Below are positions 1 through 38,469 of a stretch of 38,469 nucleotides of DNA, piece by piece (position 1 is the stretch's first letter; every line of letters begins with the position of its first letter). This DNA is from an uncultured Candidatus Saccharibacteria bacterium. GTDB taxonomy: Bacteria > Patescibacteriota > Minisyncoccia > Phycocordibacterales > Zambryskibacteraceae. The stretch covers positions 1 through 38,469 of the forward strand of contig CAYFZH010000003.1 of assembly GCA_964347785.1 (NCBI GenBank), in the 5' to 3' direction. The translations under genes were made by a program, and so were the position numbers. The notes beneath the pieces were generated by a model. The model had not been told where the DNA came from, made no database searches, and was given only the letters and a program-made list of their open reading frames with translations.

Positions 1-45
1 CTAGTGCCGCAAGGCATGGAGGTTCAAGTCTGCTCCCGCCCACAA
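1..45 (+). tRNA. 3' part of a class-II (long variable arm) tRNA, most like tRNA-Leu. It is cut by the window edge and its 3' T-stem strand is irregular.
   Basis: Variable-arm hairpin GTGCC-GCAA-GGCAT (4-17) is followed by GGAGG (18-22) and a canonical T-loop TTCAAGT (23-29), the same layout as the 3' half of E. coli tRNA-Leu. The expected CCTCC/CCTCT strand reads CTGCT (30-34). The end is CCCGCCC-A-CAA, not CCA. Confidence 0.45.
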
Positions 46-118
46 CGACTTGAAAGTCGGAGGCACGTAGGTGCCGAGACGGGGTCGCACAAATTTCTAG
101 CAAGAAATTATGTGTGAC

Positions 119-139
119 CAAGTCCTCTCCCGCCCACCA
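119..139 (+). repeat. Second, better-formed copy of the tRNA 3' end (CAAGT-CCTCT-CCCGCCC-A-CCA)
   Basis: Positions 119-136 match 25-42 at 16 of 18 nt. CCTCT (124-128) pairs with GGAGG at 18-22 (4 Watson-Crick pairs plus 1 G.U). This copy is followed by discriminator A and an encoded CCA (137-139). Confidence 0.55.
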
Positions 140-148
140 ACAAGTTTT

Positions 149-2071
149 ATGTCAGAAGAAAACAAAAATCCATATATAGGCACTATCAGAGTCACCGGTA
201 AGGGTGTCGGCTACTTCCCTATACCAGACTCTGACGAAGACTTCGAGGTCTCACCGGAGAATATAAATACAGCTCTCAACCGCGACACTGTACGCATCGA
301 GGACCTCAAGCGTCTCTCTCCATATGGTAGGAAGATGGCGAAGGTGGTAGAGATAGTACACCGCCACAAGAACGACTTCGTCGGCACTCTAGAGAAGTCG
401 CCTGAAGGCTTCTTCCTCGTCCCAGATGATAAGCGCTTGTACCGAGACATCTTCGTCTCCAAGGAGAATGCCAAGGATGCCAAAGAGGGCGACAAGGTGC
501 AGGTCAAGATTCTCGAATGGGAGGATCCAGAGAAGAGTCCTAAGGGTCAGGTGATCCGTCTCATCGGTCGCGCAGGAGAGCACAACACTGAGATGCTCGG
601 TATCGTCTACGAGTCAGGCTTCGAGATCGACTTCCCTACCGAGGTCGAGACAGAGGCGAACGACTGGAAGGAAAAATGGGAGAAGGAAGATAGACTGAAG
701 GATAGGAAGGACTTCCGAGGGACCACGACATTTACCATAGACCCTATAGACTCCAAGGACTTCGACGATGCGATCTCCTTCAAGGCGCTTCCAAACGGCG
801 ACTACGAAGTCGGTGTCCACATCGCTGACGTCTCTCACTTCGTCACAGAGGGCACAGCCCTAGACAAGGAGGCTCGCAAGCGCGGCACCTCGATCTACCT
901 CGTCGACCGCACTATCCCCATGCTCCCAGAAGTACTCAGTAACGACCTCTGTTCACTCAACCCCAAGGAGGACAGATACGCCTTCTCCGCAGTCTTTATC
1001 ATAAACAAGGACGGTAGAGTAAAGGACCGCTGGTTCGGCAAGACTCTGATCAACTCCGACAAACGCTTCTCATACGAAGAGGCTCAAGAAACTCTCGACA
1101 AGAAGTCAGGTCTCTTCTACGAGGAACTCAAGTCTCTCAACGATCTCGCTCTGAAACTCCGCGAGGAGAAGTTCAAGAAGGGCGCTATAGACTTCGAGTC
1201 CGAGGAGGTGAAGTTCGAGCTCGACAAGGAAGGTAAGCCTATCCGCGTCTTCAAGAAAGAGCGCAAGGACACTCACAAGCTCGTCGAGGACTTCATGCTC
1301 CTTGCCAACCGCGAGGTAGCTACCCATATGAACACAGCCAACAACAACACCAAGGCTGCCTTCGTCTACCGTATCCACGAAGCCCCAGACAGGGAGAAGA
1401 TTATAAACCTCGCCACTTTTGTAAAAGCTCTCGGCTTCGAACTCAAGAACAAGGACGGTGAGACGACTGCCGAAAATATTTCCAAGATGCTCAAGTCTGT
1501 CACCGGCACTCCAGCAGAAATGCTCGTCAAGACCGCTGCCATCCGTGCCATGAGTAAGGCAATCTACTCGACGGCAAATATCGGCCACTTCGGGCTCGCT
1601 TTCGAATACTATACCCACTTCACCTCACCTATCCGTCGCTATCCAGACCTGATGGTCCACCGTCTCCTCTACCGCTACCTTACTCAAGGCAAGATAGAGC
1701 AGGATGAGATCCTCAAGTACCAGATGCTCTGCGACGTCTGCTCAGAGCTCGAGATCGGCGCAGCAGAGGCCGAGCGTGCGTCTATCAAGTACAAGCAGGT
1801 TGAATATATGGAAACTCGAGTGGGTCAAGAGTTCGAGGCAATGGTCTCTGGTGTCTCTGAGTGGGGTCTATATGTAGAAGAAGTCGAGACCAAGGCTGAA
1901 GGTATGATCAAACTCCGTGATATGAAGGACGACTTCTATGAGTTGAACGAGAAGTATTATGCAATAGTAGGACAGAACACTGGTAAGAAGTACTCCCTCG
2001 GCGATCGCGTACGGGTCAAGCTCATCTCCGCCGACCCAGAGAACAAGAAGCTAGACTTTTCAATTATTTAG
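149..2071 (+). CDS. rnr: Ribonuclease R (RNB family 3'-5' exoribonuclease with C-terminal S1 domain)
   Basis: RNB motifs are present: DPIDSKDFDDAISF, HIADVSHFV, YLVDRTIPMLP, HFGLAFEYYTHFTSPIRRYPD. The C-terminal S1-like segment contains GLYVEEVETKAEGMIK. The ATG at 149 (MSEENKN) is preferred over the ATG at 110, which lies inside a hairpin and upstream of the tRNA-end repeat. Confidence 0.9.
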   Translation: MSEENKNPYIGTIRVTGKGVGYFPIPDSDEDFEVSPENINTALNRDTVRIEDLKRLSPYGRKMAKVVEIVHRHKNDFVGTLEKSPEGFFLVPDDKRLYRDIFVSKENAKDAKEGDKVQVKILEWEDPEKSPKGQVIRLIGRAGEHNTEMLGIVYESGFEIDFPTEVETEANDWKEKWEKEDRLKDRKDFRGTTTFTIDPIDSKDFDDAISFKALPNGDYEVGVHIADVSHFVTEGTALDKEARKRGTSIYLVDRTIPMLPEVLSNDLCSLNPKEDRYAFSAVFIINKDGRVKDRWFGKTLINSDKRFSYEEAQETLDKKSGLFYEELKSLNDLALKLREEKFKKGAIDFESEEVKFELDKEGKPIRVFKKERKDTHKLVEDFMLLANREVATHMNTANNNTKAAFVYRIHEAPDREKIINLATFVKALGFELKNKDGETTAENISKMLKSVTGTPAEMLVKTAAIRAMSKAIYSTANIGHFGLAFEYYTHFTSPIRRYPDLMVHRLLYRYLTQGKIEQDEILKYQMLCDVCSELEIGAAEAERASIKYKQVEYMETRVGQEFEAMVSGVSEWGLYVEEVETKAEGMIKLRDMKDDFYELNEKYYAIVGQNTGKKYSLGDRVRVKLISADPENKKLDFSII

Positions 2072-2108
2072 GGTATTCTTCTTTCAGAATTAATCTGAAA
2101 GGATACCT

Positions 2109-2435
2109 ATGCACAAGATTGGCAAGAAGGCCGAAATCACACTTAGCTGGCCCGAACTGAAAGGTAAAGCTGTCGCAGTTTCTACACATATTCCATCAGA
2201 ACTCAACCCAAACGGTGCCGTCACTGTGCATGTTGCCAGCCGTCTGACACCTGAAATAATGGGCGAAAGGCGAGCGCTCAAACCCCTCTCCCATGAGTCG
2301 TGGATCAATGAGCAACGGTTGGGGAGACTTCTCGTAACGACTATTTCCCTAAAGCCGTCGACGGCGATATTGATTCACGAAGCTCTCACGCGCGTTCTAA
2401 TGGATGCGGAGATCATCGAAGTGGCTAAGCCGTAA
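2109..2435 (+). CDS. Hypothetical protein, 108 aa, orphan
   Basis: Open frame with a weak SD (AAAGGA 6 nt upstream) and its own rho-independent terminator at 2471-2502. Codon choice (gaa, aaa, acg, ccg, ttg) differs from the flanking rnr and smc genes. Confidence 0.5.
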   Translation: MHKIGKKAEITLSWPELKGKAVAVSTHIPSELNPNGAVTVHVASRLTPEIMGERRALKPLSHESWINEQRLGRLLVTTISLKPSTAILIHEALTRVLMDAEIIEVAKP

Positions 2436-2470
2436 ACAAAACAATGGTGCACCTTCTTGCTTCCAACGTA

Positions 2471-2502
2471 CCGCTGCCCCTCTGTGGCAGCGGACGTTTT
2501 TT
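2471..2502 (+). terminator. Rho-independent terminator
   Basis: Stem CCGCTGCC (2471-2478) pairs with GGCAGCGG (2486-2493). It is followed by ACG and TTTTTT (2497-2502). Confidence 0.7.
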
Positions 2503-4708
2503 ACTTCGCCACTTCAGACGCTTCGTCGAAGGAGATCGAGAGCATCTTCGAGATCCCGTTGCCTGACATAGTCACTCCGTAGATCACACCCGCACGACTC
2601 ATCGTCTCTCGGTTGTGCGTGATGAGGATGAGTTGAGAGTACTGACTCAAGAGTTCAATCATATCTCCATACTTCTTGGAGTTCGCCTCATCGAGCGCAG
2701 CGTCTGTCTCGTCGAGGATGATAAACGGTGGAGGGTTCACTGCCGAGATAGCAAAGATGAGTGCGATAGAGGTCAGAGCCCTCTCACCACCCGAGAGCAT
2801 CACGAGACTCTTCACCTTCTTCCTCGGTAGAGAGACCTTGATCTCGAGACCTTCTTCAGACTTAGCTTCCGTAGCTTCAACAGCTTCTAGAGCTTCGTCA
2901 GATTCGGCAGACTTCTTGGAAGTCTCCTTGACCAAGACTAGCTCTGCTTCCCCACCGTCGAAGACCTTGGAGAAAAGTTTCCCGAATTCTTTATTGATAT
3001 TTTTCAGCCCAGTTTCAAACTCTGTGGAGAGACGTACTTCTAAGTCCTTGATAAGCTCCTTGAGCGACTCTGCAGACTTACTAAGATCCTCTAACTCTCG
3101 ACCAAGGAACTCATCGCGCTCTGAGGTCTCTCTGAACTCCTTCAAGATCTCATCGGAGCCAGAGATAGAGGCGTCCTCATACCTTACCTTCAGCTTCTGG
3201 AGACTTCTCTGTCGATCTTCTTGAGCACCTCTCTCTTCGTGAGAAGACAGAGCAAGATCGTGATACTGGAGCACATCTGCTCCCACCATCCGTGCGACCT
3301 CCTCGAGCTCTCGTTTGAAATTCTCTCCCTCCAAGTGAATCTTCTCTTCTCTAAGCTTCAGGAAGTTGAGCTTCGAGTGGAGTTCGTTCTCCTCAGACAT
3401 GATCCGGAAGACAGCAATCTGCGCTGAGTTGTCCGAGTCCTTGGCCTTCTCTGCCTCACTCTTGAGCTTCTGATAATCTTCTTGGAGCCTCTTCTCCTTA
3501 TCCTCTGCTTCGGCAAACTTCTGCTCCGCCACAACCTTCTGACTCTTGAGATCTTCTAACATCTTCTTGGTCTCAAGGATGAGAGATGAGTCAGCACTCT
3601 CACGATGGGCTCTTATAAAGTTCAGGAACTTAGTCTTGATACGCTCTAAGAGACCGGCACCGTCGGTCTCAGCTTCTAGCTCCTTGTAGAGACTCTCGAC
3701 CTCCTTCAGACTCACCATCTTGTGCTCGAGAGACTCTGCTAACTGTTCTTGCTTCCTCAGTAAGGTCATCTGGGCATCCATAAGACCTTCGATCTTCCCC
3801 AACTCGCGACCTAGTGTATCCTTCTCTACACGCGCAGAACTTAGCTCCTTCTCGAGCTCTAGGACGAGATACTCCTTCTGCTCCTTCTTGCCCACTTCGG
3901 CGAGGACCTTCTTCGCCTCGGACAGTTCCGCCTCGAGCTTCTGCAAGGACTCCTTGAGCGGAGCACGCTCTGACTCTAAAAGATTCTTCGCGGACGCGAG
4001 ATACACCTCCTCTCGCTTGAAGTACTCCTTGGATAGACTGAGGAGTTCTTCTCGCAGGCTCTCAGTCTTCTCGAGCTTCTCGACCTGCTTCTTCAAGAAG
4101 CGAAGATGTGGAGCAATCTCCTTCCTCAGAGACTCAACCTGAGAGATATTCTCGAAGGTCTTCTCGAGCTTCTTCTCACTCTCGACACGCTTGTACTGGT
4201 AGAGCTTGAGACCGAGAGCATCTTCGACCATGCTCTTCCTATCTCTAGGAGTAGCAGAGATAATCTTGTCTGCTTCTCCTTGTGAGATGATGTGGTGACC
4301 AGAGGCGCCGATGTGAGCCGAAGCAAGCTTCTCCAAGATGTCCTTGAGACGCACCAAGGAGCCGTTGATGAAGTATTCGTTTACCCCGTCACGCGAGACC
4401 ACACGCTCGATAGTCACTTCTTGGAAGTCGAGGTCGAAGACTCTTTGTTCGTTATTGAAAACAACCTTGACCGAAGCACGGTTCGCTCTCGGCTCGTTCT
4501 GAGAACCGTTCCAGATAAGGTCCTCTCCACGCTTACCACGCATACTCTTGATACTCTGCTCACCGAGGACGAAGCGAAAGGCCTCTGCAACATTGCTCTT
4601 GCCCGAGCCATTGGGACCAACGATAGAGGAGATAGGTGAATTGAATTCGAAAGAGCTCTTCTTGGCGAAGGACTTGAAGCCAGAGAGCTCGATCGATTTG
4701 AGATACAT
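2501..4708 (-). CDS. smc: SMC-family chromosome segregation ATPase, unusually short (735 aa) with no recognisable hinge
   Basis: The N-terminus MYLKSIELSGFKSF...GPNGSGKSN gives Walker A. The C-terminus has LSGGERALTSIALIFA (signature motif) and FIILDETDAALD (Walker B). The middle is E/K/L-rich coiled coil only. Confidence 0.85.
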   Translation of the reverse strand: MYLKSIELSGFKSFAKKSSFEFNSPISSIVGPNGSGKSNVAEAFRFVLGEQSIKSMRGKRGEDLIWNGSQNEPRANRASVKVVFNNEQRVFDLDFQEVTIERVVSRDGVNEYFINGSLVRLKDILEKLASAHIGASGHHIISQGEADKIISATPRDRKSMVEDALGLKLYQYKRVESEKKLEKTFENISQVESLRKEIAPHLRFLKKQVEKLEKTESLREELLSLSKEYFKREEVYLASAKNLLESERAPLKESLQKLEAELSEAKKVLAEVGKKEQKEYLVLELEKELSSARVEKDTLGRELGKIEGLMDAQMTLLRKQEQLAESLEHKMVSLKEVESLYKELEAETDGAGLLERIKTKFLNFIRAHRESADSSLILETKKMLEDLKSQKVVAEQKFAEAEDKEKRLQEDYQKLKSEAEKAKDSDNSAQIAVFRIMSEENELHSKLNFLKLREEKIHLEGENFKRELEEVARMVGADVLQYHDLALSSHEERGAQEDRQRSLQKLKVRYEDASISGSDEILKEFRETSERDEFLGRELEDLSKSAESLKELIKDLEVRLSTEFETGLKNINKEFGKLFSKVFDGGEAELVLVKETSKKSAESDEALEAVEATEAKSEEGLEIKVSLPRKKVKSLVMLSGGERALTSIALIFAISAVNPPPFIILDETDAALDEANSKKYGDMIELLSQYSQLILITHNRETMSRAGVIYGVTMSGNGISKMLSISFDEASEVAK

Positions 4709-4744
4709 TTAAATCTTATTTTAACAAAAAATTACCCATAAACG

Positions 4745-4769
4745 AAGGCGGGTCATGCTGACCCGCCTT
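4745..4769. terminator. GC-rich hairpin between the 80-aa ORF and smc (possible terminator)
   Basis: AAGGCGGGTCA-TGC-TGACCCGCCTT. It overlaps the last codons of the 80-aa ORF. The T-run on the minus strand is not adjacent, so the call is weak. Confidence 0.35.
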
Positions 4770-4995
4770 TATCTCCTCCAGCCCAGACCACTTCGACAGT
4801 CAGACCGAAGTGGTCTGGGTAAGAACTGATCAAATTGCCCACCGCCTCTTCAACACTCTTGCCACTACTCTTCACTTCTGGGTGATGAGAGAGCTCCGCC
4901 ACACACTCTCCCTTGACCCAACGTGCAACGATCTTGTCCATAACAGACTTCGCCAAACCCACCTCCTCACGAGAATATGCATCTTGAAGAGACAT
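4753..4995 (-). CDS. Hypothetical protein, 80 aa
   Basis: ATG-initiated ORF. The segment ECVAELSHHPEVKSSGKSVEEAVGNLI loosely resembles the HicB/UPF0150-type motif (weak). No partner gene was seen. Confidence 0.45.
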   Translation of the reverse strand: MSLQDAYSREEVGLAKSVMDKIVARWVKGECVAELSHHPEVKSSGKSVEEAVGNLISSYPDHFGLTVEVVWAGGDKGGSA

Positions 4996-5327
4996 AAGTC
5001 AACCACACAAGTTAAGCATGATCAGACAAGTTTTATATGAAGAAGCCGCTATTCCCAAGAGGAATAGCGGCTAAAATAGTGGGAATTCACCGCGTAGCCA
5101 TGTTGATCCACATTACTGAGGACCACTCTACAGTGTTACACCCTTCTCTCCCAAAAAGAGGGCTGCGACACTACGCATACGCAGTGCAAGCTTATTCTGA
5201 ACAATGTTCAGAACGCTTCTGACCACAAAATACCATCTAAACCTGAATAATGCAAATCTACTTCCATCCCGTTAGAAGTAGCCTCGCCGAGGTCCTGTGC
5301 GGACTCGTGCTAGCACGAGCGAGACTT

Positions 5328-6023
5328 CTAACGGGACCACCCCTTCTTCTCTAGTGCATCCTTGGCAGCGGACTGCTCGGCGTCTTGCTTACTCTTCCCA
5401 TCCCCCTCACCGTAAGTCTCATCTCCGACAGAAACCCTCACAGTGAAGTGCTTGTCATGATCGGGACCGGTTTCCTTGACCGTCTTATAGATAGGAGTCA
5501 ACCCAACGAACTCCTGCGCCTTCTCTTGGAAGAGTGACTTCGCATCTATCCAACTTCCCTCCACAAGAATCTCTTCCATAAGCGGTGCAACATGCTTCAA
5601 TATAAAATCTTTTGCCCCTTCGTAAGTCTGGTCAATATAGATAGCGCCGATGAGGGACTCAAGAGTGTTGGCGAGGATGTACTGACGAGCACGACCGGTA
5701 GCATCCTTCGCCTCGCCCTTGGAGAGGAGGAGGAAGTCGTTGGCACCCAGAGAGGTAGCGACACGAGCACAAGTGTCGGCATTGACCAGTGCAGAGCGGA
5801 GAGCGGTGAGCTTACCCTCATCAGACTCCTTCATCTTGCTGAAGAGGTAGTCTGTTATGACAAGTTCAAGCACCGCATCGCCGAGGAACTCTAGGCGCTC
5901 GTTGTGTTCGAGACCAGACTCTCTGTTCTCGTTGATATATGAGCGATGGGTAAAAGCTTGCCTTAGTAGGTTCTGGTCCTTGAACTTCACCCCCGCTGTT
6001 TCCTCGAATTTGCTGAAATCCAT
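5328..6023 (-). CDS. rnc: Ribonuclease III
   Basis: RNase III signature ERLEFLGDAVLELVI and a C-terminal dsRBD (KTVKETGPDHDKHFTVRVSV...AEQSAAKDAL). The ATG at 6023 (MDFSKFEE) is preferred. The ORF track extends to a GTG at 6032. Confidence 0.9.
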   Translation of the reverse strand: MDFSKFEETAGVKFKDQNLLRQAFTHRSYINENRESGLEHNERLEFLGDAVLELVITDYLFSKMKESDEGKLTALRSALVNADTCARVATSLGANDFLLLSKGEAKDATGRARQYILANTLESLIGAIYIDQTYEGAKDFILKHVAPLMEEILVEGSWIDAKSLFQEKAQEFVGLTPIYKTVKETGPDHDKHFTVRVSVGDETYGEGDGKSKQDAEQSAAKDALEKKGWSR

Positions 6024-6033
6024 AAGAGGCACG

Positions 6034-6960
6034 TTACTTCATCTCTGCTAGTCTTGTCAAAGCCTTGGTGACGATAGGCAAGATATCGTCGTAGAAGTTG
6101 AGGTCTAAGATGTCTGCGAGCTTAAACCAGCGCACATCGTCGAGCCCACCCTTCTCCTCCTTCTTCTCGAGAGTGAGATCCATATAAGGAGCCTCAGCGA
6201 GGAAGTACTTAATCTTCTTCAATATCTTGCCTTGCTCTGGATGGAAGGTGGAGTAAGAATTCTCTCCCAACTCCTCGATAATCTTGACCGGCACACCCAA
6301 CTCTTCCTTAACCTCGCGGATAGCACCTTCTTCCTCTGTCTCATTGGCAATCTTCTCGTTGTCGCCAATCTTACCCTTCGAAAGAGTCCAGTGACCGAAG
6401 ACGTCGTGCACAAGCGCTAGATATACATCACCCTCGTGTCGGGCAAAGACAACTGCACCCGCCATCCGGATCACTGGCAACTTGTCGAGAGGGATATTGC
6501 CATACTTCTTCTTGGGTCTAGAGGTCTCATCCTTGCCCGGCTCCCCCATCTCCTTGTATACCGCACCGAGGACGCCGTTGATAAACTTACCCGAGGTCTC
6601 TCCTCCGAACTGCTTGGCGAGCTCTATAGCCTCGTTTATAGCCACCTTGGGAGGGACTTGCTTCCTATCAGCGAAGAGGAGCTCTGCAAGCCCTAGACGG
6701 AGGATGTTTCTATCGACTGGAGCGATCTTGTCTATTGGCCAGTCTGGAGCTGCTTTCTCTATGATGCCATCGAGATCCTTCTTCTTGTCGAGGACAAGCT
6801 TGAGCAGGTTCTCCATAAACGGCCTGTCATTGCCACCGGGAGCAAATTCTTGGATATTTTTATCAAAAATAGATTGGATCTCTGATTGCTTCAGGTTGCC
6901 AAAATCCCATTCAAATAAGGTTTGTAGAACAATGGACCTCGAGAGGTGTCGGTTGGACAT
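6034..6960 (-). CDS. nusB: NusB antitermination domain fused to a C-terminal Nudix hydrolase domain
   Basis: The N-terminal ~145 aa are NusB-like (RSIVLQTLFEWDF, RNILRLGLAELLF, VAINEAIELAKQFGGETSGKFINGVLG). The C-terminal half has a Nudix box (GKIGDNEKIANETEEEGAIREVKEELGV). The frame is single and uninterrupted. The ATG is at 6960; the track starts at a TTG at 6969. Confidence 0.85.
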   Translation of the reverse strand: MSNRHLSRSIVLQTLFEWDFGNLKQSEIQSIFDKNIQEFAPGGNDRPFMENLLKLVLDKKKDLDGIIEKAAPDWPIDKIAPVDRNILRLGLAELLFADRKQVPPKVAINEAIELAKQFGGETSGKFINGVLGAVYKEMGEPGKDETSRPKKKYGNIPLDKLPVIRMAGAVVFARHEGDVYLALVHDVFGHWTLSKGKIGDNEKIANETEEEGAIREVKEELGVPVKIIEELGENSYSTFHPEQGKILKKIKYFLAEAPYMDLTLEKKEEKGGLDDVRWFKLADILDLNFYDDILPIVTKALTRLAEMK

Positions 6961-6990
6961 AAAGAACAAAAAAACTTTTATTTATAAATA

Positions 6991-7212
6991 CTAGCGAGCA
7001 GACTTGGCTGACTTGAGCTTCGCCACACGTTTCTCGAGCTTCTTGGTCTGGTCGATGACCTTCCTACCACGATAACTACCAGTAGCTTTGGAAATACGGT
7101 GTCGCAAATGAACGTTTCCCGCCTCATCCTTGGACAAAGCAGGCTTAGACAAGGCGTGGTGTGAACGCCTGTTCTTCGTATGACTCCTTGTGTGTCTCAT
7201 TCGGACTACCAT
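6991..7212 (-). CDS. rpmF: 50S ribosomal protein L32
   Basis: MRHTRSHTKNRRSHHAL...HRISKATGSYRGRKV is L32-like. Only the last 73 codons of the 162-aa track ORF are credible. An alternative ATG is at 7200. Confidence 0.8.
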   Translation of the reverse strand: MVVRMRHTRSHTKNRRSHHALSKPALSKDEAGNVHLRHRISKATGSYRGRKVIDQTKKLEKRVAKLKSAKSAR

Positions 7213-7240
7213 GGGGACTACTCTAGCATAATTATGATAA

Positions 7241-7280
7241 AAGAAAAGGGCCCCATCTGCCTCGTGACAGATAGGGCCCT
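7241..7280 (-). terminator. Rho-independent terminator after the stand-alone Nudix gene
   Basis: On the minus strand, GGGCCCTATCTG-TCACGAGG-CAGATGGGGCCC is followed by TTTTCTTTT. Confidence 0.7.
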
Positions 7281-7723
7281 CAGTGTTTAAGTAGCTCCTC
7301 GACAATGTTGAGGAGAGGCCGGTGCGTCCGGACGACCGTGTCTGGATGAGACAGGAGTACTCTGAGATCCACCCACACGGGCGGATGCAGAATGGTGTCC
7401 CCGTCCCTAATCTTCTTCCGACGGATCGACCCCTTGAAGTTCCCCCTCCACATGAAGTAGAAGAACTTCTTGTGTTCACCTACCTCAAGCTCGTGGATGA
7501 GCCGAGGGTCGACGTGGTCTCTCATCTTGAGACCAGTCTCCTGCTCGACCTCGCGTCGAGCAGTACGAGCAGGATTACCGCTGTCGATAGCCTCCTGCAT
7601 ACCGCCGATAGCGAACTTGGTCTCCTTGCGCCCGTCCGCATACTCTGCGTCCTCGACGAGCACTTCGTAGTGATTATGCCTACGGCGAGCAATGACGCTC
7701 GCCGCAAAGAACTTGAGCGACAT
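7280..7723 (-). CDS. Nudix-family hydrolase, stand-alone, 147 aa
   Basis: Nudix-box-like GGMQEAIDSGNPARTARREVEQETGL. Strong SD GAGGAGGT (7732-7739, minus strand), a TATAAT upstream, and its own terminator. Confidence 0.7.
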   Translation of the reverse strand: MSLKFFAASVIARRRHNHYEVLVEDAEYADGRKETKFAIGGMQEAIDSGNPARTARREVEQETGLKMRDHVDPRLIHELEVGEHKKFFYFMWRGNFKGSIRRKKIRDGDTILHPPVWVDLRVLLSHPDTVVRTHRPLLNIVEELLKH

Positions 7724-7758
7724 AGCGTCTTACCTCCTCTTTCACCATTATAATACAC

Positions 7759-8346
7759 TTACCTGCCTGTTGTCAAACGCTTGATGAAGCTCTGCCTATG
7801 GACCACAGTTACGCCATATTTCGCCAGTGCCTTACGGTGCATCAGGGTGCCGTAGCCTTTGTGAACTTCGAAACCAAATTTGGGGAACTTCTGGGAAAGT
7901 TTGACCATCTTCCTGTCTCTTGTGACCTTGGCACAGATCGAGGCAAGGGAGATAACAGGGATCTTCTCATCCCCCTTCACCACTGTCAGCTGGTGCTTGA
8001 ACTCATCTGGTGCCTTGAGTGATCCGTCGAGGAAGATCTGTGAACTCTGCTCCACCTCTAAACTCTTGATACAGCGCTTGATCCCCAGACGGATAGCATA
8101 AGAGATGCCATGCTTGTCTATCACCTTCTCTGAAACGAGAGCCACATGGTAGTCGAGCTCCCCTCTCTTCTTCGCCTCCTTGGCAAGAGAGAACCAGAGC
8201 TCTCTTGCCACAGCTGAGAGTTGTTTAGAGTCCTTGATCCCCTTGAAAAACTTTTTATCAAAATTGGCAGGAATAAGCACCGCCCCCACTGCCACTGGTC
8301 CCGCCAAGGGACCCCTCCCAGCCTCATCGATCCCGAGTATCTGCAT
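7759..8346 (-). CDS. rnhB: Ribonuclease HII
   Basis: N-terminal GIDEAGRGPLAGPV motif. DSK and the C-terminal HKGYG region are typical of RNase HII. Confidence 0.9.
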   Translation of the reverse strand: MQILGIDEAGRGPLAGPVAVGAVLIPANFDKKFFKGIKDSKQLSAVARELWFSLAKEAKKRGELDYHVALVSEKVIDKHGISYAIRLGIKRCIKSLEVEQSSQIFLDGSLKAPDEFKHQLTVVKGDEKIPVISLASICAKVTRDRKMVKLSQKFPKFGFEVHKGYGTLMHRKALAKYGVTVVHRQSFIKRLTTGR

Positions 8347-8368
8347 ATATTTCAGTATATACCCTACG

Positions 8369-8377
8369 TGTTATAAT
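8369..8377 (+). promoter_or_regulatory. Extended -10 element (TGtTATAAT) 10 nt upstream of the dnaE ATG
   Basis: TATAAT at 8372-8377 is preceded by TGT. The ATG is at 8388 and there is no SD. This implies a leaderless or near-leaderless mRNA. Confidence 0.4.
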
Positions 8378-8387
8378 TCGCCCATCA

Positions 8388-11300
8388 ATGACCTCGAAAC
8401 TCCCCCCATTCTCACACCTCCACACCCACTCTCACTACTCCCTCTTGGAAGCTCTGCCCAAGATCCCAGACCTAGTGAAGAAGGCAAAGAAACTCGGTAT
8501 GCCCGCTCTAGCTCTCACCGACTCAGGCAACCTCTACGGTGCTATAGAGTTCTACAAAGAATGCTTAGAAGCAGAGATTAAGCCCATCATCGGTGTCGAC
8601 TTCTACGTCGCTCCTCGCACTCGACACGACAAAGAGACTCAAGTAGACAGCCAACACACCCGCCTCATCCTCCTCGCAGAAAACTTGGAGGGTTACCACA
8701 ACCTTCTCAAACTCATCTCCGCCTCATATCTAGAAGGCTTCCACCACAAACCTCGCATCGACCGAGAACTTCTGGAGAAATACAACACAGGTCTCATCGC
8801 CATAGCCAAAGATGACAAATATTATTCAACCATCTTCGGCGATCGTTTCTACTTGGAAGATTCTCTTGCCATATACAACGTCCACTACCTCGAGCCAGCC
8901 GATAGGACTGCTTATGAGACCGTCCTCTCTATCCAAGGGCACCTAGGGGGAGAAACTCTCGATACCGAAGATGACCTGCACTTCCGCACTGTCAAAGAAG
9001 CTGAGACGGATTATAAAAAATCTCCAGAGAAACTGGCCCGAACTCAAGAAATAGTCGAGAGATGTAACCTCAAGCTCGAGCTCGGCAAGTGGGCATTCCC
9101 CAACATCGAGACCCCAGACGGTCTCACACCAGATGAGGCTCTGAGGAAGGTTGTCTTCGACGGTATCGAGAGAAGAAAGATCGAGCGTACACCAGAAGTC
9201 CTCGAGCGTATCGAATACGAACTCAAAGTGATCAAGGACAAGGGTTACCCCAAGTACTTCCTCGTCGTATCAGACCTCCTCCGCTTCGCTCACGAACACG
9301 GGATCCTAACCAACGTGAGAGGTTCTGTGGCAGGTTCGATAGTCACCTACTTATCAGGTATTACAAACATCAACCCTCTAGAATACAACCTCCCCTTCGA
9401 ACGTTTCCTAAACCCTGACCGCCCATCTGCACCCGATATCGACATGGACTTCGCTGATAATCGTCGAGACGAGGTGATCGAGTATGCCAGACAGAAGTAT
9501 GGTGCAGACAAGGTTGCGCAGATCGGTACCTTCGGCACTATGATGGCACGCGGTGCAGTCCGAGACGTCACTCGCGCCCTCGGCTTCCCTTACGCAATCG
9601 GTGACCAGATCGCGAAGCTCATCCCCATGGGCGCACAGGGCTTCCCTATGACTATCAAGAGGGCTTACAAAGAATCCCCCGAGCTCAAAGCTCTCGCTAC
9701 TTCAGACGAAGATGCCAAGACCATCCTCGATATGGCAGAGAAGTTGGAGGGCAACGCTCGCCACATCTCCGTGCACGCAGCGGGTGTCGTCATTTCCCCT
9801 ACACCGATGACCGACTTCACCCCACTTCAGTACGATACCAAGGGTGAGCAGAAGATTATCACTCAGTACGATATGTATTCTATCGACGAGAACAATGTCG
9901 GACTTCTCAAGTTCGACTTCCTCGGTATCCGAAACCTCGCCATCATTGCAGACACCTTTGAACGTATCAAGAAGCTAGAAAACAAGGAGGTCAAACTTGA
10001 AGACATCCCAGTAGATGACAAGAAGACCTTCGAAATGCTTGCTCGCGGAGAGACCGAGGGCACCTTCCAGCTCAACGGCTCGGGTATGACCAAGGCCCTC
10101 ATGGATCTTAAACCTACTGTCATCCACGACATCAACGTCATGGTCGCTCTCTACCGCCCAGGTCCGATGGACAACATCCAAGAATACATCGCGAGGAAAC
10201 ACGGTAGGAAGCCTGCCACCTTCCTCCACCCCAAGATGAAGACCTTCCTCGCTCCAACTTACGGCGTGCTCGTCTACCAAGACGACCTCCTGATGACCGC
10301 GATCGAGGTGGCAGGCTACACATGGGGCGAGGTCGACAAATTCCGCAAGGCGGTCGGCAAGAAGATCCCTGAGGAGATGAAGAAACAGCACGTCATGTTC
10401 GTCGACGGTTGTATCAAGCATGGTGGGATGAGTCGGGAGAAAGCTGAGGCCATCTGGGACCTCTTCGTCCCCTTCCAAGGTTACGGCTTCAACAAGGCGC
10501 ACGCTGCAAGCTACGGTCACATCGCCTATGTCACTGCTTATCTCAAGGCGAACTTCCCCGAGATCTACATGTCATCCGTCCTTACTGCTGAGTCTGGAGA
10601 TGTGGAAACTGTAGGGATCATGGTCAATGAATGTAAGAGGATGGGGATCGAGGTCCTCCCTCCTTCGATCAACGAGAGCTTCTCCCAATTCTCTGTTGTA
10701 CCCAAGGAAGGAGTAGATCATAAATACAAGATCCGCTTCGGTCTGACCACGATCAAGAACTTCGGCGAGAGTATTGCAAGCTCGATCACCGCAGAGAGGA
10801 AGCAGAACGGCAAGTTCCAGTCTCTCGCTGACTTCCTCGACCGGATCAGGGATAGAAATTTGAATAAAAAGTCTGTCGAAGCTCTGATCAAGTCTGGAGC
10901 ACTAGATGAATTTGGAGAAAGAGGACAACTCCTCGCCAACCTCGACACTCTCCTTGCCTACCACAAAGAGAGGACGAGCACTCCGGAGAACCAGAGTTCT
11001 CTCTTCGGTCTTATCGAAGACTCCGCAGTCCTACCTGCTCTAATACTACAAAGCGCACCCGAAGCAGAGATGAAGGACAAACTCTCTTGGGAGAAGGAGC
11101 TCCTGGGTCTCTATGTCTCTGGACACCCGCTCGACGCTTACAAGGAGAAATTTGAGAAAAGGGATGTGAACATCAAGAAGCTTGAGGAGTTCAAGGAGAA
11201 CGTGGAGACAGTTATCGGCGGGATCGTCACCGAAGCCCGTGATGTCCTGACCAAGAACAATGAACGTATGGTCTTTATGAAGCTTGCCGACTTCTCTGGC

Positions 11301-11444
11301 ACCATAGAGGTTGCCGTTTTCCCTCGTGTCTACAGTGAGTTCAGAGAATTTGTGAAGCCAGATGCCTGCATCGCCATCAAGGGCAAGGTGAGTAAGCGTA
11401 AGGGCGAGACCAGCTTTATTGCGGATAAGATTAAAGCATTGTAA
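8388..11444 (+). CDS. dnaE: DNA polymerase III alpha subunit
   Basis: PHP domain start FSHLHTHSHYSLLEA. Polymerase core motifs are DIDMDF and HAAGVVIS. An OB-fold tail is present. Length is 1018 aa. Confidence 0.95.
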   Translation: MTSKLPPFSHLHTHSHYSLLEALPKIPDLVKKAKKLGMPALALTDSGNLYGAIEFYKECLEAEIKPIIGVDFYVAPRTRHDKETQVDSQHTRLILLAENLEGYHNLLKLISASYLEGFHHKPRIDRELLEKYNTGLIAIAKDDKYYSTIFGDRFYLEDSLAIYNVHYLEPADRTAYETVLSIQGHLGGETLDTEDDLHFRTVKEAETDYKKSPEKLARTQEIVERCNLKLELGKWAFPNIETPDGLTPDEALRKVVFDGIERRKIERTPEVLERIEYELKVIKDKGYPKYFLVVSDLLRFAHEHGILTNVRGSVAGSIVTYLSGITNINPLEYNLPFERFLNPDRPSAPDIDMDFADNRRDEVIEYARQKYGADKVAQIGTFGTMMARGAVRDVTRALGFPYAIGDQIAKLIPMGAQGFPMTIKRAYKESPELKALATSDEDAKTILDMAEKLEGNARHISVHAAGVVISPTPMTDFTPLQYDTKGEQKIITQYDMYSIDENNVGLLKFDFLGIRNLAIIADTFERIKKLENKEVKLEDIPVDDKKTFEMLARGETEGTFQLNGSGMTKALMDLKPTVIHDINVMVALYRPGPMDNIQEYIARKHGRKPATFLHPKMKTFLAPTYGVLVYQDDLLMTAIEVAGYTWGEVDKFRKAVGKKIPEEMKKQHVMFVDGCIKHGGMSREKAEAIWDLFVPFQGYGFNKAHAASYGHIAYVTAYLKANFPEIYMSSVLTAESGDVETVGIMVNECKRMGIEVLPPSINESFSQFSVVPKEGVDHKYKIRFGLTTIKNFGESIASSITAERKQNGKFQSLADFLDRIRDRNLNKKSVEALIKSGALDEFGERGQLLANLDTLLAYHKERTSTPENQSSLFGLIEDSAVLPALILQSAPEAEMKDKLSWEKELLGLYVSGHPLDAYKEKFEKRDVNIKKLEEFKENVETVIGGIVTEARDVLTKNNERMVFMKLADFSGTIEVAVFPRVYSEFREFVKPDACIAIKGKVSKRKGETSFIADKIKAL

Positions 11445-11479
11445 AAGAAAAGCCCGTTCCCCCTTGTGGGAGAACGAGC
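11443..11479 (-). terminator. Hairpin terminator, best on the minus strand (after the 413-aa orphan)
   Basis: The GCCCGTTCCCCC / GGGAGAACGAGC stem pairs at 10 of 12 positions (11452-11479). The minus strand continues with TTTTCTTTT. Confidence 0.55.
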
Positions 11480-11498
11480 TTCGATACTGCTGTGACGC

Positions 11499-12740
11499 TC
11501 AGCGAGCGTAAGGACGGCAGATATCGCGTTTGATCGCCTGAAACCGCAGACGGAGCGTGCGGCGCTCCTTCGGAAGAGCGCCGATACTTACCGCAAGCAC
11601 TGGGTCACTGGTCCTCGGGCAGGTAAGGTACTGATAAGCTTCTTCAAGCTGTTGGCGCTCACGCTCCAAGACAGCCTGTCGCTTCGCGCTCCGATACTTA
11701 TCAGAAGACGTGTGGTTCTGCCACATTATCTTCGCGAAAAGTACCGCAATCACGAGTACCATGGCAATCAGAATCCCTAGAACCTCTGGATCCTTAAGTG
11801 CTAGCACCAAATCCCTCACCGCAGTACGGAAGAAACTCCACACCCCAATCCACACCACCCATACTACAGAGAGAAGTTCTCCATAGCTCATACTGAACTT
11901 CCAAGCAAGAAAGTGAAGTGGGATGAAGCAGAACAGATAGAAGAGAGGGCTCAGTAAGAAGTAATGAGATCTCTTCTGACCCTTCTTGTCATGAAGAGTC
12001 CATGCCGTGCGACGGAAGCCGTAAAACCTGCCATCAACTCGATGGTCAAACTCCGGCCAAATATCCCCGATACTCATAGTGAACGGATGAAGAATCGGAC
12101 GGAAGTTCAAACCTCTTGCACCGATAAGAGCGCAGTAGATGAAGGCAATGGTTGTCCCAATCGTCCGACAAACAAGGAACAACGCCATCCATAATGGCTG
12201 CCACGTGAAGGCGCCAATCAGACGCTTCCTGAACTGGCACTCATCAACAGGCTGATAGCTGTAGAGATAGTTGACCCACTTCTTGATAAGTGGATGCCAA
12301 TCTCTGGCGAAGTGTTCCGCTCCGACTGTGACATCGGTCTCGTAGCAATCGATCTGACTGTACCCATCATCCACAACAAACGGGTTCCCCACCTTCTCCC
12401 AGAAAGTGTTATTCTCAGTATCGAGAACGGAATAGTTGTACCCGTTTCTGTCTGATCGCTGTAGGAAATATGCCCTCAGCTTGGCAGCATCACTTCCCCA
12501 AAACAGGCGGGAGTGAATAGTGTGGGTACCGGGAAAGCGGAGCATGAGGTACGTCATCGCGTCGGTCAGAGGTAAGAGTTGTCTGTCTTCCTGTCCTCCC
12601 TCATACCGGACGACGATGAGAACGTGGACGTTCACAGCCTTGAGTTCGACGAGCTTAGCTTGGTCCTTCGGATCGAGGCACCACCGAATTCCCAGCGTGG
12701 GGTTCACAGCAGTGGGCTGATCCATGAGTAGTCTGAGCAC
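11499..12740 (-). CDS. Hypothetical multi-pass membrane protein, 413 aa, orphan
   Basis: GTG start with AAGGAGA 6 nt upstream. A soluble N-terminal ~170 aa is followed by several W/F/C-rich hydrophobic segments and a charged C-terminal tail (KRQAVLERERQQLEEAY). I recognise no family motif. Confidence 0.6.
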   Translation of the reverse strand: MLRLLMDQPTAVNPTLGIRWCLDPKDQAKLVELKAVNVHVLIVVRYEGGQEDRQLLPLTDAMTYLMLRFPGTHTIHSRLFWGSDAAKLRAYFLQRSDRNGYNYSVLDTENNTFWEKVGNPFVVDDGYSQIDCYETDVTVGAEHFARDWHPLIKKWVNYLYSYQPVDECQFRKRLIGAFTWQPLWMALFLVCRTIGTTIAFIYCALIGARGLNFRPILHPFTMSIGDIWPEFDHRVDGRFYGFRRTAWTLHDKKGQKRSHYFLLSPLFYLFCFIPLHFLAWKFSMSYGELLSVVWVVWIGVWSFFRTAVRDLVLALKDPEVLGILIAMVLVIAVLFAKIMWQNHTSSDKYRSAKRQAVLERERQQLEEAYQYLTCPRTSDPVLAVSIGALPKERRTLRLRFQAIKRDICRPYAR

Positions 12741-12879
12741 ATCTGTCTCCTTAGAGTAAAGGTACGAAAACTACGGGCATCAGCCAGTAATTCTGGCGAA
12801 GACAATAATAGAATTATTACAACTTGTCAATACAACTTAGGTTCTTTAAATAAGGTGTTTTTCTGCTATTATTTCTCTT

Positions 12880-14100
12880 ATGTCAGAACTCGAACAGAAC
12901 GACCATAGAAGGATTGGGCAAGAGCTAGATCTCTTTGTCTTCTCTGAGCTGGTAGGTCCCGGACTTCCCATGTGGACTCCTCGTGGCACCGTCGTACGAC
13001 AAGAGCTCGACAACTTCGTCTGGGAGCTCAGGAGCAAGCACGGCTACGACCGCGTCACTATCCCCCACATCACCAAGCGTGAGCTCTACAACACCTCTGG
13101 TCACTGGGAGAAGTTTGCCGAAGACCTGTTCAAAATTATTTCTCGAGAAGGCAAGGAGTACGCTCTGAAGCCGATGAACTGCCCCCACCACACTCAGATC
13201 TTCGCTAGGAAACCTCATTCGTACCGTGAGATGCCTCAGAGATACGCTGAGACCACCATGGTCTACCGCGACGAGCAGTCAGGCGAGCTCGGAGGTCTCA
13301 CTCGTGTACTGTCTATCACTCAAGACGACTCGCACGTCTTCTGTCGTACCAACCAGATCAAGGATGAGTTCCTGAAAATCTGGGACATCGTCGACACTTT
13401 CTACAAAACCTTCGGCTTCTCTCTCCGCGTCCGACTCTCCTTCCGTGACCCAGCTACTCCAGAGAAATATCTCGGCACCAAGGAGATCTGGGACCACGCT
13501 GAGCAAGCTCTCCGAGAGATTGCAGAGGAAAGAAAGGCTGATGCCTTCGAAGGTCTGGGTGAAGCTGCTCTCTACGGACCCAAGCTCGACTTCATGGCGA
13601 AGAACTCCGCTGGTCGCGAGTGGCAAGTCGCTACCATCCAGCTCGATATGAACCTCCCAGAGCGCTTCGACCTCTCTTGTACCAATGAGAAGGGTGAGAA
13701 GGAGCGCATCGTCATGATCCACTCTGCTATCACCGGCTCTATAGAACGTTGTGTAGCAGTCCTCCTCGAACACCTTGAAGGCAAGCTTCCTACTTGGCTC
13801 TGCCCAGTACAGGTTAAGGTTCTCCCTATCGGTGAGAGCCAGTTTGAATACGCCAAAGAAGTTACCCAGAAGCTAAAAGGTGCCAACATCCGCGTCGAGC
13901 TAGACGAGTCCAGCGAGAGTCTAGGCAAGAAGATTGCGAAGTACAAGACCGAACGTGCCCCCTACGCACTAGTCATTGGAGACAAAGAAGTTGAGAGTAA
14001 AAATATAACAGTTGAGAGTCGCGACAAGGGCAAACTCGGACAACTATCTGTCGATGAGCTAGTTTTGAAATTGAAAGAGGAAATAGTAGATAGAAAATAA
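12880..14100 (+). CDS. thrS: Threonyl-tRNA synthetase, catalytic core plus anticodon-binding domain only (406 aa)
   Basis: It starts at the DHRRIGQELDLFVF motif that opens the ThrRS catalytic domain. Class II motifs (YALKPMNCPHH, FRDEQSGELGGLTRV) are present. No TGS or N2 editing region is present. Confidence 0.9.
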   Translation: MSELEQNDHRRIGQELDLFVFSELVGPGLPMWTPRGTVVRQELDNFVWELRSKHGYDRVTIPHITKRELYNTSGHWEKFAEDLFKIISREGKEYALKPMNCPHHTQIFARKPHSYREMPQRYAETTMVYRDEQSGELGGLTRVLSITQDDSHVFCRTNQIKDEFLKIWDIVDTFYKTFGFSLRVRLSFRDPATPEKYLGTKEIWDHAEQALREIAEERKADAFEGLGEAALYGPKLDFMAKNSAGREWQVATIQLDMNLPERFDLSCTNEKGEKERIVMIHSAITGSIERCVAVLLEHLEGKLPTWLCPVQVKVLPIGESQFEYAKEVTQKLKGANIRVELDESSESLGKKIAKYKTERAPYALVIGDKEVESKNITVESRDKGKLGQLSVDELVLKLKEEIVDRK

Positions 14101-14110
14101 TACATTGAGA

Positions 14111-14148
14111 AAGGGCGGGCCACGCGATGTGGCTCGCCCTTTTGTATT
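14111..14148. terminator. Bidirectional hairpin terminator between thrS and the vWA gene
   Basis: AAGGGCGGGCCAC-GCGAT-GTGGCTCGCCCTT (13-bp stem with one G.U) is followed by TTGTATTT on the plus strand. Confidence 0.7.
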
Positions 14149-14985
14149 TCAGTACGGGACGTATTGCCCGCTGGTCTTGCCGGCCAAACGCTGGAGGTTA
14201 TCCTCACAAGCGTATCGACCACCGTCAGGCAAACAGGTCGCGACGACCGGAGGAAGGAACATGGGTCGCCCCCAGCTCCAGCCCATCGGCCAGTCGTCAC
14301 CCGGCTCGTCCGTGATGAGGATGATCGAGTCGGGGTCGTCTTCGTCGGCCTTCTTCAAGGCCTCGAAGGTGTTCTCCACTGCCCCGTGAGGAGAAATGTT
14401 CACGAACCCTTCCGGATCGATCTTCCGGACCTCACCGTCCGCGTAGAGCCAGATGCCGATGAGCTCCTTGCCTTGGTCCTGCAAAGCGGCGGAGTAGAAC
14501 GAGGCCACAGTGGCCCGATCGTTGTCCATCGAACCCGACTCGTCGATGACGAGAGCGACCCGCTTGCCCACGACCTTGGTCACCACCGCATTGATCTGCG
14601 GCGGAGCTTCGGCCATCGGGATGTTCAGAAACATCCCCGGCACGAGCGTGTTACCGTACGGCTTCCGGAACCTGTCGTTACAGAATGTTCCGGAGCGCCG
14701 CGGGTTGTCCCGATACTTCCGAGACAAGTCGCCACAGATGCGGTCGTACTGCGTCTGCAGATACGACTCGTTGACGTACAGCATCGTCGCACGCTGGACC
14801 GTGTAGCGGTCCGCGATCAGGTTCAGGTACTCGCCACGACGCACCTCGTGCGTCCCCTGGATGGCGAGGCGCTTCTCCCCACTCCCAACCGAGGGAGAGG
14901 GAGCCTTGAGCCAGTTGAAAAGCAGGACCAACAGAACGAGAACGAACGCGACGCCGCCGACCTTCTTCAGGTGCTGTGTATGCAC
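14149..14985 (-). CDS. Membrane-anchored protein with a LysM-like segment and a von Willebrand factor A (vWA) domain
   Basis: GTG start with AAGGAGG 4 nt upstream. The N-terminal hydrophobic anchor is VGGVAFVLVLLVLLF. The LysM-like segment is HEVRRGEYLNLIADRYTV...LVPGMFLNIP. A MIDAS-type motif (VALVIDESGSMD) is followed later by IILITDE. Local GC is about 60 percent. Confidence 0.7.
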   Translation of the reverse strand: MHTQHLKKVGGVAFVLVLLVLLFNWLKAPSPSVGSGEKRLAIQGTHEVRRGEYLNLIADRYTVQRATMLYVNESYLQTQYDRICGDLSRKYRDNPRRSGTFCNDRFRKPYGNTLVPGMFLNIPMAEAPPQINAVVTKVVGKRVALVIDESGSMDNDRATVASFYSAALQDQGKELIGIWLYADGEVRKIDPEGFVNISPHGAVENTFEALKKADEDDPDSIILITDEPGDDWPMGWSWGRPMFLPPVVATCLPDGGRYACEDNLQRLAGKTSGQYVPY

Positions 14986-15071
14986 GTTGCCTCCTTAAGA
15001 ACAGTGGGGAAATCACCCCAACTTTATACACTACATCATAGTTTATAGATAAAAGTCAAGTGCTCGTAATT

Positions 15072-15106
15072 TATAAGAAAAAGCGACGGACCGGTGAGGA
15101 TCCGCC
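15072..15106 (-). terminator. Rho-independent terminator after the 99-aa ORF
   Basis: On the minus strand, the hairpin GCGGATCC-TCACC-GGTCCG(TC)GC is followed by TTTTTCTTAT. Confidence 0.5.
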
Positions 15107-15123
15107 ACTCAACTTCGACGACA

Positions 15124-15423
15124 CTAGCTCACTAGGGCCTCGATGCAGTGCTCGTCACACGCTCGAGTGTAGGTCACGATATCACCCTCGCGCACAAGGC
15201 GACGACGGATAACTCGTTCTATCTTGTCGACCATCTCCTGAGCTAGCCCCACCCGCTGAAGACCCTCCCCCATGAGAATTTCTGTAAAGGTAAAAATGAG
15301 CGAGCATGCAGACATGCGTTTGCAACGTGGGCATCGGAATCCAGTCTCATCTGGCATGGCCGAGGAAGTCACGTAATACAAACGACCGTCAACAGGAACT
15401 TCTACACGGATGCCTGAGTACAT
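15124..15423 (-). CDS. Hypothetical Cys-containing protein, 99 aa, orphan
   Basis: ATG with GAGGAGG 7 nt upstream. It has CPRC plus further Cys residues (CSL, CDEHC). GC is about 55 percent. It has its own terminator. Confidence 0.55.
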   Translation of the reverse strand: MYSGIRVEVPVDGRLYYVTSSAMPDETGFRCPRCKRMSACSLIFTFTEILMGEGLQRVGLAQEMVDKIERVIRRRLVREGDIVTYTRACDEHCIEALVS

Positions 15424-15489
15424 CTAGACGCCTCCTCACATATATAAACATGAAGTAGATGAAGGAGGGGTGAACTCAGACTTAGTATT

Positions 15490-16947
15490 CTAATTCCTAG
15501 GTCGCATTAGAGGGAAGAGTTGAGTCTCCCTTAGAGGCTTGTCGGCAAGAAAAGAGAAGAGGCGTTCACCGAAGCCGAAGCCAAAAGTAGGTGGCATACC
15601 ATGCTCTAGCATTTCGACGAAGTCATGATCAGGCATCATAGCTTCCTCATCTCCCCCCTCTATAAGCTCCTTTTGTTTACCGAATCTCTCCATCTGGTCA
15701 ATAGGATCATTGAGTTCTGCATGAGCGCGACCAATCTCACTTCCAGCGATAATCACTTGGAAAGTTTTAGTCAATTTATCATTATCTGAGTGCTCTTTAG
15801 AAAGCGGGGCAACAAGTTTCGGATGATTGATAAGGAAGGCGGGACCAGAGATAGACTTCCTACAGTACTTCCACAAACTATCTGTCATCCTCTCACGATT
15901 TTCACCATCATACTTCACTCCAAGATCATTGAGCTTGCCCTTGAGAGTCTCCTCACTATCATTTAGCACATCGATACCTGTCATAGACTTTACAGTCTCG
16001 ACATAATCAAGCTCCTGCCACTCATCTGACAAATCGAATGTGTGCCCACGTGTCTCAAACTTGGTCGTACCGAAGACTTCTTGAGCTATAGTTCTATATA
16101 ATTTCTTAACCAACTCTTTACCATCATCGAAATTTGTATAAGATGCATAGAACTCCATGTTGGTGAACTCTTGCAAGTGTTCTGGAGAAGAACCTTCGTT
16201 TCTATACACACGTCCAATCTCGAAAGTCTTATCAAATCCTGCCGCCATTAGTCTCTTCTGCCATAATTCACCCACAGATATACGAAGATAAACACCAAGG
16301 TCGAAATCGTTGTGATGCGTCTTGAATGGTCTTGCCTCTGCCCCACCAGTCGTCACCTCCAGAGTAGGAGTCTCCACCTCCATGAACCCCTCTTTCTTGA
16401 GGAAGTTTCTTGTCACATCCCAAAACTTAGACTTCTTGAGGAAGATTTCCTTAATCTCTGGGTTGGAGATAATATCTAGATAACGTTTACGGAATCTCTC
16501 TTCCACATCCTGTAAGCCATGCCACTTCTCTGGTAGTGGAAGAAGAGACTTGGAAAGCATACGGATATTTTCTACCAAAACTGTCTTCTCACCGTTCTTG
16601 GTTAAGAAAAGGGTACCAGCAAACTCAGCAAAATCACCAATGTCAAAAGCTTTCTCAAAAAGTTCAAACATCTCTTCTGATAAAGGCTCGCCTTTCTTGA
16701 GAAGAGCTTGGAACTTCCCTGTGCCATCATCAAAATCAAGGAAAATAATCTTACCCTGTCCACGGATAGAGAGGATACGCCCAGCGAGAGTTAGGGACTT
16801 ACCCTCTTTTAATTCATCGAACCTGTCTATGGCTTCGTGATTAGAAATCTCACGCAAAGAATCGGCAGGATACGGATCTATACCCTGTTCCTTGAGATAT
16901 TTTAATTTCGCAAGACGCGTAGAACGTATTTCTTCTAATGAAGCCAT
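15490..16947 (-). CDS. lysS: Lysyl-tRNA synthetase, class II
   Basis: LRISVGELWQKRLMAAGFDKTFEIGRVYRNEGSSPEHLQEFTNMEFY and the C-terminal GMPPTFGFGFGERL are LysRS-II hallmarks. The gene is noticeably AT-richer than its neighbours. Confidence 0.95.
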   Translation of the reverse strand: MASLEEIRSTRLAKLKYLKEQGIDPYPADSLREISNHEAIDRFDELKEGKSLTLAGRILSIRGQGKIIFLDFDDGTGKFQALLKKGEPLSEEMFELFEKAFDIGDFAEFAGTLFLTKNGEKTVLVENIRMLSKSLLPLPEKWHGLQDVEERFRKRYLDIISNPEIKEIFLKKSKFWDVTRNFLKKEGFMEVETPTLEVTTGGAEARPFKTHHNDFDLGVYLRISVGELWQKRLMAAGFDKTFEIGRVYRNEGSSPEHLQEFTNMEFYASYTNFDDGKELVKKLYRTIAQEVFGTTKFETRGHTFDLSDEWQELDYVETVKSMTGIDVLNDSEETLKGKLNDLGVKYDGENRERMTDSLWKYCRKSISGPAFLINHPKLVAPLSKEHSDNDKLTKTFQVIIAGSEIGRAHAELNDPIDQMERFGKQKELIEGGDEEAMMPDHDFVEMLEHGMPPTFGFGFGERLFSFLADKPLRETQLFPLMRPRN

Positions 16948-17409
16948 TTACTTAATGTCGATAATCTTATACGACATTGTACCACTCGGGGTTTCAAATG
17001 AGAATGTATCCCCCTTCTTCTTACCCATTGCTCCCAGACCTAGAGGAGAACGCATTGAGATCTTGCCGATAGAGGCGTCGGCTTCTTCGGAACCCACAAT
17101 AGTGAGTTTTCGCACAGTCTTGTCACCCACTTTCTCGACAGAGATAGAGGAACCTACCGCCACCACCTCACCGTTGTTGATAGAGACGATTGATGCGGTC
17201 TTCAGTATTTGTTCAAGACGATTAATCCTGTCTTCGAGGACAGCTTGTGCGTCGCGGGCTTCTTGGTATTCCTGATTTTCTGATAGGTCACCGAGAGATT
17301 TGGCATACTCGAGAGCTTCTGCAATCTCTTTTCTCTTAGAAGTCTTGAGGAGTTCTAGCTCCTTCTTGAGGTCATTAAATTTCTCTTTGGTCAAGTATTC
17401 TGTTTCCAT
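16948..17409 (-). CDS. greA: Transcription elongation factor GreA
   Basis: The N-terminal coiled coil contains GDLSENQEYQEARDAQ. A C-terminal FKBP-like domain is present. The stop abuts the lysS ATG. Confidence 0.9.
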   Translation of the reverse strand: METEYLTKEKFNDLKKELELLKTSKRKEIAEALEYAKSLGDLSENQEYQEARDAQAVLEDRINRLEQILKTASIVSINNGEVVAVGSSISVEKVGDKTVRKLTIVGSEEADASIGKISMRSPLGLGAMGKKKGDTFSFETPSGTMSYKIIDIK

Positions 17410-17421
17410 ATATTGAAGGTT

Positions 17422-17450
17422 ATCTTACAGCCACTCTCGTTTAAGTGCAA
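17422..17450 (-). promoter_or_regulatory. Candidate sigma70-type promoter for greA (TTGCAC-17-TAAGAT)
   Basis: The -10 TAAGAT (17422-17427, minus strand) lies 12 nt upstream of the ATG. The -35 TTGCAC is at 17445-17450. No SD is present. Confidence 0.4.
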
Positions 17451-19172
17451 CTAATAGAAGTAACTAGGTCTGTTTATCTCCATCCAGTCGAAGAGTCGTC
17501 TCACGACCGACGTGGCGCCTACCGTATTGGTAGCTGGACCCTTCTCCATCACCACCGCCCACGCATAACGCGGTTTCTCGTATGGGAAGAAGCCAATAGA
17601 CCAAGAGTGTACGTACGACTTATTTGCCCCCACTTCTGCGGTACCAGTCTTCCCCGCAGCCTTAACGTAAGGGACGTTTAACCCTACTGAGGTGCCCATC
17701 GTCACACCTTCTCTCATCCCGTCGTGTATCACTTGCCAGTCAGCTGAAGGGAAGTTGAGCTCTTTTTCGAGAGCTTCTGGGTCACCACCCAAGATTAGTG
17801 ATGGTTTAATAAGCTTCCCACGATTGGCGAGAGCCACGGTGAAGCGCACTGCATTGATAGGTGTCACCTGAGTGCCGTACTGCCCTATTGAGGTGATGTA
17901 AGTATCTCCCAATCTCCAGATGTCTCCAGCAAACTTCTCCTTCTTCCACTCTGGTGTAGGGATCACTCCCTCTACTTCCCCACGCAACTCTATCTTGGTC
18001 GGCTCTGTGAGACCGAAGAGGGTGAAGTACTTGTCGAGCATGGTGATCCCCAGCCCCTTCTGATCTCCATACCCACCACCGATAGAGTAGAAGTACACGT
18101 CAGAGGAGACTGCAAGAGCCTCGCTCATATCAGTCCAGCCGTGCGCCTTCCAGTCCTTGAAGACTGATGGCTTGGATGGATCATAAGGGTTAGGCACAGA
18201 GATAGAGCCGGTACTCAAGATAGATTTGGTCGGAGAAATAATCTTCTCATTGAGAGCGGCGAGAGCGACGATGGGCTTCAGTATCGAGCCGGGAGTATAT
18301 AGACCACCAACCACTCTGTTCAAGAAGGGGTGCGTCGGACTATTGATCATACTGCTAAATGTCTTCTGATCTATCCCACTCGTCATCGTATTCTGGTCAT
18401 ACTCAGGGTAGCTTGTCAGTGCCAGAACTTCCCCAGTCTCCACATCTACAATCACTCCAGCTCCACCGACAAACCGACTTGTCTGTGCTAGTGACCTTAT
18501 CCCTCGGTACAGCTCTTGAGTAAGTTCTGCATCCACAGAGAGCTTGAGAGTGGCTCCGTCCTGAGGTTTCTCCACCACACTTTCTGAAGTCACGTCACCA
18601 CTCACATCTGTCTCCACCAACTTCTTGCCATTCTTACCCGAGAGAAGTTCATCGTAAGCAAGTTCTACACCATCCTTGGCCCGATAGTTCTCATCGTAGA
18701 AGATCCCTGACCTGTCAGCCTTGGGATACTTGATATAACCCACCAAGTGGGCCAAGCCTTCTAGAGAAGCGTACTTCCTACCGGCATAGCTTGTGTCTTC
18801 GCTCTTGATATCATTGGTCGCAAGTTCCAAACCATTCCTGTCCAAGATAGCTCCACGGTTGGCAAAGATAAGACTCTGCTCCAACCTGTTGTTCTCGCTA
18901 ATCTGCGCATAGACTTCTCCGTCGAGGATAGAAAGGGACACAAGCTTAACTGTAAGCATAAGCACCATCACACTGAGAACAACTTTGAAAACTGAGAAGG
19001 TCCGAGCTGTCACTGGTCGCTCAATACGACCCTCGAGTGCGTGCTCTTCAAACCCTGGGAGATTGGTCGAATCGAGGAAGATATCCTCGGGGTTGATATC
19101 CTGATACCTCTTACGGATCTTACCTGCACCGCGGAGACGTCTATTGAACTTATTGAAGATGTGGTTAAACAT
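17451..19172 (-). CDS. mrdA: Penicillin-binding protein 2 (elongasome transpeptidase)
   Basis: N-terminal membrane anchor. Transpeptidase motifs are SILKP (SxxK), SSD and KTGTA. It lies directly downstream of mreBCD. The ATG at 19172 overlaps the mreD stop (ATGTTTAA). The track starts at a GTG at 19190. Confidence 0.85.
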   Translation of the reverse strand: MFNHIFNKFNRRLRGAGKIRKRYQDINPEDIFLDSTNLPGFEEHALEGRIERPVTARTFSVFKVVLSVMVLMLTVKLVSLSILDGEVYAQISENNRLEQSLIFANRGAILDRNGLELATNDIKSEDTSYAGRKYASLEGLAHLVGYIKYPKADRSGIFYDENYRAKDGVELAYDELLSGKNGKKLVETDVSGDVTSESVVEKPQDGATLKLSVDAELTQELYRGIRSLAQTSRFVGGAGVIVDVETGEVLALTSYPEYDQNTMTSGIDQKTFSSMINSPTHPFLNRVVGGLYTPGSILKPIVALAALNEKIISPTKSILSTGSISVPNPYDPSKPSVFKDWKAHGWTDMSEALAVSSDVYFYSIGGGYGDQKGLGITMLDKYFTLFGLTEPTKIELRGEVEGVIPTPEWKKEKFAGDIWRLGDTYITSIGQYGTQVTPINAVRFTVALANRGKLIKPSLILGGDPEALEKELNFPSADWQVIHDGMREGVTMGTSVGLNVPYVKAAGKTGTAEVGANKSYVHSWSIGFFPYEKPRYAWAVVMEKGPATNTVGATSVVRRLFDWMEINRPSYFY

Positions 19173-19425
19173 GAATTCTAATCCTCTCACGCAGAGGTAA
19201 GAGTACCAAGAGGATAATCAATACAGACAGTGCCACAGAGGACTGGAGGGAGAGGAGTTGCATCTCTCGCCCGTAGAGAGCCTCGATAAATAGAGCGAAA
19301 AGTATCCCCTCCCAGAAGAATGGGAAAATGATGAGAGAACCCAGAAGTAGTGGTAAATACAACCAGTATGGTAAGAAAATGATTGAGAGTCCTAACGCAA
19401 CATAAGATAGTGTCCGGTAACTCAT
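19165..19425 (-). CDS. mreD: Small polytopic membrane protein in the MreD position
   Basis: The 86-aa protein is entirely hydrophobic, with about 3 helices. The call rests on its position between mreC and mrdA and the ATGA overlap with the mreC stop. It is shorter than a canonical MreD. Confidence 0.45.
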   Translation of the reverse strand: MSYRTLSYVALGLSIIFLPYWLYLPLLLGSLIIFPFFWEGILFALFIEALYGREMQLLSLQSSVALSVLIILLVLLPLRERIRIHV

Positions 19426-20192
19426 GGCAAGATCTTCACAAACCTGACAGAGAAGATGTTGACCGGACTCTTCGCCAAGACTTCTTTGAACGAGTCGGTC
19501 GATGAGAGTTTAATGTCCTCTACTACCGCCATGAGCGTCGAGTCGAGTCCGGGAGAGATAATCCTATCCCCGACCACCACCTCTGTCTCTCTGGGGACCG
19601 AGATGTTGAAGTTCCCTGCCCCCACGCCCTCAAGCACTACGGAGACTTGGTGTCTCTCGAGTACAGCATTGGTCTTCTCTCCAGATGCGGAGAAGAGTTT
19701 GACCCTCGAGGAGTTAGATGATGTCTGGAAGACGGTCCCAACCTCCGGTCCTTCGGGCAAGGTGACACGAGCACCAGAAACGACTCCGTCTCTCTCGCCG
19801 GCATCCACAACCAGAAAGTCGTACGGACTCTGTGGTGGGTGTGTGAGCACGGCAGTAGTGATACCAGTACTTGTACGAGTACGACCTACCATCTCAAGTA
19901 GCGAGTTACCACTATCTGCTGTACGTGCAGATAGTTCTATCTCGAGAGATGCCACCTTCTCTCTCAGAGAAGCATTCTCAGACACAAGAGTAGCCTGTGT
20001 GTGGAAGTATCCAAAACTCCGCGCCATAGTCCTCGAGAAGACATTCTCTGCTCTCCAGAGCGGAGAGACGATAGAAACGATAAGTGGTCGAGCGAAGGAG
20101 AAGAGTACAAGACCCACAACAAAGATTCCTACAAGGACGAGTATCCTCTGAGTATATCGGGAACGCGTTCTACTTCTTGGGAGGTAGTTCAT
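19422..20192 (-). CDS. mreC: Rod shape-determining protein MreC
   Basis: The ATG at 20192 (MNYLPRSRT...) overlaps the mreB 3' end. It has an N-terminal anchor, a coiled coil (ENASLREKVASLEIELS) and a beta-rich C-terminus. The longer track ORF start lies inside mreB. Confidence 0.8.
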   Translation of the reverse strand: MNYLPRSRTRSRYTQRILVLVGIFVVGLVLFSFARPLIVSIVSPLWRAENVFSRTMARSFGYFHTQATLVSENASLREKVASLEIELSARTADSGNSLLEMVGRTRTSTGITTAVLTHPPQSPYDFLVVDAGERDGVVSGARVTLPEGPEVGTVFQTSSNSSRVKLFSASGEKTNAVLERHQVSVVLEGVGAGNFNISVPRETEVVVGDRIISPGLDSTLMAVVEDIKLSSTDSFKEVLAKSPVNIFSVRFVKILP

Positions 20193-21237
20193 CTTCGTTG
20201 GCAATAAGCACGTCTCTATATCTCTCCACATCCTCGAGGATGATCCCTGTGCCACGCGCCACAGCAGTGAGCGGGTCGCCAGCGATATGTACTGGGATAT
20301 TGATCTCTTGTTCGAAGAGTTCTGCCAAACCCTTGAGAAGCGCCCCTCCACCAGCTAGATACACTCCTCGTGCCATCACGTCAGAGAGAATCTCTGGAGG
20401 AGTAGACTCGAGCACTTCTCTCACAGACTCTATGAGTGCTTCGACCGACTGACCCAAGGCCTCACGGATGTCTGTGTCAGTCAGGATCACTTCCTTGGGT
20501 AGACCAGTGACGAGGTCGCGACCCTTGACTGCCACCTCAAGTGGAGCGTGCGTAGGGAGTACGGAGCCTATCTGCGTCTTTACAAACTCGGCTGTCTTGT
20601 CGCCGATCAATATCTTGAACTGATTTCGCACATAAGAAACAATGTCTGAATTAAATTTGTCTCCGGCGATACGGATGTTCTTGCTCCTCACCACCCCACC
20701 GAGAGAGATCACTGCCACATCTGTCGTACCACCACCGATATCGATCACCATGTTGCCCACTGGTTCATGTATCGGGAGTCGCATACCTATGGCGGCGGCC
20801 ATCGGCTCCTCGACTATATGTACCTCGCCCGCACCTGCGTTGTGAGTAGCGTCTCGCACGGCACGGATCTCGACATTAGTAATCCCAGAAGGTACTCCGA
20901 CGACCACTCGAGGGGCGAGCATCTTGTTCGACCCAGCTGTCGCCTTGCCCAAGAGATACGAGATCATCTCTTCTGTCGTCTCGAAGTCTGAGATCACTCC
21001 GTCGACTAGTGGCTTAATAGCAGTGATGTGTTGAGGGGTGCGACCGAGCATCGCCTTGGCATCGGTACCTATCGCCACCACTTGACCTGTCTTGTGGTTG
21101 ACTGCGACCACTGAGGGTTCATTGATCACTATCCCGCGACCACGCATATAAACGAGAGTGTTCGCTGTGCCAAGGTCGATCCCCACATCATGAGAGAAGA
21201 GTCGCTTCCAATTTTTGAAATCGAAAAGTTTCGACAT
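20170..21237 (-). CDS. mreB: Rod shape-determining protein MreB
   Basis: Actin-fold motifs are GIDLGTANTLVY, VVGVPSGIT, DIGGGTTDVAV and YLAGGGALL. Confidence 0.95.
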   Translation of the reverse strand: MSKLFDFKNWKRLFSHDVGIDLGTANTLVYMRGRGIVINEPSVVAVNHKTGQVVAIGTDAKAMLGRTPQHITAIKPLVDGVISDFETTEEMISYLLGKATAGSNKMLAPRVVVGVPSGITNVEIRAVRDATHNAGAGEVHIVEEPMAAAIGMRLPIHEPVGNMVIDIGGGTTDVAVISLGGVVRSKNIRIAGDKFNSDIVSYVRNQFKILIGDKTAEFVKTQIGSVLPTHAPLEVAVKGRDLVTGLPKEVILTDTDIREALGQSVEALIESVREVLESTPPEILSDVMARGVYLAGGGALLKGLAELFEQEINIPVHIAGDPLTAVARGTGIILEDVERYRDVLIANEDELPPKK

Positions 21238-22481
21238 TATCCCTTAAGAGTAGTTAGCAGATCCTCGAGAGACATCATCTTCACATCATCCGCACCTCTC
21301 TCCTTGACCTCTAGCATCTTGGACTCCAGAGACTTGTCTCCGATCACCACTCGAGTAGGTATGCCGATAAGATCTGCGTCAGCAAACTTCTCCCCAGCAC
21401 GCAGATCGCGATCATCGTAGAGTACTTCTACACCTTCTGAGACGAGAGAGTTATAGACCTCATCTGCCATCTCCTTGCTAGAACCGAGAGAGATAAGGTG
21501 AACCCTAAACGGTGCCACTTCCTTGGGCCAGATGATCCCCTTATCATCGGAGAAAATTTCTACAAAGACTCCCATCAATCTACTGATGCCAATTCCATAG
21601 GAACCCGCAATAATTGATTGTTGTTCGCCTTTCTCATCCTTGTAATAAACCTCTAGAGCGTCCGTATACTTGGACTCTAGTGGGAAAATATTTCCCACTT
21701 CCACAGCCTTTTTTTCTACCAAATCTTCCTTCTTCAGACCTATCTTAGCCAAATTCTCATCTGTATAAACTTCTTTATTTACAGCAATACTCTTACCTTC
21801 ATGTAAGTAGATCGTATCTTCACCAATTTCACTTAAAGTTTGAAATTCATCACTGAAACGCTTGGTAAAGATACCACCGTCAGCGTAAGTCCTGTAAGTA
21901 ATATCTCCGAGACCCAGTCTGCGATAAATTCTATGATAAGCCTCGGCTATTTTCTCATATATCTGTTCGTGCTCCTCCTGAGTACGAGAGAAGGAATACA
22001 TATCCTTCATCAAGAATTCTCTTCCTCGCAAGAGACCACTCTTTGCTCTAAGCTCATTTCTAAACTTAGTCTGTATCTGATAAATACAGATAGGAAGATC
22101 TTTATAAGAACTCACATAATCACTCAAGGCATCGACAATCGGTTCCTCGTGGGTCAATCCCATACCAAGCTCTGTGCCACTTGAGAGTTTTGTCTTAAAC
22201 CAGTTGTCCACTTTTGTATCATCCCAACGATCTGTTTTTTCAAAAATCTCTTTGGGTTGAAGGGTCGTCATCTGAACCTCCTGACCTCCGATAGCATTCA
22301 TTTCCTCACGTACAATTTGAGAAATCTTATCTACAACTCTCTTACCTAATGGCAAGAAAGCATACACTCCCGCCATTTCTTTATGAATAAACCCAGCACG
22401 AGTGAGGAGGATAGCGTTCTTGGAAACTTCATCTGCGGGAGCTTCGCGACGGGTCTTGGTGAATAGTTGGCTTTGTCTCAT
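21237..22481 (-). CDS. proS: Prolyl-tRNA synthetase, short form without the INS editing insertion (414 aa)
   Basis: MRQSQLFTKTRRE...AGFI...GVYAFLPLG, class II motifs (FRNELRAKSGLLRGREFLMKD, GSYGIGISRL) and a C-terminal anticodon-binding domain (PFRVHLISLG). The stop overlaps the mreB ATG (TAATG). Confidence 0.9.
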   Translation of the reverse strand: MRQSQLFTKTRREAPADEVSKNAILLTRAGFIHKEMAGVYAFLPLGKRVVDKISQIVREEMNAIGGQEVQMTTLQPKEIFEKTDRWDDTKVDNWFKTKLSSGTELGMGLTHEEPIVDALSDYVSSYKDLPICIYQIQTKFRNELRAKSGLLRGREFLMKDMYSFSRTQEEHEQIYEKIAEAYHRIYRRLGLGDITYRTYADGGIFTKRFSDEFQTLSEIGEDTIYLHEGKSIAVNKEVYTDENLAKIGLKKEDLVEKKAVEVGNIFPLESKYTDALEVYYKDEKGEQQSIIAGSYGIGISRLMGVFVEIFSDDKGIIWPKEVAPFRVHLISLGSSKEMADEVYNSLVSEGVEVLYDDRDLRAGEKFADADLIGIPTRVVIGDKSLESKMLEVKERGADDVKMMSLEDLLTTLKG

Positions 22482-22528
22482 TCGGCTATTTTACTCGAAA
22501 GTGACCTTCTTTGAAATGAATTTAACGC

Positions 22529-22557
22529 TTGACAAAAAATATGATATATGATAAGGT
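22529..22557 (+). promoter_or_regulatory. Consensus-like promoter TTGACA-17-TAAGGT with extended TG
   Basis: TTGACA at 22529-22534, a 17-nt spacer ending in TGA, and TAAGGT at 22552-22557. This is the same architecture as the promoters at 27895 and 35822. Confidence 0.5.
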
Positions 22558-22563
22558 TAAATA

Positions 22564-22726
22564 GCGGTAGACAAGGATACGACCTCCTCTCGATTATCTC
22601 TATCTTCCAAAAGAGAAATCGTTGGGTGACGGAATATCCCTCAACCGGTATCCCCAGCCACGGCTGGCGATCGAACCCCAGAAATAACAAAGGGCTGCCC
22701 CCGCCAAGGCAGTCCTTAATTTTTTA
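22564..22726 (+). ncRNA. Candidate small non-coding RNA of about 160 nt, class unknown
   Basis: It is bounded by the promoter at 22529-22557 and the terminator at 22690-22726. It has no ATG and no SD. Internal hairpins lie at 22591-22621 and 22655-22668, and 22621-22626 pairs with 22640-22645. Confidence 0.35.
22690..22726. terminator. Bidirectional rho-independent terminator
   Basis: AAGGGCTGCC-CCCGCCAA-GGCAGTCCTT is followed by AATTTTTT on the plus strand. On the minus strand the same hairpin follows the rseP-like stop and is trailed by TGTTATTTCT. Confidence 0.7.
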
Positions 22727-23536
22727 TAAAATATTCCTTACATCTTGGATCGTCACCAGAAACATCAGGAAGATAAGGATAGCGAAGCCAGCAGTATTGA
22801 GTGAGTTGAAGATGATTGCAGGAATCTTCCTCCTCGTCACCGCCTCTATGACGACAAAGAGGAGTCTCCCTCCATCAAGTGCTGGGAACGGCAAGAGGTT
22901 TATGATGCAAAGGTTTATAGAAATCAGCGCTGTGAAGGTCAGTAGATACCCAAGCCCCATACCAGTCACATCCCCCACTAGTCCCACGAGTCCTACCGGA
23001 CCAGTAACATTGGAGAGGTCAGGTTTACCCACCACTGCTTGAGCGAAGAATGTACCCAGAGCCTTCGTAGTATCTACTGTCAGAACAGTGCTTATACGCA
23101 AACTCTCTGCCACTGCTGGTAGAGGAGAAACGGCACCCGCTTGGACTGCTGTAAGTGGTGCAGAGAGACCCGAGACTAGCACGACAAAGATTAGTAACCA
23201 CGCGAAGAGGAAGTTCCCCACCACCCCAGCAAGCAAGACTCCAGCTTGGATCCCGCGATTCTTATTTTCGAAGCTATCACTAAGCACTAAAGAATTTTCG
23301 AGTTCTGAAGTGCTTTCTGAAGAATTTTCTCCAAAGATTTTTACAAACCCGCCGAAGGGAAGCCAGTTAAGCGTAAACTCTGTCCCCTTCCAGTTAAAGA
23401 GGCGCTTAGCCTTCGGTGGGTAGCCGAGACCGAACTCGTCTACTCGTATACCGAAGTACTTCGCCACGCTGAAATGACCTAGCTCGTGCACTATCACAAG
23501 CGCACTCAATATGACGAGAAAGATGATGATAGACAT
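22724..23536 (-). CDS. M50 site-2 (RseP-like) intramembrane metalloprotease, apparently without a PDZ domain (270 aa)
   Basis: HELGHF in TM1, NWLPFGGFVKI, and NLLPFPALDGGRL in the C-terminal TM. Only about 60 residues occupy the place where the PDZ domain(s) normally sit. Confidence 0.85.
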   Translation of the reverse strand: MSIIIFLVILSALVIVHELGHFSVAKYFGIRVDEFGLGYPPKAKRLFNWKGTEFTLNWLPFGGFVKIFGENSSESTSELENSLVLSDSFENKNRGIQAGVLLAGVVGNFLFAWLLIFVVLVSGLSAPLTAVQAGAVSPLPAVAESLRISTVLTVDTTKALGTFFAQAVVGKPDLSNVTGPVGLVGLVGDVTGMGLGYLLTFTALISINLCIINLLPFPALDGGRLLFVVIEAVTRRKIPAIIFNSLNTAGFAILIFLMFLVTIQDVRNIL

Positions 23537-23558
23537 TATTTATAATGATTTTGTAAAA

Positions 23559-24098
23559 CTATTCCAAAATTTCTTTCTCCTTCCTCTCGGTGAGATCTTC
23601 CAACTTCCTGTTGTATTCGTCGACCAGCTTCTGAAGCTCCGCCTTGAGACGCTTCTCTTCGTCTTCTCCTGCTTCCAACTTGTCTATATCGCCCAAGACT
23701 CTCTGTCTCTCATTTCTCAATTTGATCCGAGCTTCTTCGAGCTTCTCCTTCGCCGTCTTGACCAGAAGTGCACGCCTATCTGTAGTGAGCTCTGGGAAGG
23801 AAACTCTGACTCCAGATGAGTCAGTAGCCACCGAGAGTCCGAGGTTTGCCTCGCGTATGGCACGATCTATCTCTGGTGAGAGAGCCTTGTCCCAAGGTGT
23901 GACGAGGAGAGACTTCGGGTCACTGGAGGTGACAGAGGCCACTTGGTTTATCTTCATCGGAGAGCCGTAGGCCGAGACAGAGATACTGTCCAAGATACTA
24001 GGAGTGGCTCTACCAGTCCGGAGCCCCACGTACTCACCCTTCAGCCACTCAAGGCCCTTGTCAGACGCACTCTTAAATCCAGAAAAATCGTATGCCAT
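23559..24098 (-). CDS. frr: Ribosome recycling factor
   Basis: LRTGRATPSILDSISV, PWDK, NLGLSV and FPELTTDRR are all typical of RRF. Confidence 0.95.
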   Translation of the reverse strand: MAYDFSGFKSASDKGLEWLKGEYVGLRTGRATPSILDSISVSAYGSPMKINQVASVTSSDPKSLLVTPWDKALSPEIDRAIREANLGLSVATDSSGVRVSFPELTTDRRALLVKTAKEKLEEARIKLRNERQRVLGDIDKLEAGEDEEKRLKAELQKLVDEYNRKLEDLTERKEKEILE

Positions 24099-24126
24099 TG
24101 AAATAAGATGTTACCTTATTTCGACA

Positions 24127-24750
24127 TTATAGCACTAATGATAAATGTTCCAGAATGAGCCTAGGAGAAGCTCCTCTATCGCTCGAGACCAGTCTCGCCT
24201 TGTAGACCTTCTCTACCCACTCACTCTTGCCACTGTCACGCAAGATGACAAGCAGATCGTCGAGGAAGACCGATAAATCCTTCTCCGCCTCGACAAACTT
24301 CTTTGCAAAAGTGAGTCGATCCTTCACACCCATACCGAGAAACTTTTGCACCTCGGCACTTACCTTGTGCGCACCATTCATACGCACTACCTGCATACGA
24401 GAAAGTAGAGTGGGTAGGACCAGACCCTCATCTCTAAGGCAAAGGAAGAAGTAAGTCTCAGCTATAGGCTCCTCGAAGGTCTTGAGGAGAGCGTTCTGTG
24501 CCTCGAAGGTAATCTTCTCTGGAGCAATGAGGAAAACCTTCCTCTTGCCGAAGGCCTTACGGATGGCAGAGTTTGCGAGACTGCGTGCCTCGTCTATACC
24601 GAAGGTCTTCTCTCTCAAGAGGAAGAAATCTGGAGAGCCCACGAGCGCCTCTCCCTCTCCGGCAAAGAAATCAATAAGAGACCTCTCCGCTTCCAGAGGG
24701 TCTCCTATGACGAGGTTTGCGTGGTGGAGATTATTGAGGCTTTTTAACAC
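24127..24750 (-). CDS. holB: DNA polymerase III delta-prime-like clamp-loader subunit, short (207 aa)
   Basis: HANLVIG, QNALLKTFEEP and PTLLSRMQVV match delta-prime motifs. No Walker A is present. The GTG start lies inside the 3' end of the FKBP gene. Confidence 0.65.
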   Translation of the reverse strand: MLKSLNNLHHANLVIGDPLEAERSLIDFFAGEGEALVGSPDFFLLREKTFGIDEARSLANSAIRKAFGKRKVFLIAPEKITFEAQNALLKTFEEPIAETYFFLCLRDEGLVLPTLLSRMQVVRMNGAHKVSAEVQKFLGMGVKDRLTFAKKFVEAEKDLSVFLDDLLVILRDSGKSEWVEKVYKARLVSSDRGASPRLILEHLSLVL

Positions 24751-25195
24751 CGACGAGTTCTACTTCGAATATGAGAACCGAGTTTGCAGGGATAGCTCCC
24801 ACAGCATTGGCACCGTAACCGAAGTCTGGAGAGATGGTGAGGATACGCTTACCACCTACACGCATACCAACAAGACCTTCGTCCCAACCACGGATCACCT
24901 GACCTGCACCAAGGACAAACTGGATAGGTACCCCACGATCGATCGAGCTGTCGAAGACACGACCATTGGTCAATGCACCGACATAGTGAGTAGAAACAGT
25001 GTCTCCTCTGTCTGCCAACTCACCCGTCCCCACTACTGTGTCCTGTGCGGTAAAACCTGTCTGTATCTGATCATTCATCTTTTTAGCGTCATTACTGGTA
25101 AAAAGGCCCATAACTTGCTGAGAGAAGAGTAGGTAGACCAAGAGGGCAATGCCCGCAAAGACTGCTATCGCCTCACTTTTTTTCAATTTCGTCAT
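24731..25195 (-). CDS. FKBP-type peptidyl-prolyl cis-trans isomerase with an N-terminal membrane anchor
   Basis: VSTHYVGALTNGRVFDSS, GAGQVIRGWDEGLVGMRVGGKR and LIFEVELVGV are FKBP-like. The ATG at 25195 (MTKLKKSEAIAVFAGIALLVYLL) lies 6 nt after a TATAAT. The longer track ORF is an upstream extension. Confidence 0.85.
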   Translation of the reverse strand: MTKLKKSEAIAVFAGIALLVYLLFSQQVMGLFTSNDAKKMNDQIQTGFTAQDTVVGTGELADRGDTVSTHYVGALTNGRVFDSSIDRGVPIQFVLGAGQVIRGWDEGLVGMRVGGKRILTISPDFGYGANAVGAIPANSVLIFEVELVGVKKPQ

Positions 25196-25256
25196 ACCAA
25201 GATTATACGGATTTAACCCGCGACAAGCGAGGCTAGGTGTGGATACCCTCTGTGGT

Positions 25257-25991
25257 ATGATATGGCAAATGAACGAAGAAGCGAGGAAATTGATGCAAGG
25301 TGTCACCCTGAGCAAGTCAGATATGCAAAACGACGCCTCAGAGCGCGTCGCAGAGATAGCCAAGGAGTTTGAGAACGGGTTCAAGTTCCTCGCCGACTAT
25401 CCCAAGTCAGTGACCTTCTTCGGCTCGACACAGAGCGTCGAGGGAGAGTTCTACTACGAACAAGCTCGCACCCTCTCTACTCGCATCGTCAAGGAGCTCG
25501 GATACTCTATCGTCTCAGGTGGAGGTCCCGGCATCATGGAAGCGGCAGACCGTGGCGCCTTCGAATCTGGTGGCAACTCTCTTGGACTCCTGATCAAGCT
25601 CCCCGACGCTCAGCCCACCAACAAGTACATCAAGCAGAGTATGAGCTTCTACTACTTCTTCGCGAGGAAGGTGTGTCTCACCTTCGGAGCAGAGGTCTTC
25701 ATCTTCTTCCCTGGGGGCTTCGGTACCCTAGACGAATTCTTCGAACTCGTCACTCTCATCCAGACCAAGAAGATTACTGGTACCCCTATCATCTGCATCG
25801 GTAGTGAGTATTGGAACAAGCTCAAGGAGTTTATGACCAAGGAACTTCTCGCTCACGGAGCCATAGAGCAAAGTGACTTAGACCTCTTTACCATCACAGA
25901 CGACCTCGACGAAGTTATGGAGATTATCAAAAATGTGCCCATCCAGTCAGAAGTGCCTATCCTCGAGCTCGAGGAAGGACTAGGGAGCTAA
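25257..25991 (+). CDS. LOG-family (TIGR00730-type) nucleotide phosphoribohydrolase-like protein
   Basis: The motifs GGGPGIMEA and PGGFGTLDEFFE are present. The start is taken at ATG 25257; 25269 is also possible. The track start at 25149 would overlap the FKBP gene. Confidence 0.8.
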   Translation: MIWQMNEEARKLMQGVTLSKSDMQNDASERVAEIAKEFENGFKFLADYPKSVTFFGSTQSVEGEFYYEQARTLSTRIVKELGYSIVSGGGPGIMEAADRGAFESGGNSLGLLIKLPDAQPTNKYIKQSMSFYYFFARKVCLTFGAEVFIFFPGGFGTLDEFFELVTLIQTKKITGTPIICIGSEYWNKLKEFMTKELLAHGAIEQSDLDLFTITDDLDEVMEIIKNVPIQSEVPILELEEGLGS

Positions 25992-27352
25992 GCCTTAGGG
26001 TCGAAGATCGACGGAGCGAGCTTCTCTCCATCGATAATCCTAGCAATCCTATCTCCTCCAAAGATAGATGGGAGGATACCTACTCCATTGCACCCGAGGT
26101 TATACAAGAGAACGGAGTTTCTCGGCTCAGTGCCGACTCGACGCACACCGTTTGGCGTATAGCCCATAAGCCCATGCCAAGTGAAGAGGTAGTCCACCCT
26201 CTTGTCTGCATTTATGCCATACAACTTGTGTAGAAACTTATCTATGGTGTCTTCTGCCTCTTCATATTCAAACTCGGGGAGATACTCCGCTCTGTCTGGG
26301 ATAGTCTGCTGAGGACCACCGAGACAGGTTAGGTCATGCTTGTTCTCGTTATACTCGTACGGACGACGCGTGAGATAGAAGTACGGATCATCCATATGCT
26401 CGAACTCCTCTTGGTCACCCATATAGTAACTGATAGCAGTCGGCGACTTACTGATCTTCTCCAAGTATCCAGACATACGTGCCACCACGCCGTGGATAGA
26501 ATGGTGGAAGCTGGTGTCGATCTCGAGTCCCTCCACGTCGAAGATCTTGATCCTATCGAAACCGTTGGTACACAAGACCACCTTCTCTGCAGTCACGGTA
26601 GAATGCAGAGCATCTAGGATGGCGAGACCGTCCCTGAGAACCACCTTGGGCACAAGCGTGTTCTCGAAGATCTGGAAACGCGTCTTGTATTTGTCCAAAA
26701 GATACATCGCCACCTCCTCGGTAAAGAGAGCTGAGTTTATCACTCCCTTCTGTGTTTCTATCAGTGCGGTGAACTCAAGATCCTTGGTCTCCAATCTTTC
26801 TAAAATCTCCTTGTGTGGTACGAAGTTATAAAACCCTTCATACCCCTCTGGGATAGCGTCCTTGGCAATCTTTTCCTCGGCGATAAGTAGTGGGGTCACC
26901 TTGAGTCCACCCTTCTGTCTCAAGACACTGTTCTTGAGCTCTGCGGTGATCTGCTCTAGTGTCGAGAAGCCAGCATACCCAGTAAACCTAGAGAACGGTA
27001 TATTGAGCCCCGCCTCAGTATAGATCTCGTCTAGAAGCTCCCAAGAAAGTTGCTCGATAGAGCGCTGACCCTCGGACGCCATCTCGAGTCCAAACTCTTC
27101 CACAAGCTCGTGGAACGAGCGCTCGAAGTAACTCGTCACCTGCCCAGCATTGTGCCCAGTAGCACCGTGACCGATGAGACTTCCTTCGAGCAAGACTACT
27201 CTCTTGTCTGTGTTCTTGAGGAGAAAGTATGCAGTAGCAATACCCGCGATCCCACCACCGATGATCGCCACCTCTGTTTCCAAATCTTGTTTCAGAGACT
27301 CTGGCTTCCTCTCCTTGTCTAGCTGGTGAAGCCACGGTGAATTATTCTTCAT
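25988..27352 (-). CDS. FAD-dependent oxidoreductase (DAO / glycine oxidase-like family)
   Basis: The N-terminal dinucleotide fold is VAIIGGGIAGIATAYFL. The ATG at 27352 lies 6 nt after TATAAT (27358-27363). The track start is a TTG at 27367. The 3' end overlaps the LOG gene stop by 4 nt, in convergent orientation. Confidence 0.8.
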   Translation of the reverse strand: MKNNSPWLHQLDKERKPESLKQDLETEVAIIGGGIAGIATAYFLLKNTDKRVVLLEGSLIGHGATGHNAGQVTSYFERSFHELVEEFGLEMASEGQRSIEQLSWELLDEIYTEAGLNIPFSRFTGYAGFSTLEQITAELKNSVLRQKGGLKVTPLLIAEEKIAKDAIPEGYEGFYNFVPHKEILERLETKDLEFTALIETQKGVINSALFTEEVAMYLLDKYKTRFQIFENTLVPKVVLRDGLAILDALHSTVTAEKVVLCTNGFDRIKIFDVEGLEIDTSFHHSIHGVVARMSGYLEKISKSPTAISYYMGDQEEFEHMDDPYFYLTRRPYEYNENKHDLTCLGGPQQTIPDRAEYLPEFEYEEAEDTIDKFLHKLYGINADKRVDYLFTWHGLMGYTPNGVRRVGTEPRNSVLLYNLGCNGVGILPSIFGGDRIARIIDGEKLAPSIFDPKA

Positions 27353-27373
27353 CCATCTATTATACAAACAAAC

Positions 27374-27403
27374 AGCCGGTAGCGCCTAAGGGCGCTACCG
27401 GCT
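27374..27403 (-). terminator. Rho-independent terminator after the 134-aa orphan
   Basis: The perfect 13-bp stem AGCCGGTAGCGCC-TAAG-GGCGCTACCGGCT is followed on the minus strand by GTTTGTTTGT. Confidence 0.7.
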
Positions 27404-27412
27404 TCAAACTTC

Positions 27413-27817
27413 TTATGCCTCAATCAAGGCATAGATCCCGCCAGGATCTCTCTGACCACGGAGCTCGAGAGCCCGAGCCACTCCGATCTGAGCGATCTCC
27501 TGTACGTAGCGCTCGAAGAACGCTACGTCTGAGACCATCCTCTGAGTGAGGCGTACGGTGGTGTCACCGAGCGTCGTCCAGCGTGGAGCCAAGAGTTCTT
27601 CTCTGGGATCGACGAGCGACCAGATTCTCTCCGGACTGTCGAAATCGAAAAGTGCCACAGAAGGACTCATACGACTCGAGAGAAGCTCGTACTCGCTCGG
27701 TGATGAGAGTCTCAGTACTGTGTGACCAAGCTTCTCAAGCTCGCTGAGGACACGCAGAGCGACAGGATTCTGTTCGCCGTGCGGGTTAAAAACAGTGAAG
27801 AAAAGACCTTTTCCCAC
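27413..27817 (-). CDS. Hypothetical protein, about 134 aa, orphan
   Basis: The GTG at 27817 lies 5 nt after AGGAGGTG. The track uses the GTG at 27823, which abuts the SD. The gene is GC-rich, has no recognised motif, and has its own terminator. Confidence 0.55.
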   Translation of the reverse strand: MGKGLFFTVFNPHGEQNPVALRVLSELEKLGHTVLRLSSPSEYELLSSRMSPSVALFDFDSPERIWSLVDPREELLAPRWTTLGDTTVRLTQRMVSDVAFFERYVQEIAQIGVARALELRGQRDPGGIYALIEA

Positions 27818-27894
27818 TAACACCTCCTGTAGATGGGTACAAAACTTAGGATAAGTTACCCCAACACACCATATTTAGCAACACCAAATCAAGC

Positions 27895-27923
27895 TTGACA
27901 TTAGGTACAAAATATGATAAGAT
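27895..27923 (+). promoter_or_regulatory. Consensus-like promoter TTGACA-17-TAAGAT with extended TG
   Basis: TTGACA at 27895-27900, a 17-nt spacer ending in TGA, and TAAGAT at 27918-27923. The 5' UTR hairpin AGGGGT-AGC-ACCCCT follows. Confidence 0.55.
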
Positions 27924-27982
27924 AGAGAACAGGAAGGGGTAGCACCCCTCAAAGTTCACCCACATTCAAAAGGAGGCCTCTC

Positions 27983-28699
27983 ATGGCCGGATACATCACC
28001 ATCTTCATCGGCATGATTGCCGAAGGGGTCGTCATCTACTCAGTGAAGAACAACACATGGTCGCCCATCACAGGGCTCGCCATCGGCGTAGTCATCGTCG
28101 CCATCATGGCGGTTGTCTGGTTCGCACATCAAGCGATCATCGACGCCGCCGGTAGGTTCGGGCTCGCCGTCGTGGACTTCTTCAAGAACAACTGGAAGAA
28201 GATCCTGAAGTGGCTCTTCGTTCTGAGTGCCGTCGCGCTGACTATCTACATGATCTGGGTCATTGCGGTGGCGTACGACAAGCGCTCACCTGCTACCCCT
28301 GCCCGCGCTCCGGCAGCCTCAGCAACAAGTGCCCCCACGACAACTGGCGCAGAACCAGATCACGTCACGGCACGTACCGGTGTCTGGTCACCAGTGACTC
28401 GTATCACGATGGACAGGCAGGTCCTCTGGGATCCTGCCCGAAACGTCGGGTTCATCATCCGGACGAACTCCGGTGAGGAGTATGAATACCCGAGAGATCC
28501 CGAAGGGCACAGACTCACGGCGTGTGAACGCCACGTCTACATCCCCGAGGCCGTCTCGAGCTTCCAAGTGAAGCTCATCGAAGGGGAGGAACCGACAGCA
28601 CTCCGACTTGCGTGGTCAAAATACACCCCTGGTGGTCCGTGCCATCAGACAGAAGCCACCACAACTCCAGAGGAGGAAGAACCTTTGGAGGAAGCTTAA
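27983..28699 (+). CDS. Hypothetical membrane protein, 238 aa, orphan
   Basis: AAGGAGG lies 6 nt upstream of the ATG. About three N-terminal TM helices are followed by a P/A/T-rich linker (PATPARAPAASATSAPTTTG) and a ~110-aa C-terminal domain with an acidic tail. The gene is GC-rich. Confidence 0.65.
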   Translation: MAGYITIFIGMIAEGVVIYSVKNNTWSPITGLAIGVVIVAIMAVVWFAHQAIIDAAGRFGLAVVDFFKNNWKKILKWLFVLSAVALTIYMIWVIAVAYDKRSPATPARAPAASATSAPTTTGAEPDHVTARTGVWSPVTRITMDRQVLWDPARNVGFIIRTNSGEEYEYPRDPEGHRLTACERHVYIPEAVSSFQVKLIEGEEPTALRLAWSKYTPGGPCHQTEATTTPEEEEPLEEA

Positions 28700-28718
28700 A
28701 ATGCTTCCTTGTTACCGC

Positions 28719-28753
28719 AAGGCGCCCCGTCGATCTCGACGAGGCGCCTTTTC
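28719..28753 (+). terminator. Rho-independent terminator
   Basis: AAGGCGCCCCGTCGA-TC-TCGACGAGGCGCCTT (15-bp stem, one mismatch) is followed by TTCTC. Confidence 0.6.
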
Positions 28754-28771
28754 TCATACCTCAAACAGAAG

Positions 28772-29038
28772 TTAGAAGTTCAGGTAAGTTGGGTTAGGGA
28801 TACCAAACGTTCCCAGCACTAGTCTGATCAGTCCGTAAGCCGAGAACATGATAAACATCCCGAAGAGTCCGTAGAGGATCTTCTTCTTCCCTTCTTCTCT
28901 CTTGGCATCAGCAGTCTCTGAGTTCACGAACTGGAAGATCCCCCAAAAGAAGACGAAGAGGGCCAAGACGAACGCAAACCTGATAATAGGGTTTATGATC
29001 ACCCCATTGATCTTATTGAGGAACGGTATGATCGACAT
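28772..29038 (-). CDS. Small two-helix membrane protein, VirB2/TrbC-like pilin candidate (paralogue 1)
   Basis: FVLALFVFFWGIFQFV - charged loop SETADAKREEGKKK - ILYGLFGMFIMFSAYGLI. It aligns with paralogues 2-4. The ATG is at 29038; the track uses a TTG at 29041. Confidence 0.6.
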   Translation of the reverse strand: MSIIPFLNKINGVIINPIIRFAFVLALFVFFWGIFQFVNSETADAKREEGKKKILYGLFGMFIMFSAYGLIRLVLGTFGIPNPTYLNF

Positions 29039-29050
29039 CAAGAGAAGAGA

Positions 29051-29386
29051 CTAGATTCCTGGAACTCTAGGTACTGAGATACTATCACCCTGTCCGACAC
29101 CTACAGCCACACCTATCCACCTCACTAGACCCCAGACAGAGACCATGACGAAGAGAGCCACAAGGCCCCAGATCATAAAAGAGGATCCTTCCTTCTTTGC
29201 ATCATCACCACCGAAGATAAACTTAACCAGACCCCAGAAGAACGAGAGGAGTCCTAGAGCAATAAGAATAGGTAGAGCTGTCTCTATGAGGTTACCGATA
29301 GCAGTAAGGATAGAGCTTACGTTCGACAACTGAGCAGATGCACCGAGAGGGGCGAGAGCGAGGGCAGTAATAATAAATTTTTTCAT
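29051..29386 (-). CDS. Small two-helix membrane protein with signal peptide, pilin candidate (paralogue 2)
   Basis: Signal-like MKKFIITALALAPLGASA, then LPILIALGLLSFFWGLVKFIFGGDDAKKEGSSFMIWGLVALFVMVSVWGLV. Confidence 0.65.
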   Translation of the reverse strand: MKKFIITALALAPLGASAQLSNVSSILTAIGNLIETALPILIALGLLSFFWGLVKFIFGGDDAKKEGSSFMIWGLVALFVMVSVWGLVRWIGVAVGVGQGDSISVPRVPGI

Positions 29387-29489
29387 TTTCTAAATCTAAT
29401 TTAATGACTAGTTTCTAATTTCATACCTACACGGTATATGTATATGATACGTCAAGCAAAGCATCTCGCAAGACTCTTATCCCCTACCT

Positions 29490-30002
29490 CTACCTCCAGA
29501 TCTGCCACCAAGCCGGTTGGTTGGGAGCCTCTGGGATGTTGCCGGCTTCTGGTTGGCTGGGTCGATAGTTTAGATAATTGAAGTCGTTAGAAGGCAGGTT
29601 GCCCGCTTCTGGTTGGTTGGGTTGGTTCAAGAGATGGTTGAAGTTGCTTGACGGAAGGACTCCTGCCTCCGGTGTCCTTGGTAGCCAGTTAAGGTAGTTG
29701 AAGTCAAACCTCGATGGAGTTACTCCTGCTTCTGGCGCATTTTGTGTCGCGGTCATAGGCAGGTCGAAGGCCTTCTGAATAAACGCCACCAGTCCCCAGA
29801 TAGAAAACATGACGAAGAGTGAGACGAGCCCCCAGACCATGAGACTCCGACCTTCCTCAACCTTGCCCTCACCACTCCCAAGTTTGAAGACAAACCGCAC
29901 CAACCCCCAGAGGAAGACGACGAGTGCCACAGATGCAAGCAGGGCAATACTCTGGTTTATGAGCGCGCCTGTCTGGACTATCAGTGTGGCGAGAGTGGGC
30001 AT
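29490..30002 (-). CDS. Two-helix pilin candidate (paralogue 3) with a C-terminal tandem-repeat tail
   Basis: The core is LLASVALVVFLWGLVRFVFKLGSGEGKVEEGRSLMVWGLVSLFVMFSIWGLV. It is followed by four 20-21-aa PEAG-initiated repeats. Confidence 0.65.
   Translation of the reverse strand: MPTLATLIVQTGALINQSIALLASVALVVFLWGLVRFVFKLGSGEGKVEEGRSLMVWGLVSLFVMFSIWGLVAFIQKAFDLPMTATQNAPEAGVTPSRFDFNYLNWLPRTPEAGVLPSSNFNHLLNQPNQPEAGNLPSNDFNYLNYRPSQPEAGNIPEAPNQPAWWQIWR
29493..29735 (-). repeat. In-frame tandem repeat, 60-63 bp, about 4 copies
   Basis: The protein repeats are PEAGVTPSRFDFNYLNWLPRT, PEAGVLPSSNFNHLLNQPNQ, PEAGNLPSNDFNYLNYRPSQ and PEAGNIPEAPNQP.... The DNA motif GCC(G/C)GCTTCTGG recurs at 29541 and 29601, with diverged copies near 29662 and 29725. 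Confidence 0.8.
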
Positions 30003-30004
30003 GG

Positions 30005-30301
30005 TTAGAAAGCGGGTCCGTAAGTCTGTGGTAGAAGGGGCACTCCGATACTAGGACCGAAGCCGATGTCTCTGTAGAAGAACTGGATGATCCCGTAGAC
30101 CGAGATCATGACGAAGAGTGCTAGTACTCCCCAGAGGAGCAAGCTCTTACCCTCAGCGAGACCCTTGGTGTCTCCAGACTTCATGATAAACGTGACTATA
30201 CCCTTGAAGAAAACAAGGAGTGTGAGCGCCACCACCACCGGTATCGCCAGGGTGAGTAGGTTGGTAAAGATTCCTAGAAGGCTAGTGAGGTCTGTAGGCA
30301 T
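30005..30301 (-). CDS. Small two-helix membrane protein, pilin candidate (paralogue 4)
   Basis: IPVVVALTLLVFFKGIVTFIMKSGDTKGLAEGKSLLLWGVLALFVMISVYGII. There is a 2-nt gap to paralogue 3. Confidence 0.6.
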   Translation of the reverse strand: MPTDLTSLLGIFTNLLTLAIPVVVALTLLVFFKGIVTFIMKSGDTKGLAEGKSLLLWGVLALFVMISVYGIIQFFYRDIGFGPSIGVPLLPQTYGPAF

Positions 30302-30304
30302 AGG

Positions 30305-30733
30305 TTAGACGATGAGCTGGTCCACTGTCGCCTTGATCACGTTGGCGAAGACCCATGCACCGAGAAGAAGTGCTGTGCCTATGGCGGTATAGAGAAGTGC
30401 TCTGTGAGCTTCCTCTATCGCACTCTTGTCTCCCTGAGCCATGACGTACTTGAAGCCCGAGTAGATAAAGGCAAGTACAGCAAGCACGGCTCCAAGAGGC
30501 AGGATGACATTGTCTATGATCATCTTGAGGAAGGTGAAGAGGGTGCAATTATTACCGCAAGCAAGAGGGTTATCGATGGTGATATTAGAAGAAGCTGGAG
30601 GGTTACCTGCTCCACCAGCACCTGGAGTACCAGCTCCTCCGGCACCAGGGTTGCCAGCATTAGCAAAAACAGTCACCCCTCCAGAAAAAGTCAGGGTGAG
30701 AATGATAAGCGAATTTATTAAAATTTTCTTCAT
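30305..30733 (-). CDS. Secreted or membrane two-helix protein with a Gly/Pro/Ala low-complexity N-region, divergent pilin candidate (paralogue 5)
   Basis: Signal-like MKKILINSLIILTLTFSGGVTVFA, then GNPGAGGAGTPGAGGAGNPP (about 30587-30655) and the Cys pair ACGNNC. Two hydrophobic helices are split by MAQGDKSAIEEAHR, a TrbC/VirB2-like topology. Confidence 0.6.
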   Translation of the reverse strand: MKKILINSLIILTLTFSGGVTVFANAGNPGAGGAGTPGAGGAGNPPASSNITIDNPLACGNNCTLFTFLKMIIDNVILPLGAVLAVLAFIYSGFKYVMAQGDKSAIEEAHRALLYTAIGTALLLGAWVFANVIKATVDQLIV

Positions 30734-30743
30734 AATTAATTTA

Positions 30744-31094
30744 CTACTGAACTACTGGAGTACCAAGTAGTGTATAACCTGAACTCAAGAGCACATTGGT
30801 AATAGTATAGATGATAAGCCATGCTGAGAGTATCACTACGTAGCCTGTGACAACCTTGCCCAGTATATCCTTGGCCTTATCCAAGGCGCTCTTGTTGCCG
30901 TTGGAGGTGAGGAGAAGGAAGCCTGCGTAGCAGAAGGCAACCACCGCAAGGAGGGTTGCGATGAGGACGAGGTCGGTGATGAGGTTCTTGATCAAGTGTA
31001 TGAGGTCGGCAAACCCGCACTCGTGTACATATGCACTATTAACTCCTTCCCCAGGGGTTACTCCACATATCACTAGATCTTGCCAAACTGCCAT
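30744..31094 (-). CDS. Two-helix membrane protein with a Cys-containing N-region, divergent pilin candidate (paralogue 6)
   Basis: ICGV...HECGF in the N-region, then LVLIATLLAVVAFCYAGFLLL - TSNGNKSALDKAKD - GKVVTGYVVILSAWLIIY. There is a 1-nt gap from the upstream SBP gene. Confidence 0.55.
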   Translation of the reverse strand: MAVWQDLVICGVTPGEGVNSAYVHECGFADLIHLIKNLITDLVLIATLLAVVAFCYAGFLLLTSNGNKSALDKAKDILGKVVTGYVVILSAWLIIYTITNVLLSSGYTLLGTPVVQ

Positions 31095-31095
31095 A

Positions 31096-32379
31096 TTATT
31101 TGATTAAAGCGTCTAATTGATCATTGGCCTTGCTGACCGCCTCGGTCGTCCTTGCTCGTCCAGAGGTCACTGTGTCTATCATATCAGCAAAGATCTTCTC
31201 ACTACTCACAGCATCTGGGTCAAGCCAACTCCTAGCTTGAAGCGCTCCGCCAAAGAAGACTGGGAAGACAGCATCAGTCGGTCTCTGAGAGAGAAGGTCT
31301 CTGCGAGCTGGAGCAAGCCACATAGTGGACCAGATAACTGCAGAACTCTCTGCCGAGACTAGTCTGAAGGCTGCCGTGAGAGCTGCAGAAGGGTTTCTCG
31401 ACCCTCGGGAGAGGGAGACTGCACGCACACTCGCGACTGTGAGAGTCCTACCAGAGACGCGCGACTGGGGCACAGGAGCGACAGCGAAGTTTAGAGTCGG
31501 GTTCTTGCTCCTTAGAGTGCGGAGCTCAGAAGCAAATCCTAGGTAGTACACCAAGTCTCCCGAGGCAAACCTGCTTTGTGCCTCTGGTAATGTCCTATTC
31601 CAACTATAGTAAGCCTTGGTCGGGTTTGAGAACTGAGTATAGAAGTCTACCGCCGAGACAGCAGGTAACACAGGAGCGTCGAGGAACTGGTTGAGATACG
31701 AGGCAGTACGCCCACCTAGAGAGCCGACGATAGGGTTACCAGCTTGGATCATGAGGAGTGAGAGGATGTCCTTGGAGTTCTTGATATTCTTGGTCTCACC
31801 GAGAGCGATAGCAGACTGAGTCAGGTTCCCTGCTTGGTCACGCTGGGAGAGATCGAGGGTTTGTTTGTAGAGTTCGTCCCAATATGAGATAGGTTTAGCA
31901 AGACCTGCCTCAGAGATGAGATCTCGGTTGTAGTAGAGGACGAGAGGATCTACAGACAAAGGTAGACCATAGACGCCATCACTCGCAAGGTAGATCTCCC
32001 CCGCTTCTACAAATGTATCCTTGAAGGTCCTCTCAGAGAGGCTCTGGTAAGGGATGGGGATGAGCTTGCTCCTGTTCTTCCAAAACTGGTCTTGAGAGAG
32101 GATGATGAGGTCTGGACCACTACCAGAAGCAAGAGCCTCGGTGAAGTCTCTCTCGAGGGTGCTGGCTGGTCTCTCGACATAAGACAGTGTAAGGCTCGTG
32201 TCACTAGAGAAGGGGGCTGAATTTAAAAGTGTGTTGATGTCCTGAGACGGTATGTCGCCCCAGATGACCACTCTCGCTTGAGTCGAACTCGCACCACCAC
32301 GATATAGAGCAAAGACTGCCACAGCCACCAAGATAAAAAATCCGAAAACGCACAGGAGAATAATCTGAAACTTAGTCAT
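31096..32379 (-). CDS. Membrane-anchored extracellular solute-binding protein homologue (family 1 / sugar-type SBP fold); no ABC partner genes in the window
   Basis: The N-terminal TM is IILLCVFGFFILVAVAVFAL. VVIWGD, GSGPDLIILSQDQ and GVYGLPLSVDPLVLYYNRDLISEAGLAKPISYWDEL are typical SBP_bac_1/8 patterns. Confidence 0.7.
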   Translation of the reverse strand: MTKFQIILLCVFGFFILVAVAVFALYRGGASSTQARVVIWGDIPSQDINTLLNSAPFSSDTSLTLSYVERPASTLERDFTEALASGSGPDLIILSQDQFWKNRSKLIPIPYQSLSERTFKDTFVEAGEIYLASDGVYGLPLSVDPLVLYYNRDLISEAGLAKPISYWDELYKQTLDLSQRDQAGNLTQSAIALGETKNIKNSKDILSLLMIQAGNPIVGSLGGRTASYLNQFLDAPVLPAVSAVDFYTQFSNPTKAYYSWNRTLPEAQSRFASGDLVYYLGFASELRTLRSKNPTLNFAVAPVPQSRVSGRTLTVASVRAVSLSRGSRNPSAALTAAFRLVSAESSAVIWSTMWLAPARRDLLSQRPTDAVFPVFFGGALQARSWLDPDAVSSEKIFADMIDTVTSGRARTTEAVSKANDQLDALIK

Positions 32380-32420
32380 AGACTAATTCTATAACAGAAT
32401 TAGCTAGAAACTATCCCCAA

Positions 32421-34859
32421 TTATAGACAGATGAGTGATGCAAGTGAGTCCCCTTCGCGGAGCTTCATGATACGCACGCCTTGAGTCTGTCGTCCGAGGA
32501 CAGGAACTTCCTTGAGATCGACACGGACTACTTGAGACTTCTTGGAGATAGCGATGACCTCTTCCTCAGCCTCTGTCACCACTTGAGAAGAGATGACTGA
32601 GCCAGTCTTGGTAGTGACCTTGGAGGTAAGGATACCTGAGCCACCACGACCTTGAACCTTGTACTCGGAGAGTGCGGTGCGCTTGCCGTAACCATTGGCA
32701 GAGATGACGAGAAGGTGACCACTCTTCCACTCCTTCTTTATAGTATGAGCTCCGATAACAGAGTCCCCCTTGCCGAGCTTGATCCCGCGGACTCCACCAG
32801 CAGCACGACCCATCTCGCGGATGTCAGCTTCCTTGAAGCGGATAGACTGACCGTCTTGAGTCACCACTGCGACATCGTCTCCCTTCTCTACACCCTGCAC
32901 GGAGATAAGCCTGTCACCCGGAGCGAGCTTGATAGCGATGATGCCAGAGGAGCGCACATCGGTGAAGCTCTTGGCAGAGACCTTCTTCGCCGTACCCTCT
33001 GCAGTGACCATGATGAGTGAGCCCACGATGTTCTTCTGCTCCTTGGGCATTGGGAGGATAGAGGTCACCTTCTCGTCGTCTTGGAGAGAGATGAAGTTCA
33101 TGATGCTCTTACCACGAGTAGCGCGCTTGCCCTCTGGGAGGTCATACATCTTGATCTGATACGCCTTACCCTTGTCGGTAAAGAAGAGTAGGTCATCGTG
33201 AGTAGAGGCGGTGAGGAAACTCGTGACGAAGTCCTCCTCCTTGGTATCGAGGTCGACCACACCCACTCCTCCACGCTTCTGACGCTTGTACTCGTCTGGG
33301 TTGGTGCGCTTGATGTAACCTCCGGAGGTCAGCACGAGGGCATTCTCCTCCTCTGGGACCAAGTCCTCGACAGAGAGGTTCTTGACCGCACCCTTCATCA
33401 CTCTCGTCCGACGCTCGTCTCCGTACTTCTCCTTCACATCCTCGAGTTCCTTCCTTACCACTTGGAGAATCTTCTTGGTCGAGGAGAGAAGGTCCTTGAG
33501 GAAGGCGATGAGAGCTTGGACCTCGGCGAGCTCGTCCTCGATCTTCTTCCTCTCGAGTCCAGCAAGCTTCTGCAAACGCATCTCGAGGATGGCGCTGGCT
33601 TGGATCTCGGAGAACTTGAACTTCTTCATCAGGTTCTCTCGAGCATCGTCTACTGACTTAGAGGCCTTGATGATCTTGATCACCTCGTCGATATGGTCGA
33701 GTGCCTTAGAGAGACCGAGGAGGATGTGCTCTCGCTCCTCTGCACGAGCTAGGTCGTAGGCAGAGCGACGGCGCACGACTTCTTGTCTGTGCTTAAGGAA
33801 CTCTTCGAGGATCACCTTGAGAGAGAGCGTCTGAGGCACTCCGTCGACAAGAGCGACGAGGTTGAGGTGGAAGGTGTCCTCAAGCTGGGTGTGCTTGTAT
33901 AGAGAGTTCAAAATCTTCTGAGGCTGACTACCGACCTTGAGGTCGATAGCGATACGGATATCCTTGGCTGACTCGTCGCGGAGACCCTTGATACCCTCAA
34001 TCTTCTTCTCTCGGTGGAGCTCGGCGATCTTCTCGATAAGGTCTGCCTTGTTTACACGGTAAGGGATCTGGGAAATGATGATTTGGAAATTGCCCGCCTT
34101 GTTCTCGACGATATCTGCTACACCTCTTGTGACTATAGGACCTCGGCCAGTGGCGTAAGCGTGGTGGATATCCTTCTCGTTGAAAATAACTCCGCCAGTA
34201 GGGAAGTCAGGTCCCTTGATAAACTCCAGAAGATCCTCGGTCGTAGCGTCTGGGTCCTGAGAGAGAGTGATGGTGGCGTCGATAACCTCGTTTAAGTTGT
34301 GAGGAGGGATGTTGGTTGCCATACCGACGGCGATACCGAGCTGGCCGTTGAGCAAGAGGTTCGGAGCCGCAGCTGGGAGTACCTTCGGCTCCTCCTTGGT
34401 GCCGTCGTAGTTGGGTTGGAAGTCGACAGTGTCCTTGTCGATATCCTTGAGCATTTCCCCTGCGAGCTTGCTCATCTTCGCCTCGGTGTAGCGGTAGGCG
34501 GCAGCACCGTCTCCGTCGATAGAGCCGAAGTTACCCTGTCCGATGATGAGCGGGTAGCGCATAGCGAAGTCCTGTGCCAAGCGCACCATCGCGTCATAGA
34601 CCGCCACGTCGCCGTGTGGGTGGTAGGATCCGATCACGTCTCCGACGACGGTTGCTGACTTCCTCGTCTTGCCACCAGCGGTGAGACCCTTCTCATTCAT
34701 CGAGTAGAGGATGCGTCGGTGGACCGGCTTCAGACCGTCACGCACGTCTGGGAGAGCACGGTCGGTGATCACCGACATCGCATAGTCGATGAAGGACTCC
34801 TTCATCTCGGTCGTGATCGACTGGGCTATGACTCTTTTGTTTTCTTCGTTAGGGGACAT
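32421..34859 (-). CDS. gyrA: DNA gyrase subunit A
   Basis: [28 protein letters not shown], the active-site region [11 protein letters not shown], and a C-terminal beta-pinwheel repeat region. Confidence 0.95.
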
Positions 34860-35181
34860 AGACTTCTAAGACATTATCTCTCATCTCTGTATAACCTTCA
34901 TTCAAATCCACCTTCTCGACTGCCCCCTTGATGAGGCTCACGTTCGAAAGTATATCCTCAAACCCAGAAACAGCCGATGAATAGAGGGACTCAAACGGGC
35001 TCGTCTCTTGGTGGGCGCGCTCCGCCTCAACCTCTTGGAGAGAAATAGTATCACCGACTCCGAAAGTCGCCATACTCCAGAAGGTGAAGATGAGGAGAGT
35101 AAAGACTCCTGAGACTACAAGAGCGAAGCGCTTCTTGTGTCGCTCTGGTCTCTCGTGCAATGTTTCCAAATATCTTTTCAT
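34849..35181 (-). CDS. Hypothetical single-pass membrane protein, 110 aa
   Basis: ATG start. The TM is [22 protein letters not shown]. It overlaps the gyrA start by 11 nt, which suggests co-transcription. Confidence 0.5.
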
Positions 35182-35200
35182 ACTTCTTGCTTCGTACTCC

Positions 35201-35752
35201 TTACTCCTCTTTGAGCACTACGATCTCGCTCTTCTTGCCCTCGAGGTCCTTCTTCTTGACCACAAACTTCTCCACTGCCTCGACCTTTTCCCCTCCTTCC
35301 TTGATAAATTGCTCGAGAGACTGCTTGGTGTAGGCCATAGGGATGATCACTCTAGGCTCGAGAGAGACTGCGAGCTTGTAAGCAGGTGCCACACCTAGGG
35401 TGTCGACAGGAGCGAAGAGGATATCGACATCCTCGATCGCCTCGAGAGTCTCGCTCTTGAGGTTGGGGTCAGAGAGAGCTCCAAGGAAACAGAGCTTCAT
35501 CCCTTCGAAGGAGATCATGTAGACCGTGTTCAAACGCTCCTTGCCCTCGGAGAGGAAACCCTTGATGAAGATATCCTTGATCTCGTATTCACCCGGACCT
35601 TCGACGACGAAGCCAGATTTGTCCGATGTCTCAGAACGTCCTGTGGTAAAGAGGGTCACATCCGCAGAAATCTTGGATGTTGGGTTGGTGACGATACCAA
35701 GATCGCCTTGAGAAATTTTGAAACACTCCTGTCCTTGGTAAGAGATAATCAC
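35201..35752 (-). CDS. MBL-fold (Lactamase_B_3 / UPF0173-like) protein with degenerate metal-binding motifs
   Basis: The overall pattern is MIISYQGQECFKI...GPGEYEIKDIFIKG...VDILFAPV...PRVIIPMAY. The HxHxDH position reads TTGRSETSD and the later HLGD position reads FLGALSD. The start is GTG. Confidence 0.55.
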   Translation of the reverse strand: MIISYQGQECFKISQGDLGIVTNPTSKISADVTLFTTGRSETSDKSGFVVEGPGEYEIKDIFIKGFLSEGKERLNTVYMISFEGMKLCFLGALSDPNLKSETLEAIEDVDILFAPVDTLGVAPAYKLAVSLEPRVIIPMAYTKQSLEQFIKEGGEKVEAVEKFVVKKKDLEGKKSEIVVLKEE

Positions 35753-35821
35753 GAGGGCTATTTTACCAAATTAAGCTTATGGATACCAGCGTTTTGCTCC
35801 CGAACTCCCCCACTTTTCTGC

Positions 35822-35850
35822 TTGACAAATAGGGTGAAGTATGCTAAGCT
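35822..35850 (+). promoter_or_regulatory. Consensus-like promoter TTGACA-17-TAAGCT with extended TG
   Basis: TTGACA at 35822-35827, a 17-nt spacer ending in TGC, and TAAGCT at 35845-35850. Confidence 0.55.
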
Positions 35851-35900
35851 GTAGACAGTAACGCACACGGGCTTACGAGCCCACAACAAGGAGAGACCCA

Positions 35901-36203
35901 ATGGACGCACGCACTTCGAAGAAGATGGCGATCACACGGAAAGAGATCGCCGAGCTTGAAGTCAGGCTCACGGAGCTCTGCAATCTCGTCAACAACACGC
36001 TGGATTTCAAGCCTATCACTGGGGACGGCAAGGACGCGCAGACCCAGCACGTGGAAGATCTGAGGTCGAAGCAGGACAACGTCAACGCGGAGATCAAGAA
36101 GCTTCGCATTCGTCTCGAGATCGAGACGGTGGCGATGCTCGCGGGCGTCGATACCGACATCGCGGAACCGACAGCGGCGGAAACCCTCCGCCAGGCCTCG
36201 TAG
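35901..36203 (+). CDS. Hypothetical coiled-coil protein, 100 aa, orphan
   Basis: AAGGAGAG lies upstream of the ATG. The heptad-like sequence is KEIAELEVRLTELCNLV...NAEIKKLRIRLEIE. It has its own promoter and terminator and is GC-rich. Confidence 0.6.
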   Translation: MDARTSKKMAITRKEIAELEVRLTELCNLVNNTLDFKPITGDGKDAQTQHVEDLRSKQDNVNAEIKKLRIRLEIETVAMLAGVDTDIAEPTAAETLRQAS

Positions 36204-36234
36204 CACCGTTCGCTGGGCGGAGAAACTCAGCAGA

Positions 36235-36264
36235 GGGGCGGCCACACTGGTGGTCGCCCCTTTT
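36235..36264 (+). terminator. Rho-independent terminator
   Basis: GGGGCGGCCAC-ACTG-GTGGTCGCCCC is followed by TTTTCATTT. Confidence 0.75.
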
Positions 36265-36326
36265 CATTTGACTTTTAAGCCATTTCTTATAACGTTTTGC
36301 CCAGACTTTAAACCACAAGGAGACCC

Positions 36327-36458
36327 ATGGCAGGAACTGTCTTGATCTTCAGACCCCAGCAGACACGGAATGGCTTGAAGGTTGCCTCAGCGACCATGCT
36401 TGCCTTCATGGTCACACAGGTCATCTTCGGCACACTTCAGGTACTCTGGCACTTCTGA
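36327..36458 (+). CDS. Candidate small hydrophobic peptide, 43 aa (below the ORF-track cutoff)
   Basis: The translation is ATG...TGA = MAGTVLIFRPQQTRNGLKVASATMLAFMVTQVIFGTLQVLWHF. AAGGAGA lies 3-4 nt upstream. A perfect 15-bp terminator follows. The RBS context CCACAAGGAGACCCATGG resembles that of the preceding gene. Confidence 0.45.
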   Translation: MAGTVLIFRPQQTRNGLKVASATMLAFMVTQVIFGTLQVLWHF

Positions 36459-36465
36459 GAGCTTC

Positions 36466-36501
36466 AAGGGCAGGGTTGCGACTACGCAACCCTGCCCTTT
36501 T
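36466..36501 (+). terminator. Rho-independent terminator
   Basis: AAGGGCAGGGTTGCG-ACTA-CGCAACCCTGCCCTT (15 bp, perfect) is followed by TT. Confidence 0.8.
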
Positions 36502-36508
36502 CCATATC

Positions 36509-36536
36509 TTGATTTTCTAGCCCTTTTTGATATAGT
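36509..36536 (+). promoter_or_regulatory. Candidate rpsA promoter TTGATT-16-TATAGT with extended TG
   Basis: TTGATT at 36509-36514 and TGATATAGT ending at 36536. An SD-less leader of about 85 nt follows, up to the ATG at 36629. Confidence 0.5.
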
Positions 36537-36628
36537 TTCCCAGTTCTTTATCAGACCACCGTTTCTGTTATCCCCGGGAGATCGGCAACCACTCTTTAAT
36601 CTCACGGGACCGGATACGGTTATCTAAA

Positions 36629-37789
36629 ATGTCATTATTTGGAAGAAAGAAGACTGAAGCTGTCGAAGCTGAAGTCAAAGAGGTTAAGAAGGTTAAGAAA
36701 GAAAAGAAGACAAAAGTAGAACTCTCTCCGGAGGATTCTGCCGTTTCTGCATATCTAGAAAAGATCCCTAACCCTCCATCAATCGACGACCTAGTCGAGG
36801 GTCCAGTGATCTCCATAGACAAGGGTGCGGTCTACATCGACCTCCCTCCATTCGGTACAGGTATCATCTACGGACGCGAGTTCCAGAACGCACGCGACAT
36901 CATCAAGAGGATCGGCATTGGCGACACAGTGAACGGCAAGGTCGTCGGTATTGGAGGCAAGGAGGGCTACATCGAGATCTCTCTCAAGGAAGCTCGTCAG
37001 GCTCTCATCTGGTCAGAAGCAGAGGACGCCATCCGCGAGAAGAGGAACTTCGAACTCCCTATCACAGATGCCAACAAGGGTGGTCTTATCATCAACTGGC
37101 AGGGTATCACCGGCTTCCTCCCAGCTTCTCAGCTCAAGCCTGAGCACTATCCTCGTATCTCAGATGGAGACAAGGACAAGATTCTCGATGAGCTGAAGAA
37201 GCTCGTAGGCGAGAGACTCCTCGTCACTATGATTGGTGCAAATCCCAAGGAAGGTAAGCTCATCTTCTCTGAGAAGTCTCCAGAGACCAAGGACAAGGAA
37301 GCTGTCGTCTCTAAGTACACTCTAGGCGACGAAGTCCTAGGTGAAGTGACAGGACTCGTAGACTTCGGTGTCTTCGTGAAGATTGAGGAAGGACTCGAGG
37401 GTCTCGTCCACATCTCTGAGATCGACTGGGGTCTTGTAGAGAATCCTAAGACCATGTTCAAGATCGGAGAGAAGGTCCGTGTGAAGGTGATCGAGATCAA
37501 GGAAGGCAAGATCTCCCTCTCTATCAAGGCACTCAAGGAAAACCCTTGGAAGGATGCTGGCAAGAAATACAAGAAGGATGACGTCGTCGAAGGTGTCATC
37601 ATCAAGTACAACAAGCATGGTGCTCTCGCCTCTATCGAGGAAGGTGTCGCTGGTCTCATCCACGTCTCTGAGTTCGGCTCCGAAGAGAAGCTCCGCGAGA
37701 AACTCGAGATGGGCAAGTCCTACTCCTTCAAGATCACTCTCTTCGATCCGAAAGAGCAGAAAATGGCTCTCTCGTATGTAGAGAAGTAA
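36629..37789 (+). CDS. rpsA: 30S ribosomal protein S1 (four S1 domains, Lys-rich N-terminus)
   Basis: S1-domain patterns repeat (G.V..I......YIDL, GFLPASQL, GEVTGLVDFGVFVKIEEGLEGLVHISE, GVIIKYNKHGALASIEEGVAGLIHVSE). Confidence 0.9.
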   Translation: MSLFGRKKTEAVEAEVKEVKKVKKEKKTKVELSPEDSAVSAYLEKIPNPPSIDDLVEGPVISIDKGAVYIDLPPFGTGIIYGREFQNARDIIKRIGIGDTVNGKVVGIGGKEGYIEISLKEARQALIWSEAEDAIREKRNFELPITDANKGGLIINWQGITGFLPASQLKPEHYPRISDGDKDKILDELKKLVGERLLVTMIGANPKEGKLIFSEKSPETKDKEAVVSKYTLGDEVLGEVTGLVDFGVFVKIEEGLEGLVHISEIDWGLVENPKTMFKIGEKVRVKVIEIKEGKISLSIKALKENPWKDAGKKYKKDDVVEGVIIKYNKHGALASIEEGVAGLIHVSEFGSEEKLREKLEMGKSYSFKITLFDPKEQKMALSYVEK

Positions 37790-37809
37790 AATCAAAGAAG
37801 CTTAAATCA

Positions 37810-37834
37810 AAAACCCGCCGATGGCGGGTTTTTG
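37810..37834 (+). terminator. Rho-independent terminator of rpsA
   Basis: AAAACCCGCC-GAT-GGCGGGTTTT is followed by TG. Confidence 0.75.
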
Positions 37835-37835
37835 A

Positions 37836-37864
37836 TTGACACTCTGAGGGTCTTTAATTAGGCT
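37836..37864 (+). promoter_or_regulatory. Candidate promoter TTGACA-17-TAGGCT
   Basis: TTGACA at 37836-37841, a 17-nt spacer, and TAGGCT at 37859-37864. Confidence 0.5.
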
Positions 37865-37893
37865 AGGTTTAGACACTTAAGGCTGGAGGATGC

Positions 37894-38367
37894 ATGGACG
37901 CTCACAGAGACGGGGTTGATTTCGTGCTTTACGCCACAGAAGACACGCGGCGGGCTATCAGAGTGGTCGACCTCTTCTTCCTGCTCTCGTATGCGGTGGC
38001 TCGTGATACTGACCAGGAATTCATCTCTATCAAAGCCGAGAATCTCCACCGCAAGTTTCCTGAATTCGTAAAATCCCTCTCTCTGGAGCTAGCTCCCAAA
38101 GAGGAGTGCGTATACGAGTTTGGGCCTGGAGATTTCTGCCGCGCCATCGCTCTCTACAACATCGCGTACGAACAAACTGGAAGTGGAGTAAGAGAACCAC
38201 CAATCGCTTGGATTCTCTTCGCTCACCTCCACCCCAACAGGAACGAGAACGAGAGAAATATCCTGAGAAGAGCGACGATGGTTGGTGTGCCGAAGGAAAT
38301 ACTCAACTACGAACACCTGACGCGCCTGACCACAGACATGCTCAAGCAGATGGGTGTACTTACCTGA
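37894..38367 (+). CDS. Hypothetical protein, 157 aa, orphan
   Basis: GGAGGA lies 3 nt upstream of the ATG. It has its own promoter and terminator. I recognise no motif. Confidence 0.6.
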   Translation: MDAHRDGVDFVLYATEDTRRAIRVVDLFFLLSYAVARDTDQEFISIKAENLHRKFPEFVKSLSLELAPKEECVYEFGPGDFCRAIALYNIAYEQTGSGVREPPIAWILFAHLHPNRNENERNILRRATMVGVPKEILNYEHLTRLTTDMLKQMGVLT

Positions 38368-38372
38368 CAAGA

Positions 38373-38398
38373 AAGGGTCGACTCAAGTCGACCCTTTT
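38373..38398 (+). terminator. Rho-independent terminator
   Basis: AAGGGTCGAC-TCAA-GTCGACCCTT is followed by TT. Confidence 0.75.
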
Positions 38399-38469
38399 CG
38401 CATCATTATGAATTAAACTCCGGAATTTTTTTATTGAGACTTTAATTGACTTATAGGTAATACTTATGT

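Follow-up and report, generated by a model that had tools for sequence, protein, structure and literature searches.

Why should a membrane-anchored solute-binding-type protein be encoded at the head of six small two-helix proteins, with neither a secretion ATPase nor an ABC permease in view? The question is raised by seven genes in a 38,469-nt stretch of DNA (the window) from a tiny host-dependent bacterium of the Patescibacteria, class Paceibacteria. The original prediction had described the seven as an operon-like block of a tethered family-1 solute-binding protein (SBP) homologue and VirB2/TrbC-like proteins, and possibly as a surface or host-contact apparatus.

Organization of the Locus

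The ORF listing of the window places seven tightly spaced minus-strand ORFs downstream of gyrA (32421-34859), whose stop codon lies 41 nt upstream of the SBP start: one SBP, followed by six two-helix paralogues referred to here as pilins 1 to 6. From the SBP to pilin 6 the intergenic gaps are 1, 10, 3, 2, 103 and 9 nt; the last had been given as 12 nt, which holds if pilin 6 starts at the alternative ATG at 29038 (88 aa) rather than at TTG (89 aa). ORF coordinates, strand and gaps otherwise agree with what had been described behind gyrA, an observation that is correct in all details that could be checked, and the pilins and the membrane-anchored MalE-fold protein are encoded as one compact unit.

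A putative module promoter lies on the minus strand at 32386..32418, with a -10-like TAGAAT at 32391-32386 and GGGGATAG at 32411-32418. Since this hexamer ends 6 nt upstream of the SBP ATG, the module mRNA probably has little or no leader; in 36 of 40 Zambryskibacteria-like loci a -10 hexamer ends 5-9 nt ahead of the ATG, where shuffling would lead one to expect 4.8. What appears to be a conserved internal promoter, apparently not described before, precedes the last two pilins in the 103-nt spacer (29423..29484, minus strand), with GGGGATAA at 29477-29484, TTGCGA-16-TATCAT at 29471-29444 and, after TATCAT, a small hairpin (ATACC-GTGTA-GGTAT); the spacer region overall gave no significant structure in a folding test. 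Nearly all arrays possess a spacer of ~80-140 nt upstream of the penultimate pilin, these spacers can be aligned, and TTG-N19-21-TAYNNT is found in 39 of 56 of them (5.6 expected). At the other end of the array, a G+C-rich hairpin of 14 bp (28719..28750), lying between the array and the gene at 27983-28699, whose ends converge here, is a probable bidirectional terminator and operon end; for a 71-nt segment that includes it, the folding energy is -32.5 kcal/mol (z = -4.65), a value reached by 0 of 200 shuffled sequences.

Assignment of the Six Small Proteins

A Pfam family for T4SS-pilin-like proteins of CPR genomes had been mentioned in the original prediction, and it exists: PF18895 (T4SS_pilin) is the top Pfam family for all six small proteins, and its curated cut-off of 26.6 bits is passed by four of them, pilins 1 (31.2 bits), 2 (32.7 bits), 5 (31.0 bits) and 6 (27.5 bits). 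Pilins 3 (18.8 bits) and 4 (24.6 bits) fall under the cut-off and are, judged by alignment, clear paralogues of the other four. All six align on the consensus proposed earlier, with pairwise BLAST E-values down to 7.6e-21 (pilin 3 against pilin 5; 1.6e-18 for pilin 4 against pilin 5), and a profile from such arrays matches only these six among the window ORFs (E from 2e-34 to 5.5e-26), pilin 5 obtaining the top score (112.7 bits) and pilin 3 scoring 91 bits. A hydropathy scan places two hydrophobic helices with a charged loop between them in 6/6 pilins, and a signal-peptide-like extra N-terminal segment in pilins 2 and 5, such that both the shared topology and the presence of signal peptides in two of the six are borne out.

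The relation to TrbC/VirB2 (PF04956) is, by the same kind of comparison, a remote one. This family ranks second-best and remains under its cut-off for all six, and array members from relatives match PF18895 in 95 of 98 cases and TrbC (PF04956) in 28 of 98 at E<=0.01. Searched against PDB sequences, the array profile finds its best match in the pKM101 VirB2-type pilin TraM (8cw4), weakly (E=0.019); weak matches also link array pilins to a Mycoplasma ICE "pilin-like conjugal transfer protein", and Foldseek with a hairpin model returned generic helical hairpins only. The proposed VirB2/TrbC-type reading is thus supported by the second-best family and the top PDB match, but not by a PF04956 score above cut-off, and by their profile matches the six paralogues belong to the CPR T4SS_pilin family, remote kin of TrbC/VirB2. 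With TrbC/VirB2/TraM they share small size, two hydrophobic helices, a short polar loop and, on some members, long signal peptides, at weak profile similarity. However, all six score under the cut-off for the pilins of diderm T4SS and derive from a monoderm organism, six paralogues occur in place of one major pilin plus VirB5, and neither cyclisation nor a lipid-bound pilus is supported by any evidence.

Around the common hairpin the six proteins are individually elaborated. Pilin 1 (30744-31094, 116 aa) carries a Cys-containing 30-aa N-terminal extension; in some relatives, position-1 pilins combine IPT/TIG with a C-terminal T4SS_pilin domain (L072, 564 aa; L114, 700 aa) or a long N-terminal part without Pfam match with the same C-terminal domain (L103, 553 aa). 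Pilin 2 (30305-30733, 142 aa) runs from its signal-peptide-like N-terminus through a Gly/Pro-rich repeat and CxxxC to the hairpin, scores 24.3 bits with TrbC, under the cut-off, and has three hydrophobic segments, a number also found at this position in 29 of 33 arrays of six genes; its gene contains a DNA repeat at 30599-30658. Pilin 3 (30005-30301, 98 aa) is a hairpin alone, while in pilin 4 (29490-30002, 170 aa) the hairpin is followed by a C-terminal tail of four PEAG...F-N-Y-L-N repeats. Pilin 5 (29051-29386, 111 aa) consists of the signal-peptide-like N-terminus and the hairpin, and pilin 6 (28772-29041, 88-89 aa), again a hairpin alone, is always last and shortest; in 32 of 33 arrays the protein at the last position has ~88 aa and two hydrophobic segments. 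Between species, conservation is highest at positions 5 and 6 (mean identity 0.50 and 0.51).

The SBP-Fold Protein and its Coupling to the Array

The first gene (31096-32379, 427 aa) matches SBP_bac_8 (1.6e-13) and SBP_bac_1 (3.9e-12) in Pfam, and its AF2 model, of mediocre quality (pLDDT 68.6), has a MalE-type fold resembling MalE and the oligosaccharide SBPs 2zyo, 7c67 and 4r9g (query-normalised TM-score 0.58-0.68 within the 50 best structure matches). An alignment with MBP, which covers only the N-lobe of the model, pairs the invariant D144 with E111, a ligand residue of MBP; W62 is not retained. One N-terminal membrane helix (~residues 6-25) was found by hydropathy scan, in keeping with the predicted tethered family-1 SBP homologue, and the protein has neither a lipobox Cys nor a G/FxxxE prepilin motif. 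The helix is present in 79 of 80 orthologues, a nearby Cys in 2 of 80, and in the orthologue alignment F4, F12 and F23 are conserved at 95% or above and Q5 at 85% or above; the membrane helix thus appears to be itself conserved, which is apparently a new point. The family forms a large, discrete group: E<=1e-30 is reached by 1472 clusters at 50% identity, and the best 150 of these, three fragments aside, measure ~430 aa, with the alignment beginning at the N-terminus in nearly all.

Conservation of gene order in relatives had been proposed as a check, and the module is kept as a block in every relative examined. Among GTDB species genomes, the SBP is immediately followed by 4-7 pilin ORFs in 59/59 loci for which 4 kb or more of downstream sequence is available, and the same holds in 40 of 43 metagenome loci, the remaining three having pilins ~1.2 kb further on or only two detected. 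SBP and pilin 1 are separated by no more than 10 nt in 107 of 144 loci, with overlapping genes in 35. The coupling therefore appears essentially invariant over ~100 loci, at SBP identity down to 35%, and apparently new, no mention of the pairing having been found in the literature searched. The flanks are variable, with a methyltransferase between gyrA and the SBP in ~50 loci and differing downstream genes. However, gyrA and a Lactamase_B_3 gene are likewise syntenic in most loci, so part of the conservation of the module reflects the general gene-order stability of the clade.

It could be argued from these same two neighbours, for which no functional link is expected, that the SBP is unrelated to the pilins, serving an ABC importer for carbohydrates that has its permease and ATPase genes elsewhere, and standing here through frozen gene order. 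Its SBP_bac_1/8 domains are bona fide, its nearest structures are oligosaccharide importer SBPs, and source annotations label it an ABC substrate-binding protein. Like CUT1-type importer SBPs (MalE, cyclo/maltodextrin-binding 2zyo, beta-glycoside-binding 7c67), it has the two-lobe fold. However, it is only 15-19% identical to them, the surrounding ±10 kb contain no permease or ABC ATPase in ~160 loci, and in most loci its gene either overlaps that of a pilin or comes close to touching it. Further, the SBP-pilin 1 junction never breaks, whereas that between gyrA and the SBP is the one interrupted in ~50 loci; the anchor, a membrane helix without signal peptide or lipid attachment, shows a sequence conservation unusual for a mere tether; and the size and discreteness of the family also speak against an importer subunit, making this explanation improbable.

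Type IV Secretion Genes and the Nature of the Array

No VirB4, VirB6, VirD4, ABC permease or ABC ATPase gene is present in the window or in the 3.9 kb of source contig to its right, and no T4SS or ABC permease/ATPase gene was found within ±10 kb of the module in ~160 related loci, in line with the original prediction. Its statement that the array is separated from VirB4 holds as a description of gene layout but not of genome content, as Table S1 of PMC12102498 gives VirB4 as "Yes" for three module-carrying genomes (L015, L033 and L065); in one part of the table, 22 of 25 rows for Zambryskibacteria carry the same entry. In L033, both 10-kb flanks of the module are free of VirB4; the same is true of 6.3 kb upstream and 10 kb downstream in L065, and of 10 kb upstream and 3.6 kb downstream in L015. 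The reported presence of VirB4 elsewhere in these genomes appears to be a new point. This evidence comes from related genomes, that of the window being a 54-kb contig. Given the absence of T4SS genes near the module, co-function is argued from family membership and from co-occurrence in three genomes.

Alternatively, the six hairpins and the SBP-fold protein may form a T4SS-independent membrane complex, a non-ABC uptake or signalling device in which the likeness to pilins is ancestral only, although we know of no precedent for a transporter built of VirB2-like hairpins. Import and sensing are typical of SBPs, the conserved SBP helix suggests contacts within the membrane, the module is surrounded by housekeeping genes with T4SS genes absent over the ±10 kb, and ~20% of Patescibacteria assemblies are without detectable VirB4. 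Nevertheless, we regard such a complex as unlikely, as VirB4 occurs in the three module-carrying genomes, the adhesin-type extracellular domains on position-1 members fit a surface fibre better than a channel, and the PF18895 members of Southlakia epibionticum, six essential VirB2-like pilins (SEML1_0014-0019), sit inside its T4SS locus (Wang et al., 2023, PMC10633639).

The multi-gene array itself is not new, because VirB2-like pilin arrays of Patescibacteria T4SS have already been described (Quinonero-Coronel et al., 2025, PMC12102498; reviewed in PMC12857230), six pilins in S. epibionticum included. The present array resembles these in its PF18895 membership, tandem divergent paralogues and number of members, and in occurring in monoderm host-dependent bacteria with no relaxase context. 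It differs in lying outside a virB4 cluster, behind gyrA among housekeeping genes, and in always being headed by a membrane-anchored MalE-fold protein, whereas the annotation of the S. epibionticum T4SS cluster contains no SBP; beyond the published arrays, its six positions are shown here as conserved orthologues with an internal promoter. The idea put forward for patescibacterial VirB2 arrays (PMC12102498), of a cassette of interchangeable variants by which host range or antigens are diversified, would accommodate the low paralogue identity (19-42%, resembling figures reported for such arrays) and the gene number of 4 to 7 among relatives, but is very improbable here, as positions are orthologous across species at only 35-60% SBP identity, position 1 keeps its Cys, position 2 its signal peptide and the last position its ~88 aa without signal peptide, and the internal promoter splits the array at the same place everywhere. 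Each window pilin finds its best match in other genomes at the same array position, at an orthologue identity (42-51%) above that between paralogues. The position-specific features and fixed promoter thus point to long-term purifying selection on each pilin, not turnover, and the six appear to be ancient, position-keeping orthologues rather than a fast-varying cassette, apparently also a new point.

A Model for the SBP-Pilin Module

None of the four outcomes named beforehand as speaking against the original prediction (lack of HMM similarity, a match to a different family, ABC genes nearby, unconserved gene order) was observed. The data lead us to favour, with some reserve, a model in which the block is a patescibacterial T4SS pilin set of Paceibacteria (Zambryskibacteria-type) with a dedicated SBP-fold accessory. 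In this model, the six proteins would form membrane-inserted hairpins whose two ends lie outside, an orientation proposed because some relatives have position-1 pilins with large IPT/TIG domains joined to their N-terminus. They would serve as non-interchangeable subunits of a single structure, assembled by a VirB4-type T4SS encoded elsewhere in related genomes. Pilins 5 and 6, driven by their own conserved promoter, may be the abundant subunits, the signal-peptide-bearing pilin 5 being the likeliest candidate for the major one (this assignment and the leaderless mRNA both derive from promoter-like sequences alone), and pilins 1 and 2, with their Cys-containing extensions, may be minor or tip subunits. 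No pilus made of such proteins has been seen so far in any Paceibacteria, and the proposed surface or host-contact apparatus remains a matter of inference.

Proteins of the periplasmic-binding fold tied to type IV secretion via ligand sensing are known from ChvE-VirA of Agrobacterium and PrgZ of pCF10, which pass host or pheromone signals into T4SS control. However, ChvE is of the ribose/galactose-binding type and PrgZ of the OppA type, SBP families other than the present one, and both act via a kinase or the Opp permease and are not encoded with pilins. In the archaeal bindosome (the Bas system of Sulfolobus), surface sugar-binding proteins are organised with small pilin-like proteins, although these are type IV, with a class III signal peptide and their own ATPase and membrane protein, whereas the present SBP is without the prepilin motif and its partners are VirB2-like.

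As a dedicated partner of the pilins, the SBP-fold protein may use its outward lobes to bind a ligand resembling an oligosaccharide, the most plausible candidate being a glycan of the host envelope, while its conserved helix may touch the pilin pool or the T4SS within the membrane. The protein could thereby couple recognition of host or ligand to pilus assembly or use, be it in sensing, docking or capture of material; that it specifically acts as a receptor at the pilus base is a tentative proposal, and a doubtful one. The pairing of SBP and pilins nonetheless hints that the suspected secretion pilus of these bacteria may sense or take up host material.

Results

Layout of the seven-gene block

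An ORF listing recovered seven minus-strand genes at the positions of the original prediction, headed by that of the SBP, a 427-aa MalE-fold solute-binding-type protein (31096-32379), and continuing in transcription order with pilin 1 (30744-31094, 116 aa), pilin 2 (30305-30733, 142 aa), pilin 3 (30005-30301, 98 aa), pilin 4 (29490-30002, 170 aa), pilin 5 (29051-29386, 111 aa) and pilin 6 (28772-29041, 89 aa, or 88 aa with an ATG at 29038). The stop codon of gyrA (32421-34859) lies 41 nt upstream of the SBP gene, and the gaps within the block are 1, 10, 3, 2, 103 and then 9 nt, or 12 nt with the ATG start, as had been read. Hydropathy scans bore out the tethering of the SBP by a single N-terminal membrane helix and the two-helix topology of the small proteins, with two hydrophobic helices flanking a charged loop in all six, every one of which aligns on the consensus previously drawn up. 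The two proteins credited with signal peptides can be recognized as those of 142 and 111 aa, which carry an extra signal-peptide-like N-terminal segment. A profile built from related arrays matched the six pilin ORFs only among all ORFs of the window. The other window genes are housekeeping genes, encoding RNase R, SMC, RNase III, NusB, RNase HII, DnaE, tRNA synthetases, GreA, PBP2, MreC, MreB, an M50 protease, RRF, the Pol III delta' subunit, an FKBP and an FAD oxidoreductase; neither Rfam families nor tRNA genes were found in the window. A 238-aa membrane protein encoded downstream (27983-28699) was considered as a further part of the module and was placed outside it, since the arrays of relatives do not have this gene as a conserved neighbour. 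Elsewhere in the window, a 278-aa minus-strand ORF (14149-14985) combines an N-terminal membrane helix, a LysM-like stretch and a VWA-like DESGSMD motif; it sits in a local G+C peak (0.58), is overlapped by a long opposite-strand ORF and gave no Pfam match at E<=0.001. In cumulative terms the GC skew is lowest near 29-30 kb, within the region of the pilin array (28000-31000), and rises beyond it, which could reflect either pilin-gene composition or a replication landmark.

Family identity of the pilins

The Pfam family for T4SS pilin-like proteins of CPR genomes to which the original prediction referred is PF18895 (T4SS_pilin), and it is the best Pfam family for all six small proteins. Its curated gathering cut-off of 26.6 bits is passed by four of them (31.2, 32.7, 31.0 and 27.5 bits). 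The other two, pilins 3 and 4, do not reach it (18.8 and 24.6 bits), and both are clear paralogues of pilin 5 (BLAST E=7.6e-21 and 1.6e-18). Among related arrays, 95 of 98 members match PF18895. The second-best family is PF04956 (TrbC/VirB2; cut-off 27.9 bits), below whose cut-off all six fall, pilin 2 scoring highest at 24.3 bits and the rest at 16.6 bits or less or not at all, and which is matched at E<=0.01 by 28 of the 98 related-array members (best E=1.6e-7). These scores point to remote relatedness to TrbC/VirB2 rather than membership. A search of the PDB with the 98-member profile returned as its best match the pKM101 VirB2-type pilin TraM (8cw4), at an E-value of only 0.019, and NCBIfam gave weak matches to a Mycoplasma ICE "pilin-like conjugal transfer protein". 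In Foldseek, the modelled structure of pilin 5 (AF2, pLDDT 70.4) retrieved only generic helical hairpins (E>0.6), a result uninformative on VirB2 either way. Holins, transporter subunits and other small-membrane-protein families were rejected, their Pfam and NCBIfam matches (Yip1, VIT1, DUF families) being at noise level. The short basic leader ending in Gly and followed by F/M-x-x-x-E is absent from all six pilins, as the original prediction had held, and the SBP N-terminus (MTKFQIILL) has Lys at -1, Leu at +5 and no prepilin motif, so that a type IV, prepilin peptidase-dependent reading of pilins and SBP N-terminus was rejected. For pilins in the functional sense, polymerising into an extracellular filament dependent on VirB4/VirB6, the one indirect line of support is that tubular structures "that may be T4SS pili" have been reported in a cultivated member of the Microgenomatia.

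The SBP and its relatives

The assignment of the tethered protein to the family-1 SBPs held under both Pfam (SBP_bac_1, E=3.9e-12; SBP_bac_8, E=1.6e-13) and Foldseek, in which the AF2 model (pLDDT 68.6) displayed a two-lobe fold with oligosaccharide SBPs of ABC importers as top matches (E ~1e-17), the top 50 having query-normalised TM-scores of 0.58-0.68 at 15-19% identity. An hhalign alignment of the SBP family with E. coli MBP, which covers the N-lobe only, places MBP ligand residue E111 at the invariant D144 of the SBP, D65 at D97, which is not invariant in the family, and W62 at a Leu. A GTDB scan of one genome per species found at least 170 SBP relatives, from which 80 loci were kept (35-62% SBP identity; Zambryski-, Nomura- and Kaiserbacteria and other Paceibacterota), and a scan of metagenomes, for which the most divergent of these SBPs served as queries, found at least 491 relatives. 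Across the 80 species, 42 residues are kept at >=95%, many of them aromatic or polar, and this set unusually includes F4, F12 and F23 of the membrane helix. A Cys near the helix occurs in only 2 of the 80 orthologues, and the protein is therefore not read as a lipoprotein. The closest homologues, 56-68% identical, bear the names Candidatus Zambryskibacteria and Parcubacteria. At 50% identity the family falls into at least 1472 clusters (E<=1e-30); apart from three fragments, the 150 best of them are about 430 aa long, and nearly all align from about residue 1. This is a large and discrete family. Many GTDB records with a Paceibacteria-type module are titled "uncultured Candidatus Saccharibacteria bacterium" (among them L009, L010 and L017), and one locus, L081, "Bacillota bacterium"; these look like generic or wrong labels.

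Location of the T4SS and ABC machinery

Under a CONJScan-type criterion, a T4SS cluster has a VirB4 ATPase within ~20 CDS of a component (PMC12102498). No VirB4-like ORF was found in the 38-kb window or within ±10 kb at ~160 related loci, and clustering of all larger ORFs, motif searches and Pfam searches of every long ORF detected neither VirB4, VirD4 or VirB6 nor genes for ABC transporters in the ±10 kb around any of the loci. The lack of a nearby secretion ATPase or ABC partner, first remarked for this sequence, thus extends to its relatives: a cognate permease pair and ATPase for the SBP are absent from the window and from ±10 kb of the ~160 homologous loci, the sole ORF with an ABC-type signature being an SMC protein; a partner could be encoded farther away in the genome. 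T4SS and ABC genes are likewise absent from the 3.9 kb past the right end of the window, the source being a 54-kb metagenome contig. VirB4 itself has been reported in 2417 of 3035 Patescibacteria assemblies, VirB2-like pilins near virB4 in 1135 of 1948 assemblies, and arrays of 2-11 pilin genes 441 times (PMC12102498). In Table S1 of that survey, VirB4 is listed for the module-bearing genomes Parcubacteria C7867-005 (locus L033), Parcubacteria C7867-007 (L065) and Zambryskibacteria RIFCSPLOWO2_02_FULL_39_14 (L015), and one part of the table has it in 22 of 25 Zambryskibacteria rows. Since VirB4 occurs in module-bearing genomes and none lies near the module, the clade has the machinery, encoded elsewhere; this statement covers the relatives of the window's organism. 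The separation of the array from VirB4 accordingly stands as a description of gene layout, but not as an absence, VirB4 being listed elsewhere in three module-bearing genomes. A membrane complex working without a T4SS is an alternative, rather improbable reading for genes so placed. The arrangement differs from that of S. epibionticum, in which six PF18895 pilins lie inside an essential T4SS locus with no SBP annotated there, and where the text and supplements of Wang et al. (2023) refer to solute- or substrate-binding proteins, the loci concerned all lie away from the T4SS cluster (PMC10633639). One of the genes in that supplement, SEML1_0634, encodes a family-5 peptide-binding SBP beside secG and a tRNA gene, and was scored essential or growth-defective in the Tn-seq table (PMC10633639); it may be a further case in which a binding protein that looks orphan is of importance to growth as an epibiont.

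Conservation of the module and of its six positions

The synteny of SBP and pilin array, which the original prediction had put up for checking in relatives, proved conserved in both scans. On long contigs of relatives, the order gyrA, SBP and then six or seven PF18895 genes recurs. All 59 GTDB loci with >=4 kb downstream have 4-7 same-strand pilin-like ORFs directly after the SBP, and 40 of the 43 metagenome loci with enough room share this arrangement, the remaining three having pilins after a ~1.2-kb gap or only two detected. No more than 10 nt separate the SBP from pilin 1 in 107 of 144 loci, and the two genes overlap in 35; the coupling is often translational and extends to all relatives examined. 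The flanks are variable: downstream genes differ, and in ~50 loci a SAM methyltransferase separates gyrA from the SBP. This intervening class I enzyme (~190 aa, Methyltransf_11/UbiE-like; e.g. L039:9399-9986) belongs to more distant lineages and is lacking in the window. Very large genes for surface proteins lie near some arrays, with YDG/MBG repeats (L059:10860-15230, 1456 aa) or bacterial Ig-like and PA14 domains (L156:544-3204, 886 aa). When the window pilins are compared with other genomes, the best match of each occupies the corresponding place in the array (42-51% identity among orthologues, 19-42% among paralogues), and position-specific traits persist across relatives, so that the six-pilin set is ancient and fixed. 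The recurrence of gyrA ahead of the module might be taken to mean that the SBP serves an ABC importer, has nothing to do with the pilins and stays beside them because gene order is frozen. However, the often overlapping junction with pilin 1, which is never broken, and the positional orthology tell against this explanation, which is improbable to a similar degree as the T4SS-free complex. The same two observations oppose a cassette of interchangeable pilin variants, which is very unlikely, and a set so old and fixed argues against the antigenic-variation reading in the literature. In some lineages the position-1 protein reaches 553-700 aa, with a long N-terminal part ahead of a C-terminal T4SS_pilin hairpin. 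In two such first genes after the SBP (L072:11304-12998 and L114:1018-3120) the domain content indicates an IPT/TIG-pilin fusion, that is, a pilin joined to an adhesin-type module; a third (L103:11317-12978) has the long N-terminal part and hairpin and is not among the IPT/TIG pair. Position 1 is a likely adhesin-bearing subunit, and a long N-terminal part ahead of the hairpin, IPT/TIG in two of three, would put the N-terminus of the pilin on the extracellular side. The tail of pilin 4 consists of four ~20-aa repeats of the form PEAG..P..F-N-Y-L-N (29493-29741), and pilin 2 carries the Gly/Pro-rich repeat GNPGAGGAGTPGAGGAGNP between signal peptide and hairpin (30599-30658; 24-nt DNA period, 2.5 copies); the lengths of both extensions differ among orthologues.

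Promoter-like sites and a terminal hairpin

The 103-nt spacer ahead of pilin 5 corresponds to a conserved gap of ~80-140 nt before the penultimate pilin in related arrays. In the window it holds, on the minus strand (29423-29484), a promoter of sigma-70-like type, TTGCGA-16-TATCAT, and behind it a small hairpin, ATACC-GTGTA-GGTAT. Spacer and promoter recur ahead of the penultimate pilin in most related arrays; of 56 spacers, 39 contain the conserved pattern TTGNNN-16-TAT(C/G)(A/C)T, where 5.6 would be expected. An RNA element was also considered for the spacer and rejected, with no Rfam match and a fold no better than that of shuffles (z = -0.64); a promoter accounts better for the conservation. 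Upstream of the SBP, a -10-like box (32386-32393, minus strand) has counterparts ending 5-9 nt before the start codon in 36 of 40 Zambryskibacteria-like loci (L003-L047; 4.8 expected), so near to it that the SBP mRNA may be leaderless. In more distant lineages the SBP abuts the upstream methyltransferase gene instead of a close -10 box. The motif GGGGATAR has six copies in the window against 1.6 expected, all on the minus strand (912, 13058, 19564, 29477, 32411 and 36568), and may be the site of a shared regulator. Two of the copies immediately precede the module's two promoters, and in Zambryskibacteria the spacer between pilins 4 and 5 shows conservation of AGGGGATAAC. After the last pilin lies a 14-bp hairpin, whose enclosing 71-nt stretch folds at -32.5 kcal/mol (z = -4.65).

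Discussion

With family assignments, operon anatomy and conservation directly observed, the best-supported reading of the module is that it represents the T4SS pilin set of Patescibacteria in the form it takes in Paceibacteria, composed of six distinct subunits and a dedicated SBP-fold membrane protein. This model proposes that a VirB4 system encoded at a distance would assemble the pilins into a filament, in which the last two, expressed from their own promoter, would be the abundant subunits, pilin 5 being the likeliest major one, and pilins 1 and 2 may serve as minor or tip subunits. A binding-protein fold is a hallmark of ligand capture, and the SBP may bind a host glycan and communicate through its conserved membrane helix. 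A bolder scenario, in which the SBP is a working component of the pilus machine, captures a host-derived glycan or other molecule at the cell surface and, via the helix, gates or feeds a pilus of six distinct VirB2-like subunits, so that the Paceibacteria T4SS is an SBP-dependent sensing or uptake organelle and not an exporter, is unlikely. The block is real, and the original prediction of a pilin-like array accompanied by an SBP was largely right, but the array itself is of an already known kind; what is new is that an SBP invariably heads it, that its six subunits make up a fixed set and that it lies apart from the T4SS genes. Solute- or substrate-binding proteins are not mentioned in the survey of VirB2-like arrays (PMC12102498), a 2025 review or a 2024 perspective, and an incomplete literature check yielded no indexed paper combining Parcubacteria, type IV secretion and solute binding. 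T4SS surveys confined to the vicinity of virB4 miss the SBP-pilin module. The role of the Patescibacteria T4SS and its unexpected pilins has been stated to be unknown, with speculation that it is a conduit for host signals or uptake (PMC11665869, PMC12857230). An SBP coupled to the pilin set provides a concrete, testable component for that speculation, and the module bears directly on what the patescibacterial T4SS pilus does. Should the SBP-gated pilus prove true, the coupling of a T4SS to a binding protein would be without precedent, and would open a molecular way into the question of how these ultrasmall bacteria live off their hosts.
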